From assembly GCF_963921235.1 (NCBI RefSeq), contig NC_086108.1:50594001-50658000 (forward strand): a stretch of 64,000 nucleotides of DNA, read 5' to 3'. Made by a program: the position numbers and the translations under genes. The notes beneath the pieces are model-generated. The model was not told the origin of the DNA. It saw only the letters and a list, made by a program, of their open reading frames with translations, and did not search any database. Below are positions 1-64,000 of this stretch, piece by piece. The DNA is from Mobula hypostoma. Its lineage: Eukaryota. Position 1 is the first letter of the stretch. Each line of letters starts with the position of its first letter.

Positions 1-566
1 AAATGAAATGCTTCTAAATATCAAAAAGAATAACTATAAAGAGCAGTAAGCAGTAAAAAACTAAATCAAATCAATATTTTGTGTTACCACACTTTGCCTT
101 TAGAACAACATCAATTCTCTTAGGTACACTGCTGTGCAGTTTTATAAGAAAATCAGCTGGTAAATTGTTCTAGGCATCTTGGAGAACTCAGCACCATCCG
201 CAGTACCACCGATGTGACAGAGAGGGCCTCAAGATGGCTGTGGCTCAAAAGAGGGGAGCCATGGAGTCATAAGTAGCTAGCCATCTGGACACAAGCTGGG
301 GTCTGATCAGCCCCGGCTGGGTCACCTGGAGGAGGTTGTATGATGTTGAAAGACCCGAAACACCCGATGATTCCAGGAACATCACTGAAGATGTGTCCTG
401 AAGCATCAATAGATGTATGTACACAGCAGAGTTTGGCTGTCTCGCTTCTGTCTCTCCAGATAATCCTAGACAACCTCAATGGTGTTGAGATCAGAGCTCT
501 GTGCAGGCTATACCATTTGAAACGATATAAAAATTCCAGGTTGCCTAAGACTATTGCACAGTACTG
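1..566 (-). mobile_element. Tc1-family DNA transposon remnant (runs off the left edge)
   Basis: Minus strand about 455-512 reads V*PAQSSDLNTIEVV*DYL, a decayed Tc1 WPxQSPDLNPIE..WD motif. Terminal repeat GCCTAAGACTATTGCACAGTACTG followed by TA at 567-568. Confidence 0.7.
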
Positions 567-1409
567 TAAATTGGGACCACAGGAATGCCTGGCCAACTTA
601 GATTCTTTTTCTCAGCTATTACCTTTTCTCTTTTTTGACTGTTCATGGAGGGTCAGGGAGAACTAGTGGGTGTGCACACAGGTATTCGTGTGCTTGTGAG
701 CTGAGATAATAAAAGTACTTGTCAGTAAATACAGATTCTCTCCATTCCTAACTGATCATTATTACTAAGGGGTCACCCTTGTAACAATTCTTATTAAATT
801 TTCAGCATCCATATATTACTTATTTAATTGCAACCGCACATTTATCTTTTGGAAAAAAGATCACGTGGTGTTCAAGAAAAAGCCATGAAAGTACTTCCCA
901 TCCTTTTAGTTTGTAGGTGAAATTTAATAAGGTTGTTTAATAAGGCCCTGACCTTGTTCTTTCATGAGAGTTGTTCTCAGGAAGATGTCCGTCAGCCTGT
1001 TTCAGAGATTGGTGTCACAGTCACCATAGCACCCAGATTACTATCTCTGATGATCTAATGAGAAATTCTGGCCTAATTTTTTTTACAGTAGGGTAATAAT
1101 TTAATATTTTCAGAGCCAATAATTGGCAAAGTTGCAGTGTATTTTTCTATATTTTGATTATGTAGCTAATATCAATCATAATTATCAATATTAGTTCATT
1201 ACTGATACATTTTAAAAAGAATCTCTCAGTATACCTAACCTTTGTAAGTAGTGCATCAATGGTGGAGTAGCACACACAAAATGCTGGAAGAACTCAGCAT
1301 GTCAGGCAGCATCTATGGAGGGAAATAGTCAATGTTTTGGGACAAGACACTTATTCACTTCTTCAGGATTCATCAGGCCTGATGAAGGGTCTCAGCCTGA
1401 AACGTCGAC

Positions 1410-4400
1410 ACAGAAAGAGGCCATTTGGCCCACCTAGTCCATACCAAACCACGTAAACTGGCTACTCCCATCAACCTGTACTGGAAACATAGTCTTCCAT
1501 ACACCTACCACCCACGTACCTATCCAAACTTCTCTTAAACCTTGAAATTGAGCTTGCATGCACCAGTTGCACTGGCAGTTTTTCCAACACTCTCACACGC
1601 CTCTGAGTGAATAAGTTTTCCTTTGTTTTCCCCGTAAACTTTCCACCCTTCAACCTTAACCCATGACCTCTAGTCCCACCCAACCTCAGCGGAAAAAGAG
1701 CTGTTTACATTTACCCTATCTATACCTGTCATAATTTTGTATACCTCTATCCTCCTCTCAATCTTCTACGTCACAGGGAATAAAGTCCTAACCTATTCGA
1801 TCTTTCCATATAACTCAGGTCCTCCACACCCAGCAACATCTTTGTAAATTTCCTCTGTACTCTTAAAACCTTATTTACAACTTTCCTGTGGGTAGGTGAC
1901 CAAAACTGTATGCAGTATTCCAAATTAGGTGTCACTAGTGTCTTATACAACTTCAACGTAACATCCTATCTCCCGTACTCAATACTTTGATTTATGAAGG
2001 CCAGTGTTCCAAAAGCTTTCTTTATAACATTCTATCTGTGACACCACTTTCAATGAATTAAGGACCTGTGTTCCCAGATCCCTTTGTTCTACCACACCCC
2101 TCAGAGCCCTACTGTGCACTGTGCAAGACCCACCCTGGTTAGTCCTACCAAAACGCAAAACCTTGCACTTGTCTGCATTAAATTCAACCTGTCATTTTTC
2201 AGCCCATTTTTCCAGCTGGTCCAGATCCCACTACAAGCCATGATAGTCTTTCTCACTGTCCACTACACCCCCAGTCTTGGTGTCATCCACAGATTTGCTG
2301 ATCCAGTTAACCACATTATCATCCAGATCATTGATATAGATGACAAACAACAATGGATCCAGTTCTGATCCCTGTGGCACTCCACTAGTCACGGGCCTCC
2401 AGTCAGAGAAGCAATCATCTACTACCACCCTCTGGCTTCTCCCACAAAGCCAATGTCTAATTTAATTTACTACCTCATCTTGAATGCCAAGCAACTGAAC
2501 CTTCTTGACCAACCTCCCATGTGGGACCCTGTCAAATGCCTTGCTAAAGTCCATCACCTTGCCTTCATTAACTTTCTTGGAAACTTCCTCAAAAAAAACT
2601 CTGCAATAATGGTTACATGTGACCTACCATACACGAAGCCATGCTGACTATCCTTGACCTGTCCATGCCTATCCAAATACTCACATATTTGGTCTCTCAG
2701 AATAACTTCCAATAGTTTTCCCACTACTGATGTCAGGCTCACCAGCCAATAATTTCCTGGTTTATGTATAGAGCCTTTTTTAAACAGTGGAACAACACTG
2801 GCTATCCTGCAATCCTGTGGTACCTCACTTGTCACTAAGTGTGATTTAAATATCTCTACTAGGGTTCCGGTAATTTCTGCGCTCCACTGCCCCCCCCCAC
2901 CCCGGCAGGGGCTGAGGGAAAAACCTTGTCAGGCCCTGAGGATTTATCCCCTCTAATTTGCCTCAAGACCGCAACACTCCTCCTCTATAATCCATATAAG
3001 GTCTATAAATTTGATGCTGTTTTGCCTAACTTCTGTAGACTCCGTGTCTGTCTCCTGCGTAAATACAGATGCAAAAAAATTCTGAAACCTCTGCTTTCTC
3101 GGTCTTCCCTGGAAATGACTCGTTAAGCCTGTGCTAGCAGCCTTCTGTCTCTGTGCTGAAAGACCCATGGTTCTTGGGCCACATAAGTCTAGGGAATATA
3201 CACTCCGGTTCTGCCAAATCCTTGAGATTGGAATGTCTCACCCACTCAAACCCCAGTTTGTGTGATGTGGTGTGATTTGCTACACTGTTACAACTCAAGG
3301 CCAGGAAATAACAGACAGCACACTGCATACGATTAAAGGAAGTATATTTAGGAATATTAACTTAATTAAATGGTTAGTAAAGAAAGGAAAGAAAAAAAAA
3401 CAAAAAGGGCCCATTATAATTAAACAGTCAAATGTGCACAGGTTGGAGCTCAGTTCTTCCAAAAGACATATTCACCCATCCTCAGTAGACTCCTGCAACT
3501 TGCTCCCTCAAATCCTATGACTGGTTCTCTCCAGCTTCTTCTCTCTTCATCTTCCGCCGAACGAAGACATAAGCTCACGCTGGTGTCAGGCACAAAAAAA
3601 CCCGCTCCCTGGCTCACATTCTGAAGCACCCTTTATCTCTATTCATAACCCAAACACTGCTTCTACAGAACTACAGAAAGACCATTACATGTAATACCCT
3701 ACAATGTTAGCAGTGAAACATTTACCAGATGTTAGAATCCATTTAAGATCTCCCCATCTCTTTTACCTCCACACATTTTCATCCTCTGCTGTCCTTTTGC
3801 TCTATCAGTAGAATCCCTTAGGAATCTCCTTCACCTTGTCTGCTAAGGCAACCTCATGCCTTCTTTTAGCCTTCCTGATTTCTTACTCCTGTGTTCTCTT
3901 GCATTTCTTTTACTCCATGAGCACCTCATTTGTCCTATCTGCCTTTGCCTGCAATGCACCTCTATTTTTTTCTGGACCAGGGCCTGAATATCTCTTGAAA
4001 ACCAAGTTTCCCTAAACCTGTTATCTTTACCTTTTATTATTACAGGCACATACAAGCTTTGTACTCTCAAAATTTCACCTTTGAAGCCCCCCACTTACCA
4101 AGTACACCTTTGCCAGATAACAGCCTGTCCCAATCCACACTTGCCAGATCCTTTCTGATACCATCAAATTTGGCCTTTCTCCAATTTAGACTAGATCTAT
4201 CTTTTTTGCATATTTACTTTGAAACTTATGGCATTGTGATCACTACATGCAAAGTGTTCCCCTACACAAATTTCTGTCAGCTGACTTGTCTCATGCAGAT
4301 CAAGTATCGTGCACTCTTTCGTTGGGACTTCAATGTACTGATTAAGGAGATCATAACCCTGGAGGTCCCATCCTTTAACTTAGCACCAAACTCCTTTGAA

Positions 4401-4986
4401 CTCACTTTGCAACCTCTAGATGTACACCCTTCCACTTGAGAATACTGAAGACTTGATCTGAGATGTTCCATATCCTGGCACCCGGGAGGCAACTTACCAT
4501 CCAGGAATTTCATTGTCATCCACAAACCTCCTTTCTGTTCCCTAACTAATGAATCCCCTATCAACACGGCTTACCTCTTCTTTCCCCTTCCCTTCCCTTC
4601 TGAGTCACAGAGCCAGACTCAGTGCCAGAAATCTGACCACAGTGACTTTCCTCTGCTAGGTCATTCCCCCCACCCCCCAGCAGTATCCAAGTCGTCTACC
4701 TGTTGTTGAGTGGATGGCCATAGGGGTGCTCTGCACTAACTGTTTAACCCCTTTCCCATTCCTGACTGTCACCTAATTTCTTGTGTCCTGCACCTTGGGT
4801 GTAACTACCTCTCTCTATTTGTCCTATCTATCACCCCCTCTGGCTCCCGCGTGACCCAGAGTTCATCCAGTTCCCGCTCCAACTCCTTAACACGGAGTGT
4901 TTGAAGCTGTATCTGGATGTACTTTTCGCAGGTGTAGTTGTCAGGGACACTGGAGGTCTCCCTGCCTTCACGCATTGCGCAAGAGG
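1410..4986 (-). mobile_element. Old degenerate CR1 LINE (ORF2 RT and endonuclease fragments, ORF1 zinc-finger and esterase remnants), host to nested insertions; its 5' end continues beyond 7158
   Basis: ORF fragments LEYCIQFWSP, SGVPQGS..LFVIYINDL, SQHGF, IGDSLVR (SGNH esterase) and CSSC...VKELERELDEL (ORF1 zinc finger/leucine zipper). Confidence 0.88.
3083..3736. mobile_element. Degenerate solo LTR inserted in the CR1
   Basis: Interrupts the CR1 between GCAAAAAAATTC and ATCCATTTAAG. Termini TGAAAC...GTTAGA look like a decayed TGTAAC...GTTACA. 4-bp TSD ATTC/ATCC. Confidence 0.6.
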
Positions 4987-7158
4987 AACATAGAAACATA
5001 GAAAATAGGTGCAGGAGTAGGCCATTCGGCCCTTCGAGCCTGCACTGCCATTTATTATGATCATGGCTGATCATCCAACTCAGAACCCCGCCCCAGCCTT
5101 CCCTCCATACCCCCTGATCCCCGTAGCCACAAGGGCCATATCTAACTCCCTCTTAAATATAGCCAATGAACTGGCCTCAACTGTTTCCTGTGGCAGAGAA
5201 TTCCACAGATTCACCACTCTCTGTGTGAAGAAGTTTTTCCTAATCTCGGTCCTAAAAGGCTTCCCCTTTATCCTCAAACTGTGACCCCTTGTTCTGGACT
5301 TCCCCAACATCAGGAGCAATCTTCCTGCATCTAGCCTGTCCAATCCCTTTAGGATTTTATACGTTTCAATAAGATCCCCCCTCAATCTTCTAAATTCCAA
5401 CGAGTACAAGCCCAGTTCATCCAGTCTTTCTTCATATGAAAGTCCTGCCATCCCAGGAATCAATCTGGTGAACCTTCTTTGTACTCCCTCTATGGCAAGG
5501 ATGTCTTTCCTCAGATTAGGGGACCAAAACTGCACACAATACTCCAGGTGTGGTCTCACCAAGGCCTTGTACAACTGCAGTAGTACCTCCCTGCTCCTGT
5601 AGTCGAATCCTCTCGCTATAAATGCCAGCATACCATTCGCCTTTTTCACCACCTGCTGTACCTGCATGCCCACTTTCAATGACTGGTGTATAATGACACC
5701 CAGGTCTCGTTGCACCTCCCCTTTTCCTAATCGGCCACCATTCAGATAATAATCTGTTTTCCTATTTTTGCCACCAAAGTGGATAACTTCACATTTATCC
5801 ACATTAAATTGCATCTGCCATGAATTTGCCCACTCACCCAACCTATCCAAGTCACTCTGCATCCTCTTAGCATCCTCCTCACTGCTAACACTGCCACCCA
5901 GCTTCGTGTCATCCGCAAACTTGGAGATGCTGCATTTAATTCCCTCATCCAAGTCATTAATATATATTGTAAACAACTGGGGTCCCAGCACTGAGCCTTG
6001 CGGTACCCCACTAGTCACCGCCTGCCATTCTGAAAAGGTCCCGTTATTTCCCACTCTTTGCTTCCTGTCTGCTAACCAATTCTCCATCCACATCAATACC
6101 TTACCCCCAATACCGTGTGCTTTAAGTTTGCACACTAATCTCCTGTGTGGGACCTTGTCAAAAGCCTTTTGAAAATCCAAATATACCACATCCACTGGTT
6201 CTCCCCTATCCACTCTACTAGTTACATCCTCAAAAAATTCTATGAGATTCGTCAGACATGATTTTCCTTTCACAAATCCATGCTGACTTTGTCCGATCAT
6301 TTCACCGCTTTCCAAATGTGCTGTTGTCACATCTTTGATAACTGACTCCAGCAGTTTCCCCACCACCAACGTTAGGCTAACTGGTCTATAATTCCCTGTT
6401 TCTCTCTCCCTCCTTTTTTAAAAAGTGGGGTTACATTAGCCACCCTCCAATCCTCAGGAACTAGTCCAGAATCTAACGAGTTTTGAAAAATTATCACTAA
6501 TGCATCCACTATTTCTTGGGCTACTTCCTTAAGCACTCTAGGATGCAGACCATCTGGCCCTGGGGATTTATCTGCCGTCAATCCCTTCAATTTACCTAAC
6601 ACCACTTCCCTACTAACATGTATTTCGCTCAGTTCCTCCATCTCACTGGACCCTCTGTCCCCTACTATTTCTGGAAGATTATTTATGTCCTCCTTAGTGA
6701 AGACAGAACCAAAGTAATTATTCAATTGGTCTGCCATGTCCTTGCTCTCCATAATCAATTCACCTGTTTCTGTCTGTAGGGGACCTACATTTGCCTTTAC
6801 CAGTCTTTTCCTTTTTACATATCTATAAAAGCTTTTACAGTCAGTTTTTATGTTCCCTGCCAGTTTTCTCTCATAATCCTTTTTCCCCTTCCTAATTAAG
6901 CCCTTTGTCCTCCTCTGCTGAACTCTGAATTTCTCCTAGTCCTCAGGTGAGCCACTTTCTCTGGCTAATTTGTATGCTTCTTCTTTGGAATTGATACTAT
7001 CCCTAATTTCTCTTGTCAGCCACGGCTGCACTACCTTCCTTGATTTATTCTTTTGCCCAACTGGGATGAACAATTGTTGTAGTTCATCCATGCAACCTTT
7101 AAATGCTTGCCATTGCATATCCACCGTCAATCCTTTAAGTGTCATTTGCCAGTCTATC
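4987..7158 (-). mobile_element. Young 5'-truncated CR1 LINE, copy A
   Basis: RT ORF 5080-6369 (QGSVLGP, FADD), (TTTCTATG)n tail, a 1-nt frameshift near 6397 and a TGG>TAG stop at 6936. Nearly identical to copies B and C. Confidence 0.96.
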
Positions 7159-8069
7159 CACTATCTACATCCTGCCTGGCATCTCTACTCTTCTAACTGT
7201 GCAAATATAAAGAAGGAAAAACATTAAACTGTGGGGAGAAAAAATATTTCTTATCTACAGTTATTTTTGCCTTCTCTCACTGAAGCCTCAAAACCCCACT
7301 CTAACCCTGCCTACTCCAACAATGCCCACTCCCCTTGTCCCTGTCTCAATTTAAATTTGTTCTTGCCAATTAATCCCAAACCGACTGGCTGCTGCTCGAA
7401 ATGCCAAACTTGTCAGAAAGACGAGGGGCAAGTGCTGATAATGTGGCAATCAGGACTGGAACGGTGAATTACTTCAAATTGGAGTTACTGTTAGTTTGAG
7501 GCAGTATTGAGTAAAGAATGGAAGATGCATTGCCGTTTCTTTTGTCAATGTTGAGTCTTGTTGGAGCACCGCTGGAGGCTAAAGGCAGAGATCAGAGTGG
7601 GAGTGGGTTGTAAAATTAAAGTTACAGACAAATGGAAGATTAGAGTTGTGTGGAGTCTACTTCGGGAGTATTTTATCCTCCTGTCAGCAATCTGTGGGAC
7701 AGGCCTTCCACTATCTTCTCTGGTATTTATTTCATCTCCTCCCTTCAGGCACACCTTTTCCACCCTCTTTCAGTGAGCCCCACCCCATGTATTACTCACT
7801 ATCCCTTAGTCTCCACCCTATCACAGACCTTCCCTTTGTCTCTCCCTCCTTTCTCTGCAAGGCATTACACTTCCCGTTTGACCCTGTTCATTGAAAGGTC
7901 ACCAACCTTACATATTCACTGTTTACCTAACCAGCAGGCCCTGGCCTCCTGGGTAACGCCACTTTTCTCATTTGTTTCATTTTTGAAACCTTAACCTGTT
8001 CATAGCTTTTTAAATTAATTATTAAAAATAATTCATTACCTATCAGTATGTCCTAAGTTTTAAAAAACC

Positions 8070-8990
8070 TTACTTCTGTGGTCACCTGCTTACAGGAAAG
8101 ACATCAGTAAGCTTGAAAGAGTGCAGTGAAAATGCGGGTCCTAATGCAAGGTTCGGACAATTTAAATGTTGGCTCAGACAGTGTCACAATTTAAATGTCG
8201 ACTGTGACACTGCCCCTGGCTGCTGTGCTTTGTGTCTGCGAACTTTGCAGCAATTTTCCCTGCTAATATGATGAACTGAATATCCAGGCTTTGGGCCTAC
8301 TCCAGGCGGCCATGGGGATTTGGATACAAGGACTCAGTTTGGTTTGGAATGCTGCTGTGGTTGCTCGTTTCTATTGTTTGCACATTTTGTTTTGTTTCTC
8401 TTTCTCTGTGGGCACCTGCGGTCAGTCTTATTTTTACTTTTTTAATTTTTTAAAATTGGGTTCTTTAGGGTTCCTTGCTTTTCAACTGCCTGTAAGCAAA
8501 CAAATCTAAAAGTTGTCCATTCTTTGATAATAAATGCATTTTGAATCTTTGAAAATCTACAAGGATGTTGACAGGACTCGAGTACCTGAGTTACAGGGAA
8601 ATGATGGATCAATTAGGGTTTTATTCACTGGAGCGCAGGAGAATCCGGGGAGATCTTACAGAGATGTACAAGTTTATTATGGGCAAGATAGGGTGAATGC
8701 ATGCAGGCTTTCCCCCTTAGGTTGAGTGAGACTAGAACTAGAACTCTTAGGTTTAGGGTGAAGGGTGGAAAGCTTAAGCAGAATCTGAAGGGAAACTCCC
8801 TCACTCAGAGGGTGGAGCAAATGTAGAATGAGCTGCCAGCAAAAGCAATAGATGCGGGTTCAACTGTAACATTTAAAAGAACTTTCAATGGTATGTGGAA
8901 GGGAGGGGTTTGGAGTGATGCAGGTGGATAGGACTAGTTTCTTATGGATTAGATGGGCTGAAGGGCCTACCTACTCTATGACTCTGTAAT
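8070..8990 (+). mobile_element. Old CR1 3' fragment interrupted by a non-autonomous insertion (8134-8549)
   Basis: CR1 3' motifs on both sides. The insert ends in AATAAA...TTTGAATCTTTGAA and is flanked by the 7-bp TSD TGAAAAT (8127-8133 and 8550-8556). Confidence 0.65.
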
Positions 8991-11024
8991 GGTTACTGAG
9001 AATCTTGTACCAAGTTATGGGATGTGAAGTGGTTGGTAGATGAATCTTGACTTGGACTGACATGTCTGAGAATGAGAAAAGTATTTGACTAGGGTACTGA
9101 CATCACCAGTAAGCTTTCTGGGCTTTGAAAACCTCTTCCAAAAATCAATGCAATATAACCACAAGATGGCAGTATTTCTTTCAAATCCTCAGTGAAGCAG
9201 TCTGCAGTTTTGGAACATTCAAGATTCAAAATGATCACAAGTACATCCTGTATGGGTAAAGTGATTTATTAAAATACTTGCTTCTTGTTGTTTCTTAAAC
9301 CAGTCTAGAAATTTTGCCCTTTCAGCTGTTCCTAGTGTGTTTGATTATGGAAAGGGTGCCATTGAACTGGAGGACAACACATAGTGGTTTAGGTCAGTCA
9401 GTTCCGATATATTTTCACTCATAATGATGTTGTTTAAAACATATCAACATGTACTTACAGTATATCTCAAATCATTTCTATAAATTAACCTTTTAAAAAT
9501 AAACCTTAATCTTGTTGGACATCAGATGCAAATTTTAGCATGCATTATTAGCTTATGAGGCGAAGGGTGGGGTCTGCTGTTTACATCTGACTTATTGTAA
9601 ACTCCTATCTCTATAGAAAACCAAAATATTGGTTATGTTCCTGAAATCAATGATAATACACAGTGGATTGGCCTTATTAAATGAAAACTGAAGCTCCTAC
9701 CCCTTGTTTATCCACTTGATTTTGATTAAAATAGATGTGAATGAACGGAAGTGAGAATTTAAAATTTCATTTGGTTCTGTGGGTTCCACATATATTTTAG
9801 AAATTGATGTCTAGATAATTAACAAAATTTGATGAAAGCTATGCATTCCGTATTCAAAGATGTTTGTCTAGAATGAGTGACGATTGGTAGATGATGTGAT
9901 GCAGAGATAGAAAAGATATTTAGTAATACTTGTGCCAAGTCTAACATTGTTTACACATTTATGAGAATATACAGATGATAAATTAACTCAGGAAACCAAA
10001 AAGTTATTTGGAATAAAGTTGTAGCATTCTTGAGAAGTTAGAAAATTTTATAAAAGAGATTCAAAAAACTGATTGGCCCCCTGTCTATTGAAATTTGATT
10101 TACACTTCCAGTTTATTAAGGACATTGAAATTCTCCAGAACTGCGTCATAGGTGGTTTTCTTCAGAATCAGGTTTATTATCATTGACAGTTCTGAAATCT
10201 GTTGGTTTTGTGGCAGCAGTTCAGTGCAAAAACAAAAAAATTTATAAAATACAAAAACATAATGTAATGTAAAATTAAGAAATAATATGGAACAAGTAAG
10301 TGAAATGTACCACAGTGCAGCACTGATTAACTTTTATTCAATTTCATTGGAAGCGACACAAGATGGCAACTTTTTGATCTTAAAGTACTCCATCTTGAGG
10401 TCCATATTTTCTCTTTACAAAGACTTGATTTTGGTTTGTTCTAGGTTTTTATAATTGACAGGGTTGCCTATTTTGCTATATACACATACGCACAGTATCT
10501 CTCCCTCTGACACACACTCACTCATGCACCAAGTTCAAGAGAAAGAAAAATGGGGCTATAAAATTGGCCTTTCTCCTCAGCAGGCTGCCATCTTCAAACA
10601 CGTGCGTAATAACTATTTTCTATCTAAATAGCTGTCCTCTTCGTGGAGCAGTGAACCATTTTGTCTGCGAACTTTTACCACCGCAGATATGTTGGTAGTT
10701 CCTTTACCCAGAGGCAAGCAAGAAAACGAAATGTTGCAAGGAGCCAAGTCAATTAACTGGTGTATTTCTGGGGTGCTTAAGGAATTGAAGTGAAAGGAGC
10801 GGTGGAAGAAGTTGGTGTGATCACATGATGCGTGGCACAGAGCAGCTAGATCAGAACGCCAGCATAGAATATTCATAGCGGTGGTCCATTTGTGCTCTGT
10901 AAGCTCTGTGTAACATTGTTCAATAAAACAGGCTCTTTAGTGTATATTGGTGGTCCTGTGCTGCGTGTGAAGCAATGGATGTTGAACTGTACACACAGGA
11001 GTTGGATGTTTAATCCACAGCAGG

Positions 11025-13400
11025 AACACAGAACATAGAGCAGTGTAGTTCAGGAACAGGCCGTTCGGCCTACAGTGTTGTGCCTAGACAGCTAAAAAGC
11101 AAATCAAAAACACTCAAACACTAATCCCTCCTACCTACATATGTCCGTATCCCTCCATCTTCTTTACATCCACGTGCCTAGCGAAACATCTCTGAAAAAC
11201 CTCCAATGTATTTGCCTCTACTACCATACCAGGCAGAGCATTCCAGGCATCTAACACTCTCGGAGAACAAAACTTACACTTCACATCCCCCTTGAACCTA
11301 TCCCTTCTCGCCTTCAATACATACCCTCTGGTATTAGACATTCTGGGAAACAAGTGCTCTCTGTCCACTCTATCTCTGCCTCTCATAATCTTGTAAACCT
11401 CCATCAGATCTCTCCTCAGCCTCCAATGTTCCAGAGTAAAGAACCCAAGTTTATCCAGCCACTCATGATAGCACATGCCCCCCTAAACCAGGCTTCTGGA
11501 CCCTCTCCAAAGTCTCATCATCCTTCCTATAGTGGGGTAACCAGAACTGTGCACAATACTCCAAATGAAGCCTAACCAGAGTTTTATAAAGTTCACTAGT
11601 TCCATTCAGTATCAGAGAAATGTATACAATATACTCTGAAATTCTTTTTCTTCACAGACGTCCACAAAAACAGAAGAATGCCCCAAAGAATGGCTGAGAG
11701 TTAAAACGTTAGAACCCCAAAAGACCCCTACTCCCCCCCACACACAAGCAACATCAAATAAAAATCCTCTTCCACTCCACCCACCCCGAAAAAGCCCCCA
11801 CCAAGCAAGCAATAACAAAACCCCCAGTAAAGACCATGATCTGCAGTACAACAAAAACTATTCGTTCACCCAACAATTCAACGTACTACAGGCACTCTCT
11901 CTCCTTAATAAAAGGGAAAAATGGCCGCCTTTCACAGCGAGAGGGGAGACATAACAAAACAACGGTGTTCAAAGTCTGTCACAGTGCTTCTTCTTCTGAG
12001 TCCTGTCATCCGTGAATCGGCAACAATCTCACGCCCATGAATGAGAGAGTGAGAGAAAGAAGAGTACAACTCACTGAGTACGCAGCCACTGACAGCTGAT
12101 CTGCTGTTCCAGATGTTTTGTTGTCTCCCGTGACATCTCATTCGGTGGTACCAGATTAAAATCATCCCATCCACACGGCTGCGAAACCTCAGGTGCCTGA
12201 AGGTACGCTTGTCTTCTAGGCTATTTCTTCGGGATATCGAAAAGCGGCCAGCCGTGAGCCCACAGGAACGGGTCCCACCACTGCAAAGAACCGAGGTCTG
12301 AGTGTATCTCCAGGTCAGGGTCTTCAACAGAACCCCATCCACCCTGAAGGGGAAAAGGAGAGACATCAAAGGTTGTCATAGATGAACATGAAGGAGTTGC
12401 AATTTAGCACCATCAGGAGGTTAACATAACCTGACTTTTGAACTCAGTGCCTCAACTAATAAAAGCAAGCATTCCATAAGCCTTCTTAACCACCTTATCG
12501 ACCTGTGTAGCCACTTTCAAGGAGCCATGAACTGGGATCCCAAGGCCTTTCTCTCAGCAACACTGTTACGGATCTCCTTGCATTTGCCCTACTAAGGTAC
12601 AACTCCTCACATTTATCTGGGTTAAATTCCGTCTGCCATTTCTCAGTCCATATCTGCAAATGATCTATAGCATGTTGTAATCTTTGCCAGTCTTCCACAC
12701 TATCCACAACTCCACAAATTTACTAAACTATCCATCTGCATTTTCATCCAGGTTATTTATATACATCACAAAAAGCAGAGGTCCCAGCACAGATCCCTGC
12801 GGAACACCACCAATTACAGACCTCCAGCTTGAATAAGTCCCTTCAACCACTACCTTATGTCTTCTTTGGACAAGCCAGTTCTGAATCCCAACAGCCATTT
12901 TACTGCAGACCCCATGCACCTTAATCTTATGGATTAGCCTCCCATGAGGGACTTTGTCAAAAGCCTTACTAAAATCCATGTAGACAACATCCACTGCCCT
13001 ACCTTCATCAATCTCTCTCATCACCTTGTCAAATCAAGTTGCTAAGGTATGACCTGCCAAACACAAAACCATGTTGTCTCCCCCTAAGTCCTATCCCTAA
13101 GAATTTTCTCCATCAATTTCCCTACAACTGACATGAAACTTGCCGGTCTATAGTTCGCAGGATTTTCCCTTGTTCCTTTCTTAAATAGAGTTGCAACGTT
13201 AGCCACTCGCCAGTCCTTGGGACCTCACCTATGGCTAGAGAGGGCATGAAGATACTAGTCAAGAGCCCAGCAATCTTATCCATCTTACTACTCATTAGGG
13301 GACCCAACACTTATCCCCTTTGACCTCTATGTGCCCTAATGTTTTTATACACTCAGTACTGATCTCCTGGTCCTCTATATCCTTTTCCTTGGTAAACACT
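11025..13400 (-). mobile_element. Degenerate CR1 LINE with a nested SINE-like element at about 11600-12420
   Basis: RT fragments YMDFSKAFDKVPH, GVPQGSVLGP and WNALP. The insert has a LINE-type 3' tail and is non-coding. Confidence 0.85.
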
Positions 13401-13439
13401 GAAGTTGTAGAATGTGATATGCCTATGTAATCAGTGTGT

Positions 13440-13830
13440 GTAACAGTAGGAGTTACACACACTAACTGCTGAAGGAACTTATTAAGTCAGACAGCAGCTA
13501 CTGGGGGGAATAAACAGTCAACGTTTTGGATTGAGATCCTTCATCAAGACTGGAAAGAAAAGGGGAAGAAGCCAGAATAAGGAAGTGGGAAGCATAGAAA
13601 AAGTACAAATTGTCAGGTGAGGGGGAAGGTGGGGCCGGGGAATGAAACTAGAAAGGTGGAAGAGATTACGGAGTGAAGAAGGAGGAATCTGATAGGAGAG
13701 GACAGTGGACTATGGAAGCAAGGGAAGGTGGAGGGGAACCAGAGGGGGGTGATGTCAAATGAGGAGAAGCAGTAAGAGAGTAAACAGAATGAGCAATGGA
13801 AAAAGAGGAGAAAAGGGGAAAAATTTCTTA
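13440..13830 (-). mobile_element. Penelope-like 3' remnant with decayed hammerhead motif
   Basis: Similar to 32340-32740; ACAGTCAACGTTTT...CTTCATCAAGACTGG. Confidence 0.6.
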
Positions 13831-14418
13831 ACTAATCAATGTCACACCTGGATTCATCTGGAAGTTGAAGTTAGCCACATTTCCCTTACACCACAAGCCT
13901 TGTTGTGCAGATGCACGTAGTCACCTCCCTCCTCTTTAATTTCCACTGACAAGTGACATATCTAGTGGTTTCTGTGAAGATTTTCCAGAACAGTTAATAT
14001 CAATACAATCTTCAGCCAAAGTAACTATATCAGTTTCTTGTCCCATAACGTAAAGTGGTGGTTTTATTTTAGTCAAAATTTTAGGGTTTTTTTTTGTTTG
14101 AACAGCAGTCATTCGAGTTGGGTTTGGACGCTGAGTATTTCCCATGGCACATGCCACCCATTGACTCAGACACGCCCTAATGTTGGCTGGTTCCTCCCAG
14201 GCAAGGCAGGTAGCTTTTTTGCTTTCTCAATAAAGTGTTTGTGCAATACCAAACCATGACAGTTGTACCTGTCCCTGGTGTTACAAAAGGATGAGCTTGG
14301 CCCCATTGTTCCAGTCAGCTTGCCATTTCTGCCCTGTCCATCCTTTGGGGAAATGTTCTTCCAGAGAAAAACAATCATCTCAGATTACAAGTTCATTGGG
14401 CGGTGTTCAGTGCGGAAT

Positions 14419-14637
14419 GAAGAAGAAGAAGAAAGCCCTTAACTCTGAGTGGAGTCATCGGGACGCCGTCATGATGGCGGTTTTTTTAGCCGGCTTTCTT
14501 ATTTTTACAGGCCGAGTTGCTAGCTCGACACTCAACCCAGCATGGATGGAAAGCGTGCAAGGGAGCCGGCTGGATTTGAACTTGGGAGCCTTCGCTCTGA
14601 AGTCTGGCGCTGATGCCACTACGCCACCAGCCGGCTA
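14419..14637 (-). mobile_element. tRNA-derived SINE with (TTC)n tail
   Basis: Minus-strand head has A box TGGCGTAGTGG and B box GTTCAAATCC. (GAA)n tail at 14419-14433. 12-bp TSD TCAGTGC(G/A)GAAT at 14407-14418 and 14638-14649. Confidence 0.88.
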
Positions 14638-14949
14638 TCAGTGCAGAATATTCTGCAGTTAATGCATGACAAGGACTCGATGGGTACTGTGGGGTAGTTC
14701 CCTGAGCAAACTCCAAGTCATCTGACAGAATGCCTCATTGCCATAACTCTCACATAAGCACCATAACTCTGCTTGGTGAGAAACACAGTGCAAGACATAT
14801 CCTTCCAATGTGAAGGGAATCTAACCCTGATACACTCTGCTTGCAGAATGGCTGCAATGAGGAAGACACAGTCATCCTATGGGGAAGACCCTCGTAAAAC
14901 AGAAGGGTGAATCTGCCCAAGGTCCACATGACCAGAACTTGAGATTGTG

Positions 14950-17255
14950 GAAGCTGTTGCTTATGGAGTTTAGCGTCAGGTTTAAAAAGCGAGTGGGGCC
15001 TGTTGGGACTTACAGTGGAGCCTCAGATCATTTGAATTATTAGGCACTTGGCAAGGGCCAAGAAAATAAGTGAGGCTTAAGCTGAGCGGCCATCGTTGGA
15101 GTGGGACAGCGTTAGAGTGGAGAACTAAGGCTTTGGCTCAGAAGGCTTCAGTGAGAGGTGGAAGCTGGGTTGACGCTTCTGTGAAGTTTCTGTTTTTCTT
15201 TATCAGTGCCTATATAGAGTATTGAGAATACATCCCAGGTCAGTGGTGTGCAAGATGTGGGAGATCTGGAAGACCTCCAGTCTTTCTGATAACTGATTAA
15301 AAGGTGCATCTGAACAAGATTCCTGGATGGTATATTGCCTCCCAGGTGCTAGTGTCAGGGACATCTTGGATCAAGTCCATAGCATTCTTAAGGGGGAAGG
15401 ACAGCAGCGAGGATGTGGTCCACGTCAGTACCAATGACATAGGCCAGAAAGGTGACAAGGTCCCCAAAGTGATTTCAGCGAGTTAGGTGCTAAATTAAAG
15501 GACATGATTTTCTGGGTGGTGATCTCAGGATTGCTACCCATGCCAGTGAGGCTAGATTGCTACCTGTACTAGAGAGGCTAGAAATAGGAAGGTAATACAA
15601 TTTAATACGTGGGTAAGGAGATTGTGCAGAAGGGAGGGATTCAGATTTTTGGATCATTGGGCTTTCTTCCATGGAAGGTGGGACCTGTACAAACAGGACA
15701 GTTTACACCTGAGTGGAGGGGAATTAGGCAGGGCAGGTTACAGAGTGTGAGTAGGGGAACATTCTGGATTTAGATTAGATTAGATTATGAGAACACTCAA
15801 TCCTCTTTTTATTGTCATTTAGAAATGCATACATGCATTAAGAAATTATACAATGTTTTTCCGGAGTGATATCACAGAAAACAGGACAAACCAAAGACTA
15901 ACACTGACGGAACCACATAATTATAACATATAGTTACAGCAGTGCAAAGCAATACCATAATTTGATGATGAACAAACCATGGGCATGGTAAATAAAGTCG
16001 CAAAGTACCCAAGTCGATCGACTCTCAAGTCCCCGATAGCAGGCAGCAAAAGGGAGAAACTCCCTGCCATAAACCAGGCACCGTCAACTTGCCGATGCCG
16101 TGGAAGCAGCCAACCACAGCCGACACTGAGTCCATCGTCCGAAAACTTCGAGCTTCCGACCAGCCTCTCCGACACAGCCTCCCGAGCGCCATCTTCTGTC
16201 GAGCACCTTCGACCTCTCCCCGGCTGCTGAAACATGCAAAGCCGAGGATTTCAGAACCTTCAGCTTTGGAGATTCCAGTTACCTCACAGTAGCAGCGGCA
16301 GCGAAGCGGGCATTTCAGAAGTTTTCCAGATGTTCCTCCGTACTCTCATGTCTTGTCTCCATCAAATCAGAATTGTGCACGGTCCCCTACTTGACAGATA
16401 ACAGACATCATCACCGAAGTGGCCGCCCGCGCTGCCGTCACGCCTAAATTCTGGATTTAGTGATGATAATCCCATTAGTTTCAAGATAATAATGGAGAAG
16501 GATAGGTCTGGTCCTTGGGCTGAGATTCTAAATTGGAGAAAGGCCAATTTTGATAGCATCAGAATGGGTCTGTTAAGTGTGGATTGAGATGAGTTGTTTT
16601 CTGGCAAAGGGATGCTTGGTAAGTGGGAGGCCTTCAAAGGTGAAATATTGAGAGTACAGAGTTTGTATGTTCCTGTTAGAATAAAAGGCAGGACTAAAAG
16701 GTTCAGGGAGCCTTGGTTTTCAAGAGTTATTGAGGCTGTGGTTAAGAAGAAGTAGGAGATGCTTTGCTGGTCCAGACAGCGAGAAACAATGGAGGAGCGT
16801 AAGAAATGCAAAAAAGCGCTTGAGGAAAATTAGGAATGCTAAGACAAGGCTCTAGGTTGCTCTGGCAGACAAAGTTAAGGAGGATCTCAAGTGCTTCAAC
16901 AGATAAATTAAGCATGAAAGTATAGCAAGAGACAAAATTAGTTTTCTTGAAGATCTGAGTATGGAGCCAAAAAGACAGGGGAAATCTTAAATGGATTTTT
17001 CACATCAGTATTTACTCAGGAAATGGATACAGAGTCTATAGAACTGAGGCAAAACAGTAGTGAGGCAGCCATGGACAGTATCCAGGTTACAGAAGGGGGG
17101 TGCTTTCTTGATGAATCTCCAGGGCCTGACAAGATACCCTGTCAAACTCTGTGGGAAGCTAGTGCAGAAATTGCGGAGGTATTTTCAACATCCTTAGCCA
17201 CAGGTGAGGTGCTAGAGATCTGAAGGGTAGCTAACGTTGTTCTGTTGTTCAAGAA
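14950..17255 (+). mobile_element. Degenerate CR1 LINE (ORF1 esterase, endonuclease and linker remnants)
   Basis: VVHVSTNDIG esterase motif, VGEH..SD.N endonuclease remnant, SPGPD motif. Confidence 0.8.
15774..16447 (-). mobile_element. Non-coding retroposon with (AATCT)n tail, copy 1
   Basis: TTAGA-repeat tail, 13-bp TSD ATTCTGGATTTAG (15761-15773 and 16448-16460), homologous to 19005-19659. Confidence 0.85.
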
Positions 17256-17808
17256 CACACAGTCCCTGGCCACTTTATTAAGGACCTAATAAAGTGTAAA
17301 GAGTATGTACATTGTCTTCTTCTGCTGTAGCCCATCCACTTCAAGGTTTGACATTTTGTGCGTTCAGAGATCGTCTTCTGCACACCACTGCTATAACACA
17401 TGGTTATTTGAGTTACTGTCACCTTCCTGTCAGCTTGAAGCAATCTGGCCATTCTCCTCTGACCTCTGTCATTAACAAGGCATATTCGCCCTCTGAACCG
17501 TCATTCACTAGATGTTTTTCATTTCTTGCACCATTCTCTGTAAACCCTAGAGACTGAAAACCCCAAGAGATCAGCAGTTTCTGAGATACTCAAACCATTC
17601 CATCTGGCACCAACAATCATTCCATGGTCAGAGTCACTTAGATCACATTTCTTCCCCATTCTGATGTTTGGTCTGAACAACAACCGAACCTCTTGACCAT
17701 GTCTGCATGCTTTTATGCATTGAGTTGCTGCCACATGATAGACTGATGAAGTATTTGCATTAACTAGTAGACATATAGGTGCACCTTATGGACTGGCCAC
17801 TGACAGTA
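17256..17808 (-). mobile_element. Internally deleted Tc1-like DNA transposon
   Basis: Transposase N-terminus MGKKCDLSD...GLSISETADLLGFS..VSRVYREW and ADRKVTVTQIT...TISE. Decayed TIRs TGGCCACTTTATTA / TGGCCACTGA. Confidence 0.85.
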
Positions 17809-19004
17809 CACTAGAAAACATTGTACTAAACGTGACATCACCAGTACAGACAGAAGGGAGTCAGAGAGATGGGAGGAACAGAATGAAATCTTGAAAGGAG
17901 GCAGCTGGGGAAGAAGTTTAAGGTAACTGTGGGATTTTGATAGATTTTCTTTGATAGTTTATCCACAGAAATGAAGGTAAGGGAGATGCTAAAGGGAAGA
18001 AATGGAGATGGATCATATAAAGATGAAGGATGTGAGTTGGAGGCAAAGAAAATGCAGAACCTGTACAAGAAATTGTATTAGTACATCGTCATCAAAGTGC
18101 AGCGAAAGGAACTGAAGTAGGGGTCCTGAATAGATTTGGAAGAAAGAATGTCTAATACCAGGGGGGCATGCATTTAAAGTGAGAGGGAGTAAGGCGAAAG
18201 TCGATGTGCGGGACAAGCTTTCACATAGAAATGTAATGTGCATGGAATGTGCTGCTACATGCACTGGTGGTGGAGCAAGCAGGCAAGAGGCTCTTAGACA
18301 GGCATATAAATATGCAGGGCAGAGAAAGATATGGACATTGTATTGACAGAAGTGATTAGTTGGGCATTTGATTGTTACTTTAATACCTGTTCCTGTGCTG
18401 TACTGATCTATGTTCAATGTACAAAAGCAGCCAAAGCCAAGACCCAGGGGTTGACAATAGCATGACCTTTTGTTGGATAAGTGTGTGGAGATGGAAGCAA
18501 AATTGCTCAGTATGTGGAGAAGGTTAAACTCAAGAGAATTGTGATGTAGTAGAGCTGACTGAGCCTCTATTTATTCAGCTCTTGTGTATCACAAGAAAAG
18601 CGCGAGATCCTCACAAACTGCGGGGATGCAAGTATAGTAGGATTGAGATGGTGGGATTATCAGAAGAAATAGAGCTGTGGGTGGGAAGAGAACAAGAGCT
18701 GAATGTGAGTTGACATAGGAAGAAATAAAAGTCATGAATTGCAAAAGGATGATTTTCCTGGGGTAGTCACACTTGTAGATTTTGGAAGGAATTTGAACCC
18801 AAGGTTATGTGGCTATCCTCCTCTTCATTTTTTGTTGCTTTATACTACATTTGTTTACATGACTAACAATAAACACAGTAAAAAGACTCAACTTTGATAA
18901 GCTGCTGCATAATGCAAATCTTTATCTTGTGAAATTAAAGTTTCAAAATCCAAAGATGATTTGTTTGCGAGTGGTAAAGGATAGATTATTAGAACCTAGA
19001 ACAT

Positions 19005-19659
19005 TAGATTAGATTAGATTAGATTATGAGGACACAGTCCCCTTTTATTGTCATTTAGTAATGCATGCATTAAGAAATGATACAATGTTTTTCCAGAATG
19101 ATATCACAGAAACACATGACCATCCGACTAAAAAACTGACAAAAAACACATAATTATAACATATAGTTACAACAGTGCAAAGCAATACCGTAACTTGATA
19201 AGAACAGACCATGGGCACGGTAAAAGTCTCGAAGTCTCTCGAAAGTCCCATCATCTCATGCAGACGGTGAACCTCCAGTGCCGCAAACTTGCCGATGCAG
19301 CATCCTGGAAGCATCCGACCACAGTCTGACTCCGAGTCCGTCCGAAGACTCCGAGCCTCCGACCAGCTCTCCGACACCGAGCACCGAGCACCATCCCTGC
19401 CGAGTGCTTCAACCCCGGCCCTGGCAACATCAATAGGCAAAGCCAAGGATTTGGGGCCTTCCCCTCCGGAGATTCTCGATCGCACAGTAGCAGCGGCGGC
19501 GAAGCGGGTATTTCAGAAGCTTCTCCAGGTGTTCCTCCTCACTTCTCACGGCTGTCTCCATCAAATCAGGATTGTGCACGGCCCCCTAGTTAACACATAC
19601 CGATATCAATTCGGAACGGCCGTGGGTGCTGCGTTGTGCTGCCATCTTCTCCTCCCTAA
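19005..19659 (-). mobile_element. Non-coding retroposon with (AATCT)n tail, copy 2
   Basis: Same family as 15774-16447. Its 5' end reads GGGAGGAGAAGATGGCAGC. It is inserted inside the (CATAGAA)n tail of the adjacent CR1. Confidence 0.85.
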
Positions 19660-20845
19660 TACATAGAACATAGAAATCTACCGCACATTACAGGCCCTGT
19701 GGCACACAATATTGTGCCGACCATATAACTCATTCTAGAAGCTGCCTAGAATTATCCTACCGCATAGCCCTCTATTTTTCTAAGTTCCATGTATCTATCT
19801 GAGAGGCTCTTAAAAGACCCTATTGTATCTGCCTCCACCTCCATTGCCAGCAGTGCATTCCACACACCCACCACTGTCTATCTGAAAAATGTAGCCCTGA
19901 CATCCCCTCTGTACCTCCTTTCAAGTACTTTAAAACTATGCCCCATGTATTAGCCATTTAACCCCTGGGAAAAAGCCTCTATTTACCCACACGATCAATG
20001 CCTCTCATCATCTTATCAGGTCACCTCTTATCCTCGGTCACTCCAAGGAGAAAAGGCCAAATTCACTCAACTTATTCTTATAAGGCACGCTCTCCAATCT
20101 AGGCAACATTCTTGTAAGTCTCCTCTGCACTCCTTCTATAGTATCCACATCCTTCCTGTAGTGAGGTGACCAGAACTGAACACAGTACTCCAGATGGGGT
20201 CTAACTAAGGTCTTGTATAGCTGTAACATTACCTCACGGCTCTTGAACTCAGTCCTACAGTTGATGAATGCCAACACACCATACACCTTCTTAACCTTAT
20301 TAACCTGTCCAACAGCTTTGAGTGTCCTATGGACGCGAACCCCAAGATCTCTCAGATCCTCCACACTGCCAAGAATCTTACCATTAATGCTATATTTGTC
20401 TTCAAATTTGACCTACCAAAATGAACCACTTCATGTTTATCTGGGTTGAAGTCCATCTGTCATTTCTCAGTCCAGTTCTGCATCCTATCGAGGTCCAGCT
20501 GTAACCTCTGACAACCCTTCAGACTATCCACAACACCCCCAACTTTTGTGTCATCAGCAAACTTACTAACCCACCCCTCTACTTCTTCAACCAGGTCATT
20601 TATAAAAATCACAAAGAGGAGGGGTCCCAGAACAGATCCCTGTGGAACAGCAATGGTCACTGACCTCCATGTAGGATACGAACCATCTTCAAGCATTCTT
20701 TGCCTGCGGGGGCAAGCCAATTCTGGATCTACAAAGCAAGGTCTCCTTGGATCCCATGCCTCCTTACTTCTGAATGAGCCTTGCAGGGGGAACCTTATCA
20801 AATGCCTTACTGAAATCCATATACACTACATCAACTGCTCTACAT
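19660..20845 (-). mobile_element. CR1 3' fragment
   Basis: LVRPHLEYCVQFWSP, VPQGSVLGP, FADDTK; microsatellite tail. Confidence 0.9.
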
Positions 20846-20903
20846 TGTACTGCTCTATAAATGTTATCCCAGTGCTTCAATTAGAAAATGGAGATTTACA
20901 CTA

Positions 20904-21389
20904 CGAGGGCTGATTGATAAGTTCGTGGCCTAAGGTAGAAGGAGTCAATTTTAGAAAACCTAGCACATTTATTTTTCCTACATTTACACACTTAGTCCAG
21001 CGGTCGTGGAGCATACGGATCCTTTCTTTGTAGAAGTCGGCATTTTGGACCTCCAAAAAGTGGTCCACATCAGGGGTGATTGATAAGCTTGTGGCCTAAA
21101 GTAGAAGGAGATGAGGAGAAACTTCAAACTTTCTGCATTTTCACTCAAAGAGTTGAACTGCACGTGCATGTAACGAGAGCTGTATAACTCATCTCCTTCT
21201 ACCTTAGGCGACGAACTTATCAATCACCCCTGCTGTGGACCACTTCTACAAAGAAGGGATCCATATGCTCCACGACTGCTGGACTAAGTGTGTACGTGTA
21301 GGAGGGGACTATGTTGAAAAATAAATGTGCTAGGTTTTCTAAAATTGACTCCTTCTATCTTAGGCCACAAACTTATCAATCACCCCTCG
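20904..21389. mobile_element. Mariner-derived palindromic MITE
   Basis: TA TSDs at 20902-20903 and 21390-21391. TIRs CGAGGG(C/G)TGATTGATAAGTT.GTGGCCTAAG. Transposase C-terminus FYKEGIHMLHDCWTKCVRVGGDYVEK* at 21244-21324. Confidence 0.92.
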
Positions 21390-21439
21390 TATTACAAAGC
21401 CCTTAACCTTTATTTATTATTGGAGTATCCTTTACAATC

Positions 21440-22000
21440 AGTATGATTCAAAGCCAAAGATGATATTGTCAAATTCACAAGGATCTGTATGCACTGTAAT
21501 AATGAAAAGTTTACCCGCAGCGCATCATAGGCACATAACGTCAGATAAACAACATTCACATGAAAAACAAGTTAAACAAGTTAAGCACATTTTTTAGAAA
21601 AAGCCATAAAGAACACAATTAGAACAAAAGAAAGCCTTTTCTGATACAAAGTGATCATAATATTGCAACACAGAGGTGAAGATTATGGTTGTGACAGTAG
21701 TGTGAGATTGAATGGTTGAATGTCCCTGGTGGTGAGGAACCAGATCTCCTGGCCAATGGTAACAACGTGGCCTAGATGGTGGAGATCTTTAATTATTGTT
21801 ATTACCTTCTTGAGGCTGAACCTCATGTAGATACGACCGATGGTGGGGAGGGATGCACCTGTGTTGTATCGATCTGAGTCTACGACTCTCTGCAGCTTTT
21901 TTCCGCACCAGACCTGGATACAATCAATCAGTGTACTTCCAACAATACATCCGTAAAGGCATGTTAAACTGTCTGATGACATACCAAACATCGTTAACAT
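21440..22000 (-). mobile_element. Old Rex1/Babar LINE 3' fragment
   Basis: ORF 21683-22000 resembles the Rex1 C-terminus (LQRVV..., II.D.HH.GH) seen at 50937-51473. Confidence 0.6.
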
Positions 22001-22457
22001 TTTTTATGTGAGGGAAATAGAATTGATTGTTTATAAACAGTTCATAACAATGCCATGGCCGGCTTTGTGATGAATTAAACAGTTTAATCATTTCATCTTT
22101 ATAATGACTTTACAGTAGTATACATATAATCTACCTTTTATTTGAAGGAAGTATGAGGCCATTCTTCTGCATAAGAATACTAAAATATTATTTGTAAAAC
22201 AAGGAACAGGTAGAAAACACTGTTTTCCGAAGTGGTAATAAAATCAAAGTTGAAGCTAAACAATAATTTTTCCAGATCTTGGAACTGACATATACAATAC
22301 TGTAAATACTTGTTATTTTAAAATGCCTTACTGTTGAACTTGAAGTTTATGACCTGCAGTGTTCTTTTCAGGTATTTTACTTTCTATTGTCATCTAGTCA
22401 CAATTTTCGCAGCACACCTTTGCTCCAGCTCTGTCAACCATTACCATTTGACTATCG

Positions 22458-22865
22458 CAAACAAGAGAAAATCTGCAGATGCTGAAAATCCAAGCAAAAC
22501 ACACAAAATGTTGGAGGAACTCAGCAGGCCAGGTAGCACCTATGGAAAAGGGTACAGTCGACATTTTGGGCCGAGACCCTTCAGCAGGACTGGAGAAAAA
22601 AGATGAGGATTAGAGTTAAAAGGTGGAGGGAGGAGAGGGTGAAGTTAAGCTCAGGGAAGTTGATTGGTGAAAGAGATACAAGGTTGGAGAAGGGGGAATT
22701 TAATCGGAGACGACAAAAGGCCATGGAAAAGGCCCACCTTTTAACTCTACTCCTCAGCTTTTTCTCTCCAGTCCTGCTGAAGGCTCTCGGTCTGAAATAT
22801 CAAATACTTTTTTCCATTGATGCTGCCTGGCCTGCTGAGTTCTCCAGCATTTTCTGTGTGTTGAC
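22458..22865. mobile_element. Penelope-like terminal repeat pair in inverted orientation
   Basis: About 22497-22626 is the reverse complement of about 22734-22863. Each arm contains a mutated CTG(A)TGA...GAAA hammerhead motif. Confidence 0.8.
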
Positions 22866-23885
22866 CATTTGACTACCATGGGTTTCCCTTGCCAGTAATC
22901 AGGATTTTCAAGACATGATGTAAAATCTTTAACCTAAACTTTTGAATTTGTTTGTCTTCTCACAAATGTGATCTGACCTTAAATTCTTAGCATTTTGTGT
23001 GAATACTTTAGATTTACATTCAGTGATTTTCAAAATCAGCCCAGAGGTAATTACTGAGATATTTAACATGATGCCAACTTCCAAATTAAATTTCAGACAA
23101 CAGAAACCCAAGTAATACAAGGTCTTTTTCCCAGGTAACCTGCAGTCATTGCGAACACCCATACATAAAGAATGGCCTCTAGGTAAAAATTACTAAGATC
23201 CTCCACTGTGAGTATTGATTCCTTCTGCAATTAAAAGGGGGATGAGTTGAAGAAACAAATTAAATGCAACAATAGAAGATTTTGGACAGCGCTACAGAAG
23301 TAGGCTACTCATTGTCACCTCGTGTTTCATCAGAGGAAATATTTGGATATTAATGCATTATTTTTTAATTTAGGGGATTAAGGTCCTAATGCAGAAAAGG
23401 GTTACTGAGGTAAAAGATCAATATTGACATTTTTGAATGGCAGAACAGCCACAAGGAGTGAATGACCGCTTGTTCCTGCTCATCTTTCTAATGTTCTGAA
23501 ATACTACAAACAAGTATGTTAAATATTTACCAATTTACACCCTCAAAAGTTGTCTTGTAAGTATGTTAACCTGTCATGTCATGGCAAGGCAGCCAGAAAA
23601 ACAGTGTGGCCTTGAGGCAATCTTGGATGTTCTGTAATGAGGACATTAGCCAGACTCAGCGTAATAATTAGAGGCATTTTTATACTACACAGACAGGCTC
23701 GTCAGCACAGATCGTCCATTGCCGACATGAGGTATCCCCATCTGTCTGTGTTGGATCCATATCCCTTGAAACCTTTCCATGTACCTGTCCAAATACCTTA
23801 TATACATTGTCATTATAACTGTCTCTACCACTTCCTCTGTCGCCTCATTTGACTCACCCACCACCTTCTTTATGAAATACTTGCA

Positions 23886-24510
23886 TCACACATCAAAGTT
23901 GCTGGTGAACGCAGCAGGCCAGGCAGCATCTCTAGGAAGAGGTACAGTCGACATTTCAGGCTGAGACCCTTCCTCAGGACTAACTGAAGGAAGAGCTAGT
24001 AAGAGATTTGAAAGTGGGAGCGGGCGGGGGAGATCCAAAATGATAGGAGAAGACAAGAGGGGGAGGGATGGAGCCAAGAGCTGGATGGGTGATTGGCAAA
24101 GGGATATGAGAGGATCATGGGACAGGAGGCCCAGGGAGAAGGAAAAGGGGAAGGGGGGAAAAAAAGCCGGAGGATGGCAAGGGGTATAGTCAGAGGGACA
24201 GAGGGAGAAAGAGAGAGAGAGAGAGAAAGAATGTATGTATATAAATAAATAACGGAGGAGGGAGAGGTGGGGCATTAGCGGAAGTTAGAGAAGTGAATGT
24301 TCATGCCATCAGGTTGGAGGCTACCCAGACGGAATATAAGATGTTGTTCCTCCAAACTGAGTGTGGCTTCATCTTTACAGTAGAGGAGGCCGTGGATAGA
24401 CATAGCAGAATGGGAATGGGATGTGGAATTAAAATGTGTGGCCACTGGGAGATCCTGCTTTCTCTGGTGGACAGAGCGTAGGTGTTCAGCAAAACGATCT
24501 CCCTGTCTGC
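23886..24510 (-). mobile_element. Penelope-like element 3' fragment (GIY-YIG C-terminus plus terminal repeat)
   Basis: Near-identical to 57848-58575; encodes the DLPVATHFNS...LEEQHLIFRLGSLQPDGMN region. Confidence 0.85.
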
Positions 24511-24771
24511 ATTGGAAAAAGGACTGTGACCATTCACCTTACCTCTACTCCTCATGATATTATCTGCCTTTATGAAATCACTCCTGAATTTCCTAAGATC
24601 CAGTGTAAACAGCTCCAGCCTGTTCAAATTCTCCTCATAGCTCATGCTGTCCAGCCCCCAAGCATCCTAGAAAATCTTTTCTGCACCTTTTCCAGCTTCC
24701 TGATATTGTTCCTATAGCCAAATAACCAGAACTGCACACAGCACTCCAAGAGCGGTCGCTCCAAAAGCGTT

Positions 24772-25217
24772 AGCAACAGGAATTCTGCAGATGCTGGAAA
24801 TTCAAGCAACACACATCAAAGTTGCTGGTGAACGCAGCAGGCCAGGCAGCATCTCTAGGAAGAGGTACAGTCGACGTTTCAGGCCGAGACCCTTCGTCAG
24901 GACTAACTGAAGGAAGAGCTAGTAAGAGATTTGAAAGTGGGAGTGGGAGGGGGAGATCCAAAATGATAGGAGAAGACAGGAGGGGGAGGGATGGAGCCAA
25001 GAGCTGGACAGGTGATTGGTAAAGGGGATATGAGAGGATCATGGGACAGGAGGTCCGGGGAGAAAGAAAGGGGGGGGGGAACCAGAGGATGGGCAAGGGG
25101 TATAGTGAGAGGGACAGAGGGAGAAAAAGGAGAGAGAGAGAAAGAATGTGTACATATAAATAAATAATGGATGGGGTACGAGGGGGAGGTGGGGCATTAG
25201 CGGAAGTCGATGTTCAT
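24772..25217 (-). mobile_element. Penelope-like terminal fragment with 14-bp TSD
   Basis: TSD GCTCCAAAAGCGTT at 24758-24771 and 25218-25231; carries an intact hammerhead core. Confidence 0.88.
24868..24905 (-). ncRNA. Minimal type I hammerhead ribozyme motif (Penelope-associated)
   Basis: Minus strand reads UAGUC CUGACGA AGGGUCUCGGCCU GAAA CGUC GACUG: stem I UAGUC/GACUG, conserved cores, stem II hairpin, palindromic ACGU in place of stem III, GUC cleavage triplet. Confidence 0.75.
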
Positions 25218-26850
25218 GCTCCAAAAGCGTTTTACAGTTGCAACAGGAAGTCTCAGCTCTTGTACTCAGTGCCCAAATCAAAGAAGGTAAGTAAACCAAA
25301 CACTACATTCACTACTCTGTCAACCTGCATCTCCACGTTCAAGGAACCACGTACTTGCATTCTGTCTCTCTTTTCTACAACATACTCGAAGACCCTGCCA
25401 TTTATTCTGTAAATCTTGCTATGGTGTAACTTCCCAAAGTGCAACACATCACACTTGTCGGAATTATATTTCATCTGCCATTCTACACCCTCTTTCCCAT
25501 CTGGATTGTGCTGTAATCTTAGATTAACTTTTTCACTGTCTACTATACCATCAATTTTCCTGTCATTCACAGACTTAACAACCATTTTGTATCCAGTTAG
25601 TTAGCTTGCCGGATCTCATGTAATCTATCCTTTTGTACTAGCTGATCTTGTGGGATCTCATTAAAGGCCTTGCTAAAGTCAATGTAGACAACAGCTATGG
25701 CCCTGCCCTTGTTAATCCTTTAATGGCAAAGAAGAAGTTGGGATTAAAAGGAAAGTGGTGGACAATCGTACACCTTCCAACAGCCCATTGAGCACAATAC
25801 TGGGGAGAATAGTCAAAGAAGTTTTTTTCAACTAGTTTTGCTAAGCGTTATGAAATGGAAGCTAGGGATATGGAAATATGGTGGAGAGTGTTATTGCAAA
25901 GAACAGAGAATAGTACAGGCTCTCCCTTCACCCCATGATGTTGTTCCTTCCATTTCTCTTTCATCCATATGCCTATTTAAGAGTCTCTTAAATATCCCTA
26001 ATCTGCTTCTACCACCATCTCTTGCAGTGCATTCCATACACTTATCTCCCTCTAATATCCCCCAATACTTTGCTCAGAATTATACCCTCTCATATTTGCC
26101 ATTGTTGTTCTGGAAAATAGACACTGGCTGTCCACTCTATCTATCTATGCCTCTTATACACCTCTATCAAATCACCTTTCATTCTCCTTTACTCCAAGGA
26201 GGAAAATGGTAGCTCGCTCAACGTTTCCTCATAAGACATGCAATCAGAACTGAACACTACTGCAACAGTGGCCTAACCAGAGTTTTATAGAACTGCAACA
26301 TTACCCCACAGCTCTTGAACTCAATCCTCCTACTGATAATGGCCAACAGATCATACATCTTAACCCCCTATGAACTTGCACAGCAACTTTGAGGGGTCTA
26401 TGGATGTGGACCCAAGACCCCTTTGTTCCTCCACATTGCAAAAAATTCTGCCATTAACCTTGCACTTTGCCTTTAAGTTCAACTTTCCAAAGTTTATCAC
26501 TTCACATATTTCTGGATTGAACTCCACCTGCCGCTTCTCAGCCCAGGTCAGCATTCGAGCAATGTCCCATTGTAACCTACGATAACCTTTTACACTATTC
26601 ACAACACCACCACCAACCTCTGGGTCATCTGCAGACTTACGAACCCACCCTTCCATTTCCTCATCTAAGCCACTTATAAAAATCACAAAGAGCAGGGATC
26701 CATAAGACACAGGAGCAGAATTAGGCCACTTAGCCCATTGTGTCTGCTCTGCCGTTCCATCGTGGCTAACTATTGTCCCTCTCAGCCCCATTTGCCTGCC
26801 TTCTCCCCATAACATTTGATGCCCTGACTAATCAAGAACCTATCAACCTC

Positions 26851-27731
26851 TGTCATGGTCCGGTCCGTGAAGTCTGCATTCCGGTTCACAGACCAGTCCA
26901 TCGATCCTTACTCCAGGTTTTCTGGTTTTCCTTTGTTCTGTTGGGTGCTCTAATTGAGGCATATGATTCTCGTTTGGGCAGACACATAAATACCTCCGGA
27001 GACCAGGGCTTTGCTGCTGGATTGTTCCTGTCTGAATCCCTTCTCTGCCTCTTCCTCCTGAAGCCTTGCCTCTGTCGTTTTGAACTGTCTCTGTGTCCAC
27101 GGCTTCGCTAGGTAGGTCCAGCCGTTTGCCGCTACTTTGTGTTGGGAGCTGTCTCTCTGTGTTCTGTATATGAGCCCTGACCCTACGTCCTGTTCCCAAG
27201 GAGGGGTCCCGGCTCTGTGTTCTGCATTCCTGTCGCCCTTGATCGAGGCTCTGCGCTCCCGCCTCCCCCTCGACCGAGGCTCTGCGCTCCCGCCTCCCCC
27301 TCGACCGAGGCTCTGCGCTCCCGCCTCCCCCTCGACCGAGGCTCTGCGCTCCCGCCTCCCCCTCGACCGAGGCTCTGCGCTCCCGCCTCCCCCTCGACCG
27401 AGGCTCTGCGCTCCCGTCTCTCCCTCGACCAAGCAAGGCTTCGTGTTCTCGTCCTGTCCATGTGCCCAGTCCTGTAGCCATGTCTTGTCCTCGCCTAGTT
27501 CCGGGGTCTGAGCCCAAGTCAAGACCCAGGTTCTGGGCCCTTGTCCAGTCTCCAGCTCAGACTCCAAACCCAGGCTTCTAGTTCCCAGTTCCTTGTCTTG
27601 GTTCCGCTTGCCTAGCCAATGTCCTAGCCCAAGTCTGTGTTCTTGTCCCCGCTCTCTAGTCAAGTCCTGTTCCTAGTACTTCAGTGTCTGTGTCTTGCAT
27701 TTGGGTCTGCTCCAAGCGCCCCTGTATGACA
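26851..27731. mobile_element. Solo LTR (Gypsy-like)
   Basis: Perfect TGTCAT...ATGACA termini and 5-bp TSD ACCTC (26846-26850 and 27732-27736). Confidence 0.88.
27239..27430. repeat. 31-bp GC-rich minisatellite, 6 full units plus a partial
   Basis: Unit TCGACCGAGGCTCTGCGCTCCCGCCTCCCCC starting at 27239, 27270, 27301, 27332, 27363 and 27394. Confidence 0.97.
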
Positions 27732-28458
27732 ACCTCTGCTTTAAATATACTCAATGACTTGGTCTCAACAGTTATCCATGGTAATGAATTCCACAAATTC
27801 ACCACCCTCTGGCTAAAGAAATTCCTCCTCCCCACTGTTCTGTGGAACACCACTAGTCACCGACCTCCAGACAGAATACGCTCCATTTCTTACTACTGTT
27901 TGCCTCAGTGGGCAGCCATTTCCCAGTATCCTATGCCTCTGACTTTCTGAATGAGTCTACTATGGGGAACCTTATAGAACACCTTAATAAGATCACTGCT
28001 CGATCTTCATCTGTTTGTTTTGTCACTTCCTTGAAGAATTCAATCAGCCTCTTGGGACGTGACCTGTCCTTAGAAAGCCATGCTGACTATTCCTAATCAG
28101 ACTATGCTTCTCCAAATGCTCATAAATCCCATCTCTAGGAAACTTCGCCAATAGTTGACCCACTGATGTAAGTCCCAGGTTTATTGTTATTACCTTTCTG
28201 AACAAAGGAGTAATATTTGTTACAGTCCAATCATCTGGTACTACTGTGGCTAGCGAGGATGCAAAGATCATTGCCAAAGTGTGACAATCTCTTCCCTCTC
28301 TTTGTCTAGTAACGTGGGGCACGTCCAATCTGAATAATTATACCAAAGTAAGATTTTGACTGAAGATCTCACACAGTTCTTCTTGTCTCCAGTCTGAAGA
28401 ATCAAAGCAATTCAATAAATGAAATGGGCCTTATGTACACTCCTGATGTGAGTGATAT

Positions 28459-31400
28459 GACGTGAGTGGGAGGAACTGGATGAACTGGGCTTGTACTCGT
28501 TGGAATTTAGAAGATTGAGGGGGGATCTGATTGAAACGTATAAAATCCTAAAGGGATTGGACAGGCTAGATGCAGGAACGTGAGTGGGAGGGTGAGGAGC
28601 CAGAGGTTGTGGTACATATAGGTACCAATGACATAGGTAGGAAAAGGGATGAGGTCCTGAAAGGAGAATATAGGGAGCTAGGAAGGGAGTTGAGAAAAAG
28701 GACCGCAAAGGTAGTAATCTCGGGATTACTGCCTGTGCCACGTGACAGTGAGAGTGGGAATGCGATGAGGTGGAGGATAAATGCGTGGCTGAGGGATTGG
28801 AGCAGGGGGCAGGGATTCAAGTTTTTGGATCATTGGGACCTCTTTTGGCGCAGGCGTGACCTGTACAAAAAGGACGGGTTACACTTGAATCCTAGGGGAC
28901 CAATATCCTGGCAGGGAGATTAGCGAGGGCTACTGAGGTGACTTTAAACTAGAATGGTTGGGGGGTGGGAATCAAATTAAAGAGGCTGGGCGTGAGGAGG
29001 TTAGTTTGCAACAGGGGGATGGGAACCAGTGCAGAGAGACAAAGGGGTGTAAAGTGAGGGTAGAAGCAAAAAGTACTAAGGAGAAAAGTAAAAGTGGCAG
29101 GCCGACAAATCCAGGGCAAGCATTAAAAAGGGCCACTTTTCAACATAATTGTATAAGGGCTAAGAGAGTTGTAAAAGAGCGCCTGAAGGCTTTGTGTGTC
29201 AATGTAAGGAGCATTCGTAATAAGGTGGATGAATTGAAAGTGCAGATTGTTATTAATGATTATGATATAGTTGGGATCACAGAGACATGGCTCCAGGGTG
29301 ACCAAGGATGGGAGCTCAACGTTCAGGGATATTCAATACACAGGAGGGATAGACATGAAGGAAGGGGAGGTGGGGTGGCGTTGCTGGTTAAAGAAGAGAT
29401 TAACGCAATAGAAAGGAAGGACATAAGCCAGGAAGATGTGGAATCAATATGGGTAGAGCTGCGTAACGCTAAGGGGCAGAAGACGCTGGTGGGAGTTGTG
29501 TACAGGCCACCTAACAGTAGTAGTGAGGTCGGCGATGGTATTAAACAGGAAATTAGAAATGTGTGCAATAAAGGAACAGCAGTTATAATGGGTGACTTCG
29601 ATCTACATGTAGATTGGGTGAACCAAATTGGTAAAGGTGCTGTGGAAGAGGATTTCTTGGAATGTATGCGGGATAGTTTTTTGAACCAACATGTCGAGGA
29701 ACCAACTAGAGAGCAGGCTATTCTGGACTGGGTTTTGAGCAATGAGGAAGGGTTAATTAGCAATCTTGTCGTGAGAGGCCCCTTGGGTAAGAGTGACCAT
29801 AATATGGTGGAATTCTTCATTAAGATGGAGAGTGACATAGTTAATTCAGAAACTTAAAGAGGGGTAACTTTGAAGGTATGAGACGTGAATTAGCTAAGAT
29901 AGACTGGCAAATGGCACTTAAAGGATTGACGGTGGATATGCAATGGCAAGCATTTAAAGGTTGCATGGATGAACTACAACAATTGTTCATCCCAGTCTGG
30001 CAAAAGAATAAATCAAGGAAGGTAGTGCAGCCGTGGCTGACAAGAGAAATTAGGGATAGTATCAATTCCAAAGAAGAAGCATACAAATTAGCCAGAGAAA
30101 GTGGCTCACCTGAGGACTGGGAGAAATTCAGAGTTCAGCAGAAGAGGACAAAGGGCTTAATTAGGAAAGGGAAAAAAGATTATGAGAGAAAACTGGCAGG
30201 GAACATAAAAACTGACTGTAAAAGCTTTTATAGATATGTAAAAAGGAAAAGACTGGTAAAGACAAATGTAGGTCCCCTGCAGACAGAAACAGGTGAATTG
30301 ATTATGGGGAGCAAGGACATGGCAGACCAAGTGAATAATTACTTTGGTTCTGTCTTCACTAAGGAGGACATAAATAATCTTCCAGAAATAGTAGGGGACA
30401 GAGGGTCCAGTGAGATGGAGGAACTGAGCGAAATACATGTTAGTAGGGAAGTGGTGTTAGGTAAATTGAAGGGATTGAATGCAGATAAATCCCCAGGGCC
30501 AGATGGTCTGCATCCTAGAGTGCTTAAGGAAGTAGCCCAAGAAATAGTGGATGCATTAGTGATAATTTTTCAAAACTCGTTAGATTCTGGACTAGTTCCT
30601 GAGGATTGGAGGGTGGCTAATGTAACCCCACTTTTTAAAAAAGGAGGGAGAGAGAAACCAGGGAATTATAGACCGGTTAGCCTAATGTCGGTGGTGGGGA
30701 AACTGCTGGAGTCAGTTATCAAAGATGTGATAACAGCACATTTGGAAAGCGGTGAAATGAGCGGACAAACTCAGCATGGATTTGTGAAAGGAAAATCATG
30801 TCTGACGAATCTCATAGAATTTTTTGAGGATGTAACTAGTAGAGTGGATAGGGGAGAACCAGTGGATGTGGTATATTTGGATTTTCAAAAGGCTTTTGAC
30901 AAGGTCCCACACAGGAGATTAGTGTGCAAACTTAAAGCACACGTTATTGGGGGTAAGGTATTGATGTGGATGGAGAATTGGTTAGCAGACAGGAAGCAGT
31001 GGGAATAAACGGGACCTTTTCAGAATGGCAGGTGGTGACTGGTGGGGTACCGCAAGGCTCAGTGCTGGGACCCCAGTTGTTTACAATATATATTAATGAC
31101 TTGGATGAGGGAATTAAATGCAGCATCTCCAAGTTTGCGGATGACACGAAGCTGGGTGGCAGTGTTAGCAGTGAGGAGGATGCTAAGAGGATGCAGAGTG
31201 ACTTGGATAGGTTGGGTGAGTGGGCAAGTTCATGGCAGATGCAATTTAATGTGGATAAATGTGAAGTTATCCACTTTGGTGGCAAAAATAGGAAAACAGA
31301 TTATTATCTGAATGGTGGCCGATTAGGAAAAGGGGAGGTGCAACAAGACCTGGGTGTCATTATACACCAGTCATTGAAAGTGGGCATGCAGGTACAGCAG

Positions 31401-32246
31401 GCGGTGAAAAAGGCGAATGGTATGCTGGCATTTATAGCAAGAGGATTCGAGTACAGGAGCAGGGAGGTACTACTGCAGTTGTACAAGGCCTTGGTGAGAC
31501 CACACCTGGAGTATTGTGTGCAGTTTTGGTCCCCTAATCTGAGGAAAGTCATCCTTGCCATAGAGGGAGTACAAAGAAGGTTCACCAGATTGATTCCTGG
31601 GATGGCAGGACTTTCATATGAAGAAAGACTGGATGAACTGGGCTTGTACTTGTTGGAATTTAGAAGATTGAGGGGGGATCTGATTGAAACGTATCTGATT
31701 GACGTGAGTGGGAGGGTGAGGAGCCAGATGTCGTGGTACATATAGGTACCAATGACATAGGTAGGAAAAGGGATGAGGTCCTGAAAGGAGAATATAGGGA
31801 GCTAGGAAGGGAGTTGAGAAAAAGGACCACAAAGGTAGTAATCTCAGGAGTACTGCCTGTGCCACGCGACAGTTAGAGTAGGATTGGACAGGCTAGATGC
31901 AGGAAGATTGTTCCCGATGTTGGGGAAGTCCAGAACAAGGGGTCACAGTTTGAGGATAAAGGGGAAGCCTTTTAGGACCGAGATTAGGAAAAACTTCTTC
32001 ACACAGAGAGTGGTGAATCTGTGGAATTCTCTGCCACAGGAAACAGTTGAGGCCAGTTCATTGGCTATATTTAAGAGGGAGTTAGATATGGCCCTTGTGG
32101 CTACGGGGATCAGGGGGTATGGAGGGAAGGCTGGGGCGGGTTTCTGAGTTGGATGATCAGCCATGATCATAATAAATGGCGGTGCAGGCTCGAAGGGCCA
32201 AATGGCCTACTCCTGCACCTATTTTCTATGTTTCTATGTTTCTATG
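28459..32246 (+). mobile_element. Young CR1 LINE copy B (ORF1 esterase end, APE endonuclease, RT), disabled and rearranged
   Basis: VVHIGTNDI and DGLHLN (SGNH esterase); GITETW, YRPP, GDF and SDH (APE); FADD (RT); (TTTCTATG)3 tail. Frameshifts near 29853 and 30997, plus an internal insertion at 31695-31880. Confidence 0.96.
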
Positions 32247-32339
32247 AGTGTCCCATGCCGAAAGGAGATGGGGAGGGGGTGGATGGAAGACCCTCATCAC
32301 TCTCAGCTTGTAATGTTTGTCCAAGTATAGAAGATTGGA

Positions 32340-33517
32340 AGCAAGAGGAAATCCAGCAGATGCTGGAAATCCAAGCAACACACACAAAATACTGGAGGAA
32401 CTCAGCAGGCCAGGCAGCATCTATGGAAGAGTACAGTCGACATTTCAGGCCGAGACCCCTCAGTAGGACTGGAGAAAAAAAGCCGAGGAGTAGATTTAAG
32501 GGGAGGGGGGAGGGGAGAGAGAAACACAAGGTGATAGGTGAAACTTGAAGGGGGAGGGGTGAAGTAAAGAGCTGGGAAGTTGATTAGTGAGAGATACAGG
32601 ATTGGAGAGGGGAGAATCTGATAGAAGAGGACAGAAGGCCATGGAAGAAAGAAAAGGGGGGAGGAGCACCAGAGGGAAGCGATATGATAATGTGAGGGAG
32701 GGAAGGGGGGATGGGAAATGGTGAAGGGGGGGCATTACCAGAAGTTCAAGAATTGATGTTCATGCCATCAGGTTGGAGGCTACCCAAACAGAATATAAGG
32801 TGTTGTTCCTCCAACCTGAGTGTGGCCTCATCATGACAGTGGAGGAGGCCATGGATAGACATATGGGAATGGGAAGTGGAAGTAAAATGGGTCGTCACTG
32901 GGAGATCCCGCTTTTTCTGGTGGACAGTGTGGGTGCTCGGTGAAGCGATCTTCCAATCTACGTCAAGTCTTGCCACACTGGGAGCACTGGACACGGTATA
33001 TGTCCCCAACAGTATATATTGCTTCACCTGGAAGGACTTCAGGGCACTGAATGGCAGTGAGGGAGGAGGTGTAGGGGCAGGTGTAGCACTTGTTCCACTT
33101 GCAAGGATAAACACCAGGAGGGAGATCAGTGGGGAGGGACGAATGGACAGGGAGCGATCCCTGTGGAAAGCAGAAAGTGGAGGGGAGGGAAAGATGTGCT
33201 TAGCGGTGGAATCCCATTGAATATGACAGAAGTTGCCGGAATTATGTGGTGGACGTGGAGGCTGGTGGGGTGGTAGGTGAGGATAATCCTTGGTAGGGTG
33301 GCAGGAGGATAGAGTGAGATTAGATGTGCGTGAAATGGAACAGATGTATTTGAGGGCAGCGTAGATGGTGGAGGAAGGGAAGCCCTTTTCTTTGAAGCAG
33401 GAGGACATCTTCATTCTGGAATGAAAAGCCTCATCCTGAGAGCAGATGCGGAGGAGTCGGAGGAATTGAGAGAAGTTGATGGCGTTTTTACAAATAACGT
33501 GGGAAGGGGTGTAGTCC
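32340..33517 (-). mobile_element. Penelope-like element 3' portion (RT C-terminus/linker, GIY-YIG region, terminal repeat)
   Basis: FKEKGFPSSTI, IFPSPPLSAF.RDRSL, LPV..HF.S.SHSH, LEEQHLIFCLGSLQPDGMNI; decayed hammerhead at about 32434-32472. Confidence 0.85.
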
Positions 33518-33969
33518 GGATCGGAACCAGAAAAGTGAAATACTGTACATTGAAATGTCCAACAAGCTGGTCCGTTTCTGTGGATAAATAGAAGTCGCGG
33601 AAGGGCACTAAACTAATAATAATAAAAACTGCATATCTGTTCAGCAGCTCATAACTGTGAGTTTCCAGCGCAGGACAAAATTTACAGGGTCTCCACCTTT
33701 TAGTAAGGGAAACAACGGGGTGAAGTAAAGTACCTTGTTTCGGCGACAGCTGAAGTGCTCTCTTCACGTTAGGATGGGCTGTACATGTACAGTATCTGCA
33801 TGGACACTTCTAAAGGCGATATTGTTTTCCACAAAATGCATGCGGTTGGAAGGGAATTGTTTTAATGGAATAAATGAGGAAATTATGATCACTGCCACAA
33901 TTGACTAACAAATGAGAGATTTATGGTAACTTTAGAAGTGGTGACGGCAACTTACTGCACACCAGTACA

Positions 33970-34130
33970 GCATTGAACAATTCTCAAGGGGGAAGTCGGA
34001 AGGGGTGGGAAGGAGGGACGGCTACGCATTCAATCATGTTGATGAAACGCCATTCTGATGAACGTGCTCTGAGTCACTTCTGAATGGGTTTAAAAGATGG
34101 AGGAAACACTGGGGGAGCAGAATCAGAACA
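33970..34130 (+). promoter_or_regulatory. Putative ptgs2 proximal promoter
   Basis: Perfect AP-1 TGAGTCA at 34070-34076, TATA-like TTTAAAA at 34089-34095, C/EBP-like ATTGAACAAT (33972-33981) and CTACGCATT (34022-34030). Followed by a CpG-rich stretch over exons 1-3. Confidence 0.6.
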
Positions 34131-34146
34131 AGACTCGAAGAGAAAG

Positions 34147-34234
34147 ATGACGTTTGGAGTCTACAGTGCACTGAGTAAGCGGTCAGTGCTGGCGATCCTC
34201 CTCGTCGCCGGGCTGCTCTCCCTCGGCCAAGCAG
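34147..34234 (+). CDS. ptgs2: ptgs2 exon 1 coding part (signal peptide [29 protein letters not shown])
   Basis: ATG in AAGATGA context, hydrophobic signal peptide, donor CAG|gtaagg, phase 1 joins exon 2 in frame. Confidence 0.88.
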
Positions 34235-37200
34235 GTAAGGCGAACTTCTCTTGCCGTGGCAAGTTTGGCAGCGGCCGTGCGGCAGTTGTCCGGATCGCAG
34301 GGGATATTATTGCCCCCCTTTTCGGTTTCTGCCCGTGGTTTTGTAAACCTGACACTGGCGTCGGATTTGGGTCTGGATAATAATACAACTCTCGAGTTTA
34401 GAGGCGCCGCATGAAACTAATTGTTGCTGCCAAGGGTATATTGTACAGTTGCGGTTCGAATCGTGAACGAGTAATAATCACAGACCTGTTCCCAAGCCTC
34501 ACTTTATTTCGTGTCCTTCCCTTCACCCCACAGCCAACCCTTGCTGTTCCAACCCGTGCCAGAACCGAGGAGAATGTAGCACGGTGGGCTTCGATGGCTA
34601 TGAATGCGATTGCACCCGTACCGGATTTTATGGACAGAACTGCACCACGCGTAAGTGAAACAACCCGCCGGCAAGCTTTTACCGTGCCTTTTTTCCCTCA
34701 GCACTTTCACATCGAAAGTGAAGCCCATTTTAAGAAATGTTTTTTTTCTCTCTCTCTCCCTTCAAACAGCCGAGTTCTGGACTTGGGTGAAACTCAGCCT
34801 GAAACCCAGCCCGAACACCGTGCACTACATTCTGACCCACTATCCTGGCGTATGGAAAATAGTCAATCAGATCTCCTTCCTAAGAGACACGATCATGCGT
34901 TACGTCTTAATATGTAAGTAAAACGAATCATGCTGTTCATTGGCTTTAATTTGATTCTAGGCGATTTATTATTAAATGCAATGAGTAAATGTACTCAATG
35001 GACGTGAAATTGCATTAACAGTACAGTTCAACTGTGGCTAGTCGGACAGGGTGAGAATTCCTTATGGGAGAGGTACGGGCTTGACCTGTTCAGAGCAAAT
35101 AGGGAAATTAAAGGATTTTGTCAGGAGTAGGAAAAACTAGAATGTTTTTCCTTTTTGATTCATTGAAGTAATTGCTTACTTGCATGTTATTTGCAGACTA
35201 TATATATTTTTTTTTGTTGCTGCTGTTAATAAAATTCTTTCTCCCCCAAAAAACAGCCAGATCTCATTTGATTGACAGTCCTCCTACCTATAATTCAAAG
35301 TATGACTACAAAAGCTGGGAAGCCTATGCTAATATCTCCTACTACACGAGAAATCTCCCTCCAACTCCACAAGACTGCCCAACTCCAATGGGAGTAGTTG
35401 GTAAGTTGATAATATTAGAGTAAAGCAGCACATTTCTTAGCAGCACCGTCTCTCACCATCTGCACTGTATTACCCACTTCTGCTCCTCTCTTGTCAGATT
35501 CTCCAAGTCTTGGTATTAAATAGGTAGTTATGTAATTGGTGTGTTGAAGAAGACTGTATGGAGCTTGGCTGATATCAAAGTAGAATATTTTAAGAAACAA
35601 TAACTTCTTGTAATTCCACTTTAATGTAACGACTGCTTTGGAACAATGGAGTGGGATTTTAAATGTGAAGAAGAGGTATTTCCATTAATCTGATTGTTTG
35701 TGAAGGCCACAATGGAATTCAATGGAGACTCCAATATGAGAGTAAATAGTTGAAGCCAATAATCTGCTGATTTGTTACCATCATTTAATTTACATCCCCA
35801 TCTTGTTTTCCTGAAACTTTGCATAGTGTCTTTAGGGAAGTAGATATTGAGGAGAAAAAATATAAACATTTGCAAGAATGAATGTATACATAATTTCTCA
35901 TCAGATCCCACTGATAATGTGAGCTTCTTAGAACTTAAGTCTCTGCCCAAGGTTTTGTGGCTAGCTGTCAATATTTGTGTGAAAATCTTGCGTGGGGGCT
36001 TAAAGCTGCCATAAAACAGAATTGTTGGTGAGATTGTCTGTAACCAAATATTTTATCCATTGAAATAAACAGATGAAAGAAATATATGACATTTATTTAC
36101 TTATTTAGCAATCCAGCCTTTCTGACCCTTTGAGCCACGCTGCCCCAGCAACCTCACAACTCCAATTAACCCCAACCAAATGAGGGGATAATTTACAATG
36201 ACCAACTAACCTGCCTGGTACAGGTTTGGACTGTTGGAGGAAGACAGAGCACCCGGGGAAACCCCACACGTTCCACAGGGAGGACATAGACTCCTTACAA
36301 AACGGCACTGGAATTGAACTCTTAACTCTGGAATGCCGCGAGCTGCACTAACCGCTATGCTACTATGGTGCCCATGTTCTTATGGCTTGCAGTTAACCAG
36401 TGGAAATTCGCTGCAACTTGCTTTTAAGTTTGCAACCTTTTGTGGCTAGAAATGTATTCAAGAGTGATGCTGCCTGTTTCAGTGTTCCTACGGACATTCC
36501 CTAGATATATTTCATTACTTGGGGTGTGAAAGAAATTTCACCGCACTTTGTGTAGTTGATTCCATTTTACAGATTTGCATCTCTGTTCTATCACAGGAAA
36601 GAAAACACTGCCTGACTCCAAGTATTTAGCAGAAAGGTTCCTCCTGAGGAAGAAGTTTGTGCCTGATCCCCAAAGGACTAATATGATGTTTGCCTTCTTT
36701 GCTCAACATTTCACTCATCAGTTTTTTAAGACAGATGAGAGCCGGGGCCCCGAATTCACTAAGGGACTGGGACATGGCGTAAGTACAAATCATGTAACTC
36801 AGCTGTTTTTGAATAAATCAAAACAAAATAAACCATAATTCTACTTTTGTACTATAAATTGGCATTCCATGTTGAAGAGAACTTTGATTCAAAATAAGAG
36901 TGGCAGAAAATGAACCTGGCATTCTTGCCCTGAGAATGATTCACTATTCAGTAAAGTTATGACTGATCCATTCTTAGCCACAATGACACTTTCTCTCTCC
37001 CGCCCAAATTCCCTTGAGTCTCTTGTGGTTTTAACTGGCAATCACCATCTTGGCTTGTTTTCAGTCATTGCCTCCACAGCTCTCTTGAAGATTTTAGAGA
37101 TTTGCTACTCTTTGAGTGAAGAAATTCTTCCTCATGAAACAGATGACCCCTTACCCTGAGCTTATGTCCTCTAATTCTAGGTACCCTCTTAGCATTTATC

Positions 37201-40200
37201 CTGTCAAAATAGCCCCCCCCCAACTCAGAATATTATATCCTACAATAAAATCACCTCTCCTTTTTTTTCAATAATTGTAGGCCAAACTGGTTCAACCTTT
37301 CTCCTTGTCTATGCACTGCTTTGAATGTAAACACACCCAACCAAAACTGTACATAGTATTCTTGGTACAGTCATGCCAGTGTCCGGCAAAATTTCTTCAA
37401 ATCCTCAACACTTCCTTACTTTTCTCTCCATTTCCCTTGCAAATGTCAACATTCTATTGGTATTCCAAGTTACCTGTTGCATTTTCACACTGCCTTTTTA
37501 TATGCTATGTAGCAGACCTTCAGATCATTTATACCACAACATTATGTAGCCTTAGACTCTTTAAATAATAATTAGATTCTTTATTCTTTCCGCTAATATG
37601 GATACCCTCATATTTTACTTCATTTGTTATTACTTGCCCATTCATATGATATATCTTCTATCCCTTTAGAGGCTTTGTTTTCTCATAATTTGATGCACAA
37701 ACCTTGCATCATCAACAAAGTCAACTACTACTCAGTCTCCTCATGCCTTTAACGTATGTTGTAAATAGCCCAGGTCCCAGTACTGATCTCTGTAGCATTC
37801 GACTGGTACTGACTATCATTCCAAAAATGACCAATTTATCCCAGTTTTGTTTTCTGTCACTTAGCTGCCCCTCATTCATGACAATACATTACTCCTATTT
37901 TGTGTGGTAGCCTTCTATGTGGCATCTTACTGAATGCCTTCTCAAATCCAAAAACATGACATTAATGGCTTTCCTTTTTGCTACATCCACAAAGAGCTCT
38001 AGTAGATTCTCCTTCCATGAACTATCTTGACTCTGCTTCCTTGTCTTCCTGACATAGTAATGGTTTACATTTTTCTATTATACAGGTTGACCTAAGTAAT
38101 ATATATGGAGAAACCTTGGACCGACAACACCAATTGAGACTATTTACAGATGGGAAACTCAAGTATCAGGTAGGCTTTAACCAGACCGTGTTATTATATA
38201 TTGCTATGGCATAATCATACCTGCATGTTCAGTGTCAAATTACTATTTTGGCATTTGGTCTCAGGGAATTTTGGATACAGCCTAATAGAAATCTAAACTT
38301 ATCTGCAATTTCTCTTACAGATTGTAAATGGAGAAGTCTATCCTCCCACAGTTAAAGAAGCACCAGTAAAGATGATATATCCTCCTCATGTCCCAGAGCA
38401 CTTGCAGTTCGCAGTGGGACAGGAATTCTTTGGCCTGGTCCCAGGTTTGATGATGTATGCAACAATTTGGCTGCGGGAACATAACCGAGTCTGTGATGTG
38501 TTGAAAGTAGAGCACCCGGAGTGGGATGATGAGCAGCTTTTCCAGACTACCAGATTGATACTGATAGGTGAGTGGATCCATCATAGCCAACTCTCCTTCA
38601 AGCAAGCTTTGAACTTTGGAATACATGCACACCAAGATCATCAGGAGAAAATGCTAGAATACCACAGAGGGGAAAGTTATTTCACTTCTGGAGTTTCATT
38701 TGAATAAAATAGTTCCTTATTTTTTAAAAAAGCTGTTTTTTTAAAAATAAATAGTGAAACTATCTTATTGGCTCTAACAGGAGAGACAATCAAAATCGTA
38801 ATTGAGGATTATGTGCAGCATCTGAGTGGTTATCACTTCAAATTGAAATTTGATCCAGAGTTGCTCTTCAACCAGCAATTCCAGTATAGTAACCGGATTG
38901 CATCAGAGTTCAACACTCTCTATCACTGGCACCCTTTGATGCCTGATACCTTCAATATTGAGGACAAAGAGTACGCCTACCATGAATTCCTCTTCAATAA
39001 CTCAGTGCTGCTGAAGCATGGTGTCTCCAACATGGTGGCTTCATTCACCAAGCAAATTGCTGGTAGGGTAAGTATCAGCTTATTTTCTGTTTGGTTCATA
39101 ACGATTCAATAAACAGTAAGTAGTTTATTTGTAATGCTACAGGTATGAAATGGACATGTCAGTAAAATTTAATGCTTAGTAGATTAAACATATGTAATTC
39201 TCCATATCAGTTCTTATAGAAACATTACTAAATGTTATTTTGTTAGAAAGGAATGATATTGAAGATCAGTTAGAATAAAAACTTACACCATTAAGCAGAA
39301 AAATTACTGGATTCATGACTTGGGAAACTTTAAAATTAATGATCCAGGTCTTTCTACAGGTTGCTGGAGGCAGAAATCTGAATGGAGCATTATTAAAAGT
39401 GGCAATCTCTACCATCGAGCATACTCGACAGATGCGATACAAGTCCCTGAATGAGTATCGAAAGCGATTTTCGTTGAAGCCCTATGAGTCTTTTGAAGAG
39501 CTCACAGGTGAGTTCTTGAAATAGTCCCCTTAAACATTTCGCCTTTTCCCCTTAGCCCATGACCTTTAGTTCTAGTCTCATCCAACCTTGGTGGCTAAAG
39601 CCTGCTTGCATTTGCCCTATTGATACCCCTCATAATTTTGTATATTCCTATCAAATCTTTACGCTCAGAGAATAAAGTCCTAATCTATGCAACCTTTTCC
39701 TATAAACTTGGGTCCTCATGTCCTAGCAACATCCTTGTAAATTTTCTCTTGTTACGTGGTTATTTGTATTGTTAAAAAGTATATCAACATTTTTTTACAT
39801 AATGTGTCAAAAAGACTGTTTATACTTGAATAGTAGTTGGTGTAACTCATTACAATATCTGTTTTATATTACAGGTGAAACAGAAATGGCATCTGAGCTG
39901 CAGGAGCTTTATGGGGATATTGATGCAATGGAAATGTATCCTGCTTTAATGATAGAGAAGCCAAGGCCTGGGGCCATATTTGGAGAAACTATGGTTGAGA
40001 TGGGGGCTCCCTTCTCGTTGAAGGGCTTAATGGGAAATCTGATTTGCTCTCCAGAATATTGGAAACCTAGCACCTTTGGTGGCAAAGTTGGCTTTGACAT
40101 TATAAACACTGCATCACTGAGCAAGTTGGTCTGCAACAATCTAAAAGGGCCATGCCCAGTGGTATCATTCAGTGTTCCTCAGTCTGACTCCAGCAATGCA

Positions 40201-40278
40201 GGCTCAAACAACTCCAAGTCGCCCAGTCACGATGTTAATCCGCGTGCTCTCTTGAAAGAGCAGACAACAGAACTTTAA
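34147..40278 (+). CDS. ptgs2: Prostaglandin G/H synthase 2 (cyclooxygenase-2), 10 coding exons, 614 aa; join(34147..34234,34534..34650,34770..34913,35257..35400,36597..36778,38086..38169,38321..38567,38781..39067,39360..39507,39875..40278)
   Basis: Manually spliced open frame with GT-AG introns. Internal exons of 117/144/144/182/84/247/287/148 nt match mammalian PTGS2. Contains the EGF domain [13 protein letters not shown]120 (SRSH), H207 (QHFTHQFF), Y355, Y385/H388 (LYHWH) and S530 (GAPFSLKG) in ovine COX-1 numbering. COX-2-type V434, R513 and V523 are present, plus a C-terminal insert with an NNS sequon and a TTEL terminus. Confidence 0.97.
34534..34650 (+). CDS. ptgs2: ptgs2 exon 2 (EGF-like domain)
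   Basis: cag|CCAACCCTTGCTGT...ACCACGC|gtaagt; [39 protein letters not shown]; 117 nt. Confidence 0.97.
34770..34913 (+). CDS. ptgs2: ptgs2 exon 3 (membrane-binding domain)
   Basis: [24 protein letters not shown]...IMRYVLI; 144 nt; AG/GT borders. Confidence 0.97.
35257..35400 (+). CDS. ptgs2: ptgs2 exon 4
   Basis: [48 protein letters not shown]; 144 nt. Confidence 0.97.
36090..36373 (-). mobile_element. V-SINE/HE1-like tRNA SINE in ptgs2 intron 4
   Basis: V-core GGAGGAAGACAGAGCACCCGGGGAAACCCCACA, tRNA-like head ending GCTACTATGGTGCCC, (TAAA)n tail. Confidence 0.75.
36597..36778 (+). CDS. ptgs2: ptgs2 exon 5
   Basis: GKKTLPD...[16 protein letters not shown]...GLGHG; 182 nt. Confidence 0.97.
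36960..38040 (-). mobile_element. Highly decayed CR1 remnant in ptgs2 intron 5
   Basis: Matches CR1 RT nucleotide motifs such as GGTCCCAGTACTGATC and AATGCCTTCTCAAATCCAAA. Confidence 0.55.
38086..38169 (+). CDS. ptgs2: ptgs2 exon 6
   Basis: [28 protein letters not shown]; 84 nt; tacag|GTT...CAG|gtaggc. Not shown in the ORF track. Confidence 0.96.
38321..38567 (+). CDS. ptgs2: ptgs2 exon 7
   Basis: IVNGEVYPP...[22 protein letters not shown]...RLILI; 247 nt. Confidence 0.97.
38781..39067 (+). CDS. ptgs2: ptgs2 exon 8 (catalytic Tyr385, proximal heme His388)
   Basis: [18 protein letters not shown]...[14 protein letters not shown]...QIAGR; 287 nt; Tyr codon at 38921-38923. Confidence 0.97.
39360..39507 (+). 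CDS. ptgs2: ptgs2 exon 9
   Basis: VAGGRN...SLNEYRKRF...FEELT; 148 nt. Confidence 0.97.
39523..39750 (-). mobile_element. CR1 3' fragment in ptgs2 intron 9
   Basis: Aligns by eye to the CR1 sequence at about 1630-1860. Confidence 0.75.
39875..40278 (+). CDS. ptgs2: ptgs2 exon 10 coding part (aspirin-target Ser530, C-terminal insert, TTEL)
   Basis: GETEMASEL...[28 protein letters not shown]...EQTTEL*; stop TAA at 40276-40278. Confidence 0.97.
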
Positions 40279-41008
40279 GTTTGTTTTTATTCAATAACTG
40301 TGCTGTCAAATGTCACCAGCGTTATGACAAAGGTGCTACAATTGGTCACAGCAGAAAAGTTATGATTCAGGGTTTATGTTCTTGCTTTGACTTCCTCCTG
40401 CTGGATTACTTGTGACGATAGGGATCAGGTTTGAGTGTGATGTCCCTATCTGCTGAACAAGGGTTCCATTAACACATAGTGATAAGATTCTCATGAGAAT
40501 AATGTACACTGATGTGACTTACTGGGAGGAAATCAGCACACCTAAAAGAAGGTAATTCATCCAGGTGGAGGAAAACATTGGCAGGAGAATTCAGAAAAAA
40601 GTCGATTCAGAGCCCCATATTTAATATTGACACAATGTCCAAACACAAACTGAAAAGACTTCTTTAGACTGTTCTTATTGTGGTCTCTGGAATCTTGAGC
40701 TTGAGTCTGAGCACAATGTGAATATGATTAAGACACCCTTCTTGCCTCTGCTGCTAAAACTCTGGCTACGTGTTATTTGATTGCCTCATTCTGCAAATAT
40801 GAATGTAATTTCTATCCCTGGACCAGATCAGATATCAGAACTGTTCTGGTGCTAATCTCTGTTTGTGAGATAGACTTGTCATTTTGTTGACTTCAGTTTA
40901 AATACACCACTGCAGCAACTTCAGGGCATCTTAATATTGCTACAGCAGTAACTGAGCAGCAGTTATCATACTAATGAATATACCTGCGACTCTTAGTGAA
41001 TGTACATA

Positions 41009-41531
41009 CAGCACTGTACAAAAGTCTTAGGCTCATATATATGGTTAGACTTTTGCACAGCACTGTAATTTGTCAATGTGGAGCAGAGAGCAAGTTTGTA
41101 AATCTGCTGGGAACAAAGGATCGTGAGGGTGGAGCTCTGTGGGAGGGGTGTGGATCAGGTGACAGAGGAGTGTCAGGGGTGGGGGGTGGTGTGGGTGCAG
41201 ACACACCCAGCACTGAGTCACCAGACAAGTCATTTGATTCCAAACAGTTGATTTATTGATCATCACAAAATGTCTCTCTGGTGCTTCCCGCTCCCTGCCG
41301 CTCTCCTTTCCCCTTTTCCCAACCATAATTCCTCTCTCCCTGCCCCCTTCCCACTCTTAGTCCACAATAGAGACCCATATGAGAATCAGGTTTATCGTCA
41401 GTTACATATGGCATGAAGTTTGTATTTTTTTGCAGCACAGTACAATACATAAAATTAGTACAGTACTTTGCAAAAGTCTCAATCATCCTAGCCGTATATA
41501 TATATGTGCCTGAGACTTTTGTGCAGTACTG
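41009..41531. mobile_element. Tc1-type MITE in the presumed ptgs2 3' UTR
   Basis: TA + CAGCACTGTACAAAAGTCTTAGGC ... GCCTGAGACTTTTGTGCAGTACTG + CA. Same TIR family as 543-566. Confidence 0.8.
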
Positions 41532-41697
41532 CATGTGGTTACCTAATGAGGATAGAATAGACTTTTCTCGTATCAGTCTTTCCACGGCCATATGGCTGAT
41601 GAAACATAAATGCCTTTGGAAGGGCACTTTAGTATGACTGAACCTTAGCATTAAACTGGAGGTGTAAATGCCAATTGACTTCACAGGGCTTTAAAAG

Positions 41698-41728
41698 TTA
41701 TTTATTATTTAATATTTTATTTATTTAT
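41698..41728 (+). promoter_or_regulatory. AU-rich element cluster in the presumed ptgs2 3' UTR
   Basis: TTATTTATTATTTAATATTTTATTTATTTAT: four ATTTA pentamers, two of them overlapping. AREs are a known feature of COX-2 mRNAs. Confidence 0.6.
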
Positions 41729-42269
41729 GGAAAGCAAATGTAGTTTTTGTAAAACTGTATATTTTTGAGACGATGGAACAAAAATCTAGAATTTCTCTTT
41801 TTGCATTCCAAAATTTATATGTTAATTTTGAAATAGACAGGAATTTGGCAGATGAGAGGGAAAAACAAAATTTACATCTAAAATAGTTATGGATCTCTTA
41901 TTTTGTAAAGAATTGATTGGACCTTTTGTACTTCATCACTTTTTATATTGCATGTATGGGTTATGATTGTTGAACAATGTGTATAATTTAATAATTCATG
42001 AAATAGGTAATTTTTTAAAATAATATTATAGCTGCTGTGCAGCAATTTTGTAATCAGCAAACATACCCTGTCAACAGAATCCTCCTTTATGTACCAACAA
42101 AACAAAGTGGGTTACAAATTAAACCAAAAGTAATAAGATACAAAATTGTTCAGACCTTACAATGTGAGAATTATGCTCTGTCCATCTCTGCCAACTGACT
42201 TGATGTAATCTGCTGTAATTGAACATTATATTTCAGAACAACCTTGAATCTTTACAAAATGTTCTTCCC

Positions 42270-42320
42270 ATTAAACAAATACTGTTGACGGATTGCACTT
42301 TATTTGTGTTTTCTTTTATT
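42270..42320 (+). terminator. Candidate ptgs2 polyadenylation signal
   Basis: ATTAAA at 42270-42275 followed about 25 nt later by U/GU-rich TTTATTTGTGTTTTCTTTTATT. I saw no AATAAA between the stop codon and this site. Confidence 0.45.
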
Positions 42321-42344
42321 TCAAAAAGATCAAGTTAGATAGTA

Positions 42345-42595
42345 ATTAATTTAATTTAGAGATACATTATGGTAACAGGCTCTTCTGGCCCGAGTCTGTG
42401 CTACCCAGTTACATTTATGTGACCAATTAAGCTACTAACCCAGACATATTTGGAATGTGGGAGGAAACCGGAGCACCCAGAGGAAACCCGCGTGGTCATG
42501 GGGAGAATGTACAATTCCTTACTGACAGCAACAGCTTTGAACCCTGGTCACTGGAGCTGTAATAGTTTCGCTAACCACAACTCTATGTGCCACCC
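42345..42595 (-). mobile_element. V-SINE/HE1-like tRNA SINE
   Basis: V-core TGTGGGAGGAAACCGGAGCACCCAGAGGAAACCC, CR1-like tail. Confidence 0.78.
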
Positions 42596-43090
42596 TGAAA
42601 ATGATGAAAAAATTATGAGCAAAATAGTTTCTGCCTCAGTGTCTTTTATATGGAGTTCAAGGTTACTTAGCTCTCTATTGGGATTTATTTGTCTTTGCTC
42701 TGGGACAGAGAAAAAGCAGACTGTTTTTCACTACAGAATGACACCAGCCAAGAAGAGCAGAGAGCATAGAAACATTAACTCTCAGACCGAAAGCATCAAC
42801 TTCCATAGTTCCACAGCTCCACAGAAATGAAGCTAGCTAATGTGGATTATCTGTGAAAAATGGGAGATAAACAAAAACCCAGGAATCAAAGAACAGCTAG
42901 CTTTAAACTGATGAAAGGAAAGATAACAACATCTAAACTAAATACCCACAGAACATCTGGAAAAACATTCACAAACAAGACTAAATCAGCTTCATAAACC
43001 AGTAAGTTTCTTTTAGGAGATAATATTGGAACAAATGTTAATGAACATAGAGAAGACACCCAGTATCTTTTTCCGCAGGGTTGGAAAGTT

Positions 43091-45290
43091 TAGAAACGTA
43101 GAAAATAGGTGCAGGAGTAGGCCATTCGGCCCTTCGAGCCTGCACCGCCATTTATTATGATCATGGCTGATCATCCAACTCAGAACCCCGCCCCAGCCTT
43201 CCCTCCATACCCCCTGACCCCTGTAGCCACAAGGGCCATATCTAACTCCCTCTTAAACATAGCCAATGAACTGGCCTCAACAGTTTCCTGTGGCAGAGAA
43301 TTCCACAGATTCACCACTCTCTGTGTGAAGAAGTTTTTCCTAATCTCGGTCCTAAAAGGCTTCCCGTCTATCCTCAAACTGTGACCCCTCGTTCTGGACT
43401 TCCCCAACATCGGGAACAATCTTCCTGCATCCAGCCTGCCCAATCCCTTTAGGATCTTATACGTTTCAATCAGATCCCCCCTCAATCTTCTAAATTCCAA
43501 CGAGTACAAGCCCAGTTCATCCAGTCTTTCTTCATATGAAAGTCCTGCCATCCCAGGAATCAATCTGGTGAACCTTCTTTGTACTCCCTCTATGGCAAAG
43601 ATGTCTTTCCTCAGATTAGGGGACCAAAACTGCACACAATACTCCAGCTGTGGTCTCACCAAGGCCTTGTACAACTGCAGTAGTACCTCCCTGCTCCTGT
43701 ACTCGAATCCTCTCGCTATAAATGCCAGCATACCATTTGCCTTTTTCACCGCCTGCTGTACCTGCATGCCCACTTTCAATGACTGGTGTATAATGACACC
43801 CAGGTCTCGTTGCACCTCCCCTTTTCCTAATCGGCCACCATTCAGATAATAATCTGTTTTCCTATTTTTGCCACCAAAGTGGATAACTTCTCATTTATCC
43901 ACATTAAATTGCATCTGCCATGAGTTTGCCCACTCACCCAACCTATCCAAGTCACCCTGCATCCTCTTAGCATCCTCCTCACTGCTAACACTGCCACCCA
44001 GCTTCGTGTCATCCGCAAACTTGGAGATGCTGCATTTAATTCCCTCATCCAAGTCATTAATATATATTGTAAACAACTGGGGTCCCAGCACTGAGCCTTG
44101 CGGTACCCCACTAGTCACCGCCTGCCATTCTGAAAAGGTCCCGTTTATTCCCACTCTTTGCTTCCTGTCTGCTAACCAATTCTCCACCCACACCAATACC
44201 TTACCCCCAATACCGTGTGCTTTAAGTTTGCACACTAATCTCCTGTGTGGGACCTTGTCAAAAGCCTTTTGAAAATCCAAATATACCACATCCACTGGTT
44301 CTCCCCTATCCACTCTACTAGTTACATCCTCAAAAAATTCTATGAGATTCGTCAGACATGATTTTCCTTTCACAAATCCATGCTGACTTTGTCTGATCAT
44401 TTCACCGCTTTCCAAATGTGCTGTTATCACATCCTTGATAACTGACTCCAGCAGTTTCCCCACCACCGACGTTAGGCTAACCGGTCTATAATTCCCTGGT
44501 TTCTCTCTCCCTCCTTTTTTAAAAAGTGGGGTTACATTAGCCACCCTCCAATCCTCAGGAACTAGTCCAGAATCTAACGAGTTTTGAAAAATTATCACTA
44601 ATGCATCCACTATTTCTTGGGCTACTTCCTTAAGCACTCTAGGAGGCAGACCATCTGGCCCTGGGGATTTATCTGCCTTCAATCCCTTCAATTTACCTAA
44701 CACCACTTCCCTACTAACATGTATTTCACTCAGTTCCTCCATCTCACTGGACCCTCTGTCCCTTACTATTTCTGGAAGATTATTTATGTCCTCCTTAGTG
44801 AAGACAGAACCAAAGTAATTATTCAATTGGTCTGCCATGTCCTTGCTCCCCATAATCAATTCACCTGTTTCTGTCTGCAGGGGACCTACATTTGTCTTTA
44901 CCAGTCTTTTCCTTTTTACATATCTATAAAAGCTTTTACAGTCCGTTTTTATGTTCCCCGCCAGTTTTCTCTCATAATCTTTTTTCCCCTTCCTAATTAA
45001 GCCCTTTGTCCTCCTCTGCTGAACTCTGAATTTCTCCCAGTCCTCAGGTGAGCCACTTTCTCTGGCTAATTTGTATGCTACTTCTTTGGAATTGATACTA
45101 TCCCTAATTTCTCTTGTCAGCCACGGGTGCACTACCTTCCTTGATTTATTCTTTTGCCAAACTGGGATGAACAATTGTTGTAGTTCATCCATGCAACCTT
45201 TAAATGCTTGCCATTGCATATCCACCATCAATCCTTTAAGTGTCATTTGCCAGTCTATCTAGCTAATTCACGTCTCATACCTTCAAAGTT
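43091..45290 (-). mobile_element. Young 5'-truncated CR1 LINE, copy C
   Basis: ORFs 43891-45246 and 43180-43815 are split by a single TGT>TGA stop; near-identical to copies A and B. Confidence 0.96.
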
Positions 45291-45309
45291 TAATACTACA
45301 TACATAAAT

Positions 45310-46090
45310 ATTTATTGGCAGGTGGAGTTTAGTCCAGGCAAGTACAGTGTGTAATGTTGCACTTTGGGATATAAAATGTAAAAGAAAAATGCACAGTTAA
45401 TGGCAGGACCCTTAATGGTGTAGAGGGATCTTGGGGTTCCAAGTGCACAACTCCCTGAAAATAGCTGCACATTGTCAAGTTGGCAAGAAAATCTTATGGT
45501 AGGCATGCTTTCATTGGTTGAGGCCCTGAGTTCAAAGGTCAGCAAGCTTTCTACAACTCTGCATCTGGAGTACCGCATTCAGTTCTCAATCCAGGAACGG
45601 TTTGGAGAGTGTGCAGAAAAAATTTACCAGGATTTTACCTGGATGAGAGAACATGTGGTATAAGGATAGATTGGATAAACTTCGGTTGTTTTCCCTGGAA
45701 CGGCAGAGGCTGAAGGGAGACTGATGAAAGTTTATAAAGTTATGAGAAGCATAGATAAGAGTACAGTAGACAGCCAGGGGTAAAATGCCTTTTAATAGAG
45801 GATTCTCAGTGCATTTAAGGTAAGAAGGGGAGAATTCAAACAAGAAGTGCAGAGCAAATTTTTTATAGCGAGAGTGCTGGGTGTACAGAATGCACTGCCA
45901 GGAGTGATGATGGATGCAGAAATAGTGGAGGCATTTATGTGGCCCTTAGATGGAGACATTAATATGCAGAGAATAGTGGGATGTGGGCAGAAGGAATCAG
46001 TTTAATTAGGTGAGCATAACACTGTGGGCCGAAGGGCCTGTTCCGGCATCTGCAGAATCTTGTGTCTAGGGTCTGCTCCTGTGCTGTGCG
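45310..46090 (+). mobile_element. Old CR1 3' fragment
   Basis: HLEYRIQF remnant and CR1 3' UTR motif GGGCCGAAGGGCCTGTT. Confidence 0.7.
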
Positions 46091-46844
46091 AGTCTCCGAT
46101 ATATACTCTTACATGATTTTAGTTAACATAGAAAAGACCTCACGGTGTTTTGCAGAAGCACTATCATTTAGCACTGCTAGTAATTCAGAGAAGGAATTAT
46201 GTTGAAGAAAGATTATTATCATAGTGAGGTAAGTAGGTTTTAGTGGGGATGCTGGAGGTGGGGTGTGGTAGGGTGGCAGAGGGACTTCAAGAAGCTAGAC
46301 CTCTGGTGATGCAAACATAGAAGTTTGTATGTTTGGGAGGTATTATAAAATGAGGGGGAGGGAGAAGGCTTAATATTAGATAAACTATATGTAGATGGAG
46401 AGAGAAAGGAGATGCCTCTGATGTCTGTTTAGAAACTGACTCTATGTATTCAAGATGGTGTTGCCAAAGGACGGTCCATAGATCAGAAAAAGTGTAGTGA
46501 CTATGCTCATATCCCTGGCAGGCTCAGAGATAACAGAGTGGAGTGAAGGAAGAGTAACTTCATCTATAATTGGTTAGTTAAAGTAGAACAGTTAAAGTGC
46601 ATTAATTTCTAGGATATGGATGTTGCTGGAAATGCTAAGGGTTATTGTCCATTCTCAATTGACACTGAACTGAGGAGGTTGTTCAGAACCACTGATGGGA
46701 CTGGAATCACATTTAGAAGGCAGAACCTGACACATTGAAGTCCTTTCTCAAAGAACAACTTAAACTGTGTGCTTGGAGCACTGTATAAACTTTTGACCTC
46801 CTTACTCAAGGAAGTAAATATTTTATTAGCAATGAATCAAAGTG

Positions 46845-47330
46845 AACATACAACATAACAGCACAGAACCTGGTCTTGTACTGCATTTTTAACCTACTGT
46901 AAGATCAATTTAACCCTTCACTCCCTTCATGTTTGTATCATCAATGTGCCTTTCTAAGAGTCTATTAAATGACCTTAATATATCTGCTTCTAGCACCAAC
47001 CCTGGCAGCATGTTCCATACATCCACCAACCTCTGTACAAAATACTTATCTTCCACATCCTGCTCCTACTGTCCTCCATACACCTTAAAACTAAGCTCCC
47101 TGGCACTGGCCATTTCTGCCCTGGGAAAAAGTCTCTGGCTGTCCACTTGATCTATACCACTTATCATTTAGTACACTTCTATCAAGCCACATCTCACCCT
47201 TTTTGCTCCAAAGAGAACCTATCCTCATAAGACATGCTCTCCAATCTGGGCGGCATCCTGATAAATCTCTTCTGTACCCTCAGTGAAGTTTCCACATCCT
47301 TCCTATTAAGAGGCAACCAGAACTGAATTT
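46845..47330 (-). mobile_element. Old CR1 3' fragment
   Basis: QFWLP..RKDV...RVQKRFIRM..RLESMSYEDR. Confidence 0.7.
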
Positions 47331-47379
47331 TCAGTTGATAGATTTCAGAGATAAGAGGGTTATTGTATGAATCGATATT

Positions 47380-49994
47380 ACCATAAGACCATAAGACAAA
47401 GGAGCATTCGGCCCATCGAGTCTGCTCCGCCATTTTATCATGAGCTGATCCATTTTATCCTATTTAGTCCCACTGCCTCGCCTTCTCACCATAACCTTTG
47501 ATGCCCTGGCTACTCAGATACCTATCAATCTCTGCCTTAAAGACACCCAATGACTTGGCCTCCACTGCTGCCCGTGGCAACAAATTCCATAGATTCACCA
47601 CCCTCTGACTAAAAAAATTTCTTCGCATTTCTGTTCTGAATGGGCGCCCTTCAATCCTGAAGTCATGCCCTCTCGTACTAGACTCCCCCATCATGGGAAA
47701 CAACTTTGCCACATCCACTCTGTCCATGCCTTTTAACATTCGAAATGTTTCTATGAGGTCTCCCCTCATTCTTCTAAACTCCAAGGAATACAGTCCAAGA
47801 GCGGACAAACGTTCCTCATATGTTAACCCTCTCATTCCCGGAATCATTCTAGTGAATCTTCTCTGTACCCTCTCCAACGTCAGCACATCCTTTCTTAAAT
47901 AAGGAGACCAAAACTGCCCACAGTACTCCAAGTGAGGTCTCACCAGTGCCTTATAGAGCCTCAACATCACATCCCTCCTCCTATACTCTATTCCTCTAGA
48001 AATGAATGCCAACATTGCATTCGCCTTCTTCACTACCGACTCAACCTGGAGGTTAACTTTAAGGGAATCCTGTACGAGGACTCCCAAGTCCTGTTGCATC
48101 TCAGAACTTTGAATTCTTTCCCCATTTAAATAATAGTCTGCCCGTTTATTTTTTCTGCCAAAGTGCATAACCATACACTTTCCAACATTGTACTTCATTT
48201 GCCACTTCTCTGCCCATTCTTCCAATCTATCCAAGTCTCTCTGCAGACTCTCCGTTTCCTCAGCACTACCGACCCCTCCACCTATCTTTGTATCGTCAGC
48301 AAACTTAGCCACAAAGCCCTCTATTCCATAATCCAAATCATTGATGTACAATGTAAAAAGAAGCGGCCCCAACACTGATCCCTGTGGAACACCACTGGTA
48401 ACCAGCAGCCAACCAGAATAGGATCTCTTTATTCCCACTCTCTGTTTCCTGCCAATCAGCCAACGCTCTATCCACGTATGTAACTTTCCTGTAATTCCAT
48501 GGGCTCTTATCTTGTTAAGCAGCCTCATGTGTGGCACCTTGTCAAAGGCCTTCTGAAAATCCAAATATACAACATCCACTGCATCTCCCTTGTCTAGCCT
48601 ACTGGTAATTTCCTCAAAAAATTGTAATAGGTTTGTCAGGCAGGATTTTCCTTTAAGGAATCCATGCTGAATTCTGCCTATCTTGTCATATGCCTCCAGG
48701 TACTCTGTAACCTCATCCTTGACAATCGACTCCAACAACTTCCCAACCACCGACGTCAAGCTAACAGGTCTATAATTTCCTTTTTGCTTCCCCTTCTTAA
48801 ATAGCGGAGTGACATTTGCAATCTTCCAGTCCTCCGGAACCATGCCAGAATCTATCGACTTTTGAAAGATCATCGTTAATGCCTCCGCAATCTCCACAGC
48901 TACTTCCTTCAGAACACGAGGGTGCATTCCATCTGGTCCAGGAGATTTATCGACCTTTAGCCTATTCAGCTTCCTGAGTACTTTCTCTGTCGTAATTGTA
49001 ACTGCACACACTTCTCTTCCCTGCCACCCTTGAGTGTCTGGTATCCTGCTGTCTTCCTCAGTGAAGACTGATGCAAAATACTTGTTCAGTTCCTCTGCCA
49101 TCTCCTCATCTCCCATTACAATTTCTCCAGTATCATTTTCTATCGGTCCTATATCTACTCTCACCTGTCTTTTACTCTTTATATACTTGAAAAAGCTTTT
49201 AGTATCCTCTTCGATATTATTTGCTAGTTTCCTTTCATAGTTAATCTTTTCTCTCTTAATGACCTTCTTGGTTTCCTTTTGTAAGGTTTTAGAAACTTCC
49301 CAATCCTCTGTCTTCCCACTAATTTTTGCTTCCTTGTATGCCCTCTCCTTCGCTTTAACTTTGGCTTTGACTTCTCTTGTCAACCACGGTTGCATCCTTT
49401 TTCCACTCGAAAATTTCTTCTTTTTTGGAATATACCTGTCTTGCACATTCCTCATTTCTCGCATAAACTCCAGCCACTGCTGCTCTGCCGTCTTTCCCGC
49501 CAGTGTCTCTTTCCAGTCAACTTTGGCCAGTTCCTCTCTCATGCCACTGTAGTTTCCTTTACTCCACTGAAACACTGACACATCAGATTTCGGCTTCTCT
49601 TTTTCTAATTTCACAGTGAACTCAATCATGTTATGATCACTGCCTCCTAAGGGTTCCTTCACCTCAATCTCTCCAATCACCTCCGGTTCATTACACAATA
49701 CCCGATCCAGTACAGCCGATCCCCTAGTGGGCTCAACAACAAGCTGTTCTAAAAAGCCATCTTGCAGACATTCTACAAATTCTCTCTCTTGAGATCCAGT
49801 GCCGACCTGATTTTTCCAATCTACTTGCATGTTAAAATCCCCCACAATTATCATAACACTGCCCTTTTGACAAGCCTTTTCTATTTCCAGTTGTAATTTG
49901 TAGTCTACATCCCTGCAGCTGTTTGGAGGCCTATAAACAACTGCCATCAGGGTCCTTTTACCCCTGCTATTCCTTAGCTCAACCCATAAAGATT
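47380..49994 (-). mobile_element. Young CR1 LINE of a second subfamily, with an uninterrupted 827-aa partial ORF2 (47464-49947)
   Basis: YRPP, GDFN and SDH endonuclease motifs; QGSVLGP and FADD RT motifs; (TCTTATGG)n tail; 5'-truncated within the endonuclease. Confidence 0.96.
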
Positions 49995-50054
49995 GATAAC
50001 AATCAGGCTATATTCACTGGAATTTGAAGATCAGCATTCAATATCAAACAATTC

Positions 50055-51660
50055 AGCATTCAACACCATGACCCCTCCATGCTCGACTAGAAGCTCACAG
50101 ACCTTGGCCTGCACCTCACCTTGTACAGCTGGATCCTGGACTTTCTGATGGATCGCGGGCAGGTGGTAAGGATGGGCACCCTCACCTCTGCCCCGCTGAC
50201 CCTCAACACAGGAGCCCCCCAGGGCTGTGTCCTGAGCCTCCTCCTCTACTTACTCCCTACACACCCATGACTGTGTTGCCAATCACAGCTGCAATCTGCT
50301 GATCAAATTTGCAGATGACCCGACATTGATAGGCCTTATTTCCAACAATGATAACCATATAACAATTACAGCACGGAAACAGGCCATCTCAGCCCTTCTA
50401 GTCCATGCCGAACTCTTACTCTCACCTAGTCTCACTGACCTGCACTCAGCCCATAACCCTCCATTCCTTTCCTGTCCATATAGCTGTCCAATTTAACTTT
50501 AAATGACAACATCGAACCTGCCTCAACCACTTCTGCTGGAAGCTCGTTCCACACAGCTACCACTCTCTGAGTAAAGAAGTTCCCCCTCATGTTACTCCTA
50601 AACTTTTGCCCTTTAACTCTCAACTCATGTCCTCTTGTTTGAATCTCCCCCACTCTCAATAGAAAAAGCCTATCCACATCAACTCTATCTATCCCCCTCA
50701 TAATTTTAAATACCTCTATCATCCCCGCACAACCTTCTACGCTCCAAAGAATAAAGACCTAACTTGTTCAACCTTTCTCTGTAACTTAGGTGATGAAACC
50801 CAGGTAACATTCTAGATAATCTTCTCTGTACTCACTCTATTTTGTTGATAAGGCAGCCTACAGAGCAGAAGTCAATGCCCTGACACAGTGGTGCCAGGAA
50901 AACAACCTCTCCCTCAATGTTGAAAAAACAAAGAAGTTGATTGTGGATTACGGGAGGAACGGAGACAGGCTAACCCCTATAGACATCAATGGAAGTGTAG
51001 TTGAGAGGGTGAGTAGTTTCAGGTTCCTCAGTATTCACAACACTGAAGATCTCACCTGGGCTGTACATGCTTGCTGTGTGGTGAAAAAAGCACAACAGTG
51101 CTTCTTTCACCTCAGATGGCTGATGAAGTTCATTATAAGTCCCCAGATCAACAGGACTTTCTACAGGGGCACCATCGCGAGCATCCTAACTGGCTTTGTC
51201 ACCGCCTGGTACGGGAACTGTATTACCTTCAATCACAAGGCACCACAGAGAGTGGTGCGGACAGCCCAGCACATCTGTGGATGTGAACTTTCCTCTATTC
51301 AGGACATTTACAGCAGCAGGTGTGTAAAAAGGGCCCAGAGGGTCATCAGGGACTGCAGCCAGCCCAACCACAATCTGTTTCTATCTGGCAAATGGTACCT
51401 CAGTATTAAGGCCAGGACTAACAGACTCCGGGACAGCTTCTTTCAGGCCATCAGATTTATCAATACATATTGATCTGATTGCATATTTGACTGGACATAA
51501 TTGTTTTGTATACATGTATGTATACAATCTTAGAGTTTGGACACTATTCTTCCACATTTCCCTTCCTTATTGCTTGTATATAGCGATGGAGACACAACAT
51601 AAAGATATTTACTCCCTCATGTTATGATGTGGATGTAAGAAATAAAGTTCTAATTCAAAA
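50055..51660 (+). mobile_element. Rex1/Babar LINE 3' half, interrupted by a CR1 fragment
   Basis: SAFNT, WILDFL, TLNTGAPQGCVLS, KFADD, C-terminal ARTNRLRDSFF; AATAAA near 51641. Confidence 0.85.
50355..50845 (-). mobile_element. CR1 3' fragment nested in the Rex1 element
   Basis: ORF 50432-50722 (CR1 C-terminus), CCATATAA tail, TSD TGATAA at 50349-50354 and 50846-50851. Confidence 0.85.
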
Positions 51661-51790
51661 CACATTGAAATACTGTACATAAAATTCCTAAGTTGGTCTG
51701 GGTGGGTGGAAACATGTGAAAAGATTTGGAAGCAGTCAATAAGTTCAAGAAAATTGACTTTAGAAGTGGCATTTGGAAGTATGGACTATT

Positions 51791-52272
51791 TTAGAAACAT
51801 AGAAAACCTACAGCACAATACAGGCCCTTCGGCCCACAAAGCTGTGTCGAACATGAACTACCTAGGCTTTACCCATAACCCTCTATTTTTCTAAGCTCCA
51901 TGTAGCCATCCAGGAGTCTCTTAAAAGACCCTATCGTTTCCGCCTCCGCCACCGCCACCAGCAGCCCATTCCACTCACTCACCACTCCCTGCGTAAAAAA
52001 ACTTACCCCTGACATCTCCTCTGTGCCTACTTCCAAGCTCCTTAAAACTGTGCCCTCTCGTGCTAGCCATTTCAGCTCTGGGGAAAAGCCTCTGACTATC
52101 CACACGATCAATGCCTCTCATTATCTTGTATACCTCTATCAGGTCACCTCTCATCCTCCGTCGCTCCAAGGAGAAAAGGCCGAGTTCACTCAACCTATCC
52201 TCATAAGGCATGCTCCCCAATCCAGGCAACATCCTTGTAAATCTCCTCTGCACCCTTTCTATGGTTTCCACA
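51791..52272 (-). mobile_element. CR1 3' fragment
   Basis: RVQRRFTRMLPG...RRRMRGDLIEVYK; AGAAACATAG tail. Confidence 0.9.
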
Positions 52273-52536
52273 CAGAACATTTTGCCACGGAGGCAAGGAT
52301 TATGACTTGAATTGAAAGGGAGTATAATATGTTGGTTTGTCAACTAAGACATTTTTATAACGTGCTTAATGTAACAAAATGTATTAAGTTAATTTAAATA
52401 GTGTAACTAAACAAGCTCTAACATCAGGCTATATAAGGAAATATTACAAGGGATAACCAAAAAAGCCTGTTGGGTTATTTTTTCTGGAGCATGTCTCAGG
52501 CAAAAAGTAGGTCAGAGTGATTTCAAGTTGTAATTA

Positions 52537-53198
52537 GACCGTAAGACCATAAAACAGAGGAGCAGAATTAGGCTGTTCAGCCCATCGAATCTGCTTCACC
52601 ATTCCATCATGGCTGATTAATTATCCCTCACAACCCCATTCTCCTGCCTTCTTCCCCTAACCTTTGACTCCCTGATTAATCAAAAACCTATCAACCTCCT
52701 CTTTAAATATACCCAGTGACTTTAAATGATAATATCGAACCTGCCTCTACCACTTCTACTGGAAGTTCATTCAACACTTACTTCAAGCTCTCCTGTCCTC
52801 CCCTGATAATTGACTTATCACTACATTCATGCGAGGAAAATATGCGCTGTGTGTTTAATATTAAATTGGTTAGATAAACCCTTTTAGAAACGAAATTGAG
52901 TGTATTAGCCACTTATCACCTATATTCTGGTCGGGATTAACACCACCCCCCCGAACAGAATCGCCAAAAACAATTTGTAGAAAAAAAGTTGTCACGTACA
53001 CGCACGTGCACACAGGTGCCTGCGCAAGGCTTCATGGTCATGGTAGTCTTTCTCGGGGTAAATGCAACGTATTTGACTGCAACTCTTATCCGTTGGCAAC
53101 CCAACTCCCTCCCCCCCCCCGCCCCCCAGTTGGCCGGTCCACAAGGATATTGTCAATATTAAACCAGTCCGCAGTGCAAAAATGGTTGGGGACCCCTG
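52537..53198. mobile_element. Composite of CR1 3' pieces and the right half of a hAT (Charlie-like) element
   Basis: CR1 tail GACCGTAAGACCATAA at the left. The right end GGTTGGGGACCCCTG is a CAGGGGTCCCCAACC-type hAT TIR. No left TIR was found. Confidence 0.6.
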
Positions 53199-53384
53199 CT
53201 ATGGAGGACAGGCGGAACAGTTTTTCTCTGCACCTTGGTACATGTGATAATAATAAACCAATTTACTTTGATTATGTTGGCTGGTTTCCTGAGGCAGTAG
53301 ATAATAGAGCTGGAGAAAATGGAGAGGTGGCTGCTTTGCATGATGGACAACTTCTTGCGGTTTGGGGCAGAGCAGATGCCATAC

Positions 53385-55065
53385 CAAAATTCTAAGTAAA
53401 TTCATTATCAAAGTCTATATGTGTCACCGTAGGCAACCCTGAGATTCATTTTCTTGTGGGCATACTCTATAAATCCAATAGCCATAATAGGATCAATGAA
53501 AGATCGCACCAACAGGACAGACAACCAGTGTGCAAAAGAGAACAAACTGTACAAATATAAACAGAAAGGAAAAATTTAAAAAAGAGAATAATAAATAAAT
53601 AAAAAGAACATGAGATGAAAAGTCCTTGAAAGTGAGTCCATAGGTTGTGGAACAGTTCAGGGATGGGGCAAGTGAAGTTGAGTGAAATTATCTCCTCTAG
53701 TTCAAGAGTGTGATGGTTGAGGGGTAATAACTGCTCATGAACTTGGTGGTGTGAGTCCTGAGGCTCCCGTACATCTTCTTGATGGCAGCAGTGAGAACAG
53801 AAGATGATTTGGGTGGTGAGGTCCCTTATGATGAATGCTGCTTTGCTGTGACAGCACTCAGTACAGACGTGCCCAATGGTGGGGACGGCTTTACCCGTGA
53901 TGGTCTGGGCCATATCCACTACTTTTTGTAGGATTTTCCATTCAAGGGCATTGGTGTTTCCATACAAGGCTGTGATGCAGCCAGTCAATATACTCTCCAA
54001 CACTCATCTATAGAGGTTTGTCAAAGTTTTGGATGTAAAGCCAAATCTTTACAAATTTCCAAGGAAGTAGAGATGCTGCTGTGCTTTCTTCATAATTGTA
54101 CTTACGTGATGGGTCCAGAATAGGTCCTCTGAAATGATAACACCAAGAAATTTAAAGTTGCTGACCCTCTCCACCTCTGATCCTCTGATGAGGAGTTGCT
54201 CATGGACCTCCGATTTCCTCCTCCTGCAGTCAATAATCAGCTCCTTGGTCTTGCTGACATTGAGTGAGAGGTTGTTGTTGTGGTTCCACGCAACTGGATT
54301 TTCAGTCTCCCTCCTGTATACCGATTCTTCACCATCTTTTATTCAGCCTATGATAGTAGTGTCATCAGCAAACTTGTTTATGGCATTGGGGCTGTGCTTA
54401 GCCACACAGTTATAAGTGTAAAGCAAGTAGAGCAGGAGGGTAAGCACAGAGCCCTGTGGTGCACCTGTGCTGATGGCATTTGAAGAGGAGATGTTGTTGC
54501 CAAGCTGAACTGACTGGGCTCTTCAAGTGAGGAAATTGAGGATCCAATTGCACAAGGAGGTATTGGGGCCAGTGCCTTAAAGTGTATTGATTAGTTTTGA
54601 GGAGATGATAGTTTTGAATGTCGAGCTGTAATTGATAAAGAGCATTCTATTGTATAAGCACCTTTCATTGGTTGAGTGAAGAGCCAATGAAATGGAATCT
54701 GCTGTGGACATGTTGTGCTGGTAGGCAAATTGGACTGGATCCAAGTCACTTCTGAGGCAGGAGTTGATATGCTTCATCAAGAACCTCTCAAAACACTTCA
54801 TCATTGTGATGGAAGTACTACTGGATCATAGACATTGAGACAGATTACCATGTTCTTCTGGTATAATTGAAGCCCGCTTGAAGCAGGTGGGTACCCCAGA
54901 CTGGCGAAGCGAGAGGTTAAAGATCTCAGTGAACACTCCAGCCAATTGATCAGCACTGGTCTTCAGTACTTGGCCAGGTACCCCGTCTGGGCCAGATGCT
55001 TTCAGTGAGTTCACCCTCCTGAAGGATGTTTTCGTGTCAGTCTCAGAAACGGAAATCACAGCTGT
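53385..55065 (-). mobile_element. Rex1/Babar LINE, degenerate
   Basis: [34 protein letters not shown]...LDPVQFAY, ESILTGCITALYG. Confidence 0.88.
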
Positions 55066-55285
55066 ACTGTATCAGGATAGGATGTTTTTCATAGAATGTC
55101 TGTAAAAATTGATTAGGGACATGAGAAACATGTCAAATTTCCTTAGCCTTCCAAGGAAATAGAGGTTTTGCTGTTCCCTTTTGGACAATTGCTGATAATA
55201 TTTATGCATAAGAACTTGAAACTTTCAACTAACACACATAAAAGTTGCTGGTGAATTCATATCTCTTACTAGCTCTTCTTTCAGT

Positions 55286-55323
55286 TAGTCCTGACGAAGG
55301 GTCTCGGCCCGAAACATCGACTG
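55286..55323 (+). ncRNA. Minimal hammerhead ribozyme motif (Penelope-associated)
   Basis: TAGTC CTGACGA AGGGTCTCGGCCC GAAA CATC GACTG. Stem III reads ACAT instead of ACGT (CpG decay). Confidence 0.62.
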
Positions 55324-56001
55324 TACCTCTTCCTAGAGATGCTGCCTGGCCTGCTGCATTCACCAGCAACTTTTATGTGTGTTGCTTGAAATTCCAGCAT
55401 CTGCAGATTTCCCCGTGTTTGAGCTTTCAACTAACTCCACTTTATACAGACCAGAAATATGTACCTCATCCTACTCGCTGAAGTCAATGACCAGCTCCTT
55501 CACTTTGATGACATTGAGGGAAAGATTATTATGTTGACACTATGCTACAAGGCTCTTGCACCCTTCCTATACTCTGTCTCCTCAATGATTGACATCTGGC
55601 CCACTCGACGGTTTCAACTTGTAAATGAAGTTAGGGCAGAATGTGACTACACAGTCATGAGTGTATAGGGACTACAGTAATGGGCTGAGGTCACAGCTTT
55701 GACAAACAGAAAGTAGATGGTTGGTTTTCAAGTCAAAATATCCGGACTGGAGGTACACCTGGAACTAATGTCATAAAATGGAGTAAAATCATTCTGTAGC
55801 AATGTTGTAGGTGAGTGGTAGAATCTGGGGAATGGTGTTGGGAGTGTAGAAATATTATACAGGGTGCTTGACGGTTGGTGCAGACTTGTTAGATGGAAAG
55901 GCTTGTTTCCATGCTGTATGGTTTTATGACAGACTCGGATTCTTACAGGGGGAGTCACTGATATCTGCCACTTACCTCTATGGGGAATCTTGCCCGGAAC
56001 A

Positions 56002-56325
56002 ATTTTTTTTCTAATTTTAAAAATAAACTTCATTCCGAATAAACAAAATATGTACAAAGGAAGAAACAGCACAAAAAACTTTTACGTTCACGATCGTTAC
56101 AATCATTAGTGTAAACTTTTATTAGAAGAAAGAACTAGTAAATATAACCCTGAGGTTATGCTTGTTTCATTGTTCGAGGGGCTTCCCCACACAGCTCCAC
56201 CCCTCCATGTGAGGTAATGTAAAGACTCCAGACTGTGGTCCTTCACCTCAGAGCCTTGGCATTAGCTGTGCCAAGCATCAATGCATGTCAGCTTGTACTC
56301 TGGCAGCCTGGACTATGCCAGTGAG
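56002..56325 (-). mobile_element. L1/Tx1-like LINE 3' end (tentative)
   Basis: Minus strand reads LA*SRLPEY.../ALMLGTANAKALR*RTTV, resembling an L1/Tx1 ORF2 C-terminus as I recall it; followed by an A-rich tail (T run at about 56003-56010). Confidence 0.5.
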
Positions 56326-56994
56326 TGGCATTCCCTCTAGACATCCCCCACATTGTAATCCTGATAAAGGGTCTCGGCCCAAAGCAATGACTATATATTC
56401 CCTTCCATTGTTGCTGCCTGACTTGCTGAGTTTCTCCAGCACTGTGTGTACTGTCCATACTATAATTACGTTGTTATTACACGTTAGTTGCCATACCCCT
56501 GGTTTCTACAATAAGGGAAAAGTGACAATTCTGCTCTGTCTGACATCCACACACAATGGTGTGCTGCAGACAGTATGTTGTTCAGCAGATGGTATAGCAG
56601 TGATTCTAATGATTGCACTTTTTTCAGAAACTCAAATCAAGTTTGGGAAAATAGTCACAGCTCTTCTTGGTCTATATTACAATCTTAGCATAAAGCACAA
56701 AAGTTTTCAGTGGTAAATGAGTTTCACCGAGGCACAAGAAAGCCTGTAGATGCTGCAAATCCAAAGCAATACACATGCAAAATGCTATGATTCAAGAAGA
56801 CAGCTCACCATCCTTTCCCTTAAGGCAGTTAGAAGTGGCAACACCCAGGTTTTACAAATTAATGATAAAAAAATAGCATCTGGTGCAGAGTGTCGTAATG
56901 GATAAATAATGTGTCACAATATGGGTGCAGAAGGAACGGAATGCTAGTTGTGCAGCCCTGACCCAAATCAAGAATGTAAAGGCTAGTGCATATA

Positions 56995-57689
56995 TGCAAG
57001 GGGGCTTCGACTTTTATGTTACTGCGGAGGCTAATTAAAATGGCGTCTTTGTTATGTTAATCTGGGGAATGCGGCTTTGTTGTGTTAAACGCTGAGAAAG
57101 TTTGCGCTAACAGTTTGTTTTTGTTTTAGTGTGTGATAAGAGAGTGCTATTAACCAATTGGGATAGTTGTTATGGTTTTGGTGTATTTGAAGATACTGTA
57201 TGCGCGGGGTTTTGGGGCAGAAGGCGGGAGAGCGAGACAGAGGATGGATGAGATGCTGTGATGTCTGCTAACGGGGTCGGACCCCGAGCGGGACGTTCGG
57301 CGAGGAGACGGAGACGGACTCATGTGGAGCGTCTGGTCGACCACCGTTGTTGGTCCCAGGCGGCCGGTCGAGGTGGTCCGAGGGGGTTGCAGGGTGAAGA
57401 AGAAGGTCCTTGAGCTCCAATGGTTTTTGTGCACGAAGAGATTGAACTTTGATAAGTGTGGCGCCTTTTATTTTCCTGTTATATTTTATTCTCTTTTAAT
57501 TATATAGTTCCAGTAATATCTATAAGCTGTATATCATTTAATTGCATCTGGTGTATTGTCGTTATTTGGGCGGGGTGGGGTACCTCACACAGCATCCACA
57601 CAAACGAATTACCCAGTTTGCCGGGGCTGAGGCTGTTTCCCTAGACGACAGCGAGCCGAGCGACACTGAGGGTGGCCGGGGGGGCTACA
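56995..57689. mobile_element. Solo LTR (Gypsy-like)
   Basis: TG...GGGGCTACA termini, 4-bp TSD TATA (56991-56994 and 57690-57693), CpG-rich interior with AAAATGGCG and CCAAT motifs. Confidence 0.75.
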
Positions 57690-57847
57690 TATATATAACA
57701 TATTATTTAATTTTTTGAAAGATCAGACAAAGTATATTTTACATTTGAATATACTACCTTATTAGCTGAGGCAGGGTACAGAAAATGTTTACCAGGATGC
57801 TGGCTGGACTGGAGGGCATGCGGCTGTAAGAGGTTAGACAAACTCTG

Positions 57848-58700
57848 ATGTGGCCTTCTATATATTGGCGACACCCGACATGTGGCCTTCTATATATTGG
57901 TGAGACCTGACGCAGACTGGGAGACCGCTTTGCTGAACATCTATGCTCTGTCCGCCAGAGAAAGCAGGATCTCCCAGTGGCCACACATTTTAATTCCACA
58001 TCCCATTCCCATTCTGACATGTCTATCCATGGCCTCCTCTACTGTAAAGATGAAGCCACACTCAGGTTGGAGGAACAGCACCTTATATTCCGTCTGGGTA
58101 GCCTCCAACCTGATGGCATGAACATCGACTTCTCTAACTTCCGCTGAAGCCCCACCTCCCCCTCGTACCCCATCTGTTATTTATTTTTATACACACATTC
58201 TTTCTCTCACTCTCCTTTTTCTCCCTCTGACCCTCTGACTATACCCCTTGCCCATCCTCTGGGTTCCCCCGCCCCCCCGTCTTTCTCCCCAGACCTCCTG
58301 TCCCATGATCCTCTCATATCCCCTTTGCCTATCACCTGTCCAGCTCTTGGCTCTATCCCTCCCCCTCCTGTCTTCTCCTATCATTTTGGATCTCCCCCTC
58401 CCCCTCCCACTTTCAAATCTCTTACTCACTCTTCCTTCAGTTAGTCCTGACGAAGGGTCTCGGCCTGAAACATCGACTGTACCTCTTCCTAGAGATGCTG
58501 CCTGGCCTGCTGCGTTCACCAGCAACTTTGATGTGTGTTGCTTGAATTTCCAGCATCTGCAGAATTCCTGTTGTTTGCATTTTTTAAAACTCTGATGAAG
58601 ACCTGACGAAGAGTCTCGGCCCAAAATGTTGACTGTTTACTCTTTTCCATGGATGATGCCTGGCCTGCTGAGTTCCTCCAGCATTTTGTGTGTGTTGCTT
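57848..58700 (+). mobile_element. Penelope-like 3' fragment plus a second terminal repeat, inserted in an old CR1 piece (about 57770-58830)
   Basis: CGLLYIGET*RRLGDRFAEH (YIG motif of GIY-YIG) and LEEQHLIFRLGSLQPDGMN. 21-nt duplication at the 5' junction (57848-57868 and 57880-57900). Confidence 0.88.
58442..58479 (+). ncRNA. Minimal hammerhead ribozyme motif (Penelope-associated)
   Basis: TAGTC CTGACGA AGGGTCTCGGCCT GAAA CATC GACTG, downstream of the GIY-YIG ORF end. Confidence 0.62.
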
Positions 58701-61234
58701 GGACAAGCTTGGGTTGTTTTCTCTGGAGCAGCGGAGGCTGAGGGAAGACCTGGTAGAAGTTTGTAAGATTATGAGGCATAGATAGAGAAGACCGCCGGTA
58801 TCTTTTCCCCAGGGTTGAAATGTTTAAAACTACATAAATAAAGTTTTGATTGCAGATGGATTTTAATACAGTTAAGTGTGAGATTCTGACTCCTTTGCTT
58901 ATCAGGTGTTCATTGAAACATACAGAGAAATGCGGCATTTGTATTCACAGACAACACGGCCTGTGAACGTGCTTGAAGCAGCCCACGGGTGTCGCCATAC
59001 ATTCCAGCATTAACATACTATGCCCACAATCCTTAAAGGAACAACAAGCATCAAAAACAACAGCAATAGAAGCCCACGCACAACACGCTGGAGGAACTCA
59101 GCAGGTCGGGCAGCATCTGTGGAAACGAATAGTCAACGTTACGGGCCGAGACCCTTCGTCAGGACTAAGAGGGAGTGGGCAGGGGCCCAAGCCCTGTTCC
59201 TCTCTCACACCCACCCACGAACATATATCATTCCCCCATCCCCAGAACAGGCCATCTCCAGTTTCCAGCCTCCAGTGCAGAGGAAGCAAATATAACAGAA
59301 TCTAATTTTATAATTAATGAAGTACTTCTTTAGGAAGTGAAAGAAGAACAAATTTGCACTGATCTAGCACATCTTACTAAATCCCCTTTACAACTTCTGA
59401 TAGTGAAGTCACTGTCAGGAAATGTACAGGAGGCTTGACCCAAAGGCACATCAGCAGAGACAATTTAGCAGCAAGTGATGACCTTGATAATAAACTGCAA
59501 AAAATAAACAAGCCCTGAGGGGCCACATAACAAGCATGAAGTTACTGAGCTCACAGGCAGCAAGGTAACTGAAGGCTAGGAGCAGCTGGTTGGTTTGAGT
59601 GAGTCAAAAAGGATTGTGAATGAGACTGGGTTTAAATAGGCTGCAGGTGATGAGTTGGGTGGAGACTGGGAGGTACCTGCCTGTGCAGGCCTGACACCGT
59701 TCTCCTGAAGCAAGCACAAAGCTAATTTATTCAAAGTCTCAATAGCAGAAAATAATTATGTATTTAGATATTGTTTGTGAAAGAGGGATCTTGGCGCGAA
59801 TCCAGATTTTGCTTTTACTTGATTATTAGCATTTGATTTTTTACACTGCCTGAGAGGTAGATAGAATATCAGCTGAACAATTCATCTGGAAGGTGAACAT
59901 TAACAAGCTGCAACAACCTCTCATAACTGCATGGAAATGTAAACTTAGAAAATGTTTTAAATTCTGGATTGGACTTTGATCCAAAAAGCCAACAAGAATG
60001 GAGCCAACCTAGCACTGGAGCGAATCTGGAATTCCAGATAGATCAAGTTACAAAGGGGGAGCTGTGTGTGTTATAAACAGTGCTTTTTTAGCTGTGGTTT
60101 GTTCAAATTAACTACAGTGGTAAAACAAACATTATGGCAATTCCAAAGGAAAATAAATTTCAGGTCCAAGATTAGATCAGTCAGACCGGGATCCAGGGGC
60201 TGTACTACCCTCATAACTCCAAACCCTGTGTTTTTAAGTAGAAAGGCTAGGTTTACAATGGTTTAAACATGAAAACTCGAAAGGTGCAGTATTAGTTTAA
60301 TGGTATCCAGCTCTTGTTTGAAAGTAGCCTCTTAGTTGATGGTAACGGGTGGCATCAGGGGGTTGGAGGGTGGCACCAGAATGGTCATGATCTCCAACCC
60401 ACAGACACTGCAGTGATGGAGAACTTCTGCCATTACACTCCCAGTACACTTTGACAGCTCTGCTCACTAACTCAGCCAGACTTCAGCAGTACACAGTTCA
60501 GATTAGGTAAGTCAATGTTCCCCAGTCATTTTTTGTCAAGGTGGAGAAATATCATTTCTCATCGTTAGGAATCTAGCTCCGTTACTCAATTCATAAAGAC
60601 AAGCAACGCTCTATGCTACCTTAGTACATGGGGTGCAAATCCTGATCATAAACAGTTGAAGATTTCGCAATGCAGCTTGTAAGAGACACATAGTGTAATT
60701 GATGCAAGGTCACTTTATGCAGGTGTATCTCCAGCATTCTATAAATTTTTAGAAAGGAAATTCGCATTTTCCAAAACCCTCTTGTTTGGAATTCAAGGTT
60801 AGTGCTTTCTAAAGAATTAGAAGCCAGTTTCAACAACATCCCAACATTTGTTTAGCATTAGCCTAGCCATATTTTGATAAGAGCACAAAATTAGAGCCTG
60901 ACTATGGTTTCATTCTGTAATGGAACTTATAATATTGAAATATGGCATTAGTGAAAATGTTACTTACCAAGGCAAGAACCTGAATGGGCAAGGCACAGAA
61001 AACTATGGAGCTAATGCTGGTAAATGGGATTAATATGGATGGGTAATCTGGTCAGGATGGGGCGAAAGGCCTGATCTTCTGCTGTGCTGTGTGACTGTAC
61101 AAAACAAATGAATATGTTACTCTTATTCTTAGCAAACGGTTGCTGGGAGTCTTTACACAGTCTGGCCCATTATGACTCCAGATCTTTGTAATACCCTACC
61201 AGTTCATCTATATCCCAATGTTACTTTGCCAAGT

Positions 61235-63580
61235 GCCTTGAAACAATATGTAGATAAGCCTACAAGAGGAGAGGCTGTATTTGATCTGGTATTTAGAAAT
61301 GAACCTGGTCAGGTGTCAGATCTCTCAGTGGGAGAGCATTTTGGAGATAGTGATCACAATTCTATCTCCTTTACCATAGCATTGGAGAGGGATAGAAACA
61401 GACAAGTTAGGAAAGCATTTAATTGGAGTAAGGGGAAATATGAGGCTATCAGGCAGGAACTTGGAGGCATAAATTGGGAACAGATGTTCTCATAGAAATG
61501 TACCGAAGAAATGTGGCAAATGTTCAGGGGATATTTGCGTGAAGTTTTGCATAGGTACATTCCAATGAGACAGGGAAAAGATAGTAGTGTACAGGAACCA
61601 TAGTGTACAAAGGCTGTTGTAAATGTAGTCAAGAAGAAAAGAAGAGCTTACGAAAGGTCCAAAAAAACTAGGTAATGATAGAGATCTAGTGGATTATAAG
61701 ACTAATAAGAAGGAGCTTAAGAATGAAATTAGGAGAGACAGAAGGGGCCATGAGAAGGCCTTGGCGAGCAGGATTAAGGAAAACTGCAAGGCAGTCTACA
61801 AGTATGTGAAGAACAAGAGGATAAGATCTGAGAGAATAGGACCAATCAAGTGTGAGATTGGGAAAGTGTGTATGGAACCGGAGGAGATATCAGAGGTGCT
61901 TACTAAATACTTTGCTTCAGTATTCACTACGGAAAAGGATCTTGGCGATTTACAGTGGACTGAAAAGCTTGAGCATGTTGATATTAAGAAAGAGGATGTG
62001 CTGGAGCTTTTGGAAAGCATCAAGTTGGATAAGTCACCGGGACTGGACGAGATGTACCCCAGGCTACTGTGGGAAGCGAGGGATGAGATTGCTGAGCCTC
62101 TGGCGATGATCTTTGCATCATCAATAGGGATGGGAGAGGTCCTGGAGGATTAAAGGGTTGAGGATGTTGTTCCCGTATTCAAGGAAGGGAGTAGAGATAG
62201 CCCAGGAAAGTGAGTCTTACTTCAGTGATTGGTAAGTTGATGGAGAAGATCCTGACAGGCAGGATTTATGAACATTTGGGGAGGCATAATATGATTAGGA
62301 ATAGTCAGCATGGCTTTGTCAAAGGCAGGTCATGCCTTATGAGCCTGATTGAATTTTTTGAGGATGTGACTAAACACATTGATGAAGATAGAACAGTAAA
62401 TGTAGTGTACATGGATTTCAGCCAGGCATTTGTTAACGTACCCAATGCAAGGCTTATTGAGAAAGTAAGGAGGCATGGGATCCAAGGGGACGTTGTTTTG
62501 CAGATCCAGAACTGGCTTGCCCACAGAAGGCAAAGAATGGTTGTAGACGGGTCATGTTCTGCATGGAGGTCAGTGAGTACTGGTGTGTCTCAAGGATCTG
62601 TTCTGGGACCCCTTGCTCTTCGTGATTTTTATAAATGACCTGGATGAGGAAGTGGAGAGATGGATTAGTAAATTTGCTGATGACACAAAGGTTGGAGGTG
62701 TTGTGGATAGTGTGGAGGGCTGTCAGAGGTTACAGCGGGATATCGATAGGATGTAAAACTGGACCGAGAAGTGGAAGATGGAGTTCAATCCAGATAAGTG
62801 TGAGGTGGTTCATTTTGGTAGGTCAAATATGATGGCAGAATATAGTATTAATGGTCAGACTCTTGGCAGTGTGGAGGATCAGAGGGGTCTTGGGGTCTGA
62901 GTCCATAGGACACTCAGAGCTGCTGCGCAGGTTGACTGTGTGGTTAAGAGGCATATGGTGCATTGGCCTTCATCAATCGTGGGATTGAGTTTAAGAGCAG
63001 AGGGGTAATGATGCAGCTAAATAGGATCCTGGTCATATCCCACTTGGAGCACTGTACTCAGTTCTGGTCGCTTCACTACAGGAAGGATGTGGAAACCATA
63101 GAAAGGGCGCAGAGGAGATTTACAAGGATGTTGCCTGGATTGGGGAGCATGCCTTATAAGAATAGATTGAATGAACTCGGCCTTTTCTCCTTGGAATGAC
63201 GGAGGATGAGGGTGACCTGATAGAGATGTACAAGATGATGAGAAGCAATAATCATATGGATAGTCAGAGGCTTTTTCCCAGAGCTGAGGTGGCTCGCACG
63301 AGAGGGCACAGTTTTAAGGTGCTTGGAAGTCGATACAGAGAAGATGTCAGGGGTAAGCTTTTTTCTCAGAGTGGTGAGTGCGTGGAATGGGCTGCCGGCG
63401 ACGGTGGTGGAGGCGGATACAACAGAGCCTTTTAAGATACACCTGGATAGGTACATGGATCTTAGAAAAATAGAGGGCTATGGCTAATCCTAGGTAATTT
63501 CTAAGGGAAGGACATGTTCGGCACAGCTTTGTGGGCCGAAAGGCCTGTATTTTGCTGTAGGTATTCTCTGTTTTTATGTT
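61235..63580 (+). mobile_element. Degenerate CR1 LINE (end of endonuclease, RT, 3' UTR)
   Basis: GDSDHNS, SPGLD.MYPR, SQHGF, QGSVLGP, FADD; multiple stops and frameshifts. Confidence 0.92.
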
Positions 63581-64000
63581 TTATCTGTGCCCATTGGTAT
63601 TGATATTTCCCTGCTAATAAGCGTTTCTCCTGTACTGCTCTATCACAGTCTATCATGATATCGGAATAATGCTAAATTTACAACTAACGTCAGCACACCA
63701 AGAATGAACAAAATACAAGTCTTTGTGTTTTCATTTGGAATTTTCCACAGGCTATTGCAATCTGTAAATCGTATATTAAATTCTTAAATTTATTTTACCT
63801 TTATTCTGGTCTGCTTTATGATAAAACCCCTAATTCCTGGATATCCGTTATTGCTTAGAATATCCATTCTAATCCATGCACATGTGCTACACCAGAAGAA
63901 AGAAACATTCCAAAACTTTGTAAATTATTTTGGATTTTTTAATCCTTGAAACAGAATGGCATCAATTAGATGCAGCAAATAAAGGAAATCACAGACCTCA

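Follow-up and report, generated by a model that had tools for sequence, protein, structure and literature searches.

Background

Several described systems leave junctions related to the one reported here. In zebrafish, ZfL2-1 insertions carry duplications of about 5 bp (PMC4245944), and the extra bases found at the 5' junctions of CR1-group LINEs are templated from the flank or from LINE DNA (PMC4245944, PMC4760211). For L1, templated insertions shorter than 250 bp have been described, as has twin priming combined with template switching (bioRxiv 10.1101/2024.08.27.596794, PMC11702581), and 81 of 3,598 L1 insertions were left unclassified (bioRxiv 10.1101/2024.08.27.596794). The L1 ORF2p protein can copy DNA, jump between templates and add bases (PMC10830420). 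The R2 element makes microhomology jumps in vitro and produces target duplications at 5' junctions (PMC13000458), its junction classes include snap-back and extra-template types (PMC11331408), and R1 is associated with rearrangements at the insertion site (PMC2718515). Insertions made by Pol theta are generally under 25 bp (PMC12426944). Internal duplications were left aside as uncharacterised in PMC2912911.

In this work, we describe a CR1 copy in a 64,000-nucleotide stretch of the genome of the ray Mobula hypostoma (the window). RT sequence stands at the 5' junction of this copy, and ORF1 sequence stands within the same RT segment; this reciprocal structure is confirmed. Flank-templated extra bases, templated insertions and template jumping are all known, whereas the reciprocal same-orientation form with a recopied scar was not found in the literature searched, which comprised few subscription papers.

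The ray copy is like the products of the ZfL2-1 and ZfL2-2 annealing pathway in its probable duplication of about 5 bp, its microhomologies of 1-2 nt and its templated extra bases (PMC4245944, PMC4760211). Unlike those insertions, in which the extra bases come from beside the junction, it has a template 3 kb away inside the element; it also re-uses the junction twice and has a reciprocal insertion inside the RT. As in the L1 cases, tracts under 250 bp would have been copied during integration, with multi-step switching in one insertion, but the L1 cases involve non-L1 DNA near the site or an inversion, whereas the ray copy has no inversion and its templates are its own ends. Template-end jumps that need hardly any pairing or none, untemplated bases and target sequence duplicated at 5' junctions are features common to the ray copy, L1 ORF2p and R2 (PMC10830420, PMC13000458, PMC11331408, PMC2718515); there, the described events are single 5'-junction jumps or internal deletions rather than a reciprocal pair.

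Results

The element and its sister copies

The CR1 copy is 5'-truncated and spans positions 28461-32246 of the window on the + strand; its parts are listed in Table 1. Canonical CR1 elements have a stem-loop near the 3' end and, after it, a tail of a few short tandem units in place of poly-A. Here, a stem-loop lies in the 3' UTR at 32181-32219 (fold z -3.8; 0 of 200 shuffles as good) ahead of a tandem tail, ORF2 matches the APE endonuclease (PF03372/PF14529) and RT (PF00078) domains, and ORF1 is of the esterase type. The ORF1 fragment is 96% identical to its closest protein (P0001, labelled Mobula hypostoma), and its named nearest relatives are ray and shark proteins. In chondrichthyans, according to one study, canonical CR1 is marked by an esterase ORF1, while L2, Rex1 and Zenon are without ORF1 (PMC13343379). 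From its ORF1 type, its domains and its 3' end, we assign the element to canonical CR1. Frameshifts near 28905, 29850 and 30998 break the copy, which, judged by these, is dead and predicted to be non-functional. ORF2 is further interrupted at 31694, 67 nt into the RT segment that was copied.

Two sister copies, each about 98% identical to the element, lie on the minus strand of the window at 4984-7158 and 43091-45290. In 1792 aligned columns, 17 substitutions are private to the element, while the two sisters have 15 and 18 of their own, or about 0.9% each. In both sisters the RT segment is uninterrupted. The junction of the sister at 43091-45290, with an 8-bp duplication and overlaps at both ends, is the ordinary type for this CR1 family. 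The sister at 4984-7158 is nested in an older CR1 within the window.

Table 1. Features of the CR1 copy and its flanks (window coordinates)
Feature	Position	Strand	Remark
Host flank repeat unit TGATGTGAGTG	28444..28454	+	10/11 match to TGA+CGTG+AGTG; one candidate scar template
TATGA, last bases of the 5' host flank; probable left target-site duplication (up to 5 bp)	28456..28460	+	X5 contig end
Scar CGTG, copy 1	28461..28464	+	Non-native to ORF1; likely target-derived
First 9 nt of truncated ORF1 (putative aborted first start)	28465..28473	+	One extra A follows at 28474
RT 3' segment copy, 104 nt	28475..28578	+	Contains the 12 nt absent from the RT after 31694
Scar CGTG, copy 2	28579..28582	+	Element body restarts here
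Esterase-type ORF1, 3' part (SGNH/GDSL)	28583..28952	+	PF13472, E 1.8e-15; frameshift near 28905
ORF2 (APE endonuclease + RT)	28953..31694	+	Frameshift near 29850; 4-nt deletion near 30998
ORF2 site matching the ORF1-to-RT joint	30410..30426	+	15/17 match; possible stepping stone
Local stutter CTGATTGA	31695..31702	+	Repeats 31680-31687, via AT; terminal TGA as at host end
Scar CGTG, copy 3	31703..31706	+	Precedes internal ORF1 copy
Second ORF1 copy, 177 nt	31707..31883	+	Final GGA (31881-31883) common to RT
Remainder of ORF2 and 3' UTR	31881..32222	+	98% and 97% identity to the two sisters
Tail, three 8-nt TTTCTATG units	32223..32246	+	Last TATG overlaps target duplication
TATGA; probable right target-site duplication	32243..32247	+	Same 5-mer; position judged from X5 contig end

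The host flank and the target-site duplication

Contigs from four of 21 listed sequencing runs (X1, X5, X9 and X15) were compared with the window over 28100-28900; those of X9 and X15 are without coverage of the flank beside the junction. An X1 contig of 395 nt (depth 11.6) covers 28108-28502 and is identical to the window throughout. This confirms in X1 the joint of flank, scar, ORF1 and RT, and with it the 5' junction reported by the first-pass annotation, an earlier reading of the window made from the letters alone. Note that X1 may come from the very sample that gave the window, in which case its contig would be a second assembly and not a second individual. The contig holds the junction and unique flank in one piece, at the same depth. 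It continues past 28491, where sharing with other loci would break it, and the joint therefore looks single-copy, a reading that rests on contig branching, from which rare variants can drop out. The 5' junction sits in the flank's single-copy contig, which speaks against an amplified chimeric source.

In X5 (organism B), contig 17 (486 nt) follows the window over 28108-28460, apart from 6 substitutions and a 3-nt gap, and then leaves the window sequence, with 136 unaligned letters. Counted from 32248, these letters reach 32383, which is about one 31-mer into the next repeat (its first recurring 24-mer was sampled at 32360, with none at 32352). By its length, the unaligned part fits an empty site at this locus in organism B. 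The host flank thus runs to 28460 and not only to 28454, where the first-pass annotation had ended it, and the TGAGTG at 28449-54 that it took for the target duplication falls inside this flank. The target-site duplication is probably TATGA, up to 5 bp, overlapping the last tail unit.

The rearranged segments

The RT copy at 28475-28578 is identical to the RT segments of the sisters at 4984-7158 and 43091-45290 in 103/104 and 101/104 positions, respectively, and agrees in position and length with the 104 nt of RT 3' sequence described in the first pass. With its last A it overlaps the junction by 1 nt, and in the read contigs native loose ends occur at both of its edges. The element's own RT is without 12 nt after 31694, and the stutter, CGTG and ORF1 stand there instead. 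The stutter's TGATTGA is similar to the host end TGATATGA, with agreement at 7 of 8 positions, and the RT rejoin falls on the first GGA after the stall point. Both this GGA overlap and the replacement of 12 nt of RT by a stutter and an ORF1 insert had been recognised in the first pass; the insert proves to comprise 177 nt of ORF1.

The rearrangement has two halves, both of them templated insertions with return: one consists of 104 nt with a 13-nt junction duplication and the other of about 190 nt with the 12-nt RT loss. The microhomology overlaps at the joints are 0-3 nt long, and the junction letters are identical for synthesis in either direction. All element segments are on the + strand; with no inverted piece, the structure is not a product of twin priming, in agreement with the first pass.

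The CGTG scar

The 14-mer found at the three starts, ACGTGAGTGGGAGG, has 3 occurrences and no more in the whole window (28460, 28578 and 31702), where 0.03 are expected, and 0 of 100 shuffles gave 3. Family contigs read ...GATATCCTGA before 28583 (66 contigs in X1 and 49 in X5), and at the scar position 8 of 14 related ORF1 proteins have KWEG and 0 of 14 have REWEG. CGTG is therefore a scar foreign to ORF1. Native ORF1 starts at AGTG, and TGA-CGT in the ORF1 frame reads as a stop followed by Arg. Of the ORF1 breakpoint GACGTGAGTG given in the first pass, the shared start holds, but GACGTG is not ORF1, which is native only from AGTG on.

Two sources of the scar come into question, namely, the host flank unit at 28444-28454 and, alternatively, GTG, the three bases after TATGA in the 3' flank, plus one added C. 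Under either source the scar is likely to be target-derived.

Divergence and timing of the duplicated tracts

Between the two ORF1 copies there are 8 differences over 177 positions, 4 of them at CpG sites, exactly as counted previously, and between the RT copies there is 1 over 92, which makes 9 differing sites in the duplicated tracts together. From the sister divergence, 3.3 differences are expected between the ORF1 copies (P=0.02) and 5.0 over both tracts (P=0.07). The excess in ORF1 counts against one template, and two template molecules would explain it. It may also come from a higher CpG density or from error-prone synthesis; there are 5 CpG sites in the 177-nt ORF1 tract versus 24 in 1792 elsewhere, a density that explains part of the excess. 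An apparent excess of transversions in the inserted ORF1 copy (3 versus 0.6, P=0.02, on the assumption that all three arose in that copy) vanishes over all duplicated sequence (3 versus 1.8, P=0.27).

Among the X1 family contigs, 99.8% have A at 28756 and 71% have C at 28743, and by these family alleles the 5' ORF1 copy carries derived bases of its own. The A of the internal ORF1 copy is the minority allele at 28705 (6%) and 28722 (15%). Among the 40 variants listed, none is a private change shared by both copies against nearly all X1 family contigs. With zero shared changes versus nine separate ones, the duplication falls, at a 95% bound, in the first 44% of the time since the copy arose.

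Discussion

A proposed single insertion with second-strand restarts

We think it reasonably probable that the structure arose in one insertion, in which the host-element joint was made first and was followed by three second-strand restarts at the cDNA end, with jumps between ORF1 and RT via 0-3-nt microhomologies. The order of the steps, the strand and the enzyme, which may be the CR1 RT or a host repair polymerase, are what we infer from the observed anatomy and the non-native scar. Target-primed reverse transcription would begin from the tail, with TATG pairing with the target, and the cDNA end, lying in ORF1 at AGTG, would gain CGTG, most or all of it a copy of target sequence. The host end TATGA would then prime the second strand, of which 13 nt would be copied before a jump to the RT; 104 nt of RT would be copied there, followed by a return to the cDNA end through one A. 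A run of 3.1 kb would end in a stall 67 nt into the RT segment, where the strand's own earlier product may still have been paired. Stuttering would go on until a TGA end arose, allowing re-priming at the cDNA end, kept near by the tether of the first detour. Finally, 177 nt would be copied and the RT rejoined at the first GGA ahead, with 12 nt skipped.

The first jump likely tethers the two sites, since the strand would pair with the RT segment and at the same time remain tied to the junction. Such a tether would both obstruct the strand's own second pass and make the junction the nearest template, from which reciprocity would follow with no need for a pre-formed loop. Both returns land on the scar, one via A and the other via TGA, which suggests that the scar was a template end, and the TGA used in the second return is created by the stutter at 31695-31702. 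Because all pieces have the same orientation, one cDNA ending in the scar can template the whole path.

The first-pass annotation had proposed that the cDNA 5' end and the RT region were brought together in a loop or circle and copied from each other by template switching or Pol-theta-type repair. Microhomology-driven switching at a single locus, at or near the time of insertion, agrees with the reading preferred here. The pre-formed loop or circle finds no support, since a search for base-pairing that would hold ORF1 and RT together was negative: predicted ORF1-RT RNA pairing is -35.1 kcal/mol, whereas 261 random pairs average -42.2 (85% of them at least as strong), and DNA pairing is -10.4 against -10.5 for random pairs. 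As for Pol theta, the stutter and the 0-3-nt overlaps look like its work, and the iterative patchwork, the minimal priming at short microhomologies and a stutter that makes the next microhomology are all known from Pol theta and synthesis-dependent MMEJ (PMC12426944). Nevertheless, the 104- and 177-nt tracts are far above the usual length of less than 25 bp (PMC12426944), and together with the 3.1-kb run they need a more processive enzyme, which leaves Pol-theta-type repair a resemblance.

Two further candidates concern the jump and the stall. The site at 30410-30426 in ORF2 did well in first tests, in which 0 of 400 shuffles and 2 of 2805 real 17-mers were as good, but under a fairer, junction-spanning null 7 of 388 random joints scored as high (about 5% after three joints tested), and its use as a stepping stone is suggestive only. 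A hairpin as the cause of the stall was rejected: it has 5 bp over the skipped 12 nt (z -0.87), and 37 of 200 shuffles fold as well.

Alternative explanations

The best-surviving alternative, though an unlikely one, moves the same jumps to the first strand, with the CR1 RT jumping on RNA broken at AGTG. Its path would lead from RT to ORF1, through run-off and target copying, to re-priming in RT and a full-length run, and would be taken twice more before joining. The microhomologies are symmetric and suit this direction equally, non-LTR reverse transcriptases jump templates and add bases (PMC10830420), the internal jumps of R2 in vitro are bounded by microhomology (PMC13000458), and the host unit offers a near match to the end that would have to be copied, TGA+scar+AGTG (10/11). 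Against this, the same scar must arise three separate times. It also requires a C at host position 28447 at the time of insertion; organism B shows no difference from the window at 28447 among the variants listed, a position 14 nt from the aligned end where differences were possibly filtered.

Rather less probable still is later repair, in which a stalled fork or a break within an already complete, normal insertion gave two templated insertions with return, of the FoSTeS/MMBIR type. Each half does resemble an ordinary templated insertion with return, and the timing bound leaves this process the first 44% of the copy's lifetime. Later repair would, however, have to place both events by chance at the exact host-element boundary, which is special only during insertion, and no private mutation common to both copies is among the variants listed.

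We give very little credence to two independent or nested CR1 insertions, or to the copying of an already chimeric source. The excess divergence between the ORF1 copies would fit two insertions, and the family does nest into older CR1s, as the sister at 4984-7158 illustrates; yet there is a single tail and a single target duplication, and the scar is common to all copies and resembles the target at this very locus. The placement of the junction in the single-copy contig of the flank speaks against a chimeric source.

Misassembly of the internal joints is the least credible explanation, for although joint 28578/9 is spanned by none of the contigs listed for 28100-28900, and 31694-31707 and 31881-3 lie outside that stretch, X1 reproduces the 5' junction without a difference, the copies differ at 9 sites with a derived base of its own in the 5' ORF1 copy at 28756, and a stutter ending on the same scar is not something that an assembler would invent.

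Conclusion

To our knowledge, the joining of LINE 5' ends and second-strand synthesis are still poorly understood. We tentatively suggest, as a possibility that we hold to be the less probable side of the question, that this copy is a fossil record of LINE second-strand synthesis, in which a scar was made first, restarts were repeated, and a long jump tethered the sites and led to a reciprocal jump. The value of the finding is mechanistic and hinges on recurrence, this being a single broken copy with no function, and a junction scar repeated inside the element provides the search signature for further cases. Under this reading, the thrice-copied scar would order the steps inside one natural germ-line event, and reciprocal self-templated same-orientation insertions would be an unrecognised class of outcome, one that could be counted in shark and ray genomes, where CR1 copies are abundant.

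CR1 copies related to the main element

Two further copies of the young, 5'-truncated CR1 lie in the window (see table), and their truncation points are about 35 nt apart at most, at element positions 29866 and 29898. The copy at 4984-7158 is inserted in the start of the ORF1 of an older CR1, and its 5' junction carries approximately 9 additional bases, including a small stutter. The copy at 43091-45290 has a clean target duplication, which overlaps the tail at one end and the 5' truncation point at the other.

Repeats and other features of the window
Feature	Positions	Strand	Remarks
Sister CR1 copy	4984-7158	minus	98% identical to main CR1
Decayed esterase ORF1, older CR1 family	15200-15720		~71-76% to ORF1 of young CR1
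Minisatellite, 31-nt unit	27202-27449		~6-8 units, <=97% alike
Potential 5-bp hairpin, AATCC-TAAAG-GGATT	28544-28558
High-copy repeat	32336-33600		several relatives in window: 23874, 24774, 55256, 58000-58700
Sister CR1 copy	43091-45290	minus	8-bp target duplication TAAACTTT

Local features near the joints

The host flank at 28440-28449, CTCCTGATGT, matches the RT just after 31905 at 8 of 10 positions, 5 nt past the end of the 104-nt RT copy, and the likeness is exact in the RT of the sister at 4984-7158. The RT site is not in register with the joints, and the resemblance is probably due to chance. The hairpin, a weak candidate, spans most of the 12 RT bases skipped after 31694, together with the GGA through which the ORF1 copy rejoins the RT.

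Other repeats and a bacterial record

The high-copy repeat, which we take to resemble a Penelope-like or SINE-associated element, includes a 287-aa frame on the minus strand that has no Pfam match. Among the proteins related to the main element's ORF1, one named as a Pseudomonas aeruginosa SGNH hydrolase (P0021) is 63% identical to it and is encoded on a 4.2-kb contig; this bacterial record likely contains shark or ray DNA.
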